A stretch of DNA of 64,000 nucleotides from Camelus ferus (lineage: Eukaryota). This document shows, piece after piece, positions 1 through 64,000 of the stretch. The stretch lies in contig NC_045696.1 of NCBI RefSeq assembly GCF_009834535.1, forward strand, positions 44,952,001 through 45,016,000. The letters run 5' to 3'. The position numbers and the translations under genes were made by a program. Below the pieces are notes generated by a model, which did not search any database, was not told where the DNA came from, and saw nothing but the letters and a program-made list of their open reading frames with translations. Within the stretch, counting starts at the first letter, position 1; each line of letters opens with the position of its first letter.

Positions 1-1490
1 AGAAAGAGATTATGGAGCCCAGTTTACTGGACTGTCATTGAAGATAAGTATTTCTGCCTTCTACCCCCTGGAATATGCTGGGGGACAGGGGAGAGCAGGT
101 TAATGTTGGCCATGACCTGCTTTGATTAGGGATTATATGGCATACTGGCTTTAAAAATAATCATACCACCAAGTCTTGAAAAATGGGAGGAATGTCAAAC
201 TTTTTGGATTACAGTGAAACCAAGTCTGGATCATTTCCAACCATTAATGGCTAGTCACTTTTGTAACTAAAAGTGTATTTTGGTTTAATTATTTCCTCAA
301 AAAAATTTTTTTTAAGTATGATAAGTCACAGGTAATAGGTAGCAATAGGTTTTTCATGACAGTGTTTGATAGAAAGTTTCCCTTTTTCATTCCATACAAG
401 TTTTTGATTCTTTCTTTTTAACGACAAAACTCATGGTTACTATCAATAGATACAGAGAGATTTTGGTGGAGGCTAGTAAGTTTTCTTTGCAAAACAGATT
501 TTTTTCCTGTGTTGTCACCAGTCTTTTCTTCTAATTCTCACTGGAAATCTTGACACATTATTTGAAAATTCTTTGAGAACATACTATGTTTTCTAACATT
601 TGTATTTTACACCATTCCCTAATCTATTAAGAATGTTGTAACAATGAAGTGGCAACTTTTGGCTTTTAGACTGTACCTAAGATAAGCAAGTCATAAAAAA
701 GCCAAAAAATACAGTGCTATTCCAACGTGACACCAGAAACTTATAAAACAAGTGAAAAATCATGATGACATAACATGATGTTCATAAAGCAATGGAGAAT
801 TAGCCAATGCAGTTTTTTTTTTTAAATAACCTACTCACAGGGAGAAATCTAAGGCAAATTAAAAATTCTCTTCTAGGGACATTAACCAGCTCAGAATCAC
901 CTTAAGAAATGACAACATGAGCACAAACTTTCCAACACCTGTGACTCCGCAAGTACTCATGTCATGAGACCCAACTGTCAAGTAAGGGCATGTGTCAGCT
1001 CGCAAAGGAAAGCACTGGCTCCTTACCTGGGTCGACACTGTGACCACCCGAGTCTTGAACAACATTAATTTCCTTTGGATCTGCCACATGCTCGGTCACT
1101 TCCTTTCAGATCCGGAAGAGGGGCTCACCATCAGATGCATCTTTTTACACCACACTGTGTGATGTTAATGGAGTGGCAGAAACGTGCACAGACCCACAAT
1201 TAGTCCACGTTTAGAAAATCTTCTGCGGGTTAAAGCATTTTACTCAGACCTGGTTTCGTCTCATTTCTTCACCAACTTACTAAGGGAGAAAATAAAAGCT
1301 AACTGCCTGAAAATTCTGAAGCTTTGGTGGAAACCTTCCAGGCTTTGTCCATCAGTGACTTTGACCACCAAAAGCGCAGATGAAGGATGACAGAATATGA
1401 TAGCGGAATCAGCTTGTGATGGTTTGTGCTTTAAAAGCACAATGCCTGCAGCGTGGAGCACATCACAGATGCCCAATAAATATTTGTAGA

Positions 1491-1496
1491 TTTATT
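1491..1496 (-). promoter_or_regulatory. Candidate polyadenylation signal AATAAA
   Basis: tttatt on the + strand, about 1.3 kb after the stop codon; TG-containing sequence follows in mRNA sense. Confidence 0.35.
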
Positions 1497-1671
1497 AAAA
1501 GTAATAACAACACGGTTTCTGAAGAACCAACCTCCATTTTGCAAAAAAAGCAAAAAATGATATAAATTTCTTCACCTGACTGGATGGAACAATGTAGAGC
1601 AACGAATGAGAGAACCTAAAAATTAAATAGGACCTCTAATTTGATTGCAGAGAGAAAATTAAGAATTTTGC

Positions 1672-1699
1672 AAAAAAAAAAAAAAAAAAAAAAAAAAAA
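1672..1699. repeat. A homopolymer of about 28 nt (poly-U in CBLB mRNA sense)
   Basis: Directly visible. Confidence 0.9.
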
Positions 1700-2797
1700 G
1701 CCACAGTAGCATTAGCACTTCACAGCACATCCAAGATTTGCTGTTTCCGCTGCACCGTGAGCTGGTTCCTAAACTTGCTAGGTGCCAGCTTGTAATCACT
1801 CAAACGGGAAATGAACTCTATTCTACTTTGGGAAAAGTATGACCATAGTTTTATCTGAAAATTATTAATGTATTTCTGGGAGATGGCCCTCTTATTTGGC
1901 ACGCCTCGAAGTAACGCAGGCAGAAATATCAGGGGGCCTCGTTACGTAACGCCAGCACGGCACTGTTGTGTGCATGTGTCTCTCTCCCACCTCTGCAGTA
2001 GTTGCTTTCTCATACTGGGTTTTTACAGAGTTGTGACAAACCTGGAATAACAAAGATGAGAGTTTGAAGAGTAAAGGTCACAAAACTGACACTAAAAAGG
2101 GAAGCTCTTCTATATCGTATGAAAACCCCTTATAAAAGGCAGTTCATTGACAAAAAATGCTTTATACATTCAGATTTTCCCCATCTCTCAACAGTGATGG
2201 TTTCCAAAAAAAGACTCAGTAGTGAAGGCCACACACTTTTTTTTTTTTGCATTAGTTTGATACATTGAAAATCAGAACCTTTAAAGCATCTTGTAAATGG
2301 GAGAAATGGAATTGGACCTGGGGGGTGGGATGGGAGAGATCATAATGAATATGTGACTGAGCTGTTGACGTGGACAGCAAGGGAGTTGGTGGGAAACGTT
2401 ACAGCAGACCTGACCACTGTACAAAGGGTCCATCAAGAACACAGTACAGGTATCAAAAAAATCCCCAAACAAAACTAAAAAAACACTGCAAGTTTGCCAA
2501 CTTGTAAACAAGGAAAAGCATTTCACAGATTCAAAGTTCAAGGGAAGTAAACGTCTTTAAATTATTTTTGTCAGTTCAACCCTGATTTAAAAGTATGGCT
2601 AGCAAAAATAAAGAAGCTGCAGCTCCTGGCATCCCGAGCAAGAAGCTGTCTTCTGAGAAGGGGCACTTCCGAGCCTCTCTCAAGATGCCACGTGAGGAGG
2701 AGACACCTTCACTCTTGGAATTCCACCTCACTTTTCCCCTTTCCTGTCTGGAATAGTCATCGATTGCTTTATGTTTCGTTGCTGACAGTCCTGGCTG

Positions 2798-3057
2798 CTA
2801 TAGGTTTAGCCGTGGGGAGACTGGAGGGGGGAAGGCAAATTCTCGGAGGATGCTACGGGCCACTTCGACATTATTCTGGGCTATCTCTAAGGCTCTTTTG
2901 ACTTCTTCAAAGGCATATCCCTCGCCCATGAGTTTTGCAATTTTTGCATCGACATTTTCCAAGGCCGCCTCAGGCCCATGGGGTTTTCTGTGGTGAATTT
3001 CCGGTGCGGTCTTGCGGGGTCGTGGTTTAGGAGGTCTGGCTGGTGCTTGTGAACCAT
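2798..3057 (-). CDS. CBLB: CBLB last coding exon (exon 19): PxxxPR motif and UBA domain
   Basis: Acceptor cacgcag|ATGGTTCA; encodes (D)[15 protein letters not shown]...[52 protein letters not shown]; 260 nt. Confidence 0.98.
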
Positions 3058-4916
3058 CTGCGTGGATTTTTAAAGTGAGATAGCATTGAAATAATGAGAT
3101 AAAAATAGACATCGTAACATTAGTATAACCTCATTATTTTATATCACTATTTAATATGAAGACAGTTTTTTATTGTTTCTACAAATTTTTCCCCATTTTT
3201 ATGTATTATCATTGGATAGGTTACAGTATCCATTGTGAATGTCAGAAAACTAAGGTAGAATGTGTTGGCAATTTGAGAAATTAACACAAATGTATCCCCA
3301 ATTCCACATTATTCTTCAAGCTGTATGAGATAAGAGATACAGAAGGAAAAAAATAGAAACACCTGTCTGAAAAGGAAAAGCTTTCGCCTTGGCAGTACAG
3401 CTGCAATACAGCTCATCCTCTACTGTGGTGGGGCACTTTCTTGAGAAGTTTCTACTAGAGAAACTGTTACAAGCTCGTGGAGAGGATTCCTGGCAGAACA
3501 TCCTCACCAGGTCCTCCATCCCACCATGTCCAGCAGAACTTCTCTGAGAAACAGGCTCTACAGCATCACTGCCTGTCTGATTTTTCATGTTAGTAATGCT
3601 GTAAAGTGAAACCTTACTGATGCTAGGAGGGAAAAATAGAATAGTAGATGCTTCTGATGCTTTGAGTCTCCTGTTGGCCAATAAGCTGAACAGAAGTAAA
3701 CTCTGCTTTGCTGAAATGCTTCATCCAGATTCCAATGTAGGAAGCTTAGCTTGAGAAAAGCAAAGCCAGCAGCAACAGCAGTGGTGGAGAACTGGGGTCT
3801 GGATCAGTCCCCTGATAACAGCTTCACACAGTTAAACCAAACAACACTGGTGTCCGTGAATGGAGAGTAATTTTACTAGGAGAAAAGAAAATTAACTACA
3901 AGCCACCAGGGCATGGGCTAGTAATTTAGGGGCCACTTTTAACATGGATTTTCACCTATCTATATTTGGTACTTAATATCAAAAGCCTCTATTTAAAAAA
4001 AAAAGTCAGATTTATGCCACAAAACATTTATGGACTTAAGACAAGGTAGACATCAACATTTATTTAATATCTTTCTTCTTAGACTGCTGACAAGTGCGAA
4101 ATTCAAGGACACAGTTAAATGAGGAAGTGAGGCTAGAACCCAAACGCCTCATGATTCCCGTCCCTCCTGGTCTCTGCTGCCTTGCCAACTTCCCTGATGG
4201 CGTCAGGAAATACTGTAAGCTGATTATTTTCAAGTCTATATCATAATAATAACAGTAATTATAATAAACCTATATCATAATTATTTGATACATTATTTCA
4301 TATTTTTATCATAAGTATGGTATTTTTCTCTGAGAGGGTAAGTGGTAAAAACCATCATTCTGTTTTCAAGTCTAGCAATAACAATGTAACATACACAAAA
4401 TAAAAGCCTCCAGGATGAAAATATTTAGTTCCACACCAAATTGGATGATAGTCTTAGTTTGAATTATTTCTTATTTTTAATTGTTCCTTTCTTACAGAAT
4501 GATACCGTTTGAAAAAAATATAGCTATAGATAAAGCTTATTATGCTCATATATAAGAACACATATTAATTTCTGGTTCTTGCTAAAGTCTGTACTGCTTT
4601 GTGCATCTGTAACTAAACATCTCAAATTATTATGGTCTACTAAATTGTATTTCTTATTATGCTTTGAGGTTTCATTTATTTTTCTATTAAGTATTTCCAT
4701 GATGTCATGCAGAGATGGACAATAAATTGTGCTTTGCTTCTAATCACTTCCAAAAAAACTATTAGAAATTCTAGCAAGCTTTCCTTTAATCCATTGCCGC
4801 AAGATTTATACATTGAAATCTTGGCTGTTCTGGTTTACTCTTAGGTGAGAAAAGTACCTAGAATTAAATACAAGTTTAAATTCCTTGTATCCTAATGGTA
4901 ATTTTCGAAGAGGTCT

Positions 4917-5688
4917 TCTTTTTCTTTTTTATTGAAGTACTGTCAATTACAATGTGTCAATTTCTGGTGTACAGCACAATGTCCCCGTCATGAATATACA
5001 TACATATATTTGTTTTCATATTTTTTCATTAAAGGTTTTTTTTTTTTTACAAGATACTGAACACAGTTCCCTGTGCTATACAGCAGAAACTTTTAAAAAT
5101 CTATTTTTACATATAGTAGCTAACATTTGTAAATCTCAAACTCCCAAATTTATCCCTTCCCACCCCTTTTCCTTGGTAACCGTAAGATTGTTTACTATGT
5201 CTGCAAGTCTGTTTCTGTCCTGTAGATGAGTTCATAGTGCCCTTTCTTCTTTTTTTTTTTCAGATTCTACTTATGAGTCATATGGCATTTTTCTTTCTCT
5301 TTCTGGCTTACTTCATTTAGAATGACGATTTCTGGGTCCATCCATGTTGCTGCAAATGCATTGTTTTATTCTTTTTTAATGACTGAGTAGTATTCCATTG
5401 TATAAATATACCACAACTTCTATATCCTGTCATTTGTCAATGAACACTTAGGTGCTTCCATGTCTTGGCTATTGTAAATACTGCTGCTGTGAACACTGGG
5501 GTACATGTGTCTTTTTGAGTTAGAGTTCCCTAGGATATATGCCCAGAAGTGGGATTGCTGGATCATATGGTAAGTCTATTTTTAGTCTTTTGAGGAATCT
5601 CCATGCTGTTTTCCAATAATGGCTGCACCAAACTACATTCCCACCAGCAGTGTAGGAGGGTTCCCTTTTCTCCAGCATTTATCATTTG
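4917..5688 (-). mobile_element. 5'-truncated L1, camelid-type 3' end
   Basis: T-rich tail, then tgtcaatttctggtgtacagcac...ttccctgtgctatacag, then ORF2-end sequence (gggattgctggatcatatggt, cattcccaccagcagtgtaggagggttccc). Homologous to other copies in the window. Confidence 0.9.
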
Positions 5689-8600
5689 AAGTTTTTCTAA
5701 TACAGCTGTTTTCTTCCTGTCCAAAATACTGAGAAGGGCACGTGATTGTCAAGCGTCTGAAAAGCACAGCTGTGTATACTCCTGAAGTGGCAGGGACAGG
5801 GCAGTGGCCAGAGACACAGCTAAGAGTGCAATGGAGTCTATAGATTTAGAACTTTTAAATTTAATGACCATGTATCTTTGATCTTGGTAGATGACACTAA
5901 ATGATGGCACCTATCATCAGGAAAAAAGAAAACAACCCAAGAAGCCTATCCACTACATGAGGCTGCTAAAAAATTAATGCTGCTCTAATTAATAGTCAAA
6001 TGCAATGGAAGCTGCAGATGCTAAATTTTATTTAAGAAAGCTCTTCTTTGCGTGGAAACAAGTAAGTACTAAACATAATTCAGAAAACCTAAGTTAGTAG
6101 GGAAAAACAATATACACACACACAACAATTAAATCAAAACTAGCTAGAGTAGTGAAGGTATCTCTGATCCTGGACCTGGCTTTTTTTTTTTTTTTTTGCA
6201 CAAAAAATCTATTTGAAATATCAACTGGAGAAAAGGATTCAAACCACCTCCGGGAGGAATCATGACAGATTTTGAGAACAGTTTCATTAAAAAAGAAAAA
6301 AAGCTTATGTATAAAATTAACTTTTCAAAAAGGTAGATTTTTTTTGCTTTAAATACAAAACTCATATATCCCAACTCATTAGTCCTAGACCTCATTGCCC
6401 CAACTCAAAATCTTATGGTAAGATTCTGTTCACAACCCTACATCTGTTCAGAATCCTACAAATGCAAGTAACTTGGAAGCAATGTTGCAACTTTTGGCAA
6501 CCTGTTATGTAAATATATTTCTGTTTACTGCTGAAGATTTATTCATTGTGGAATATTTTACTGTTTTGTTTGACTGTTTTAATTGGATAGTTAGGTTTGC
6601 ATCAGGTAACTGACCAGCCACAACTTTTCTAGATGAGGATGCAAATGAGGAACGTCACGCGGAGACTTGAGGTTGGTCAGGCTGCATCTCAGTTTGGCCA
6701 TAAGATTTTGAGTGACTTTGAGCTAATAAGCAGTTTACTTTTATAATTCTCACTCTCCAAATCTACCTTTATATCTCCATCTTTAGAGGTATTACTCATC
6801 CCTTCTTGGCCAGGTAGTATGCGAATTAACATAATACTTGGTATATGGGCTAAGGAGACTTTTACAAAGAAAGGACAATGGATTCACAATAGATGTGGAT
6901 AGATGCTAGAGAACAGCAATTACTATAAATTTACAGGAATGTCAAGTGTGGAAGAGGGAAAAAACCTGGAATTTGCAGTGAGTGCAGTGAGTGCCTAGTA
7001 CTATATAAAGCTGTTAAGCAAGGTATTAACAAGCAAGATTTGTTACTACGTTGAACTAACAGTAAAAGCTGTTAAAAAAAAAAAAGACAACTTTCTTAAT
7101 GATCATTAAAACAAATCTCTTAAAACTCATGGACAGTCTTCACTGTCCCCACTTGCTCTTTTTTACAAAGTCTACAAGCAGGAGACACCAGGTCCGTATT
7201 CGCTTTAGACTGTGTAGGTGACAGAAAGGAGCAGTGAAAGAGAAGAGGAACTGATCTCACAGCCCCCCAGAGCTGTCGGGCTGCAGTTTGGAGTGCACCG
7301 CAGTGGCTGTGCATTTGCCAACTCAGGGGGGGATTTCTGTACCTGAATCCATGTCCTTAAAAACGTTGACTGGAAGGACATGTGCTTATTCTGTCCATGC
7401 TCATGGTATTTCTGAATTCCCATGAGCAAGGGCAACAACACCTAAATAAGTGCAAGAATACGTGGAGCCATAGGATATAAATAAGTACCTCTTCCTAGAG
7501 CACTAAGGATATGAGAGTTAATGTTGTAAAATATGGAAATAAATACAATATACAGAGTAAAATGCAAAATTTATATAAATTTTTGAGTTGAAACAGACTT
7601 TGAAGCAGTTTCCTGCATGTGATCATCCACTTTTAGTTAAAGCCCTAGTCTCTGTGGTGTTTAGAGTTAGCTCTCTGGTGGGGAGAAAGATTTGAGAAGC
7701 ACTGATTGAGAGTAAATCTTGATTCAATTTTCTGAGTGGAGAAAAGTCCTGGATGGCGTGGGTTTAGCCTGTGAAAACAGAACAGTGCCCTGAGTGATTA
7801 CTCTAGGTCATGCTTCTAAATGAGGGCAGTCTTATCCCCCACAGAGCGAAAACTTGCCACTGAGGGATGAAAAAAGATCTTAGATGCTGAAAGGGTTTGT
7901 GGCCCTCCAAAGAGTACATAAAGTATATCTGTGTATTAAATTTTCTTTGTTGCAGTGGGGCAGGAGTGATTAAGGAAGAAAAAAATCTGAACATACACCT
8001 GGGCAAACTATGATTAAAAAACAAAACAAAACGAGACACACACTGCTGTATGTCCACACCTACAGGAGCTGATGGGAGTCACTGAAGTGTAAGTACCAGC
8101 TGGTTTACAACAAGAGGTCCTTATTACTTCCTTCATTATCTAAACTTTGGTGGGGTTTTTTGGTCCATATTTTGAAACGTGTGTCTAATAAGCAAAAGTC
8201 ATCTTACTGATAAACACATTGTCCTATTTTCCATTTCTGTTACAATGTCTTATTTAACAGTAACTACATCAAGTTTCTGTATTTCTTGGCAAAAGCGAAG
8301 TGGCTTCCTAAGGTCATATGAGAAATGATCACCATCCAGGCTTTGGAAATCTCTAGGACAGTTTTCCAATTCCCAGTATCCTCTTCCATCCCTTTGGCAA
8401 CACTACTCTATTCCTTTGCTCTTGTCTTTATTTGATGTTATCATTAGGTATCTCCAAACTCAGCTTAGCAATCATTGTTATATCAAACTTTGCTAACAAA
8501 AAAAAAATGTGTGCATAGCTTACTGATAAGACAGCACTGACTCGAATCCTACCACAATTATAGGTCCTTAGGTAAGTTACTAAACTTTATCGTCTTATCT

Positions 8601-11158
8601 CCTTCCAAAAATTTGACATTAATAATACCTATTTCAGATTGGTTGTGAGAAATAGAATTTACTTTATATATATAAATTTACATTTATTTATTTCATATGC
8701 ACAACTGAAAGTATAATTGTCAATGTTATATATTAAATTTTCTCTATATATCTACATTTAAAATACTTAGCATAACATTTGGCCCCAGAGTAAGTGCTTA
8801 ACAGACTTTAAAAATGATGATTATTGAAGTTACTTAGTAATTTATTGGTGATACTGGGAATGGATATCTATCAAGCCTATAGATTTTCTCAACTGAGACT
8901 TAAAAGAAAAAAATAATATAAATTTAACTGATGAAGGCTTAAAAGAAATTTCAAACATATCATCATGATGACTTTGTTACTTTACTAAAAGTTGGATCAA
9001 TTAATTCTGGAACTCTTTTAGATAAACTTCAACTGCTGCCATGGCAGATACACTGTCTAATTTTGGAAGGAAGTGTTTTATATATATTTTTTCCCCTTTT
9101 CAGTTATATTAGGTAGAGTTATTACAGTTTGACTGCACATACACATTATAGTGCATGTAAATACTTATATACAAAGAAGGACATTTACATTTACATGCTG
9201 CAAACATCCTTTTTAGAATAAATGTATAAGGAAAATATTTTCAAATCAATGAAATTTTTTGAATTACTTAGAAATATTCTTTTCATAGAAAGCTTATACA
9301 TAAGTCACTATCAATTACTTAGATCACCATAAAAAATAGGAGAAACTGAATTTTTAAGTTGCAGCATTTAAACCTGACTTCTCCACGATCATCTTAAAAA
9401 GGCCTTAATAAAAACGCAACTACAAAATAAGTGCTATTTAGTGTCCCAAGGCACACAGCATCCTGTCTCAAGTTTCTGATGGAAAGACCTAATCTAGAAG
9501 GCAGGAAGAGTCTGTCTCCTGGTGTGAAGTAAACTGGTGAACAGCTTGGTAGCCTTGTGAAGCGGCAGGTAAGCAAATATGTTGCTGGAAAAAAGTATCT
9601 TATTTTCTGTGATTTGACAGTGTGTGTAGAGAGAGTTCAGGGAGCAGGTTGAAATATTTAATGTTACAGTGAGCGGGGGCCCTCAGAATAATAATCAGGA
9701 CTATTTTATCACTCAGGTAAAAGCCAGTTCAGGCTTCTAGTAAACGCTGATTTGGGGATGTTTCAACAGGGTTTGTGACTCAAGGTTCTTCCTTGAAATA
9801 GCTAGAGTAATGCTAACTTGGAATTCCTACCAGTTGAAATCATATATGTGAATGATGTTCCCCTGGGCTCTACAACACCCTTGTGCTCCTGTAAAGAAGA
9901 TGAGAAGATACAGAGCATTTGGGCCAAAACCCTTCTCATAACTTGAGTGTATGCTTCTGTTAATTCAGAGTTGGTGGAAGTGAGTATGTTATTTTAAATC
10001 AGTCATAGCACTCTTCTCAAAATTGTATTTTGACATTATTTCCTTAAGGGATTTGCCTCTTTCTCATATATATATATATACAGTTAGATATTGTCTCTCC
10101 TCCTTTACCTTCACATTTTTTTCATCAGTCTGGAGGTCTACCCTTTCGACTGGAACTACAGTGTCTCATTGGCTACTCATGGATGTATCTGAAATACTGG
10201 AATGATTGGAAATAAGCTGGTAAGACAGCATGGACCACCATCTAAAAAGGTTAGTAAAATTTTCTATGCTTTTTGGAGTTATATTCAAGTATGAAAACTC
10301 ACAACACTACAGAGGGATTTCTGCTCCTCCCATGTATGTCCTCAAGTACCTATACTGTATTGATAATTCTCGCAGTAGCTCACTAATTATCTTGACTCAG
10401 AAGTTACAGACTGGATTCAATGTGTGACCCGAGGTTTGAGCTTAAAAACAAATCTTGAAATAGGACAAAAATCTACACAGGGAAAAAACTTCTGATGTTC
10501 ATAATCTGAGACAATACTATTTATTGTTCAAAATAACAAAGTGTATGTTCAGCATAACACAAGTGTCAGCTACCCTTCCTTCATCCACTTGTCCTCCACA
10601 CTCTTCTGCACACGTGTGGATAAATACTTCAGCAGAGGAGATGGACAATCAAGAGAATGAGTGAGAGGTGCTATGAGGAAACATAAAGCCAAAGAAGGGG
10701 CTAGAAAGTGACTGTGAAAAGTAGGGACTGTTTTAGAAACAGTCTTCAAGGAAGGCCTCCCAAAGAGGCACAGCGTTTCTATGAGAATGACTAGTTTGGT
10801 GCTAATATTAACTCTAAAGAGAGTTCTTCCTCTGATGGAGAAAGAAGAGGATGCAGCATTTTAGTGGACAGAGACATCTCTCTCCCATTTCTCCCGTCTG
10901 ATAAGGCAAAACGAAAGTTAGAGAACGAATAGATTTGGAATCACAGTGGTCAAAGATAATATTAAGGCTTAATATTTTCTTTTCAGTGAGGTTATTGTGT
11001 AGGTATTCTTCTCATAGTACAAGCCTTACAAGCAAAATGCAAAGGTGATAGAAATACTTTCTTAGGCTGGCAGTGCTCATTAAATTATATAATGAATAAA
11101 AAGATGCTGCAAAAAGCACTATACAAATGTAAGGTATTATTATTCTTAGGCAACTCAC

Positions 11159-11278
11159 CTGAAGATGAAGGAAGCTGATCATAGTCCTGTGATGTTCTGT
11201 TGGATTTGACATTTTCACCTGGTAATCTCCTAGCAGGAGGCAAAGGAACTTGGCCACTTGCGGGATCAAAAAAGGGAT
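11159..11278 (-). CDS. CBLB: CBLB exon 18
   Basis: tttttaag|ATCCC...TCAG|gtgagt; 120 nt, phase 1-1; (D)[39 protein letters not shown]. Confidence 0.96.
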
Positions 11279-14200
11279 CTTAAAAATAAAGGTAATTTTC
11301 AGATTAAAACTATTATCTCTGCCAACTGGCTAAAGAGAAAAAAATTTAGAAAATGAATTTCATGACTGGGAGTAACCATTTGTTTTCTACCTTGTTTATC
11401 ATTTGCTCCAATATGCTTTTCCCATTTAATCCTAAATCCTACACACACATTTTGTATTTTTCAGACCTCTTATTTGATTGTAAAATTGTTGATGAAAACT
11501 GCTTTTAATTTTTACTTTCTGTACCAGTCTCTCCTGTATAATGAAAAGCAGCTGCTGTAAAGTCAAAGAAAAAAAATGGGTTTTGAATTCTGCTTGTAAG
11601 AGTATTACATCAGGTAATCTCTCTAAGCATTAGGCAGACATAATCTGCAAAATGGACCTGACATTTGGGATTTGTGAGGATTAAATACATTCATGTACAT
11701 GAAGCCTCCTGCACATAAAATGTGCCTTTTAAAATACTACTACTTTGGGCATCCTATGCAAAAGACTGTCGCTTATTGGCTCAATGAATAGTAAATTCAG
11801 TTGTTAAAAATTATGCTATTATTAACATTAAAGTTTGTATATATAGTAAAATGATTTTTTTTTGTTGCTACCTTGACAGGGGGGATCTGAAATAGTGAAA
11901 AATAATTTCACTACTTCTTAATTATATATATTAACTGTAGCTAACAGCAGAAAAAGAGATTTTTATCAGTGCTACTATATTAGGACCATAAACCTAACTA
12001 ATGGGTTGAAAATTAGTATGTGAGTTTAAGTCCATAGAACTGATTACTTTTTTGAGTAGATGAACATTACCTCCGCATCTTTGGTGTACTGATAATTTAT
12101 CTGCCACCACTTCCATCTCAGGCTCCTTTGTTTCCTTCTCTCAATTCTTTTATTCTTTCTTTTGTATCTGCCAGTATCTCCAAAGGTATTGGAAGTTTTC
12201 TTGAGAGCAGGGTCCTTACCTTACTCACACAAATCAAGTACCAAGCACGCTGCTTATTCAATAGGCAGCACTTTATAAATACTTTTAACTACCAAAAAAA
12301 AAAACCCAGACCAATTCAGATTTTTCAGAAATTCAAAACCAGTGACATTTCTATTGCAAACATCTAAGGCTAAAATTTTAACTATTAAAGAAGATCTATT
12401 TGCATTTGATGTTAAAAATATGTAAGAATTTGATTATTTAAGAAAGAACTACATGCCTATTTATACTAAATTTTGACTAGGTAATGTAAGACAAAAGTTG
12501 AAATCATTATTTTCTTCCTCTGTTTGAGTACAATAATTATCTCCAGCTTTGCTGGAAACTTTTTTTTTTAACCCTAAGCAAGGCTACTTAATTTGCTTTC
12601 ATTAATTTTGAGATTAAAATGAGTCTTAGATGTTGAGCTTTCAATAACTGAAAAGTCAATGGTTCAACCTCATTAATTTTGCTGGAACATTTTAGGAAGG
12701 AATCAGAAGAGAAATCAAATTCCATGCAACAAATGTTAATCTTTTGATTTGGAAGACCAGCCACAGGTACCAAAGTGGTAAATTTCTAAATTTATGCAGA
12801 AATCACCCTAAGATTCAGATTTAAATATTCAATAAAATCTACTTTCAGTTCTTGTACATTCTAAAACATCACTGACATAATATTAGGTCAGAAAAGAGAC
12901 TGTCTTTTACAATACATGTACTATTAAAAATTTCCTTAGAGGTAATTTATAGATTTGTCAGATATGCTATTTCTAATCATCTTATTTAAGACTAAAGATT
13001 AGAATCGGATACACTGCAGGACCATAAATAGACCACAAGATATACAGTGGTATGATGTTGCTCCATTAATCTACTGCACTTAAAAGGTCAGTAGGTACAC
13101 TAAAAATGTTACCAGAAGTAGCAAAATACTTAGTTCTGAATCACTAGGATGTTCTGTCTTGTTTTATGCTAAGTTTGCTACTTACTGGTCGAGTATAAGG
13201 TAAACTGGGCTTCTGTAGCAAGTTGTAAAGTTGGAAGCATTCCTGCTTCAATGGAAAAAGAGATCGTATATAATACAGTTATACAGAGTACAGTAATTAC
13301 TGTCTCCTTACAAAGAAAATTTGAAAAGCAATAAAATTTTTAAAATAAATTCTTCAAACAGTAATTAAAATCCACACTTAGGATTAAAGCATGCAAATTG
13401 AAAATACCATAGCCAGTGTACCATTTATATAGTAATAAATGTTTGAGAAGTGAATGATTAAACTCAGTGGGATTAATCTATTCTAAAAAGCAAAGTACTA
13501 CTGCCAGTGATTTACAGTATGGTAATGCTAAATTGAAAATTTTAATACTTGTTTTAAGAGGTTATTAAAAACTAAGGAAAGACTGGGAGGAAAAGGTTTG
13601 CTAACCATGAAAGTGGGAAAATATGCATCCATCAAAATTATGCTGTGTAGGAAGGAAACCTGTAAGTGGTTATCTTTAGGAGGAGGCATTAAGGAATTTT
13701 TTTCTTAATTCTTTTAGTATCTGAAACACTTTAAGATTTTTTACTCAGTGTATAGGAAAAGAGGCAAATATAGTTGAACATTTAAAACAGTGCCATATTT
13801 CCTTTGGGGGCTGCCCAAAACCCACCAGAAAGATTTGTCAGTTATTCTGAAATTTTAAAAGAATCACAATGTTAGGTCTAATTGCTAGAAGAGGGATTGA
13901 AGAGCTATTTAGGTGAAACAAAGTTCCTCTCTCTCTGCTGCCCCCACTATACTGCACATTCATAAAACTCCTAGTGATCTGGCCACTGATTAAGTCTTCC
14001 ATTTAGAGAACTCACTACCCTTACTACTTACTGTTCTGAGATAGAAGAATTCTTAATAATTTAGGAAGCTTCTTATGAAGAATGGAACCTGTTCTCATGT
14101 CTAGCTTCTGAGGAGACATGGAAGAAATCTTCTTTCACAAATACTGTAATTGAAGGCAACTCTCATATGTACTCAAGACCTTCTCTTGGTTAAATGTAAG

Positions 14201-14284
14201 TTCCTTTCATCTACCGCAGTTTTACGTGGTGTGGTTTTAATTCCCTTTACCAGCCTGGCTGCACTCCTCCAGGGATACCCTAGC

Positions 14285-14470
14285 CCCAGGTTTCTCAAAC
14301 GTGAGCTATGAGAATCACCCCCAAAAGCTTGTGAAAACAGATTGTTGGGTCCTACTCCCAGAGTTTCTGACTTAGTAAGTCCTGGGTAGGTCTTAAGTAT
14401 TGGCATTTTTAATAAGTTTCTAGGTGATGCTGATGCTCCTGCCCTCAAGACCACAATTTGAGAACCACGG
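14285..14470. mobile_element. MER5A-like hAT-Charlie DNA transposon
   Basis: Terminal inverted ends ggtttctcaaa / tttgagaacca; internal cccagagtttctga...ggtgatgctgatgct; degenerate 8-bp flanks ccctagcc / ctctaccc. Confidence 0.85.
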
Positions 14471-15094
14471 CTCTACCCCGACAGTCCTTCAGCACCTGAA
14501 CACGGTGGTCTCCATGCTGGCTGAGCCCTGGGGAGGCCCTCACCTCACGCCGTCTCTGATTTGAACTCTGAGTGCAACCCTCAAACAGTACGAGTGCCCT
14601 CGGTAACCACGTCGTGTGGGTACTTCATAAAGATCGTAGTCAACAAAACCCCAAGCCCCTCCCAATAACTGTTGCTGATGATCCCTGTTTTCTCTGTATT
14701 TTCCTTATGCCATTGCATTTCTGGATCCTGGTGGAAAACTTTCATTTATCTCTACTAAGTCGAGTTGGCTAACTTTTAGAGGTGAATTGCAACTTTAAGA
14801 TTGGATAAGGATTTCAAAAGAGATTGCAGGCTAGAAACACAGTGAAGGAGAGGTTCAAGAAGGGCTGCCAGATACGCTGTGTATTTTGTGCACTGCACAA
14901 AGGTGTGCAGTAATGGGAATGAGCCGACTTCAGTACAGCCTTGGCTCCATTCCTGGAGCACTGGCCCGGGCACAAAGTGGAGGGAGGGGTGACTATTTCT
15001 ACCCACCAGCACAAAAGAAATGCCTTTTTGTAATTCGGACCAAAGCACGTATGTGCTAGCAGTAGCCTTGGGTTTGGAGACAGGAAAGTGTAAA

Positions 15095-15097
<3 letters not shown>

Positions 15098-15125
<28 letters not shown>
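15098..15125. repeat. T homopolymer of about 28 nt
   Basis: Directly visible. Confidence 0.9.
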
Positions 15126-16557
15126 GAGGACTCCAGGTTTTGTTAAGATCTGACTGGCCTGTCCGGATTAGATGGCTCACAGACAGCAGTGGGTATTACT
15201 GTTTTGCCAAAGGAAATCTTGCATGAAAACCTAGAACAGGAAACAGTTCAAAGCAGCATCAGAGCTGTGCCCCTGCTTCACGTCCCTCCCTTGATCATAC
15301 AGGAGTCCTGAGGCTCCCTTGTAGAAACACAAGGCCCTGCAGTTTGCACAGCACCACTGCAGAGCAGTCACCGGGCTGTAAGGCTGGACCTGACTCAGGG
15401 TGCAGGGCGCCGAATGCTGGGAAAAAGAGGCAGGTTTGATGAGGTAATTAATACAACACCGTGAGGCTATCCAACCTGTGTCTCTAATTAGGGATAATGA
15501 TTTCCTCAAGGAAACCGAAGCTCAGCAATGCCAGAAAAGCTTTGTCATTACACTGGACTAAAACTTTACAGACTGAACTACAGTGAAAACAAGAGCAGTA
15601 AAGGGCCCACACCATCCACTTAGACCTCGTGCGGTCCCACAACTACTGGGTTAAAGTTTTGCTATTTACAGAGTATGCTTTCCTGAAGCTTAATTCAGGG
15701 TGAAGAACTGCTTTTGAGAATCTTCTATTAGACAGTATAATGTATTAAATCCTTTGTGAAGTGATACTGTCCAGTGCTTATTTATAAGCTGAAAGAAGCC
15801 TCCATGTCCTATGATATTGTGTTAAGAATTAAAATACTTCTTTTGAAAAAAGACGAGATCTAATAATACATGTGGCTTAAAACTGAATAAAAACTGTCTC
15901 AGTGGGCCTCATAAAGGATCTGGCAACAGACTAGAAGTTTGTCCTGTTAATGAGACTGGGAAGGGGGAAAAAGGTTGCCATTTTTTTCTCAGAGGTATTT
16001 ATTATCAAAGGATATCAATGTTATTTGAAAAGAAATTAGAATATGTTCCACGTATAAAAGGAGGTATGTCAACAGGTTCAAATGACCCTGCTCTGGTCCC
16101 GTGTGACCCTCACACCACGGGTTACAGAAAGCTGCTGCTGAACCTCCCTGGCGGCCGAGCACACCTGCATGTGAAATAAAAGTTTGTACAACTTCCATTC
16201 TAATGAAAGGGGGCATTTTCATTTTGAAGCAATTTTTTGGGAAGATTTTTACATAAAGTACAATGAACAATAAAATTATGATAAAGAACTGAAATATTTC
16301 ACAATTAATTCTCTTGATAAAAACAGGCAAAAATGTGTATTTGTATAAAATGTTCTCTTCTCACTCCTTGGACAGCTTAAATTTAAAAGAAGGTGCTTTC
16401 ATTTAATTGGGTGTAAATGACATATAAGAGGTGATAGGTACCTTATAGGAATCTAGTCAGAAACTATCCAGAAGTTGTTTTGGGAAAGGTTACGTTAACT
16501 AAAATTTAGAGATTCTTATTTTTAATGTTAAAGTCCATATATAAAAACAAACGTTTA

Positions 16558-16685
16558 GGGTGAGGGTATAACTCAGTGGTAGAGTGCATGCTTAGCATGA
16601 AGGAGGTCCTGGGTTCACTCCCCAGTACCTCTATTTAAATAAACCAACCAACCAACCAACCAACCTAATTACTTCCCCCCATGCC
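16558..16685 (+). mobile_element. tRNA-derived camelid SINE (Vic-1-like)
   Basis: A box taactcagtggtag, B box ggttcactccc, (CCAA)n tail; TSD aaaaacaaacgttta (16543-16557) / aaaaacaaaggctta (16686-16700). Confidence 0.9.
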
Positions 16686-17111
16686 AAAAACAAAGGCTTA
16701 AATAAGTGTAAGTGAAAATGAGTGTTTACATGCAGCTATATGAATACGAGCCTAAGTTATTCATGCTTTCTGCTTGCATCAGAAGGGTTAGGAACCCTGC
16801 TCGTTGATTGGGAGCACTGATTTAAAATTAAGGTGCTCCATGAGGACAGGGAGGCATCTCACAGAGCAGGTGACACAGAGGACAATTCAATTGATACTTA
16901 GTGGCAAAAAATTAAACTCAAAATTATTTCTTGAAAATAAACTACTTTTAGAAACTGAAGCTATGTATCCCTAGTTATACGTCTATAATTTATGTGTCAT
17001 AGCCACAAACTGCCTCTATTTCTAAATTACCACAACAAATGGAAAAAAAAAAGCACTTGAGAAAAATGAGTTAGAAGTGAATGACAATGGTTATAAGAGT
17101 CCCAAGATTTC

Positions 17112-17464
17112 GGAAAGGGTTGAGCCAAGATGGCAGAGCAGAGAGGCTCATAGTTTGCCCTCTCCCATAAATAGACCAAGAATTACATCTACAAACCCAC
17201 TGAATCACACAGAACACCTAGGAACTCCGGCGGAGTGTCTCGCTTTGAAAAGTACAGGAGGATTCTCACAAAATCTGATAAACAACAAGTTCATACTGTA
17301 TAGCACAGGGAACTATATTCAATATCTTGTAGTAACTTACGGTGAAAAAGAACATGAAAACATATGTATGTTCCTTTACGACCAAAACATTATGCTGTAC
17401 CCTAGAAATTGACACATTGTAAACTGACTATACTTTGATCAAAAAAAAAAAAAAAGTATATAAA
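17112..17464 (+). mobile_element. Mini-L1: L1 5' UTR start fused to L1 3' UTR end plus poly(A)
   Basis: Starts ggaaagggttgagccaagatggc (YY1-type motif of L1 5' ends); switches at 17277/17278 to the L1 3' end; A15 tail; 17-bp TSD at 17095-17111 / 17465-17481. Confidence 0.88.
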
Positions 17465-18300
17465 AAGATTCCCAAGATTTCAATGGTGCATACAGGTGGC
17501 CAAAGGACAACGTAAAGGAATTGTTAACAAAAAAAGAACATCTTTTAACCAAATCAAAATAAGGAGGCAAACGTTTCAGAGTATAGATCACAGTATCATC
17601 AACAGAACTGATTAGAACAGTTAATATCAGCAGATTCAACATAGTTGAATTTTTTTTCCCTGGTAATTCTGACTAGTGAAATGGATGGTTTATTATAGCT
17701 CTTTAATTTCTACTCCTATCTTGAGTGTTAAAAAAGCTATGTATTAATTTTTCCTCGAATACTAATAATTTTAGCAGATACAGTGACACATTAAAAATAC
17801 AAACAGTAAAATAAAATGCAGATATTTCAGAAAAGCTATCTATTAATGTTACAACAATGTAATTTACCAAAATATGTTTCTGAATAAAATTATGATTCTA
17901 AAGCCTATCCAGGAAAACTTTTAAACATATTACTAGAAAGAAACAATTGCACTCAGATTCAGGAGACAGTCTAAATTTGTCCCCATCACTGTCAGCCCAG
18001 TGACAGAGCCATTCTGGTTCTCAGGGATGCCTTCTGTAGCACACGGGTGCTATTTGGACCAGATGATCTCAACAGCACCATTTCTAAATTCTGTGATTCC
18101 TTATTGATTTGCCATTTCTGTAATCCTGGCATTAAAGCAAACAATTGACAGGCAAACCCACCCAACTGCTCTTTTCCCCACCCTGGAATTTTTCTGCTAG
18201 GGAGCTAGAAACCAATGAATTACTCCTGCTTATTTGACAGTAGGATCTTAGAAATATTTTTGCTTCAAGTGAAAAATTTTGCTTGGCTTTTGCCGCCTAC

Positions 18301-18441
18301 CTGATGGAAGGAGGAAAAGGTCCTGTCCTGAGGATGGTCGGCTACTGGAGCCTGGAGGCTTTGAATGTTCGATGAGACTGTGCCTGGCGGGAGGTGGGGG
18401 AGGTGGAAGGGATGGGGGAAGGGCATCAAAAGCATCTTCAC
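18301..18441 (-). CDS. CBLB: CBLB exon 17
   Basis: atgcag|GTGAAGAT...TCAG|gtaggc; 141 nt, phase 1-1; (G)[46 protein letters not shown]. Confidence 0.96.
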
Positions 18442-18755
18442 CTGCATTTAAAGAAGGGTCAGTATCAACAGCAGAACTTCATTAATCAAAACACAGTATC
18501 AGGCAACAGTAATGACTGATTTTCTCTTGCTGCATATAAAGGACTTCACCTGCAGTGCTTAGCTGGGACTTGACTGACTTTAACAATGGGAGCTAAGTAT
18601 TTTGTGAGAGGGTTTGCAGGGAACCACAGACACACAAACACATATGTGCAGGCAGATTTTATCTCACAGGCCTTTCTATTAAAAAGCAACATTGCACGTT
18701 ATGAAACAGCTTATTATTCACTTGTAACCTGTGTAGTATAAAGACAATGGATGTG

Positions 18756-19216
18756 ACCAGTCAGAATGGCCATCATTCAGAAGTCCACAAATGACAAATG
18801 CTGGAGAGGCTGTGGAGAAAAGGGAACCCTCCCGACACTGCTGGTGGGAATGCAGTTTGGTGCAGCCACTATGGAAAACAGTTTGGAGATTCCTCAAAAG
18901 ACTAGAAATAGACTTACCGTATGACCCAGGAATCCCGCTCCTGGGCATATATCCAGAAGGAACCCTACTTCAAAAAGACACCTGCACCCCAATATTCATA
19001 GCAGCACTATTTACAATAGCCAAGACATGGAAACAGCCTAAATGTCCATCAACAGATGACTGGATAAAGAAGGTGTAGTATATTTATACAATGGAATACT
19101 ATACAGCCATAAAAACCAACAACATAACACCATTTGCAGCAACATGGCTGTTCCTGGAGAATGTCATTCTAAGTGAAGTAAGCCAGAAAGAAAGAAAAAT
19201 ACCATATGAGATCACT
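18756..19216 (+). mobile_element. Internal L1 ORF2 C-terminal fragment without 3' tail
   Basis: ORF 18791-19078 ([40 protein letters not shown]) is the L1 ORF2 cysteine-rich C-terminus. Confidence 0.93.
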
Positions 19217-19929
19217 ATTCCACTCATACTTTTCCCTTGATTCTCTAAAAAATAAAATAAAATTGCACTGGATTTATTTTTGTAAGCAATCGCAAATACT
19301 TTGTGAATGTAACAGGGTATAAACACATACCTATTCCAGTAATAAAAATTCACATGTATTTAAATATACTGACTTAAAATATCAGGGTATATTTAAATAA
19401 AAGTTTTACCATTCATCCAGCTTGCCTTGCAAAAATATTCAGAACATTTTCTCTGATAATTATAAACACTTTTCTAACATAAATTATATGAAAGCATAGG
19501 GGAGACAGGGGGCTTTGTTATCATTACAGCCTTCAGCTATTGCTACATTATCATATTCATTCAAATCTTTTATCTAAATCCTGCTAAATGTCAGGCACCA
19601 TGCTAGTCACATGGGTAATGTGAAGATCAAAATCTTAAGGCCTTGACCCAAGGAGCTTAGATTCCACAAGGAGAGCTAAGAAAAGTTTATAAATGATTCA
19701 CAGATGGAAGTCCCACACGCCCCCAGAGAGATGGAGATGCATTTTACGGGGGAAGAGGAATGTAGAAAGTGGCATTTCAGTAAGGTGTTACCAAGAACAG
19801 GAAGGCCTGGGACACTGGGGACTCAAAAGCATTTGTTCATCAAATGTAAGGATGGGGTCTTCTAGGCAGAGTGAAGAGGATAAATTAAAACATGAGATGT
19901 ACACAAAAAGCCAAAGGAAGGGTGAGTTA

Positions 19930-20080
19930 AACAGGTGGGAACATTTATCTGCATTGTCCAATATGGCAGTCACCATCCACATACAGATATTTAGTCTGAA
20001 TTTAAATAAACTAAGATTCAGCTCTACAGTTGTACATAGAGATCCTTTATGTCGCCACCTACAGTTCTACTGGACAGTGC
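19930..20080. mobile_element. MER3/MER33-like hAT fragment
   Basis: ctgcattgtccaatatggcagtcacca...tggacagtgc ends. Confidence 0.5.
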
Positions 20081-21089
20081 TGGTCTCAGCCACGAAGACG
20101 GGGGTAACGGGTCAAAACCAGCACACAGGGAGAAGCAGGAGGAGAAACAGACTGCAGCTAAAGGAGGAAGTTCAAGGCTCTCTTAATCCAGGCAGGTAAG
20201 AATACAGTGCTGAACTACAGAGCTGGGTACAAGACGTTCAGCCGTGTAACTAGGAACGCGAATTGATGGTGTTTATTGGAAAAAAAATGGAAGGGTTCAT
20301 TTCTAGCAGCCTGATGATCAATTCAGATAAGCTTATAAATGAACTTTCATCATTGTTTTCTGTTATGATGACTCATTATTGTGAAGCCTTAACTTGTGTG
20401 GAGGTTGTAATTGTCTTCCTCTAAAAACAGGCTGAGAAGCTTTCTACCTAGAATTAATGAAATAAACAGACATCGGGACCAGCCAGCTCTAACATACATA
20501 CACATCTGTGTGTACCTCCATGTGTGTACGCACACATATATTAATGTACTTCTTTGTAGTAAAATTTGAAACAAAGAAATTGAGATTCTTTGGATGTGTT
20601 CTAGTTGCAGTGATGGTAAGGCAGAATTTATTCTCAGCTCTCTACAATAAAATATATAATTTTCCATAATGTAATTAGCTAAGTGGAACTGGGTCATTTT
20701 CTGCTGAAAGGAAAAGTAAGTACACATTCATTAAGAATTGTACTTAAAGAAAATCTCAGATGAGTACCTCAAATCCATTAGAACACAAGAGCCTGGGGGA
20801 ATGAACAATGCTTTCATAGGTTTTTTTTTCAAAATGCATTTAGTACGTGAAGAGACAACCTGCTGAAATCTGGACTGATGCCAGCTATTTACACCACTGT
20901 TTCAATCATCTAAACAGAATAAATGGCCACATGAACTTGAGAGCCACCATCACCGAGGGAAGCCACTGTTCAGACAAATTTATCACCTAGTGAGTCTACA
21001 TTACATTGGGCTCTGAATTCTGATAATTCAGATATTAACTGAGAGAGGAGGCAGGGTGGCTTGTTTGAAATTGTTTTAAAGGTTTCAAC

Positions 21090-21221
21090 CTAATGGAGGG
21101 ATGAGAAGATCATAATCAGAGGGCGTCCTGTTGAGTGAAGCACCATGCTTCGGATTGTCCCGAGCTGGAGGCCTGGCAGGTGGTAATGGCACTGGATCAG
21201 AGGCTGAATCAAAAACATCTC
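21090..21221 (-). CDS. CBLB: CBLB exon 16 (probable cassette exon)
   Basis: ctctag|GAGATG...TTAG|gttgaa; 132 nt, phase 1-1; (G)[43 protein letters not shown]. Confidence 0.94.
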
Positions 21222-21336
21222 CTAGAGGATAACACAAAATCTTAATGTATTTTCAGCACAACAATGGCATGGAATTTTGCCTTTAAATTCTGACCATTAA
21301 GATGCAGAATACAAAGAGAACATGTTTTATACCTAC

Positions 21337-21434
21337 CCTTTAAATATATGCCTAGCTCAGGGATGTTTGATTTCTTCACCTCTGAAGATGTACCATGTGT
21401 TCCATTCAATATACAGTGGCCATTGTCACAAGCC
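21337..21434 (-). CDS. CBLB: CBLB exon 15
   Basis: ctttag|GGCTTGT...AAGG|gtaggt; 98 nt; [32 protein letters not shown]. Confidence 0.95.
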
Positions 21435-21692
21435 CTAAAGCAGAAACCAAAGGACAAAAATTGTAAGGATAATTACCTTCTACTTAAAAGTTATCTGGGG
21501 TGGGGAGACGATGGGCTCTAGCAACCCTGCTCATATAATAAAGTGTGAAAATAAATTAGTATTACTTACACTTTCTCCAAACAAGGAAATTACCTAGATA
21601 CTCTTCTTAAATACTTTTAGAAAGCAGAAGTAAATATCCCATGGAAGATACTTTTTTTTTTTTTAAGTGAAACCAAGAATTACAAGGGCCAC

Positions 21693-21803
21693 TTACTCTG
21701 TCTATGGAGTGTGCACCTACCTTTACTTTAACCACAACCACTCTCCCCTCCACTGCCATGTACATCTCTCTAAATAAATCTCCTCTTAAAAAAACAAAAA
21801 ACG
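21693..21803 (+). mobile_element. Short polyadenylated retroposed insert, LTR-like
   Basis: 18-bp direct repeats at 21675-21692 / 21804-21821; AATAAA at 21773-21778; A-rich tail from 21788. Confidence 0.75.
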
Positions 21804-24563
21804 AAGAATCACAAGGGCCACAAAATTGTTGATACCCTAAATACACCTGTGCAACTAATGTATTGTTTTCAAAGACTTCAGTAATACCTTATCAAGTTTT
21901 TGAACAAAAAAATGCAATAAGGCAAAAAATCGAAGTCCCAATAACGTCGTGATTTGTTGATGGAATTTAACATTGTATTTTTATTTCTATAATTGAAGCT
22001 TTCCTTTTAATAAGCTGGAGAATTAAATATCCATCAAAGAAGGAGAATTACTAAACACTCAGTAATTCCATTCAAATTCTGACAGGCACATTCAAAGACC
22101 TAAAGTCTGGAGTGTAATTTCACCAGTCGTGAACAAAACTCTGGCACTTCTGACAAACTATAGAAAAATGACTTTAGCAAAGGCCTTGGGTACACAACAA
22201 GTATTTTAATCTAGATCCTGTAAGGGATAATATTTACTAAAAAAGTATTTTTGCTGTTGGTATGAATGCTTCAGAATCATACTTTGAACAGAATGGAGAA
22301 AACTGGGGCACAGGAAGGGAGCAGCAGGGGGAGAAGACACGGGGGGTATTTTGTCTTCAGAATATGTAGCAACGGACTATCTGCTCACAAAGAGCTACAG
22401 GAAGCAGAGTTTGTATTTTACTTTTCTCTGATTTGCTCTGGATTCTTGGGGCAAAGTAAAAGTACATACATAATAGAGGAGATAGTAGATATTTGAATAG
22501 TTATTGCAGAGTGCTTCATCTGAAATTCATTTCCATTCTCTCTGGTGGCCACATCTCTTTAAGGAGCCAGAGATGGTTCATTTAAAAATAGTTATCATGT
22601 ATTGAATTTTCATAATAATGATGGATTTTTACTGGAACTGAATTATTCATGTACAGTTTAACTTTTTCCACATATTGACAATTTACTTCTCCTGATGTTC
22701 CAAAGGGGAGAAAAATAGAAGGAAAGGATGTATTTAAGTTTAAAGAGTGCTTTGTAGAGGACCTAAGAGGACACTTCATCCATCAGCTTTCAAGAACAAA
22801 TTAGATAAAATATTCACTCCAATTAAGTTTAGGGATTATCAACATTTATTACTTCTCTGTGACAGTAGAAAGATGGTAATGGTGGTTATAAATCAAATTT
22901 ATTTTCAGGATTTGGGAGGCCTGCCACCAAAAATCTCATCTACTATGATATGACAATTAAAATTTAAAGTATTAAAATTATATTCCTCACTTTTCCAGCA
23001 ATGAAAAAAAATGAGATCCCAAGGAGACCAAAAAAGCTCATCTTATTTCAGTTTTTAAAAATCACTACACATTCGTAAGCGCCAAGGGAAGTGAAAGTTG
23101 TAACAATTTATATTTGATGCAAAGGGATAACTTCTTTCTCTAGTAAGAGTAGTAGACATTTGGTTCTTCTGACACAGCAAATTAATCTCTGTTATTTCTG
23201 TCTTCTCAATGATACTGTTTTACCAACAAATGTCTTAAAGACCAGCAATCAGCAAGAAATGCTTTCGTTCTTGCTTTGAAATATGATGCCCTGGACTGCA
23301 AAGTGTTAAGAACCCTGGCTAATAATTCTGTCGAGTGTTGCTCATTCTAACCATGTAACTCACTAAGACTGATCTCTGGTTAAAGTGAAGATTTGCTTCT
23401 CTTTTCCAAGTACTGCAGTCAGATACTCGAAGAAATACATTAAAACATTCTTTAGATTTTTCATCTGAAAAGAAGGGAACACTCCACTCATGAAATGCTT
23501 CCTGTTTGACTCGACCTCAAAAGGAAATGGCACAGTGAGTACAGATGATACAGATGACTGAGGGGTTCAACAGCCCTCTTATCCCTCAGTCAGTAAGGAG
23601 ATACCGGACGGCAAGAAGGCTGGGCTCAGCAGTGGTTGAGCCCTTTTCTATGTGCCAAGCATAGGTCCGGGGATGTAATTATATAAATAAAACTGGAGCT
23701 CAGAAAATAAGTTTGAAACTCAAATTTGACTTACTGAGTGTGTCATATTACATTAAAAAATTAACAGAAAAAGATTATTATTTACTGATTCAATTATATA
23801 AATGCAGAATTGTCCTTCTACTTAGAGACAAACTAATATTTCAAAACACACCACCCATTTTTAATAACTCATATATACCTCAATGGGGCTGCCACTTCAA
23901 AGACCAAGGATGTCTCCATTATAGTGAGAATAAACAACAGACAAGAAGAAAAACAAGACACTATTCCTTACATTCTTGCTTGATCCAAGGAAAAGTAAAA
24001 TAGCACCTGATAAAAAATAGTTAAGGGAGTCATTTTCTAAAAAAATTCTTCAAGATCTGAAAGGAAGCAGGCAGCACATCAAGAAAGAAAACGAATATAA
24101 ATCACAGCATCTTCACGTCACGAAGAAAAGCTCCACGGAAGGTTAGCATAATACCTTAGCTTCTAAGCACCAATTTTTCTTCATGAGATTATGTGCTTAG
24201 AACTGATAAAATGCATTGAAAATAGATACTGAAAATTCATGAATTAATCACCACTATATGTAACCTAATGTGAAGTTTTATTAGAGTATAATTTGTTTTT
24301 GAGGGGGAGAGGGGCATCTAATTATTCCATTAGATTCACTAGGCAACTAATTTAGTCAAAGGACTTCCTACTTAATGGAAATCTGCATCTTTTTGTTTTC
24401 TCTGAAAGTAATGGAGAAAACAGTATTATAGGTAGAAGAGGCTTTGAGCAAGAAATCAAGGATTTTTAATTAAATAGATGTGATTCAGTTGCTTAAAAAC
24501 AAGTACCACAAATGAAAATGCTTATGCAGATGTGAGGTGATAAAAAGTGGCCCAAATTCTTAC

Positions 24564-24710
24564 CTAGGAGGTGGTTTTACGTTATGACAATGAGATGGTT
24601 GTGAATTCAGGGAAACGGGATGGGATGAAGGAATCTTGTATTCATCATCATCTTCCTCTACTGGGTCTCTTGTTTTCTCTGAAAGGGAATTTGCTAATGG
24701 ACCAGTACAC
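24564..24710 (-). CDS. CBLB: CBLB exon 14 (YKIP motif)
   Basis: ctggtag|GTGTACT...CCTAG|gtaaga; 147 nt; [48 protein letters not shown]. Confidence 0.96.
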
Positions 24711-27017
24711 CTACCAGAGGGAAAAAAAATCCAGTCTAGTTTAAGCATAATAATTCAGAATAGGCACATCCGATGTGACATATTCAAATCAAAGAACTAC
24801 TTTGTCACTTGTGTTCATTTTTCAATTACCGGGTAACATCAGAAGGGCTATTCTCATACTGAAATACAAATGAAAAGGATTTTCAATCTTTTGTTAAGAC
24901 TATGGATGGAATCAAAGAGTTTTCATTCTTATAATTTGAAAAAACAGCACAAAAGATAAACTAGTAACCTGTCAAATAAAATAAAAAGGTCCTGGAGTTG
25001 CAAGAGAATACATAAAATTATTTACACCAAAGCTATTAAAATATTAGCATTTTGTTCTAATTTAACTTAAATTGGTAAATTAAGATGACAGATATATATG
25101 CATGGTTGTTTCATATATTAATGAAGTCTTTACAGAAATGTCAAACCTTCTGTCTCTTGTGAATATTACCTATAGTTGAAAAAATGCAATTTAATTAAAT
25201 AAAACAATTCTTTCTCCTATGAAGTTACAATGCAGATTGTTAATTTTCCTCCAACAACAAAAGAACTTAAAATGATGAAACAATAGAAGTAGATAATAAG
25301 AGAGCTTTTTAAGTCTTTAAAGGTAGAGTCCATTATTTTTATGGCTAAAATTCTCTGGCTAAATAAAAAAGAATGAAAATGCATAAAACAATTATCTAAA
25401 AAAAATTCAAGTATTTTACTCATCCATGTGAATAAATAAACAAGCCAACATTTTTTTTTTTTAACAGTTATTGCTAAAGGAGTTTACCTTGATGACGCCA
25501 ATGAAAAATACCAAAATAGAAACAGAAACCTACCCTCACCAACTTTAGGACCATCAACCAGTTTGCAAGACATTGGAGGTACATGTGGATCCAAAGCTGT
25601 TTGTGAACCGTCATGAATGAATCTCAAGATAAATCTGTTTCATTGATTTTTTTTTTTTTTAATCTTTATGACTGCAATTTTGAAGCACCTTCTGTAGAGG
25701 GAGCAAGAGGCCTTTGGTATATGAGCCATCAAGACCAAAATAACTTTCTCATTTTGATTTCTTTACTAGTTAGAATGAAAACAATTTTAAGGGATTTTGT
25801 CTGCCCATTACAAGAAGACATTTTGAAAAACCGAAAGGTTTTCAAATTTCAGCTGTATATCTGAGTGTCCAGGAAGTTCAGAGATGAAAGAGAAATCTCT
25901 AAGATTTTTCAGAAGTATATTTTAACCTGCCTTTGAAGACCTTCTCAAGATTGATTTTTGAATTCTTGTTTGAGTGACCTTTGGAATTCAGGTGACAGTT
26001 TATGGTGAGATGAGAGCACAGTGATACAGTGACAGGAAGTCCACTGTCACTGCCCAGAGCACATGCTAATAGCCTTACTAATAACCTAAAGGTTACACCT
26101 ACTGTGGTGTATGTAACCTCAGGAGACGTACATTCCAAATGAGGACCAGTGAGTGTGGACTGCAAAATGGTGACTTGATGGGAATTAGAGCAGGAGTTTC
26201 ACACACTAACTTTTCACAAATTCTTATAAACATGGATGTAAACTGAGCTAACTCAAGGACCAGAATGGGTTCTATTACCAAATAAAATTCATGAGAAAAA
26301 CACATGCCCTTTTTATGTCCTAATATACTTCCACGCATAATGAATTTTTTTCTATACAATTCAAGCATTGGCTGTACAAACGAAAAAGACTTATTGACCA
26401 AATATTCAACAACCACATCAATGTCAGGAATGTCCTATCTGCCTGGTGCAGCTTAATTCCAAAGAAGCATGGCACTGCGACATAAGAACAGACAACTGAA
26501 ATCACATCTGTCCTGGCTGATCCTATATTTTTTCTCCAATGATAAATATTTAATCAGGGTAATTCCCCCTACTCTTTAGCTCTGCTGCAAATCAACAGAG
26601 TATTCCTGAAGGAAATGAAAAGCAAAGCCCACCTGAAAGTTCATGGAATTATAAGGGCTTACTGCTAAAATTTACTAGTCACAGATAATTAGCTTAAATG
26701 GATTTTAGTGAATTGTATCTAGAAGTGAAAACTCTTCGAGTGGCATTTGTTGTATATCTAAGTCTGGAAAAAAATGCTTCAATATCCCATTTATCACCAT
26801 TTTAATGAAGTTCTAAAGAGTCAGATTTAATTTTTCTTACTATTTTTTTAATGCAAACTTTTAATATCAGTATAATATTCTAGTTAGATAAAAATAAAGC
26901 AAATTTGTAAGAACATCATTCCAGTGCATTTTATTCAGTAGTACGTAAATTTTTATACAAAATTATCTTACTTAGTCCTGAAGGGGGAAATAAGAGCAGT
27001 GTCTGTCATTAAAAAAT

Positions 27018-27220
27018 AGGAATGTAAACATAGACTCTGGGTGATTATGTGCAAATGTAGGTTCATCATGTTTAACAAATGTACCACTATGGGGGAGTGT
27101 GCAGATGATCAGGAAGGCTGGGCAGGTGTGGGGGTGCAGTTATATGGGAAATACCATATTTTCTCAATTTTGCTGTGAATCTAAAACAGCTCTAAAAAAT
27201 AGTCTTAATAAAAAAAAAGA
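27018..27220 (+). mobile_element. Old L1 (L1MC-like) 3' end fragment
   Basis: aacaaatgtaccact...ctcaattttgctgtgaatctaaaacagctctaaaa followed by an A tail; similar to 52100-52300. Confidence 0.75.
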
Positions 27221-29014
27221 TGAGGAAGGCACAATTAAAGAAGTTGTATATAAAATACCAAAAGAAATCTCAATTAAGGTAAATAATTACACCATTTGTA
27301 ATTATATATGGGATTTTTTCTTTTCACAAACTCATTCAAATAGTAGGTTCCACTTTACCTGCAACTAGAAAAGTGGTAAAAGGAATTCATTTAAGAATTT
27401 TCATTAGCTATCAGGGATGTTTACTTTTGATAGTAGAGAAAATATGTAACTTACGGTACATGGGAAAATGTTCAGTCATTGATTTAGCTCATGGGAAATT
27501 TTTAGGATACCAGAGGAATAAAATAGAGCAATTTTATTTGGCTGGTTCCAAGTTAAAGCCGCCAAGTAAACCATCCTCCCATTTACCCCCATTACTTCCT
27601 TCCCTCTGTATTTCCCTCGTACATGCACAGAGTTCCGCACTGCGGCTGTCATTCCTGAGTTCACGCGCTGGTAACGCACAAGGACACACACTCTTAAAGA
27701 TAAACAGCCATCCTCCCCACCATCCGCACTTCTTGTTAAATTCACTGTGTGCCAGTTAAACCTTTGGTGAGAAACACACCCACTTTCTGCTGTGCACACT
27801 TGAAACAAACCAAGAATGTACTTTCTAATGCTGCTCTCAACTAGTGATGTTTGCATCTTCGAACTCACGGCTCGTGGACGCACTCCTCTGCAGCCTTGTG
27901 CATTCTTGGTTTGAGAGGCATATAGAATCAGAGGGCTGACTTTCTGCATGTCCCATTAGCTTTACCTGATACAACTTATACCTCAGACATCACCCTTCCC
28001 AAGTACTTTTCTTTCCTTCATTTGAGCAATTCCTGATACTTTGATTAGTTCATCAACTTTTCCAGAAACAAAATAAAGTAGAATCATCCATCTTTACTGT
28101 CTACAGATGAACCTCCTGTGACACTGTCCCACAGTCACTGTCTTTGAACTTTAACCTTTCCTATTATGTGTATTTAGGAAGTGTACCTCCAGCGACATAA
28201 TTTTTTCTATAAATTCGTCTGTGTCTCCTCTATTTCTGTCCTAATCGCAAAACGCTTAAGGACAGGCCCTGAGTCAGCCAAGGCCTGGCACGGTACATGC
28301 CCCGCAGAGCTCTCTCAAGGTTTTAGACGAAAAGAATGAGAGGCTGTTGGGGAGATACATGACCAAGCTGTTGAGGGAAAGAAAACAATCATTTTTAGGA
28401 TACCTTCAGAATCTAGAAAAACATTTAAAATATATTATTTTGCTTCTTTTCTACATGTAACGATCTTTATTTAATAATCTCTGAAGGTAATTTTTAAAAA
28501 TATCTCTCATCAAAATCTAATCTTCAGCACCTGCCATATACATTAGTCTGCATTTCTTGTATTAGCTATCCCAATCTTAACGGGGAAAAGAACTAATGCA
28601 GAAGAATCACAGGCCAGAGAAGTGGTAACACCAAATCTGAGTGTATCTGAAATGATGACTGAGCATGTGCCACGTGTAAGTCACTTCCCCAGTATCTCTG
28701 AGTCAGTTTTATAAATACATGTACTAATTCTGAGGAGTCTTTCATAACATCAAGAAGAATCAGTGTGGTATATTATTAGGTTGAGTACAAGCTTTAATAT
28801 AAGCTATAGTTATAAGCATTTTCACTGACTTGTTTTTAAGTTGCAGAAGGAAATTTTAAGTTAATTTTTAAGTTAACTTATTTGGGACCCATATTCATTT
28901 CTAACACTTTTAGGGGGCAGCTTCAAGATAGATGTTCAGGAAACTCTTACATTTTTTGAGAATCTAACTTTCCAATACATGTTGAACATTAAAAACTTCA
29001 TGATGATATTTAAA

Positions 29015-29465
29015 GTGGCAATATTTACAATCACCAATAACTGTATACAACCCAAATGTCCCTCAGTGGAAGGATAAACAAACCATAGTTTGTTTTTACA
29101 ATGGAATACTTACTCTGAGCAATGAAAAAGGTACAAACTATTGATACACTTCACAATGTTGGTGAATATCAAACACATTGTGCTAAGCAGAAAGAAGCCA
29201 ACATCAAAATTTAAACTCAAAAATTACTGTATGATTCTATTTATATGTCCTGGGAAAAGCAAAACTATGTGGACATAAATCAGATTGCTAATTTCCATGG
29301 GTTTAGGGTAAAGGGAGAAACTGACAGAAGGCACAGGGATTCTTTTAGAGTGATGGAACTGTTCTGTATCTTGATTGTGATGGTGATTACATGACTATGC
29401 ATTTGCCAAAACTCACAAAACTGTATGGGGTGAATTTTAGTGTACATAAATTATGCTTTAACAAC
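29015..29465 (+). mobile_element. Old L1 (L1M-type) 3' region fragment
   Basis: caacccaaatgtccctcagtgg...atggaatactt...gatggaactgttctgtatcttgattgtgatggtg. Confidence 0.75.
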
Positions 29466-31579
29466 TGGAAAATTTCACTTTAAGGTTAAAAATTCATTTT
29501 AATTCATTTAAGATATTACAGATAAGCATGTACGCTTAATATCCCTAGTGGCTTTCAAATTATTTATCTAATTCCATTTGAGCCTACAAAGAAATGACAA
29601 CAGAAACACAAGAAATGCTTGGACCTGGTGGAATATGCCGAGATGCCCTCACTTAATGTGAAAGTAAAATCTCATTTTAACTCTACACATTTTCCATGAA
29701 TGGCTCAACCTGTTCATGGAAAAATGGAGACTATACAGTAGATCATGTCTCCATGGGACAAAAGAGAGACAGTATCAGTAACAGAACTTAGATCGCATAT
29801 TTAAATAGAATCCAGTGGCTCATATTTCTGTTTAAGGCTACCTAATTATTTGTGATCCTAAATCAGTTTTATGCTAAATTACAAGTAACAGATTTGTCAG
29901 ACTACTGGGATTAATGTTAATATCGGTTTTCATCTTAGCTTTTAGTCAGAGAAAATGAAAGATCAGTGGCATTTGTGGCATCCCCTCACCCCGAATACAG
30001 CCCTCCTCCAAAGGTCACTTTCCCACAGAGGAAGAGAGGGGGATTAGAATTCTCTCTGAATTTAGAAATTACAACACTAAAGTGAAAAGGAGAAAAACAG
30101 TGCCCATGATATTTACTCTGTACCCTCTCCACACACTATTGCTCATTCTGCTGAGGCTAGTTTAAAATGAAATAAATACTTGCAGCCCTCAATTCTTTTC
30201 ACCAGTGTGTCAGTAAGTAGGTTCTAGGGACTCACTACAACACATCAGAAAACCTACGCTAGGATGGCCAAGCTGCTCTGCAGGAGATGTGAACAAAACT
30301 TAATTTATAAATCAATAAGAATATGCAGAAAAAATAAAGTCTGAGTTTCAAAGACTGAGTCATTTCAGTAGGTCAAGACTGAATGCACAAGCATTTCTAC
30401 ATGATACATCAATGAGAGAAGAGTGCCCCAGCAGTCATAATGAACAAATTGAAAAGAAGGACCCATCCCACAGCATCCTGCATCTGTCATGTCAATCGTT
30501 CCTTACAAAGGACTGCCGTCTTCAATAATGGTGCATCTCCCCAAGGTCAAACAAACAAAAACAGTGCATCATCTCTGCAAGTCTTTAAAAGACTTTAAGG
30601 TACTAGAAGGAAAGCTGGTTCAAAAGTTGATAAAAGAACATCCCTGTTCATTCACTAGGGTTAAGAGTGCTCTTAATTATAGCTTCATCTGCCACTTAAA
30701 AGTTTTCTACCATATTTTCTTATCTTTAAATCAATATTAATTTCTTATCATTGAACATAAACAGGGTTGGTGTAAAACTGAAGTGCACATTGTCTACACA
30801 AATTCTTAGGTGAACAGTAACAGAGAATGTTTTCCTGCTCTTCTGCCATTAAGCGTAAATAACAGAGCCCGGTAGGTACTGTATCAAAGATGAAAATTTT
30901 CCATCAAGTTTATTTCCCTTCAGTTTTTAAGAATTAAAATGTGATGTTTGTTTTAATAACTCCTGTGGCTTAGTACTTTTTTTCCTCTTCTTTCTCTGTC
31001 TTTCACTCCTCAGTCAAAAACAAAACAAATACTTCCCCTCTCCGATGAATCTGACCAGCACTTCGGTCAAATCAGCCCAGTTTTATCATTTTGCACTTCT
31101 CTACAGACCATCTCGGCCGTGGTTTTAAGACAGCCACCCTCAGGTGCACACCTGCAGGCCCGGACGCCGGTGCTGTCTGTGCTGTCTGGGGGGGTGGACC
31201 TCCTGGGTAGCTCACTGGAAGGTGGTAGTGGTTGAGGCTACATTCACAAATCCTCATTTCTAGTCTGTTTTCCCCAGCAATTTGGTATATAAAGGGAGAT
31301 TATGGTCATAAAAGATAGACAATGTATACTAAGATTTTACTACACAGAAATGTTCTAAATATGCTTTCTACAATATCAACATTATAGGGGTAAATGATAC
31401 CGTTTTAACGGTGTTATTTTAATATCTATTTCTATATTGTTTAAAAAATATTACAGGATTATATTCATATGCCTAAGAGTGTAATTAATCTACCAAATTT
31501 GGGCAGTGGGCATGTGGAAATGAATTTATCAACTTTAGATAGAACCTACGGAAATAGGTACTCGGATACAATGTAAAGT

Positions 31580-32505
31580 TTAAAGCTTAGATGGTACATC
31601 CAACTGTCCCTTGACGTCACTTTGGATGTGTGTGCTTAACAGGCATCTGAAACTCAAAAGATGCATAAATTTTACCACCTCTGCTGCCTTCCCATACCTG
31701 CTCCTTCTATCTTCTCCCTATCTTTGGTAAATGGCACCAACGCATTCATCCAGTTTCTTTAGCCAAAAACCCATACAAGAGTCATCCCTGACATATCACC
31801 TCACAGACATCCAGTTTATTAACAGGTACTGTACTGTTGGGTCAAGATACAACCCGAAGCTGACCATGTAACTCCACCGCTATCATTCCAGTCAAAGCCC
31901 TGACTGTACCTGACTGGTCCACCACATCAGATGACTGCACTCTCCATTGACTTCCCTGCTCCCACTTCTGCTGTCCTAAAGACAATTCTTCACATAGCAG
32001 CCAGTGAAACTCTTTAAAAACACAAACCAGCATCACGTAACATTGATCAAAACCTTCCGACAGTTCCTAAAACTAACCGGAGTCCTTACCGTGCTCTAAA
32101 GGCAGTACACGATTTAGCTCCTGCAAGATCTTATTCAGCTCCAGCCCCCCTGCCCTTCTTGTTGTTCTTCAGGTACTTCAGATATGCCGAAAGGATCCAC
32201 CTGCCTCACTGTTTTGCACTCCAGTTCTCTTTTTTTTGTTTTTTGCTCAGACCACCTCATGGCTTGCTCTCCTGCTTCTTTTGGGTTTCTGTTCAATGAC
32301 CTTTCCTGGTGACCTTACCTAAAGTGTAAACCTGCCTATCACTACCCCTTTCCCTGCTTTATTTTTCCTCCTGGCATTACCACTACCTGACAGTATACTT
32401 GAGTTACTTGTTCCCTTTTGGCTTGCCCTAACTAGAGCACGAATCCCAAAGAGGATAGGATTTTATCTTGTTCACTCTGAATCTCCAGTACACACGGCTG
32501 AATGA
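31580..32505 (+). mobile_element. L2 3' remnant
   Basis: tggatgt..aggcatctgaaactcaa, aaatggcacca, cacatagcagccagtga, ttgttcact, ending gaatgaa. Confidence 0.7.
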
Positions 32506-34231
32506 AAGTATGATAGGCAAAATCTGGATTCTCTACGCATTGAGCTTAAAATATTAGCACCCTATCTATCGGTTTAGAAAAAATACAAAGATCAACGCCA
32601 CCACCTCCAACCACAAAAAACCCTTTCTACAAAAATATGAATAGTGATTCACGTGTATTTGAAAGCTTAAGATTAACATGTCAAAAGATCCATTTCTAAA
32701 AGACAAGGCACAAGAAAAATATTTGTCTAAAACAAAATTGGCATTCTTCAGCATTCCAGAACATTATCTCACCTGGAAGTAATTATTCCATTATTATGAT
32801 AATTCCTTTGCTTATTTGCCAATATCTTGTGTCAAGTAAAATAAATATTTTTAACTGTTTCAGGTTTCATTTTGTTTAGTTTCAAAAGATCAAATTATTT
32901 CAAGATAAATATAATTTAGTAAAAATTGACACTACATGTAAAAATAATCCACATAATTTTTTTCATTCTTCCCCTAAAAAATTACAATCACCCATGTTTC
33001 AAGCTGTTATTTAAAAATTTATAGCTGAATGTCAATCAACTTGGTTAAACAGAAACTATTTAAGAAAAATAAGTAAATCCATACATACTAGTACAATTTC
33101 AGCTTACTTTTACTACAGAATATCTAAAAAAAATAAATTCAATATTTTTCTAGGTCTCCAGGTAAATTACACAATAAAAGTCACATAATTGCAAACACAC
33201 TATTTTACAAGAAAGTAAACACTATCAGAGTCACCTCTTCTATCAGTATAATGGGAATCAGAGTAATCAAATAATTTACCAATACACTTCAATGAATATT
33301 TATAATAACACAGTATAGATTTAAAGGTAAATGTTAGCTTTGACATTACTGAATTCAACATTGGGATTTTCAACATTTGTGAGAACTGTCAGGGTCTATG
33401 TTGGGTGGCAATTTGTTTTGTTTTGTGTGTTTTGGTTTGTTTTTCTGGCTTTGGCCTAATTTTGAAACATGCACTAAGACAGACCCTAACATGGAAACAG
33501 GTACCTGAGCAACCAATATCCCTATTTCACTGAGTGACATTTTGCTAAGACTATTCTGTGCCCCTACAGAGCTCAGTGTCTTTACTCACTGTACTCTGGT
33601 TAAACACTCTAATGAAGCTGAGGTAGACAAGACATCAAAATCAAAGCAAACTCAGAGCAGGAATCCAACTTACACTGGCTTCAGAAATGGTATGCAACCA
33701 ACTATAAATGAACATTCACGTTTCCAAGTACTTCATATATAATTAACACTAAGGATGACAGCCCCTTAAAATAACATATATGGAACCTAAAAAGTTGAAG
33801 CTCGAAAGGATTTTAGAGATCATTTAAGATAAACAGACGGAAAAAGTGAAACCTAAGGCAGTTACCTTTTTCAAAGACAGACAAATACTTAATGCTGGAG
33901 TAACGTCTGGGACCAAATGTGATTTTATTTTAATGTTCACAATTACGTGCTGGTTTCATAATAAATACAGTGCAGCATAAATGATTAAGAAAAATGCTTA
34001 TTAAAATATTAAGCAACAAAGGAAGGCATGAAATTATCTCTACAATGTAACCTAAATCACATAACAAATCTAAAGTGAAAAAATGTCAAAATGTTAAAAC
34101 TCTGGGCACTGATAGTTGCAGTATGTATATGCTTGTATTTAATTTTTTCCTTTTTATATATTTGCCATATTTTCTAAACAACTGCTACCTATATGGCAAA
34201 ATAAAAAATAAAATGGAGAGATAAACATGCC

Positions 34232-34445
34232 ATTAATATATAAAAATAGATAAGAAATAAATTTCTTCTGTATAGCACAGGGAACTATATTCAGTATCTT
34301 ATAATAAGCTTTAATGAAAAATATGAAAACAAATATATCTGTGTGTGTATGTATATACGTGACTGGGACACTGTGCTGCACACCAGAAACGGACACACTG
34401 TAACTGACTATATGTCAATAAAAAAACCAAAAACCAAAAAAATAA
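34232..34445 (+). mobile_element. Short L1 3' end, camelid-type
   Basis: ctgtatagcacagggaactatattcag...caccagaaacggacacactgtaactgactata followed by an A-rich tail. Confidence 0.9.
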
Positions 34446-35479
34446 GCCGTTAAAAGCCAACACTTCTATTGTTAACTATTAATGTGCAGTACAAAACAGA
34501 AAACTAATTTGCTGTTACCAATTCACTGTTAAAGTATTTCTCTGGTTAAGCAAAGCAACTGCATTGTTTCTGAGGCAAAAAATCAAGAGTAAATGAGGAG
34601 AAAGTATATCCACATGCATATATAAGCTTAAGTATTAGAAAAATATCAATAAAATGCATCTTTCTATGCATTTGTTGTTCTTTATTTACAGAATTAAGCA
34701 CTTAGTATTAACTATGAATGAAGCAAACTGTAACCCCTGCTTCTTATCCCACTTGCCAATATGAATTTAATAAACAGAATGTAAAATTTTTATCTCTAAT
34801 TAGCAAGATTTCATTTACTTCATTTTCTGATGTTCTCTGAATCAGAGGTAACGCAGCTTAGATGTTTTAATTATATACACATATATCCAGAGTTCATGCG
34901 AGGCTACAGCATCATGTTATCACTGATGTAGATCCTACTACACAGAGTATGTGCATTTGCCTCTAACTTCTATGTCTGCTACATATCCAGCAGCACCAAG
35001 AAAAGTGGCCACTGGAGAACCGTCCCATTAGCTTAGTTTCCCACTGTTCCCTAAATGATGTCCAATTTCACACTCTTGCTTTTTCTCATGCACACCTTTC
35101 CCCAATTGTGCCCATCCTCCATGACTCAGGAAATTTCCATCCTCTCTATAAAACATCCTTGACTTACCAAGTCTTTAACAGCCATTCCTCCAAGCTTATA
35201 TAAAAACTAACAAGTCAGATTCATACAACTTACTGTATAACGTTCTCTTATAATTTCATGTATGCTAACTATTTTAAAGCAGACTGTCAATTTCTTGGAA
35301 GCTGGTATTCAGCTTCTCATTCTCTTGCGTTCAGTGATCAGCAGAGGAAGGAGTGAAGGTGCTCTAAGACTTTCAACTAGAAAACGGGATCTTAGCAGAT
35401 AATAAAGTCAACCAACCAAGCAACCAGGTGTTCTCAGTATACTCACTAAACAGCTAACAAAGTAAGGTGTTAAGGGAGA

Positions 35480-36360
35480 ATCAGAGTTGATAAGAAAAGG
35501 GTTTTACCCTGCAAATCTTATCTTTTTAATGTGGAGAGGCACTTTAATATTAGAGAACAGTAGCACAAAGTGCATAATTAAATGTGTACAAAATAAACTC
35601 TAGGAGGAGGAAGGAGAACCATTATGACTGAAGTCACAGAAGATTTTATAAAGAAACAGAGCCTGAGACATGGATCTTTAGAATAAAGATTCTGAAAAGT
35701 GGTGCACAGGAGGCAACAGCATGAAAGACTCACAAAACCAGAGGGGGAAAAAAATCAAGACAGGACTGGAGGGAAAGCATTAGGAATCACTGAACGATGT
35801 TTTAGTTGGGTAAAATTCTGTGGATCTTACTGATAGCAGGAGAGCACAGAATTAAATTAGAAGGCAGGAAAGAACAATGCTGGGTTTTGAGTAGGAAAGT
35901 GGTCAGAAAGCAGAATTTAAATTACATCAGGTATGTGAACTAACTATACTGGAGGAAAGACAGGCAGCTTGATTTAATATAAAGAGGAAAATGGGAATCA
36001 GGAGACTCGGCTTCACCCTGGTTTGATGTGGGCAGGTAACAGCACTGGCCTGACGTGCCTCTTGTGCCCCACTTTCAAGCGAGACACCTCGGTTAACTCG
36101 TTTTTCTAGCTTTATAAGCCATCGATATTAGTTCTGAGATCATATCATATGATCAGGTACAAACCTCTTTCAGTTGTCCAGTTATGAGGCAAAACCAGGG
36201 CAATAGGGGAGATTAGCTGGATGTAAAAAAACTTTAAAAGTCAACAGGATTTTAGTGGCTGAATGGATTTGAGAGATGAGAAGACTGGAAGAGCCACAGA
36301 TGATTTTATGATGTCAAACTGGGTATTTGGGACAGACATGACACCTCTGAGGAAGAGACG
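35480..36360 (-). mobile_element. Degenerate L2 remnant with possible MIR pieces
   Basis: gggttttgagtaggaaagtg, caacaggattttagtggctgaatggat, gatgattt motifs typical of antisense L2. Confidence 0.45.
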
Positions 36361-36664
36361 GTGAATTGGACGGAGAGCTCACGGCGCTACTCGAGCTTCG
36401 TCTTGGATGCTGGGAGGACTTAGCATGTAAAGCAACAGAGAGAAAGCGATCTTAGCATGTTGGGAAGTCTCTTCAATGCTGTAGTTAGCAGCAAAGAATC
36501 AGAAAGGATCTTGATTTCTGGTGCTTTACTTTCTAAATCCAGCTGGATCATTCCCACCGATGCATTGCTAGTCACCCCGTACTTTCCGTCCTGAGACACT
36601 CAAAACCACTACTTACAACATCTCTACGCACGGACAAATAATCTCCAAATTCAATACAACTCAC

Positions 36665-36759
36665 TTGATGCTGGGAAGAAGGGTGGCAGCTGGAGGGGGA
36701 GGAGAAAGCCGGGGAGGAACGTCATACTCTTCACTCCCCAGGTGACCATTGGAAAAGAC
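36665..36759 (-). CDS. CBLB: CBLB exon 13 (YDVP motif)
   Basis: tttcag|GTCTTT...ATCAA|gtgagt; 95 nt; [31 protein letters not shown]. Confidence 0.95.
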
Positions 36760-39700
36760 CTGAAAGGAAATCAAAGGGTTAGTTTAGAATTTAATTCTTG
36801 GGGGACCTTAAAACAACAGCAGCTCTTAGACAACCTATAATTGTGAAAAGAACATATAAGTTGTTTATTTAAACAAGTGAAATACAGCATTTACTTAGGA
36901 GTTAGGAGCACCCTAGTGATTATTCACCACCACCCAAAGTAGTACCAAGTTACGTGAAAAAAATGCAACATGGTTCTTAAACATACTGAGAGGAAATGCT
37001 GTAATTTCTATAAATCAGATGGAGACAGCTAAATAAATGAATAGCAGAAGTCTCCAAACATGATCAGTTTTTATTGAAAAATTAGCATCTCTGTAAGGAT
37101 TCAGTAAAGAAAAACCAGCACCGGTGCGATTCTTATTTCAATCCCTCCCAAATGAAACTGTTCTGAATTGTGTCTCGCTGAGATTAAAGAGAACATTTGT
37201 AAACTTCTCAACAAAACCGAACATGAGTACAATCAGAAATGCCTTTGGTTCTTTCAAGGATGAAGCTTCAGCACTACTGGTAACTAGAGACCTGGTCCGG
37301 CTTTCTAAATGCAGGCCATTTTAAATACAATTTTTAGTGTGGGAACAACACAAATCAAAACTGTTACCTTGCCTCTAAGGCACCACAGAGAGCCAGTGTC
37401 TGATTACTCAGAATTCGGAAATTTTGATTCAGGTTGTTCAGTTACATTACAGGAACTGTAACCGTCTGAACAACTGCTCTTTACCAATCCAATGACTTAA
37501 ATTAAAGCAGTTTAAAAGGAAAAAAAGAGAGTAACTTTGCCAAGACATATTTACAAGAAAAAATTAAACATATTTAAAGACCTTTAAGTAATCATTAGAG
37601 TTTTATCATTAAGTTCTTTTCCAAACTCTTATTAGTTCATATTTAAAAGTTGGGGGCCAATTTGGGGCAAAAAGGATGAAATATAACTTTAATAGCCCTA
37701 CATAACCCAATCAATGACCTGCCAATTTCTTCCCTGCCACTGCCCATCATAGTTCTAAAACAGTATTGAAGCTTTAGAATGCACAGTGAAAAAGCTGTAT
37801 CCTTCTCTATCAACTTAAAATAAGAAAAGAAACATGTTTAAAAAATACATTTGAAATATGTCAATATTTGTATTTCAAAGCTACACAATATAAATTTTAT
37901 AGCATTAGTTTCACTCGAAAGATCAGTCCTATGCTATAGCTCTGAGTTCTTTTTTTGTCTCCCCTCATTAGATTCAATACACTACAGATACACTATGACA
38001 AAAAGATATTCTTAATTTTATCTTAGGTTTCTGACTAAGGACCAAATAAGAGAACAAGACAGAGTTTTTTGAACTTTGTTGGAGAGAAGAAATTTCTATG
38101 TAGATATTAATTACTGTAAAGCTCAAGAAAACCTTTAACATAAAAAATTCCCTTTCAACCAACAAATACATGTATCAAACCACAAATGCTCATTGTGATA
38201 ATGGGGCATAAAAAGTCGTCCTTATTTGGAGTCCTGTGCATGGTGCTGAAATGGATACAAAGTAACATTTCTGCAATCAAATCTCCTTGATGTTTCTGAC
38301 ACAAATACATTTAAAATTCATTTTGGAAAATGTAACATGGGTATTATATACAATTATTTATTTTATTATGAGCACGTATCTAATATACTTTGATACCTAA
38401 TAAAATGTCAGCAGTCATAAAGTAAAAGGGAGATACAGGGATAGTAGTTTCTGTTGTATTAGTTCTACATGAGTCTCCTTCAGGATAGACTCTGATTTCT
38501 TCATTTTATAGGACATTCCTTCAATGCTTTACACAAAGTAGGGCTTGAATGAATATTGACTGCTGACTGGCTTACATTATACATGTGTGCAAACAGTAGA
38601 GGACCTAAATATGCTGGTACTAAAGTGATGTTCATATTTCTGCTCATCCAAAGTGACTGGACGACAAGATTTAATATTATTTCGTTCTGAACTCCAAGTT
38701 CCCACCTGCACCCATTTCATTAAACCTAAAATCATTTCACCTGCCATTACCTGAGGGCACGCACTAAGTCACAACTTTCTGAGCTAAAAATAAATCTTTT
38801 ACGTTCTCTGGAAATCTGAAAAGCCTGTCTGCAAATAGGGAAAAACAACCTCAAATGTGCAGACTGACAGTAGCAACTGAAGCAGTGTACACTGAACTCT
38901 CAACAAAAGCAACATTTTTTCTTCTGCCTTCCTAGCTCGCTGTCCCAAATTTACCACAGTTCCACAGGGAATACTATCAACTTGAATATTCTGGTCCTAC
39001 CACTCTGCTGCCAAAAAGCTTTAAAAGCTCTCATCTGTCTACCACACTAGAGATAACTTAGTGTGTGACACATTCCCTAACTGCTTTCAGTTTGCCTTGC
39101 CATAGTTTCACCCACCGAGTTTACTCTCTCTGTGTGCCCCACAGTCTGTCCTCAGCCGGCTCCCTGCCCCATCCGTATCTTCCCACCTCCCTGCTCTTCC
39201 TTCTGGTCATATCTACAAAACAACACCTGCCAACCTTTTAATGTTTATAGCCAGTGACCCTCCTGCAAAAAGCTTTCTTTATTCCTTCTTTTACCCTGCA
39301 TCTCAAGTAGAATGTTTTTTCCCCCATGGGGATCCCACATTATATCTTCCAGATGCTTCTCCTATGCCTTGTCTCTTAGTTAATCGTATATGTGTCTTAC
39401 CCTCGCTAGACTGTGCTTTACTCATTTTGTATTCACCACAGTACCTTGAACATCCTCAATACTCATTTAACTGAAAGAGGTTGAAGTAATAAAAATACAT
39501 TAAGGGAAATTTAGACTTGTGGAAGTATAATCTGAGATACCATATAATGTATTATAAACTCTAGGTTGTCCAAGATTAGTATTTTTCTACATGCCTCAAG
39601 ATAGCATTTTATCCAAATTTTAAGTTGGAAATGTTTTCTTGTGATTCAATGGTGTCTAGAAATTAAGGTTAAAGCATTTTGGGACCCTTGAGATGCAGGG

Positions 39701-42700
39701 AAAACAAATACTATTGTGATAATCTTAGCACAATCAAGAAAAACCTTTTTCATGTACAAAATCCCGAACACAACCCCTTTTCCTCATCCCGCACGTGTGA
39801 AGCCACACGTGCACCATACTAAAAATATCGCTGTTAATTTATCCTTCCACAACATTAGATTCGAAATGAAACCAGTGTACACAGAGGGCTTATTTTCTGA
39901 AAGAGAGCCCCTGGAATTCACAGATAAGTTTAAGGTCATTCATCTAAACATGTGCCTCTCCACCGAAAGAGCAAAAGCCACAATCTCAAAAAGTGGACTC
40001 ATTTGATGTATTTATCTGGCAACATCTTCAACAGATTATTGTATGCAGGGTTATTTTAGAACAATGTCTCCAGAAGTAACATGACACGTCAGAGATAGGT
40101 TTTATCACATAAGAAACAGCAGCATTCTTAATCTTTCAAGAGGAACAAATACAGTTGGACACAGTGTTAGTATCTAGATATAAGGAGATACATTTCAAGT
40201 TTCCAATGATATCTGCAAACACTTTAGCGTAAATATTTTCACCTCAGATAATTAAAACAAACAAATCAACAATAACAATATCCAGCCAATAAAATATTTA
40301 TTAAGGGAACAGGTCAACAATGTGGCTAGAATTTCAGAGAAGGGAAACAGTCCTATAGGAAAGAAATCTATTACCAATAAAATAAAACAAGATAAATAAA
40401 CCTAATAACTGTTAGCTTGCAGGTTTGTATTGAAAGTCAAGTATTACCTTAGCTAATCTGATTATGCTAGGTGGGAGGGGGAAGAGAAAAGGGAGTAAAT
40501 GAAAGTCACAGAAAATTCTTACACTTTATTTTAACTATGACTTTGAGGGCTTTTTTCGCAAATGGAGAATTAGAATTTAATTTACTCTTGTTTCCCTTAC
40601 AATTTATCCAGTGAAGATGCAAATAAAAAGGCCAAATGGTTCTAACGAATGATGGGAAGTGGCACCCTGACGGAGTACATGGGGTGAAGGGGAGAGGGTA
40701 AGTCACTCCACTTACACGATGTCTAGTTTCATGAATTCCCCTTGTGGTATTCCAGATGTGCCTGCAGCGCTCACCTAAGCTTTCTTATCTTTAAAATGGG
40801 AAGATGATATTTAACTTGAGGTGTTTAATGAGAACACAACTAAACAACAGTTGTTACTATGTGACACAAAAATGTATTTGCTTACATTTGGAGAGACTGA
40901 TGGGTTATATGAAGCTAATACATCAGCCTCCAAATATCTAAGTCCCCATACCCTTTATTCCCATGATAAAAAATTTTAAAACCTGCACACTAGGTATGGA
41001 GGGTGAGAATACCCTGTAACATTTACCATCTTCATTAATATGACTCTTTTTAAATCATTTCCTCTTCCTCTTCTCCCCTCTCCTTTGTCAAACCCCCTTA
41101 CTGTGAATATAGGATCTACCTATAGAAAATTATTACTTTTCTAAAAGAGTAAAAAATCCTATTTTAAACAAGAAAATGACATTTTACCTTTGGCTGAAGG
41201 CTAGCGTTGGAAAAATACATGAAAAAGACTGCCCGTACTCCTTGTCAATCACAGATGTCGTCACCTACAAGCCTCTCCTGCCCCTTGCCCACCTCCAACC
41301 CCAGCATGAATATACCCTTCTCTCCACTATCATCAGCTTAAGAACTGGAATAACCGGGCAACCCAGTGACTGAGCGCTTGCCAAGTGTCCGTCAGTAGCT
41401 GTGCTCAATAAAAGGAGAGAGGCAGGGCTCAAAGAGATGACAGATGATGATTTTGGTTTTTAAATTTTTAAAAACGGACAACTATTTTGAACGAAAATGT
41501 CAACTGTGCCAACTTACTCTGAAACTCTATGTCCAGCTGTTATTCCTGGTTTTACTCCAGAATCAAGGGTTTTGGGAATTTAGATGTTTGAAGGGTAACT
41601 ATTCTAGAAACTATCCATATTCCATTTCATAAAGCAAGGGAAGTAAGTGGAGTTGGGAGCAAAGAGGTAGTAAGTTGCTAGCATCCACAAAGCTTCCATT
41701 TACATCACATGTAGATGACCCCGGAGAAAACCTTTACAGACCTTCATACTGATAGCAGATAAAAGACCGAAGGTACCCAGATGAGTCACTAGCAAAGAGC
41801 TATGGCAAACCACCACGACTCCCCCGCTCTGCTCCGAACGCATGCTACCCTGGCTACCGCAGAGTATCACTCCTGACCCACCTTCCCACGTGTGGCATGT
41901 ATGTACACACGCGTGCACACACACCGAGTACCTGTCACAGCTCACACGTCTTTGTTTATTAACTCACCAACTACAAACCATTATTTTGAAGGAACAAAGT
42001 CCTCCCCTGCAACAATAGCTTAAGGTCAGAAGAGACAGGCACACTTTAATATCACAGTCTTCAAAAGAGGTAAAGCACCTCCTTCAGCTGACGGAAGATG
42101 GCGATGGCTGATCTGAGTCAAAATTATCATGGAAGCAAATACTGGAAAACCTTACAGGACAGCTCTGCCCAGGGTCTGCCAGGAGTTCTAATCACAGTGA
42201 TTTCTAGCTGCTGCCTCCTTGGTTCCCTGGATGCTTCAATTCCTTCCTGTACATATAAAGGACAGTGATGATACCCTTTTTGCTAGAACTCAACATGTGT
42301 GTGTCTCTTCCAGTTTTATGGAGAAAGAGTTTGCTTTGTTAACAATGAGCTGGACTTGGTGTTTTTATGTATGACAAGTTCATTTTTACCTGGCTGCCTA
42401 ACATGTCCTGTCCCAGGCAACAATTCCAATGATTGACTGATGATATACTATAATTATACAGCTTTTTTTTTTTCAAACTAGAAAGAACTAGAAGTTAAAA
42501 AAAAAAGCAGTGCTGCCACAGTCAACTAATTAATAAGAAAAAAATTGGGGCAGATGAAATAAGGGAAGGTGAAATAAATCTCTGGCAAATTGTCTGGTGT
42601 CTTCATATTAAAATTAAGTCATTACTTAGGACTTTCTTCCTGACTTCTTTTAAGTTCAAGTTTTAATGAGCTTCCGATTATTTATAACTTGGAGGTAATT

Positions 42701-42813
42701 AAAGAGCTGCAGGGAAGCACCACACCAGGCAAGGAAGCACTGCCCGACCTTCTACACTGCCTCCTGTCAGGAGACTTGCAGCCTGTTTAGCTTCTGCTTT
42801 GCATATTTCTTAC

Positions 42814-43179
42814 CTTGGCTCCTTCTGAAGGCAAATCATGGCGTCTGTGTTTCCGCAAAAGCACAGGGTCAGAGCCCATTCTGCTGTGCCTTCCGTTCAC
42901 ACTTGAACTCGCTGTGATTCCAGGCTTGGGAGAGCCGTCCCCTAGGGGTCGACATCCCACCGACTGATTTGTCCCAAACACATCCCGAGGGCACCAGGCT
43001 TCAAGAGGCATCGGCTGGTCTCTGGAAGGCACACTTTCCACATGATGGAAGTGACGGCTCAGTCTGTTGTCAGGTGGGATTGGGGGCGGTCTCTCAGGGG
43101 GAGGGGGAGGGGGGTCTCTTAAGGGAGGAGGTGGTGCTGGGAGTGGTTTATCTTGTTTTCTCACCATGCAAGGAGAAGA
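42814..43179 (-). CDS. CBLB: CBLB exon 12 (proline-rich region)
   Basis: ctttag|TCTTCT...GCCAAG|gtaaga; 366 nt; [39 protein letters not shown]...HDLPSEGAK. Confidence 0.97.
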
Positions 43180-44684
43180 CTAAAGAGACATAGGAGGGAA
43201 AAAAAAAATTAAAAGACATTCCAGGCACTGAAATGACTTCCAGATTGGTGTATCACTGCCTTTGTTTTCTAAGCCATAATAGAGCTTTATTAGATTCCTA
43301 TGCCAAGTTTTAATGAGCTTCCTTTATCACCAATTAATGAAAATTTTAAAAATTAATGAAAAACAATATATCTCATTAGGATTTCTTTGTAGAAAAAGAA
43401 CATATAAACTCAAATGTTAGGATTATAAAGACTTTAGGAAAAAGTAGATCAAAATCATACGGTGATTTTCACTGGTTGACATCAAAACGATAATGAGTCA
43501 TCATATTTCCATGTTTCTATGATTTAAGAGAGTCAGCAGAAACCATCAAAGCTGTTGTTTTACTTTTTTAAAGATCAACTTGATTTGTAATATCTCTGGA
43601 AAGTGCTCACCACTGCAAGACAGAGCAACTGACAAGGGCCAAATGTGCTCGGTTTCTGTGTTTCACCAGTTATTACCAGAGCAGTGAACAATCACAAATG
43701 ATAGAGCAACAGTATTTATAGACCTTACTTGAATTTTATGGATTCTTAAAAATTAGTCTGATTCTTATGTGAAAATATGAAGGTATGAGTTCCTGAATTG
43801 CATCTATGTGACTTTCACAGGTTCTATTTTCATTTACATAGTTCATCTGATCAATGATTTGCGCTTTTGTTGTTAGAAAATATTAAAGAAAAAAGGAACA
43901 TGTTGTCTGTTTACATAATTCTGACTAAATAACATCCTAAAAAGTCTTAACATGATCCTAAAACCAAGTTTTAACTATGATGGGGAAAAGGCCAATATAA
44001 CTAAAATACTGTGCTTCCAACAAGCTGTAGACCATAAAGCATTATTACCAAATGGGATTAATGTTTAAAACCTTATATTTACAGTCCTTATAATATCTGG
44101 AAAAAATCCGCACAGAATTAAACTATGAGTTTAGATTTACAGATAGAATTATGTCTTTAATACTAAACAGTAATGTAATTACTTTGCAAATACTGAAACT
44201 CTTTGTAATTAATTCCTTCAGGTATAAAAAGCACATACAATTCCCTCTTCTGAGTCACCTTGAAACATGGGTGACAATCCATCAAATCTTAAGCCCTTAT
44301 GCAAATATGCTCCTATAACATTTTTCTTGTCGTGACACTATGAAAATGAGTGTAAAATATTATCTAATGAGAGCATGCAATTTATTTTAATACATACAAT
44401 GACCTTTTAAATCCATTTTACAGAGTGACTATACCTGCTTTACTGTTTATTTTAGCAGACTGGGGGGCTGTTATACACATGTGCTTGCTCTGAACAATTA
44501 TGTAACTTTTACAGTAACAAAGTGAGGAATATGAGAGTAGATCTCCATAAACAAAATGAGAGACCCGTCAAAGTTGTTCATAAACAAGAGCACAAGAAAT
44601 ATGAGTGATGGAATCTTAAAAACCCGAGCAATCAATAATCATCACATAAAACTAGTCTCTGGGCTCCTGATAAAGCTGATTTAC

Positions 44685-44870
44685 CTTTGGTGAACCCGTT
44701 GGGCTGCCACAGGGAGACCGAACTATGCCTTTCTGAATGAGATCCAGGCGAGGCGGCACTGGTGGCAGGCTGAGGTGTGGGATCTGGAGAGGGTCTGGAT
44801 GTGGCTTTCTTCTCTGCGCGAGGGGAGAGGAGCCTGGTGATGTGACGGGGGAGTTCTGCCTGTCAGTGCA
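44685..44870 (-). CDS. CBLB: CBLB exon 11
   Basis: ctctag|TGCACT...CCAAAG|gtaaat; 186 nt; [62 protein letters not shown]. Confidence 0.97.
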
Positions 44871-45949
44871 CTAGAGCATAAAAGGAGAACGATGCTATTT
44901 ATTTGATGGGTAAAGTGTATACCTTTCAGTTCTTGAGACATGTGGTTGTGAGAATGAATCCACTGAACATCTGTTAAAATAAACTCACTCAGTTTACTCT
45001 GATTAATAGATGGAAAGCGCTCGCACTGTCCCTCAAGGGCAGTATTATGTAAAGAGTAAGTGGATTAGGTTCTCCTGCGTATTGCAGGAAGGGTCTAGGA
45101 AAAGAACAGCAGAAGTGTAGCTTAAAAATAATCAAATGCAGGCATTCTTCTAGAAACTTGTCTTTGTTTTATGAGGAAACCAGAAACACGCAATGCAATA
45201 ATGCACATTGTTCTTGATTATCTGTATTCTAGTTTTCCTAGGTCTCTGGTTTATGGTACATTCTAGAACTTAGAAGTCATTTCGTTCCATATAAAATATG
45301 TACCTGGTGCATAATCTGCTTTTCAGCAAACCAATTAAATCAGACAGGGTTTAAAAAAATTGGTGAATTTAACATAAACAGCTTTACACTCAAATACTTT
45401 TCCCCAAGCCTTCACATGGAAAAGAAATTCTCAAGTTAAATGTTCTTTAAAAGCAATTAAATCTGGGAACGTTTGCACTTCTAAAAACCTGATCTATTTC
45501 TATGCTGTTACAGGGAGTCCATGTTTTCTGGTAAATAAAACAGCATCAAAAAACCATTAACAAGTACCTTGATCTCTATGTAGGTAATCCTTTCTACTTT
45601 TTGAAGTTTTTTGGGTTTTTTGTTTGTTTTTTTTTAGTGTGACAAAACCTGATTCCTAATTGATATAAAAGCTATCCTAATTATAGTCAGATAGTCTCAC
45701 TAGGACAGACAATATTCTGTTCTGAAATATCAGGCAGTTTCCTTTTCAAGGCTAAGTTCCCAGCTCTTTGGAGAATTTTTATACCTACACTAATCTAGCA
45801 TGTTTTGATATTCATCTGTTTCCTAATTGCTAGTATTTATAAAGAGTTTTAAACTTATTTTTAAGTCATTTTCCCCCTAACAATACTCACTTTTACAAGA
45901 GTAGTCAGTGTCAACTGACAGTTTAATTTCTACCTTAGCAACAGTGAGA

Positions 45950-46325
45950 AAGATTCAGCCATTCTGTCCTTCACTGAAAGTTTGTCTTCATGTCCACTTA
46001 GTTACATCATGTGTGGTTTTTTCCTGATTTCCTAAAATTGGAGTTTGATGGTTTTCTGGTAATTAGAATGGAGTTACAGGTTTTTGAAAGTAAGACCATG
46101 TTGGTAAAACAACACTGGATCCACATCACATCAAGGGTCCACGCTATCAATGATGCATCACTGGTGATCCTGACCTTGACTAACTGGCTGACATACTGAC
46201 TGTGAAGGTTTCTACCTTGTGAAGGGACTTACTTTTCCTCCCCCTTCCCTTAATGGACTCCTTGTAAGGAAGTTATTATGTGCAGCCCACACTAAAAGAG
46301 TGGGGAGTTACGCTCCCCCCTTGTA
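45950..46325 (-). mobile_element. Old L1 (L1MC/ME-like) 3' fragment
   Basis: catcacatcaagggt...tcactggtgat..gaccttgac...gcagcccacact...ggggagtta. Confidence 0.55.
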
Positions 46326-48124
46326 AAGGCTTTTTAAAAATAAATCTGAGTGGCTAAGCAGAAGTTTCCAGATCATACCTCATGTATACCTGAATATTGT
46401 CATGACTTTGCTGAACTGTCAATTCTTTGTCTGTCTCAATAGGTGCCAAATAACTTAAAGTAGTTCAGTAAATTTAGATACACTTTTACACGTAAATTTT
46501 AAGAAACTTTTCATTAATTTCCCGATTCTTTTTTATATCTCTTACCTTGTGATAAGGCAAAAAAAAATTCAATTGTTACTCAGAAGAAGGAGAAAAAGCA
46601 GAAACTATAGGCAGAAGCTGATTTTAATGCAGCCAGTCATTCTTGATAAAATGACAGTTTTACCCCAAAAGTCATGGAGCCTCACATGGTCATGAATTTG
46701 AACCTTATGGAGTAAAACCGACACCCAAATGATCACAGACAGAACAGAAAAAAAAAAAAAATCCTGGTGTCAAACTACATGCATCACACTATTACAGCAA
46801 TTCAGTGAGGGGACGTCACAGGACATCTAACTCTCCATAATTCCCATTAGGGATAATTACATTCTCTGAGAACAAGCGAAACTGTTACCTGATGAAAAAA
46901 TGCTTTGATGACCTGGTTATTATCCTTTACAAAAAAAGATATAAGAAGCAAAGCTATCCACACAATTCCTACCCTAAATAATTTTTACATATAGGTACAG
47001 AGAATACACAGCAGTTCATGCTTTCAGTTACTTGTGGAGAAGTTTTTCAGTGCTAGGTGCATACAATGCAAAGACTGCTGAACTGAGACTTGTGCTCCTC
47101 CAAGCACTTCTCACCCACAGCTGTCTCTCTGCTTCCCTAATTACCTGGAACTAGGAAAGAGAATTCTGACAGAGCCAACAGACCACCGCTGCCCTGAGAA
47201 TTTGACCTCTGCTTTAATTATTAACAGTCAAGCAGTTACCAAATTCCGAGTATATTTAAGTAATGAGATGGACTTGATTTGAAATGGGTGAGCTTGTTAA
47301 GATACTGAAAGGGTATACTGAAAATCCTCAGGACAGACATCCAAACCACTGTGCGTGGTGCAGCAATAACCTTGAACTTCAAGACCAGCACACTCTGAAG
47401 TTCTGTGAAGGTCATCTGAAGCAGACCTTGCTTAGAACAATTCACACTATACTCTCAAGATGATTTTATAGTGTCCTCCTGAAAATCTAACTCATTCTGA
47501 AGCATCACAGTATCTGTAAACTGGCTTAGAAGAATTTTATGGAGGACATATTAGTATGTGAAGAAACAAAAAGTGTTTTATCTTTATTGACTATGTGGTC
47601 TAACTGTTTCATTTTCCAGAGCTCTCCTAAATTATAGTAAAATTCTCATGTAAAAGTAGATAATTTAATAGTGCCCTTTAGATAATAATGCATTATTCTT
47701 TGCTGAAGCATTTTTGCCATCTCTATGAACAATTCTGCAACAATGGTATTGAAATTCTGCATTAACTTTTTAATTTTTTAAATTGAAGTAGTCAGTTTAC
47801 AATGTTGTGTCAATTTCCAGTGTACAGCACAATACTTCAGTCACATAGGAACATACATACATCTGTTCTCATATTCTTCTTCACCAGAGGTTACAAGATA
47901 TTGAATATGGTTTCCTGTGCTATACAGTATGAACTTGCTGTTTATCTATTTCATATAAAGTAGTTAGTATCTGCAATCTCAAACTCCCAATTTATCCCTT
48001 CCCACACCACTTCTCTGGTAACCACTTCTCTGTTTTCTATGTCTGTGAGTCTGATCTGTTCTGTAAGTAAGTTCACTACTTGTCTTTTTTTTTTTTTTTA
48101 ATTCCACATATAATGTGGCATTTT

Positions 48125-48270
48125 AAAAAATATTTATTTTAATTTAATTTATTTTTTGAAGGGAGTAATTACGTTTGTTTACTTGTTTTTCTAATGGAGG
48201 TACTGGGGATTGAACCCAGGACCTGATGCATGCTAAGCATGCACTCTACGGCTGAGCTATACCCTCCCCT
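48125..48270 (-). mobile_element. tRNA-derived camelid SINE nested in L1
   Basis: Reverse complement ggggagggtatagctcagccgtagagtgcatgcttagcatgc...ggttcaatccccagtacctcc matches the SINE at 16558. Confidence 0.92.
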
Positions 48271-48391
48271 TCTCAAACTGCATTTTTCTTTCTCTTTCTG
48301 GCTTACTTCACTTAGAATGGCAATGTCCAGGTTCAACCATGTTGCTACAAATGGCATTATTTTATTATTTTTTATGGCTGAGTAATATTCA

Positions 48392-48393
48392 GT

Positions 48394-48441
<48 letters not shown>
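48392..48441. repeat. (TG)n microsatellite
   Basis: Directly visible. Confidence 0.95.
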
Positions 48442-48444
<3 letters not shown>

Positions 48445-50341
48445 CTTTATCTAATCATCTGTTGATGGACATTTAGGTTGTTTCTATATCTTGGCTATTG
48501 TATATAGTGCTGCTATGAACACTGGGGTGCAAGAACCGTTTTGAACTAAAGTTTTCTCTGGATATATCCCAGGAGTGGGATTGCTGTACAATATGGTAAG
48601 TTTATTTTTAGTGCATTAACTTTTAATGCTGGTGAAATTTAAATGCTAAGCATGAACGTGTGTAAACATTTTTAGTAGATGGTCACATGAAAGGTTACTT
48701 TTAATTTATGTAAGTAATTACCAATTATACTTTCCTTCCCTTCCTATTTGAAAGTCTAAGGAGGAAAGAAGCCTAACACAAGGCCTCACGCACGTTATGC
48801 TCTTTGTCTCACCATCCATCACATTCCTCTGTTTACCCCTCAACTGATCCGAATGAGCTCTTTATATGATCACATAGTTACCCTCTTTCTGTTTCAGCTG
48901 TGGTAAATATTTTTTTCCCAGTTTGTTTTCTTTTCTTTTTTTTTTTTTCATGGCAGAGATTTTTACCTCTGCTTTTCTGGTTCTACTCTCCTAATGAATA
49001 AATAAAATCTAATTAGCACAATAAAAAGTATATTAATCAAGGCATTCTTAAAATGATCACACCTTTGTTGCCACTGCCTTAAATGAAATCCTTTCTTTGT
49101 CACTCCTTCATCTCTATCTGTCCACTCTTATCAGGTGAGAATAAGAAAAAGGAAAGCTAAGAAAAAATTAACTAGTGAAGTACAGGGAGGAGGATGTGGA
49201 CACAGTACTAACTGTGCAGAACTTATTGCAAAACATAAAGAAAATCATTTATGGAATCATCCTTTCAAGTTACAGGATAGATGATCTAACTAATTCCATT
49301 CCTTCATCTTGATTTTAGGTAATTCTCACTTTTTTTCCCTAGTACTATACTTGCTTTCAGAACCTTCAGAATAAATGATCTTTGTTCATTTCAGCTCCTT
49401 TCAAAATACACAAGCTGGGTGCCGTGATTCCCGCCTGCATTATCATCACACCCGCCTATCTAACTAACAATTTCTCTTGAGTTCTTTAATCCTGGTAGTT
49501 GATGAGCACATCTAACCGACTGGAATCCGGGGCTCTAGAAATTTAAAGACCACAGTCAATTCTTTTATGTCTACATTCTCATCAATTTTTCCCAACCCTT
49601 TGCTTCTTGAAATGAATAAATGCCATCCTTTCCCTCTCTGACAAAATTTACAGAATTCTTCAGCACCTAGAACAGGATGCTAATGACTATCACAAGGAAT
49701 AGAGAAATCCGGAGTGCAATTTAAACAGAAAATCCTTAGAGAAAAGGACCAAGTAGTCAAAAGTCCATCTCAGCATGCTTAGCAATTACCAATAATATTC
49801 GGGGACTCATTCTATTTTAGTCACTCTTCACTTTATCCACACCTTTTAAAGAGTGATTTCATAAAAGCTTTAATAAGATCCATTATTATGGAAATGGCAA
49901 AACATTTGGTGAGAAACTTCAAACCTAGCTAGGCTGTTATTAAAAACAGGACAAGAGAAAACCTCTCCAATTACTAATATGATGAGAGTTCTGACAATCC
50001 CAGAGATAATCAGAGTCATTTTTATAATATTTCTAAGAAGATTTTCACTTAATGAATTTTCCTATCTGAACAAGGTAGATACACGTATTATTAAGGATGA
50101 TTAAAAGGACAACATTTTTCTCTACATGCATGAAAATTAATGAAGGACACTGATAAAGCTTTTATCACATAAAATATTCTAATAAAATAGAAAAAAAATT
50201 AAATATTTAAATATTTTCTTTACTACTAACTGTTCTCTTGGTCCTTTCTCATATTAATTTGTGAACATAACAGAATGAAAAGACTTTGAAATAGTAGCCT
50301 ACACAGAATATTATTCTGAAGGTATACATTATAGAAACATT

Positions 50342-50362
50342 CACACACACACACACACACAC
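50342..50362. repeat. (CA)n microsatellite
   Basis: Directly visible. Confidence 0.9.
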
Positions 50363-50574
50363 CCCTCCATATGTAATTTATAGTATAGGTAACGACTTAC
50401 GTTGTCTGTTTTGCAGTACTGTACCACTATTCCCCTTTTTGACAATAAAAAGAAACTTCTATTAGGAATGTGCGTAAGAGTAATACAATCATTTGGCACT
50501 TATCCACAGCCACATTTCCAGAAATCTCAACCTGTAGGAATTTAGGAAGAAACTCAGAGTTGAAAAAGAAAAGT

Positions 50575-52335
50575 CCTCCCAACCTGATCTGCAGATGGAA
50601 AGCAATCCCAGTTAGACCCTCAGCAAGTTACTTTTCAGGTATGGTCAGACTGATTCTGAAGTTTCGATGGAGACAGAAGACCCAGAACAGCCAATATGAC
50701 AGTCAAGGAGAAGAACAAAGTTAGAGGGCTGATACAATGTGACTTCAAGACCTACTATAAAGCTATACTAATCAAGATCAGTGTGGTATTGGCAAAACGA
50801 GAGACGAACACCACACAAATGGAACATAGCAGAGAACCCAGAAATAGATCCTCCAAAATACAGTCAACTGATTTTGACAAAGGAGTAAAAGTAATACAAT
50901 GGAGCTATGTCAGTCTTTTCAACAAATGGTGAATAACTGGACATTCATATGCAAAAAAAAAAAAAAATCTGGACATAGACCTTACATCCTTCACGAAAGT
51001 GACTCAAAATGGACCAAAACGTAATGTAAATTGCCAAATTATAAAACTCCTAGACGATAACATAGGATAAATCTGGACGACCCTGTACCTGGTGATCACT
51101 TTTTAGTTATAATGCTAAAGTCACCATCCATGAAAGAAATAACAGATAAGACATCATGACAATTAAAAATTTCTGTTCTGTGAAAGCAGCTATCAAGAGA
51201 ATAAAAAGATAAGGCACAAACTAGAAGAAACCCTTTGGAAAATACACATCTAACAAAGAACTGTTATCTAAAATATACAAAGAATTCATAAAACTCAACA
51301 GTAAGAAAACAATCAGATTCTTAAAATGAGCCAAAGACCTTAACAGATGCCTCACCAAGGATATACAGATGGCAAATCAGTATATGAGAAGATGGTGCAC
51401 ATCATACGTCATCAGGGAAATGTAAATTAAAACCACAATAAGATACAACCGTACACCTTTCTGAACGGTCAAAATCCAGAGTACTGACAACACCAAAGCT
51501 GATGAGGACGTGGAACAACAGAACTCTTTTTCACTGCTGGTGGGGATACAAAATGGTACAGCCACTTCGGAAGACAGTTTAGTGGTTTTTACAAAAGTAA
51601 ACATACTCTTAACATACAATACAGCAATCAAACACCTTGATATTCACCCAAAGGAGCTGAAAACTTACGTCCACACAAAAGCCTGCACACAGATGTCTGT
51701 AACTGTTTTATTCATAACTGCCAAAACCTGGAAGCAATCAAGATGCCCTTTAGCAGCTGAATGGATAACAAACTGTGGTATATCCAGACCATGGAATATT
51801 ATTCAGCACTAAAAAGAAAAGAGCCATGTTGAGCCGTGAAAGGATATGGAGGAATTTTAAATGCATGTTACTAAGTGAAAGAAGCCAATCTGAGAAGGCT
51901 ACGTATCGCCTGATTCCAACCATATGACATTCTGCAAAAGGCCAATGTATGGAAACAGTAGAAAGACCAGTGGTTGCTGGGGGCTTTGGTCGGGGGATGA
52001 ACAGGAAGAACACAGAGGATGTTTAGGGCAGTGAAAATACTCTGCATGATCCTATACTTGTCACTATACATTTGTACAAACCTGTAAAACATACACCAGA
52101 AGTGAACCCTACTGTAAACTATGGACTTTAGATGAGAATGACGTGTCCATGGAGGTTCTTCAGTTATGACAAATGTAGTCACTCCAGTGGGGGATGTTGC
52201 AAGTGGGGGAGGCTACGCCTGAGCGGGGCAGAAGGTATGTGAGAAATCTCTGTCCATTCCCCTCAATTTTTCTGTGAACCTAAAACTGCTCTAAAAGTCT
52301 GAAAATACAAAATAAAAAAACAAACAAACAAACAA
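50575..52335 (+). mobile_element. Old L1 (L1MC1-like), ORF2 3' part plus 3' UTR
   Basis: Decayed ORF2 peptides (DFKTYYKA; FITAKTWKQSRCP); 3' end ctgtgaacctaaaactgctctaaaa followed by an A-rich tail. Confidence 0.92.
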
Positions 52336-53639
52336 AAAACCAAAAAAAGAGAAAAGTCTACCTAAACGGAAAGAATTCTGATGCATTTCTCCCTGTAAGA
52401 ACAGAGCCTAAGTAAGTATCTTGCTAGCTTACTGAGAATATGGACATTTAATTTGTGTGTAAAATGAGGTTCAATATTTTAAATTATTATTGTTTACAGT
52501 CCACTAATAACTTACGTAAATTTTTAGATACTCCAAATTAGAAGCAATGGAGAAAAGGAAAATAGAAACTTACATGCGGAGAAATGCTGACTTCTCTGAG
52601 GTTTGACAGGGAGGCAGCGGATAAAATTCCCAATCAGGTCTACTTTAAAGAAGTGCAAACAGCTTCACACGTGGAATCACCCCAAGGGCCCTCGCCATTC
52701 AAATGCTAAACAGCATTAACTACGCAGAGCAGCACGGCTTCTCCTTCAAGTACCTTTTATAAGAAGAACGTAATATCCTAGCCTGTGACCAGCCTCCTTA
52801 GCCCTGGAATTTCTTTGAAGTTTCACGTTTTACTCTAAACATTTGTATGAATTTCACATTCTGATCCAAATATATATATGTGACTTTAATTCAAATTTAT
52901 GGTTCTCCTCTGTTGGTATACACTCCCCTTAAATCTTGCAGCAAAACATAAGCCTTGAGAAGTTTGTCATGTTGACTGTGGTGGCTTCTTATGCCCTTTG
53001 GTTCACTCAGCTGCACAGCCAATTTTGAGAAGTCAGGGAAGGGTGACATATAACTTAGAAATATTTCCATAAAAATGGCTGAAAAACAAGAACATTCTGG
53101 GAATTAAGGGAATTAACTCTAGTCACTGAAAAATGCCCTCATGTGAAACCCCGATTGCTCGCAAAATACCAATTAAGCTTCTTTGAAAATTAAGCTACTA
53201 TTTAGTGACTGAAGTCCTTCACCCTACTTCAGAGAATACGTAATCATTTCAAATTACTTATGTAGAAAATAAAACTATTGTAAGCTTTATCTAAATTATT
53301 TCGTCCTTAAAATAGTATGTCAGTTGACAATGCTGGCAACTCTGTTTTCTCTGAGTTTTAAACCTAAACGATAGTCTTCTAGTAAATATTTTAATATGGC
53401 CATGCAATGAAACCATAACTATGTAGACATGAATGTACTTAAAAAATACAAGCCACCTCTTGCCACGTCAATCCAGTTGTGATGTCTATTTCTTCCTAAA
53501 GAATGACAGGTGACAGTATCTAAAAGGAAAAAGCTCCCATAGACATCTTAAAAATACTGATATTTTATTCTCAGAAATATAGCAATATTTCAGGAGTTTT
53601 AAATAACACTATATAAAAAATTATGTTACTAACAGCTAA

Positions 53640-53845
53640 TACTTAACATTTACTATGTACACAGCAGTGTTCAACAGCGTTACATTTATTAACTCATTTA
53701 ACCTCAACCCTAAGAGGCAAGGTTTCACAGACAAGGTCACCGAGGCACAGGTAGCGAAATCACCAATGCAAGGCACACAGACACTAAGTAGCAAAACTAA
53801 AACATGGACCCAAGTTGCTGGACTCCAAGGACCACAGCTCTCTTA
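53640..53845 (-). mobile_element. MIR remnant
   Basis: aactcatttaacctca...acagacaaggtcaccgaggcacagg...caaggcacacag...actcca. Confidence 0.6.
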
Positions 53846-54299
53846 AGAACAGTACAATAATCATCCAGTGGGGGAAAAAACCCCAAAACCACTTTCTCAA
53901 TGTCATATACTGTGTGTCAGGCACTATGCAAGCCTCTGAGAATGAAAGAGGGGCAGAGCACGGCCTCTGCCCGCCGAGAGCTCAGTCCACCTCTGGAGGC
54001 CAACCCCAAACTAAGCACCAGAGTTCAAGCGCTTGCTTCTCCTAAACTACTACATCTTCAAGCCATTTCTGAGGAATATGTACCATGTCTTCAAGGTCCC
54101 CTACAGCATCATATTGTATTTAGACAAGGCAGTTTTTTTCTTTGTTAATCAGAGAAAGTGCTACTATCTTGCATGGAGAGCTTTAAGAAGACCAGGAAAT
54201 AGAATGCAATTAAACAGCAAACAATGAACCCGTGACTTTGGGATTGCTTACTGTCATCCCTGACTCTGCCTGTGTGGTACAGCGGGAGGGGAGGGGAGG

Positions 54300-54493
54300 C
54301 CATGGGCATGTGGTCAGAGTAATTCTTCTTAGGAGGGACTGTCCCATGGGTTGCAGGGTGTTTCACATCTCTAACCTCCTCCACTAAATGTCAGTGGTTC
54401 CCCTCACCTCTCAGTCATTGTGAAAACCTAAAGTGTCCGCACATATTTCTGAATACCTTCAGGAGGCAGAACTGCTTGCAGCTGAGAACCATG
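54300..54493. mobile_element. MER20-like hAT element
   Basis: taattctt..gggactgtcccatggg..gcagggtgttt...ctgagaacca. Confidence 0.75.
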
Positions 54494-56532
54494 TTCTACA
54501 TTTGAATGTCTATTGGTATTTTTGAATTTCACTTTTGGGGTGAATTTTATCCTTACAAGTTCCAGCATGGACTGCACCCCTATGGTTGGAATCCAAGTCA
54601 CATTAAAATGGTAACACTCTCCTGAAAACACTGCAAAAACACTGATCTACACACATGAACTCTTTCCTCAGGACCAGGAGTACTCCGGATCCTTTCTTCA
54701 CACGTTATTATTAGGAAAAGCAAGAATCAGATGATATATTAAATTAGCAATATGTATTTTCATTGATGGTGGCAACATTAGGAGAATGTAAAAAAGATAA
54801 AAGAAGAATAATTCCTTTGTCCCCTGGTCACACCTGTTTTTCTTCTCAATGTGGCCATTCATTCCAATTTTAAATCCTCTTAAGAAAACGATCTTTAAGA
54901 TCAAAGGAATTAATCTCGGTTCACATACTAGATCAACCTGTTAAAATATTTATTTTTATCAAATCCTTATTTATTTTGTTTGTAATTTTATGTATTTGGT
55001 GAAAAGTATGTTCTATCAATGTAATTGCTAAGGAACTGTTGAGATTCTTTGGACCTCTGGCAAAATGAAACAAAATTCTGACTAGCAACAGACACCTTTT
55101 CTTAGCTTTGATCTGACTAAAGTCAGAGAGAAGGATATGATCTTACCAGTCACACTCTGGACTTCCTCTAAGGGCTCATTCAGATCCAATTATCCTAGAA
55201 ATTCTGACAGCTTTGAAAACTCAGGCAATGATACAATTTCAAGCAAAATGTAAAACATCTTCTAGTGAAACTCATAAAATAGCTAATAAGGAAGGCAACC
55301 AATACACTGTAGTGTAGATTTATAGGCTCTATTTGCTTCTGTAAGATTAACAGTACTAAATGAACTTACAAAACAAACAAAAATGCATTCTGTATGTTCA
55401 GTATGCTATTTATAAATTCCAGCTGCAGGATATCACCATGGTAACAGGAATATACAAATAGCTCAGTTCTCTATGCAATGATGGAAGCATTACTAATTTA
55501 AAGAATGCAGTATGCTTAAGACAGACAGAAACAATTTCACAATATAGTCATCAACCTACTCATAAAAGAGGAGAAAGATGGAGATAAGTATTTCAAATGG
55601 CAGATAAAAGAAAACTGATTCCTTCTGCTCGACAATGACTGACAGTCATTCTTGGAGTTGAGGGAATGAAGTATTTTTTAAATGAACGAATGAATGAATG
55701 AGGCAACAGAATGAAAAAAATAGAGGAAGAAAATCAGGTAGAAGAGGTATTATGTCAAAATGTGTGGTATCTGTTTACAACATCAACTGTGAAACAGAAC
55801 TGAAAAAGAGTCTCAAATTTAGCATTTTGTACATACATATTCAGCCTCCAGATTGGAGTGAAAAAGATGTGTAAGATCAGCCCACTGCTCTCAAAGACCA
55901 CGTGAACATGCATGTGCATTTATTATTGTACTTAATAAATATCTACTGAGTGTGTTTAGGTACCAGGAAACACAAAGATAAGTAAGATTTTGGCGCTGGC
56001 CTTAAGAATTAATAGTCTAATGGAGAAGACAGTCCTCTAAATAAAAAGCATCACAATTTAGAGTAACTCCTACAACAGAAGTACCCATAAGGTCCTGTGG
56101 GAACATAATGTCATAGCAATATTTTCCCCAATTAGAAAGAATTGACGCTTATATCTACAGTAAAATTTAGGTTTTACTGAAAGTTAAGTGGCAGTGATTG
56201 ATGAAATATTATAAAATTCACAATTTGTGCATATAGACATTTAATTGAAATATCCCTCAACTTAAAAACAAATAATTACAAGTTCTTTGAATTTCTCCGA
56301 TCTCTTACCACCACAGGAAATTTCAGCAATAACACCGGCTATGGTGAAAGCTTTGTGAAATGACACTGCTGACTGCCACAGAAGCCCCTAAACTGGGGCT
56401 TCGGGGACGGTGATGTCTGACAGCACCAGTCTTCTCTTCAGGGAGTAAACTAAAGAGAAGATCAACGCCGAAGTCTCGGAGCTCCCTGGACAGAAAGCTC
56501 ACCAGCGTGCCAGAAAGAACAAAACATGCACG

Positions 56533-56695
56533 GTAACGAATACGTGTATACACATGCATGACCGGGGCACTGTGCTGCACACCAGAAATGGACACATTGT
56601 AACTGACTATACTTCAATAAATAAATAGAAAAAAACCCCAAAAACCACCAAATACATGCTCAAAATTAAAAAAAACAAAAACAAAAACATACACA
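56533..56695 (+). mobile_element. Very short camelid L1 3' end with long A/C-rich tail
   Basis: ctgtgctgcacaccagaaatggacacattgtaactgactatacttcaataaa. Confidence 0.88.
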
Positions 56696-57147
56696 TGGTT
56701 GTGAGGGTGGGTGAAAAGACTGGGGAAACCACGAGTCACCTCTGAACGCTCTGTGCTCATTTTACGTTACCAGTGACTCCCTTCAGTTGCCAGTGCCGCT
56801 TCTGAACCCCAGCTCAAGCTTCTCCTTGAGCCTGCTGGAAAACAGGCCGGAACAGCAACCTTTCTCAAACTCATATAGGACAAACACCGTTTTCCCCCAA
56901 GCAGTAAGGTATACAAAGTTCTCCAAAGAATTACTCCTGAGGCCTTGCTCCCTCCCCATCCTCTGATATGAGTCACTGAAAGACGAAAACCCATTTGGTA
57001 AAGAAAATTGAAATGCCCTTTTCTTAGCTAGAAAACATTACCACCTAGTTCACTTGAACTGCTTGAGCTGTGGTATGTTTCTCAAATACTTTTCTGTCAT
57101 TCCCTACATTCAGTAAACGTTCTTGAAATGCTTTACTGTGCCTTGGA

Positions 57148-57345
57148 CCAGGGGACTGCAACCACTTTCTTAAAGGGCCAGACAGTCATTATTTTAGGCT
57201 GTGCAAGCTATGAAATAAAATCAAGGAAATTACGTAGGTGTTCATAAACTCATTTATATATATATAACCATTTAAAGTGTAAAATCATTATTAGCTCACA
57301 GAAAAACAAACAAAAACAGGCCATAGGTTGCTGATTCCAGTGCTA
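57148..57345. mobile_element. MER58-like hAT element
   Basis: caggggactgcaa..ttcttaaagggccagacagt..attttaggct. Confidence 0.65.
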
Positions 57346-57459
57346 GATCATAGTCAAGTATCCAGACCAAGCTAAGATCATTAGGTTACTAAATTAAAAG
57401 TAAAGGTCTTTCGCACCAAGCCCTAGCTTCCTCTAATAAGAACCTGCAGTAGTGATCCA

Positions 57460-57705
57460 GTAGAGCTCTGTCCAATAGGATTCTCCACTGGATATGAGAT
57501 ATTTCTACTATATCTGTCTATGACAGATATTCCAATACCTACAGAAAATGTTCTGTATCTGTACAGTTCAATATGGTAGCCAGCAGACACAAGAGGCTAC
57601 TGAGGATTTAAAATATGTTGAGTGTAATAGAACAAAAATTTTAAAATTTATTAATTTTAAATTTACATTTAAATAGCCACATTCAACTACCATATGGGAA
57701 AACAG
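57460..57705. mobile_element. MER3-like hAT element
   Basis: ctgtccaatagga..., caatatggtagcca..., tttaaatagccaca. Confidence 0.65.
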
Positions 57706-57984
57706 ATGTGATAGTTACTTATGTATCGATTAGTAGGGCCTAAATGAATTGGTCTGGTGTTTGGGGGTCCAATTAGGTAGGTATAGAGCATTAATATCTT
57801 TATAGGTTAACGCTAACAGATCACAATTCAAATTACTTTTAACTTCTGGTTAAAACTTCACTGTGAGTAATTATTCGTGATGCACATTATGCCACAGAAC
57901 TGAAAAGACCTTCAGAGGACAGGTAGTGATGCTCTATCACGTACAAGGCGTGTGACATGTTTCAAAGAGGGCACAAGAGGCATA

Positions 57985-58230
57985 CTGCATGATGGCTCAC
58001 AACTACAGTTCTGAAGTCAGGAAGACCCTGAATAAAGCACCAGTTCTGCTATGGAGTAATGCTGGGATCTCTGGAAGGTATTTCATCTCTTTCTTCTTCG
58101 ATTTCCTCCTTTGTAAAACAGGACAATAACAGTGCTTCTCTACTGGATTGGTGTGATGATCAAATGAGATCAAGGGTTTAAGAACCTAAAACAATGCCAG
58201 CTCAATGAAATCTTAAGTGTTACTATTTTA
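57985..58230 (+). mobile_element. MIR remnant
   Basis: gaagtcag..gaccctg...tttcctcctttgtaaaacaggacaataacagt...gatgatcaaatgagat. Confidence 0.6.
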
Positions 58231-59983
58231 TCACCAATGTAAATTAAATTTAATAAGACTATATGACAAGTTTTAGGATACACTCCATGATCTGACTTGG
58301 TAGAAATCATTTCATCACTCTGCATGTGAGAGCTACATATGGAGTGTTGAGTATATCACTATTTTTATCCAGCAGCTTTGAATTCCTGGCTTTACAACCT
58401 ACTAATGCAGCCATGTCACATGACTCGCATGAGCCTCATTTCCTATCTGAAAAATGAGAATATGTACCTCTTCAAGCTGAGAGAATAAAACATGTGAAAA
58501 AGTTTTGCTCATATAGATGGCATTAACATTGGTCAGTGACTAAGAGTGTACCTTAAAAATCAAGTCTCAATTCCCTATTTCAAGTTTTTCTTCTTGTTTA
58601 TTCTTTAGGGTTACTGAGAAATATCTACTTCCTTTCTTCCATCTTTTGAGCCAAAGGGAACACAAACTTCAGAACGAAACACTAAATGTAGTTTAAAGGA
58701 CTAAAGAGTGGGAATCCAGAGTAGATGCTCTGAGAGTTAAATCATGACATTTATGAAAAGCCAATGAGGTGAAGAATAAAAATCGTGGCAGGCCAAAGTA
58801 AAATTTGAGAGCAGGTGATGATAATGTATCTCCATATGCAGAAATCTGTATGTGAAAAATTCTAAGGGTAAGTCCTTTTTGAGCATGGAACATTGACATT
58901 GGAACACAGAAAATGCAGGAGGCCAAGAAGTAAATTTTGACACAGACCTAAAGAATGGGTAACCCCCAAAATGCTTCATCTGTTCTCTGCACATAGGGTT
59001 CCCCTACCACAGAGGTAGATGCATATGGCAACCACAGTCTGTGCCATTATACATCATCACCACTCTGCCGAGAGAGCAGACAGGTCTCATGGGACCTGCC
59101 AAGTCCGCATGAACCACAGTGGAGGTTCTAGAAGGCTGCGTAGGCCAAGTCTGAGCTCAGCAGGGATGACGACCGTGATTGATAAAACACGCCTGCCGTG
59201 AGTCAGGAGGAAGGGGGGGCACCTTCATACTGTATTTGCAAACCCTTTCATATCACTCACTGCCATTTCTCTCATTTAAGAGCGAAGATAACTGAATGTA
59301 ATCTGAATTTCATGTATCTTCCTATACAGAGAATAGCCTGAAAGCTAAGAGTCTGTCTTTCTTGATCATTATATTTCTGGTTTGTTAATTACTCAACTGG
59401 CATTCTGGTTCACTGACAAGTCTCCTGTGGGCTTGGTTATAAGAACGCCAACCGGGCAGTAGCATCCATTCCCAGTGAACTGACAAAGTCAATTTTCTGA
59501 GGTGGCAACACTGATAAGCAAACTCCAGACTACGGTGAATTCACGAAGGTAAATCTTATGTGCCCTCTTAGTAGCCAAACAGAAGGCTGGTTTTCCTGCT
59601 AAGAAAACTCTCAGACGCTTTTAGACTTCAACAAAGACTATTTTTAATCAGTTTTATCCTTTCCAATTTGAATTATTTCCTTTCTTAAATTTTTCTTCGT
59701 CGATGTGCTATTGCCAATCTCAGAAGATATTCAATTCTGCAGGAATGCTCTCCCCATCTCTCATTTTGAAGTTTAAAAGCAGGAAGAGTACTTTGAATAA
59801 TCTAGTTCTTTCTCAGCCTGTGATTCCATCAGCCTTCCAACATTACTTATATCTTCACCTTTCTTTTGATTCTGGAATCTTTCTCAAACTCAAGTGCACT
59901 CAGTCAAACCCCACTTGTGACAGCATCGTTTCTTTTTCAGGTCCACACACCACCCCACAAAAGCCTGTGTTTTCTAGTTTTAC

Positions 59984-60187
59984 CTTTCGAACGTTTGCCA
60001 ACCGATTCATCATCAAGGACTCCTCTCGGTCATCGTCGTCATCCAAGTCCAGCATCGGCATTCCAAAGGGATCGATGATGCTGCAGCATCTGGAACCTTC
60101 ATCTCTCGGATCAAAGGGGTCCACGATTATGGGCTCCGTTCCTTTTATTTCACAGCGACAGAAGGGGCAGCCTTGGCCGTCTGACTC
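59984..60187 (-). CDS. CBLB: CBLB exon 10 (RING finger end and RING tail)
   Basis: gttcag|GAGTCA...CGAAAG|gtaaaa; 204 nt; [28 protein letters not shown]...MNRLANVRK. Confidence 0.98.
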
Positions 60188-61499
60188 CTGAACACACACA
60201 CAAAAATGCGCTGATTGTTCAAACAAAACAGTACCGAGAGGGGCCAATGTTCTACAATCATAAAAAGTAGTTGCCGAAAAAAAAAATGGTTTTAGGGTAG
60301 AAGGTGGAAAAAGATGTGTCTTAAAGGTGGCTGGATTAGGGAGCCAAAAAAATACATGTTCAGTATTTCAAATTTCAAATTTTTGAAGAAAAAAATTTTA
60401 AAACCCTTTGATTTGCTAAAGAAAAGGAGCCTAACTTTTGTTTTACTGAATATTCACTTTTATAATTTTAATGTATCAAAACTTAAGAGTCCTGCAGAAA
60501 ACTGGAAATTCAGTCACGTCTTGTCCTTCTTTACCAAAGACACTAGTGCTAAGTAAACATTCCATAAAAAGAATTCTATAAGAATTCTATAAAAAGGACA
60601 TTTTGATAAAAATTCATTATAAATAATTAGTAGTATCAATTAGAATAACCTATTTCAAAATGAATTCTGGAAAAGTTCCTGTGCGTATAACTAGGTCTAA
60701 ATATTTCCATTTTAATTGCCTAGATCTTTTAAAGTCTTGATTTATAAGCAATCATTAGGAAAAAATAAACGTATACTTAGAAATCACCTGTCCTGAGAGC
60801 CTGGCATCCTGACACAGCTCACATGGAATGTAGTAATAAGTGAGATATTAAGTTTTGTCCTCATCTTGCATTTGAAACAATACAGCAAATTAGTTTGGGC
60901 CAGAAATTCATTTATTGATAATTATTGACTTTTTGTTCAAAATCTCCCAATTCCATTTCTCAGAAACTGTATTAAGAATTCACAATTGGTGTATAGCTCA
61001 TTTCTTGAAGTCAGGAGCTAAATGTTACTTTACATTATGTTCCAGGAAAAACTGAAGCAGAAACTTGGACACTAAAACACATTCTAACTGCTGAATGTCA
61101 AGGTTAATTTCAAGAGAAAGTTAGATATCTAGACATATTCTAGTTATCGAATTTCAAAAAAAGATAAGTCATCTTCAAATGGGAAGAATCAGGGTGGCTC
61201 AGTTTTCTCTCTAGTGACGCTCAGTCCTCAAAGACAAAGGATAATTGTCCCCAAAATTGAGAAAAAGACAGTGACCCAAGAATCTTAATTCCAGCCAAGT
61301 TGCTGAGAAAGTATAAAGGCTGAGAGCCTTCGTTCTCAGACATGAACAGTATTAAGAAAACTCACCCCTGTGAGTTCTCCTTGAAAATAAAATCTAACCA
61401 ACTAAAGTGTCATTTAAAATAAAGAACGTAATTTGGGAATGTATGAGGAAAGGACTGAGTGTGAGCACTGAATTCATTTAAACATAAAACCTATGAATA

Positions 61500-61606
61500 G
61501 TGCTCGCTTTGGCAGCACATATACTAAAACTGGAACGATACAGAGAAGATTAGCATGGCCTCTGCACGAGGATGATGTGCAAATTCATGAAATGTTCCAT
61601 ATTTTT
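61500..61606 (+). pseudogene. RNU6 (pseudogene): Full-length U6 snRNA retropseudogene
   Basis: 107 nt colinear with mammalian U6; I count 11 substitutions, all transitions and several at CpGs; ACAGAGA box intact; ends TATTTTT. Confidence 0.96.
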
Positions 61607-61808
61607 AAATTGGGAGTTTGAGATTTGCAGATACTAATATATATAAAACTGATAAACAACAAGTTCATACTGTATAGCACAGGGAACTATATTCATCTTG
61701 TAGTAACTTACGGTAAAAAGATATGAAAATGAATATACATATGTTCATGTATGACTGAACCATTATGCTGTACACCAGAAACTGACACATTATAAACTGA
61801 CTGTACTC
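61607..61808 (+). mobile_element. Camelid L1 3' end fused to U6
   Basis: aaattgggagtttgagatttgcagatac...ctgtatagcacagggaacta...caccagaaactgacaca; matches the reverse complement of about 47790-47995. Confidence 0.93.
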
Positions 61809-61809
61809 C

Positions 61810-61893
61810 TATGTGTGTGTGTGTGTGTGTGCGTATACCCATACACGTATATACACATATATGTATATATACACACACACACATACACACACA
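61810..61893. repeat. Compound (TG)n/(TA)n/(CA)n microsatellite
   Basis: Directly visible. Confidence 0.9.
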
Positions 61894-62944
61894 AAAAGAA
61901 TTCACATTTGAGAGGGAAACAATTTTTTTGCCTTGCAGGTAATGCTGCCTTCCAGAGATAGATAGTATCTGATATTCACCACCGTATTTTTGTTTCTGCA
62001 TTATACCCTGACTTTAGAAAGTAAGTTATTTAAAAATAGTAAGAATTATAAAATCATTTTAAAGTAGAAACGGGATAAATGAGCATCATTTTAGAGATGA
62101 GACAAGGGATAAAAGAGAGTTTACATCTTTCAAGAAACCGTTCAGTACTCAACACTGTCCCATCCACCTGGTGTGATGAGAAACTTGTGATCTGCCTGCC
62201 CTTACAGAGATTCTGTGATCAGCGGTGAAAGCACACTCTCGCTCTCCTCTCATTAAACTATTACTTAGCCTACACTCTGCGGCAGACCCTGTGGTGGGTG
62301 GTTTATTCTTTCCCAAGCATCACTCTAATTAACAAATTGAACATACTCTTTGCCACACAAATTGCCAAAAAAAAATAAATAAAAACAAATGCTTTTGAAT
62401 TGGTTAATGAAAAGAAATCGCAACAATTCTTTATTCACCTACTGCTACATAATTTGGGAACGTTAAGAGTAGTAAAATAGTTAAACTAAGATGGTAGTTG
62501 AACTAAGGCTAATACGAATCTTTTGATGTTTACCGCTACATGTGTTCAGGTCTTGTGGGCTTCAAGGCAACTTAATTATTTGCTCCATCATTTTACAGAT
62601 GAGAAAACTGATACTTAATTCTCTCATCTTACACTGATATTTTCTAGCACAGGGGTAAATATTTAAGGAAAGCTAAACTTTACCCTATCTTTTAATAATA
62701 AGAACATTAAATACAAGTGCATATTTGATATATGTTGTCATCCAGGTGCAATCCTCTTATTATAAAAGTCAAAAGGGACTCCTATTGTGTGCCTGCACTG
62801 ACTTTTCTGACTTTTCTTACAGATCTATGTAAGATAATTTCAAACAGACAGTTTTAACATGTAAGAGCAAGATGCAAAAAAGATCACTTTCCCCTGTGTC
62901 TTTAATACATGAAGGATGCAAAGTGGTACTCTGTGCCCTAAGCA

Positions 62945-64000
62945 GAGCTATACAAAGTCACAGTGATTAAAACAGTGTGGAGCCAGAATGAAAAACAGAC
63001 ACGTAGGTCATTGGAGAAGAATAGAGAGCCCAGAAATAAACCCATGATATATGGTCAATTAATGTACAGCAAAGGAGCCAAGAATATACAATCAGGAAAA
63101 AGCCTCTTCAATAAGGTGTGGGGAGAATTAGATAGCTACAAAAAATAAAGAAAAGGAGAAGAAAAAAAGAAAGAGGAAAGAAGGAAGGAAGGAATGAAGG
63201 AAAGAAACTGGACCATTCTTGCACCATAAACAAAAATTAACTCAAAATGGATTAAAGACTTGAAAGAAAGAACTGAAACCATAAAATTTCTAGAAGAAAA
63301 CATAGGTGGTAAGCCCCCGGACACTGGTCTTGGTGATGATTTTTTAAATCTGACACCAGAACCAAAAGCAGCAAAAGCAAAAATAAACAAGTGGGATTAC
63401 ATCAAACTAAAAAGTTCTACGTAGCAAAGGAAACCATCAACAAAATGAGAAAGTCACCTACTGAATGGAAGAAAATATTTACAAATCATAGATCTGATAA
63501 CAGATTAACATCCAATATATATAAAGAGCTCATATAACTGAACAGGCAAAAAACGAACAAACTGATTGAAAAATGGGCAGCTCTAAATAGACATCTGTCC
63601 AAAGAAGACATGCAGATGGTAAACAGTTACATGAAAAGTTGCAAGACACATGACTTGTCATCAGGGAAATGCAAATCAAAACCATAATGAGATCACCTCA
63701 CACCTCTTAAAATGGGTATTACCAAAAAGACTAGAAATAACAAGTACTGGAGAGGATGTGGTCAAAGGCAATCCTTGTGTACTGTTGGTGGGAATGTGAG
63801 CTGGAAAACAGTACGGAGGTTCCCACAAAAACTAAAAACAGAACTACTAAGAATCCAGCAAGACTACTTTTGGGTATTTAACTGAAGAAAAGGAAAACAT
63901 TAATTAGAAAGATAACTGCATCCCCCGTGTTCACTGCAGCTTTACTTGCAGTAGCTAAGGTACGGAAACAACCTCAGATGGATGAATGGATAAAACAATT
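62945..64000 (+). mobile_element. L1 ORF2 3' portion (decayed), running off the window edge
   Basis: IKTVW...PEINP-like peptides; aacaagtgggattacatcaaactaaaaag; tgttggtgggaatgt; purine-rich expansion at about 63140-63205. Confidence 0.92.

Follow-up and report, generated by a model that had tools for sequence, protein, structure and literature searches.

An insert of 353 nt raises the question of how the two ends of an L1 retrotransposon can come to stand side by side with everything between them gone. It lies in the window, a 64-kb stretch of Camelus ferus DNA, and consists of an L1 head and an L1 3' UTR tail, enclosed with its A tail in a target-site duplication (TSD) at 17095-17481. From the letters of the locus it had been proposed that both genes were removed as one large intron and that the product was mobilised in trans, possibly founding a SINE-like family (the sequence-only reading below). 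The element is a real, multi-copy, gene-less derivative of L1. It probably originated when L1 RNA was repeatedly spliced from 5' UTR to 3' UTR and then mobilised in trans, giving mostly dead-end copies.

Anatomy and setting of the insert

The head corresponds to the first 166 nt of an L1 5' UTR (17112-17277, plus strand). It has a G+C content of 47% with 3 CpG left, and at 17126-17134 it carries the motif CAAGATGGC, which we take to be a YY1 site. Related contig heads support the earlier view that it is an L1 5' end, and so do the heads of the pig L1B and L1C consensus sequences, which by eye have the motif order of this head (PMC6501411, supplementary file 1, in part). At 17277/17278, a likely splice junction, the head meets the last 163 nt of an L1 3' UTR (17278-17440, plus strand), which is 88%, 85%, 76% and 73% identical to the four other L1 3' ends in the window. 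A poly(A) remnant follows at 17441-17464, namely A15 (17441-17455) and then an A-rich stretch. The 17-bp TSD copies at 17095-17111 and 17465-17481 (both plus strand) share 16 of 17 letters, with one mismatch in the 3' copy, and among 300 random flank pairs from the window there was none with a 17-mer at one mismatch or fewer. On the bottom strand, the left edge of the TSD reads TCTT/A at the nick, a variant of the L1 endonuclease site. The consensus of this site is given by Larson et al. (2018; PMC5860796, in part). Insertion by the L1 machinery is supported by these features, and the arrangement of TSD, 166-nt head, 3' UTR tail and A tail was confirmed as first read from the letters.

Both parts of the element are UTR, and no L1 coding sequence is kept. 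A stop-free frame of 128 codons (17026-17412, plus strand) runs through the element and its joint; it had no relatives in the protein collections and was taken as chance. The 64-kb window holds no second copy of the head, and none of its three Rfam matches falls within 17095-17481. Two of these are tRNA-like heads at 16562-16633 (plus strand) and 48195-48266 (minus strand), the latter inside the L1 3' end at 47770-48600, and they are probably SINE copies. The third is a full-length U6 copy (61500-61606, plus strand) fused directly to an L1 3' UTR. This U6/L1 chimera (61500-61810, plus strand) is of a known kind, and its L1 part reads TG at the acceptor place. At 56320-56640 (plus strand), about 220 nt of GC-richer sequence are joined to the last ~90 nt of an L1 3' UTR; this could be another chimera, and no clear duplication was found around it.

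The element lies antisense to its host gene, in the second-to-last intron. Minus-strand exons of this gene were located near 18440-18320 and near 11280-11160, and the last exon at about 3050-2800. Judging by peptide motifs, the gene is presumably CBLB, and the intron would be number 17 if the gene has 19 exons. In the description "antisense to CBLB in intron 17", the orientation and the place in the second-to-last intron stand on exon positions, and the name and the number are presumptive.

Recurrence of the joint at other loci

Contigs of four sequencing runs, chosen from 24, were aligned to 17080-17325 at 80% likeness: X2 (type not on record) and X3 (guessed to be DNA), which come from two organisms, A and B, and the RNA runs X4 and X18. 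Thirty-two pieces were listed, beside 29,861 further pieces. Among the 32 listed, at least seven pieces from three of the four runs bridge the joint with at least 31 letters on each side (records 10 and 15 of X2; 22, 23 and 24 of X3; 31 and 32 of X4), and at least six more cross it with a short side of 25-30 letters. Compared with the window copy, the seven bridging pieces show 15-30 changed letters and 1-14 gap letters, so that they must come from other loci. Records 15 and 22 resemble one locus seen in two runs, run X3 alone contributes three different loci, and about 620 upstream letters of record 10 have no alignment to the flank of the window locus. Four further joints, each on one contig per run, were left out of the evidence. 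A search for the junction at other loci had been suggested as a check, and the outcome is that several loci share exactly the joint at 17277/17278 that had been read in the window. The bridging pieces in the RNA runs X4 and X18 are contigs, and RNA runs may hold DNA, so no spliced RNA or transcription is demonstrated by them.

These pieces also bear on the simplest objection, that the two L1 fragments are adjacent by chance or were put together by the assembly. Among the listed contigs, none spans the entire 17080-17325 at the window locus. However, one TSD encloses both halves, the contig of record 1 runs from the left flank into the head as far as 17270 with a single difference, 85-89% of 83 words sampled from the locus were found in runs of two organisms, and the joint is the same at other loci. 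This objection is largely refuted and retains very little probability.

The letters next to the joint give an idea of how often it occurs. C at 17276 was found in 51, 37, 29 and 4 contigs of X2, X3, X4 and X18, and A at 17277 in 33, 29, 12 and 3, counts that may take in some pieces ending near the joint. Together, C at 17276 and A at 17277 make up the decay pattern of a CpG directly before the joint. The head therefore reaches the joint, and at most a single G can belong to head and tail alike. The depth of C-bearing pieces is ~250 times that of the window-locus flank in X2 and ~140 times in X3, figures that hold to an order of magnitude because depth is not copy number. This suggests 140-250 junction copies or more, and the total is probably a few hundred. 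Again as depth and not as copy number, the C-bearing pieces amount to 0.05-0.16% of the 3' UTR core, which includes older subfamilies, and to 37-45% of the depth with which the head's end is covered. The 10-15% divergence between copies and their presence in two organisms suggest an old, probably finished burst. The heads vary strongly at 17219-17252, where small indels and more than one alternative letter occur; this suggests that a number of L1 subfamilies have this head in common.

Parts of the element were also sought in other collections. The 3' UTR core pattern was absent from viral and prokaryote contigs, the head-end pattern from metagenomes and a 19-nt head pattern from viral contigs, and the element had no match among plasmids. 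The 19-nt pattern did occur at 16 metagenome loci, which were attributed to chance, as none aligned to the element beyond 33 letters. Motifs of the element had no match in the supplements of PMC5203782 (in part) and PMC6726744, and those found in the supplement of PMC5381506 were in unrelated frog sequences only.

Splice sites and the origin of the copies

If the joint is a splice junction, L1 sequences that kept the removed part should show a donor after the head and an acceptor before the tail. On the donor side, at least seven heads among the 32 listed pieces (records 4, 11, 12, 19, 20, 28 and 30) end their alignment at 17274-17278 and continue with at least 50 unaligned letters. It is thus at the joint that unspliced heads diverge from the element and continue in different sequence. 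In pig, a relative lineage and not a camelid, inspection by eye shows G|GTA in the corresponding position of 12 of 13 L1B/L1C heads, at a distance of 167 nt in pig L1B1 versus 166 nt in the window element (PMC6501411, supplementary file 1, in part). When the last ten letters are compared with the pig head (same source, in part) ungapped, six are alike and GT stands exactly at the joint; with one gap, the joint falls one base left of GT. Record 4, a single copy from X18, aligns one base beyond the joint; with an unaltered GT, this should not happen. A GT donor is thus likely to have stood at the end of the head, as the sequence-only reading had it, with an ambiguity of one base and with the pig relatives as the place where it can be read.

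The acceptor is seen more directly. In each of the four runs, the biggest class of loose ends (893, 942, 297 and 97 contigs) has AG directly before 17278, and in the window it precedes the matching base in three of the four other L1 3' ends. One of these is the copy near 47946, for which an AG at this place had been claimed from positions 47931-47960; the claim was borne out, and AG proved to be the majority state in the contigs. In this unspliced 3' UTR (47946-47990, minus strand), the motif TACTAAC provides a branch-like A at -19, and no AG occurs until that of the joint. The majority sequence of X18 likewise has TACTAAC with a branch-like A at -19 and no intervening AG, and that of X2, X3 and X4 has TACAAAC. 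A polypyrimidine tract is absent, so that the acceptor is weak. At the acceptor place, pig consensus tails carry GG instead of AG, so that the junction is predicted to be absent in pigs (PMC6501411, supplementary file 1, in part).

Under splicing, L1 RNA would lose all between base 166 of the 5' UTR and the last 163 bases of the 3' UTR as one large intron. The donor would presumably be a GT where the head ends, and the acceptor the first AG downstream of the branch-like motif, which would itself be used. The spliced RNA would then enter the genome by target-primed reverse transcription with proteins of other L1s; as no reading frame is left, action in cis would be impossible, which implies mobilisation in trans. 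The AG majority, the recurring joint and the L1-type insertion speak for this part of the sequence-only reading; its donor is likely from the pig heads, within the ambiguity of one base.

It is also conceivable that splicing played no part: a template jump in reverse transcription, or a deletion in DNA, could have made the joint a single time where the two sides overlap by one base or a short A-rich run, and the deleted copy would then have been amplified as a master. The donor is ambiguous by one base, the acceptor context is weak and an AAAAT run is common to both sides. The copy near 61646, for which deviating acceptor letters had been noted, does read TG there, and it is the closest match to the tail in the window (88%). 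The worry about microhomology that this copy had raised loses weight in two respects: TG is the minority state, and the 3' UTR supplies no C at 17276. The TG variant therefore cannot explain the C-bearing junction copies, and microhomology through it was judged unlikely. Further, C at 17276 occurs in up to 51 contigs, a crossover in the AAAAT run would lose the two pyrimidines that precede the final G, most copies have AG at the joint, and GT and AG together would be expected by chance with p ~0.004 at window frequencies, or a few times that with one base of slack. A single origin without splicing is accordingly rather improbable.

How the spliced form reached its number is a separate matter. 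One or a few of the mini-copies may have stayed active from the 166 nt of promoter they kept, and a SINE-like family, driven by Pol II, propagating itself and moved by L1, may have descended from them. The same joint at several loci, its share of 37-45% of the head depth and the retention of the L1 transcription start region agree with this. RTE, Ingi, Vingi and R2 LINEs have given rise to bipartite families devoid of ORFs (PMC5786205, in part), and one human SpIRE (spliced integrated retrotransposed element) became active again through a host promoter (PMC13174262, in part). Against this, the human promoter was strongly weakened by deletion of the downstream 5' UTR (PMC5860796, in part), no diagnostic mutations common to the junction copies can be read from the contig summary tables, gap patterns among the bridging pieces are mixed, and the junction depth is only ~0.1% of the 3' end depth, so that no master is needed. 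A self-propagating family is therefore a possibility of lesser probability: the multi-copy joint fits what had been claimed, and repeated splicing of ordinary L1 RNA can account for the numbers.

Most copies would thus have come from repeated splicing of full-length L1 transcripts and not from a transcribed mini-copy. Short RNAs are nearly always copied whole, and most L1 copies are cut short, so that a minor splice product could match unspliced heads among complete copies and no master would be required. With a C-bearing depth of only 0.05-0.16% of the 3' UTR core depth, rare events in trans would suffice. The mixed patterns of the 1 to 14 gap letters that separate the bridging pieces from the window copy are a weak hint of different source heads. 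A counterpoint to repeated splicing is the junction share of ~40% of heads, far above the ~2% that human SpIREs make up among full-length L1s.

Comparison with known systems

The closest relatives of the element are the human SpIREs (Larson et al., 2018; PMC5860796, in part). These share with it an exact internal deletion that begins early in the 5' UTR, a TSD, an A tail, many copies with one junction and a position often antisense in introns (PMC5860796, in part). Of the features by which SpIREs are recognised, a TSD of ~6-25 bp with an A tail and an L1 endonuclease-type site was found here as 17 bp, A15 and TCTT/A; the same junction occurs at independent loci; and the deletion ends at an AG of the parent L1 in four runs and three of four window copies, although without a pyrimidine tract. 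In the described classes, the acceptor lies in the 5' UTR or ORF1, ORF2 is kept, and the copies make up ~2% of full-length L1s; the 116 human SpIRE97/622 copies, spread over six subfamilies, were judged dead ends (PMC5860796, in part). The present element measures 353 nt, has its acceptor in the 3' UTR and lacks both ORFs, and its junction copies look about as common as unspliced heads. It therefore falls outside the described classes and, among spliced L1 copies, represents an unusual variant.

In mechanism, the element also approaches a processed pseudogene. Processed pseudogenes are formed when spliced, polyadenylated RNA is mobilised in trans by L1, leaving a TSD and an A tail. They are treated in the introduction of PMC5860796 (in part); the difference here is that the source RNA is that of L1 itself and that the copy keeps the start of the internal promoter.

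HAL1 (half-L1), cited in PMC5786205 and PMC13756887 (both in part), is likewise a non-autonomous, internally shortened mammalian derivative of L1. However, HAL1 keeps ORF1, and the window element is without any L1 coding sequence and so is not a HAL1. In structure, it resembles the bipartite ORF-absent LINEs RIME, NARTc, Bov-A and RTESINE, which retain nothing of the parent LINE but its 5' and 3' ends, are likely transcribed by Pol II and depend on an autonomous element (PMC5786205, in part). It too has only LINE 5' and 3' ends, in several copies. The sources named in the available part of Kojima (2018; PMC5786205) are RTE, Ingi, Vingi and R2, not L1, and the families, which propagate themselves, are ascribed there to internal deletion with splicing unmentioned; for the window element, propagation from its own copies would be the less probable course.

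The open-access literature searched holds no description of a spliced L1 without ORFs; subscription journals, Repbase, Dfam and further supplements may have one. No such family is named in the available parts of a camelid repeat survey (PMC8605555), PMC13756887 and PMC6501411, and that of PMC13174262 mentions neither camel nor alpaca. In repeat annotation, such copies would be broken up into a pair of L1 fragments, and this may explain why they were overlooked.

The fossils of L1 self-splicing are extended by this element beyond primates, to an extreme case with both genes removed, and it records a splice path that destroys the L1 message. It also lets one ask, as an experiment of nature, if a short piece of L1 promoter can found a non-autonomous family, a kind unlisted for the L1 clade in the available part of PMC5786205. 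Should it have done so, which is somewhat doubtful, the element would be a splicing-born, gene-less Pol II parasite of L1 and the first ORF-absent bipartite family of that clade. Jointly with that tentative reading, such parasites might be expected to arise wherever a lineage has a donor in the 5' UTR and an acceptor in the 3' UTR. A SINE in the strict sense has a Pol III small-RNA head (tRNA, 7SL or 5S), and the head here is an L1 5' UTR. The element is thus not a strict SINE; it works like a SpIRE or a processed pseudogene of L1 and looks like a bipartite non-autonomous LINE.
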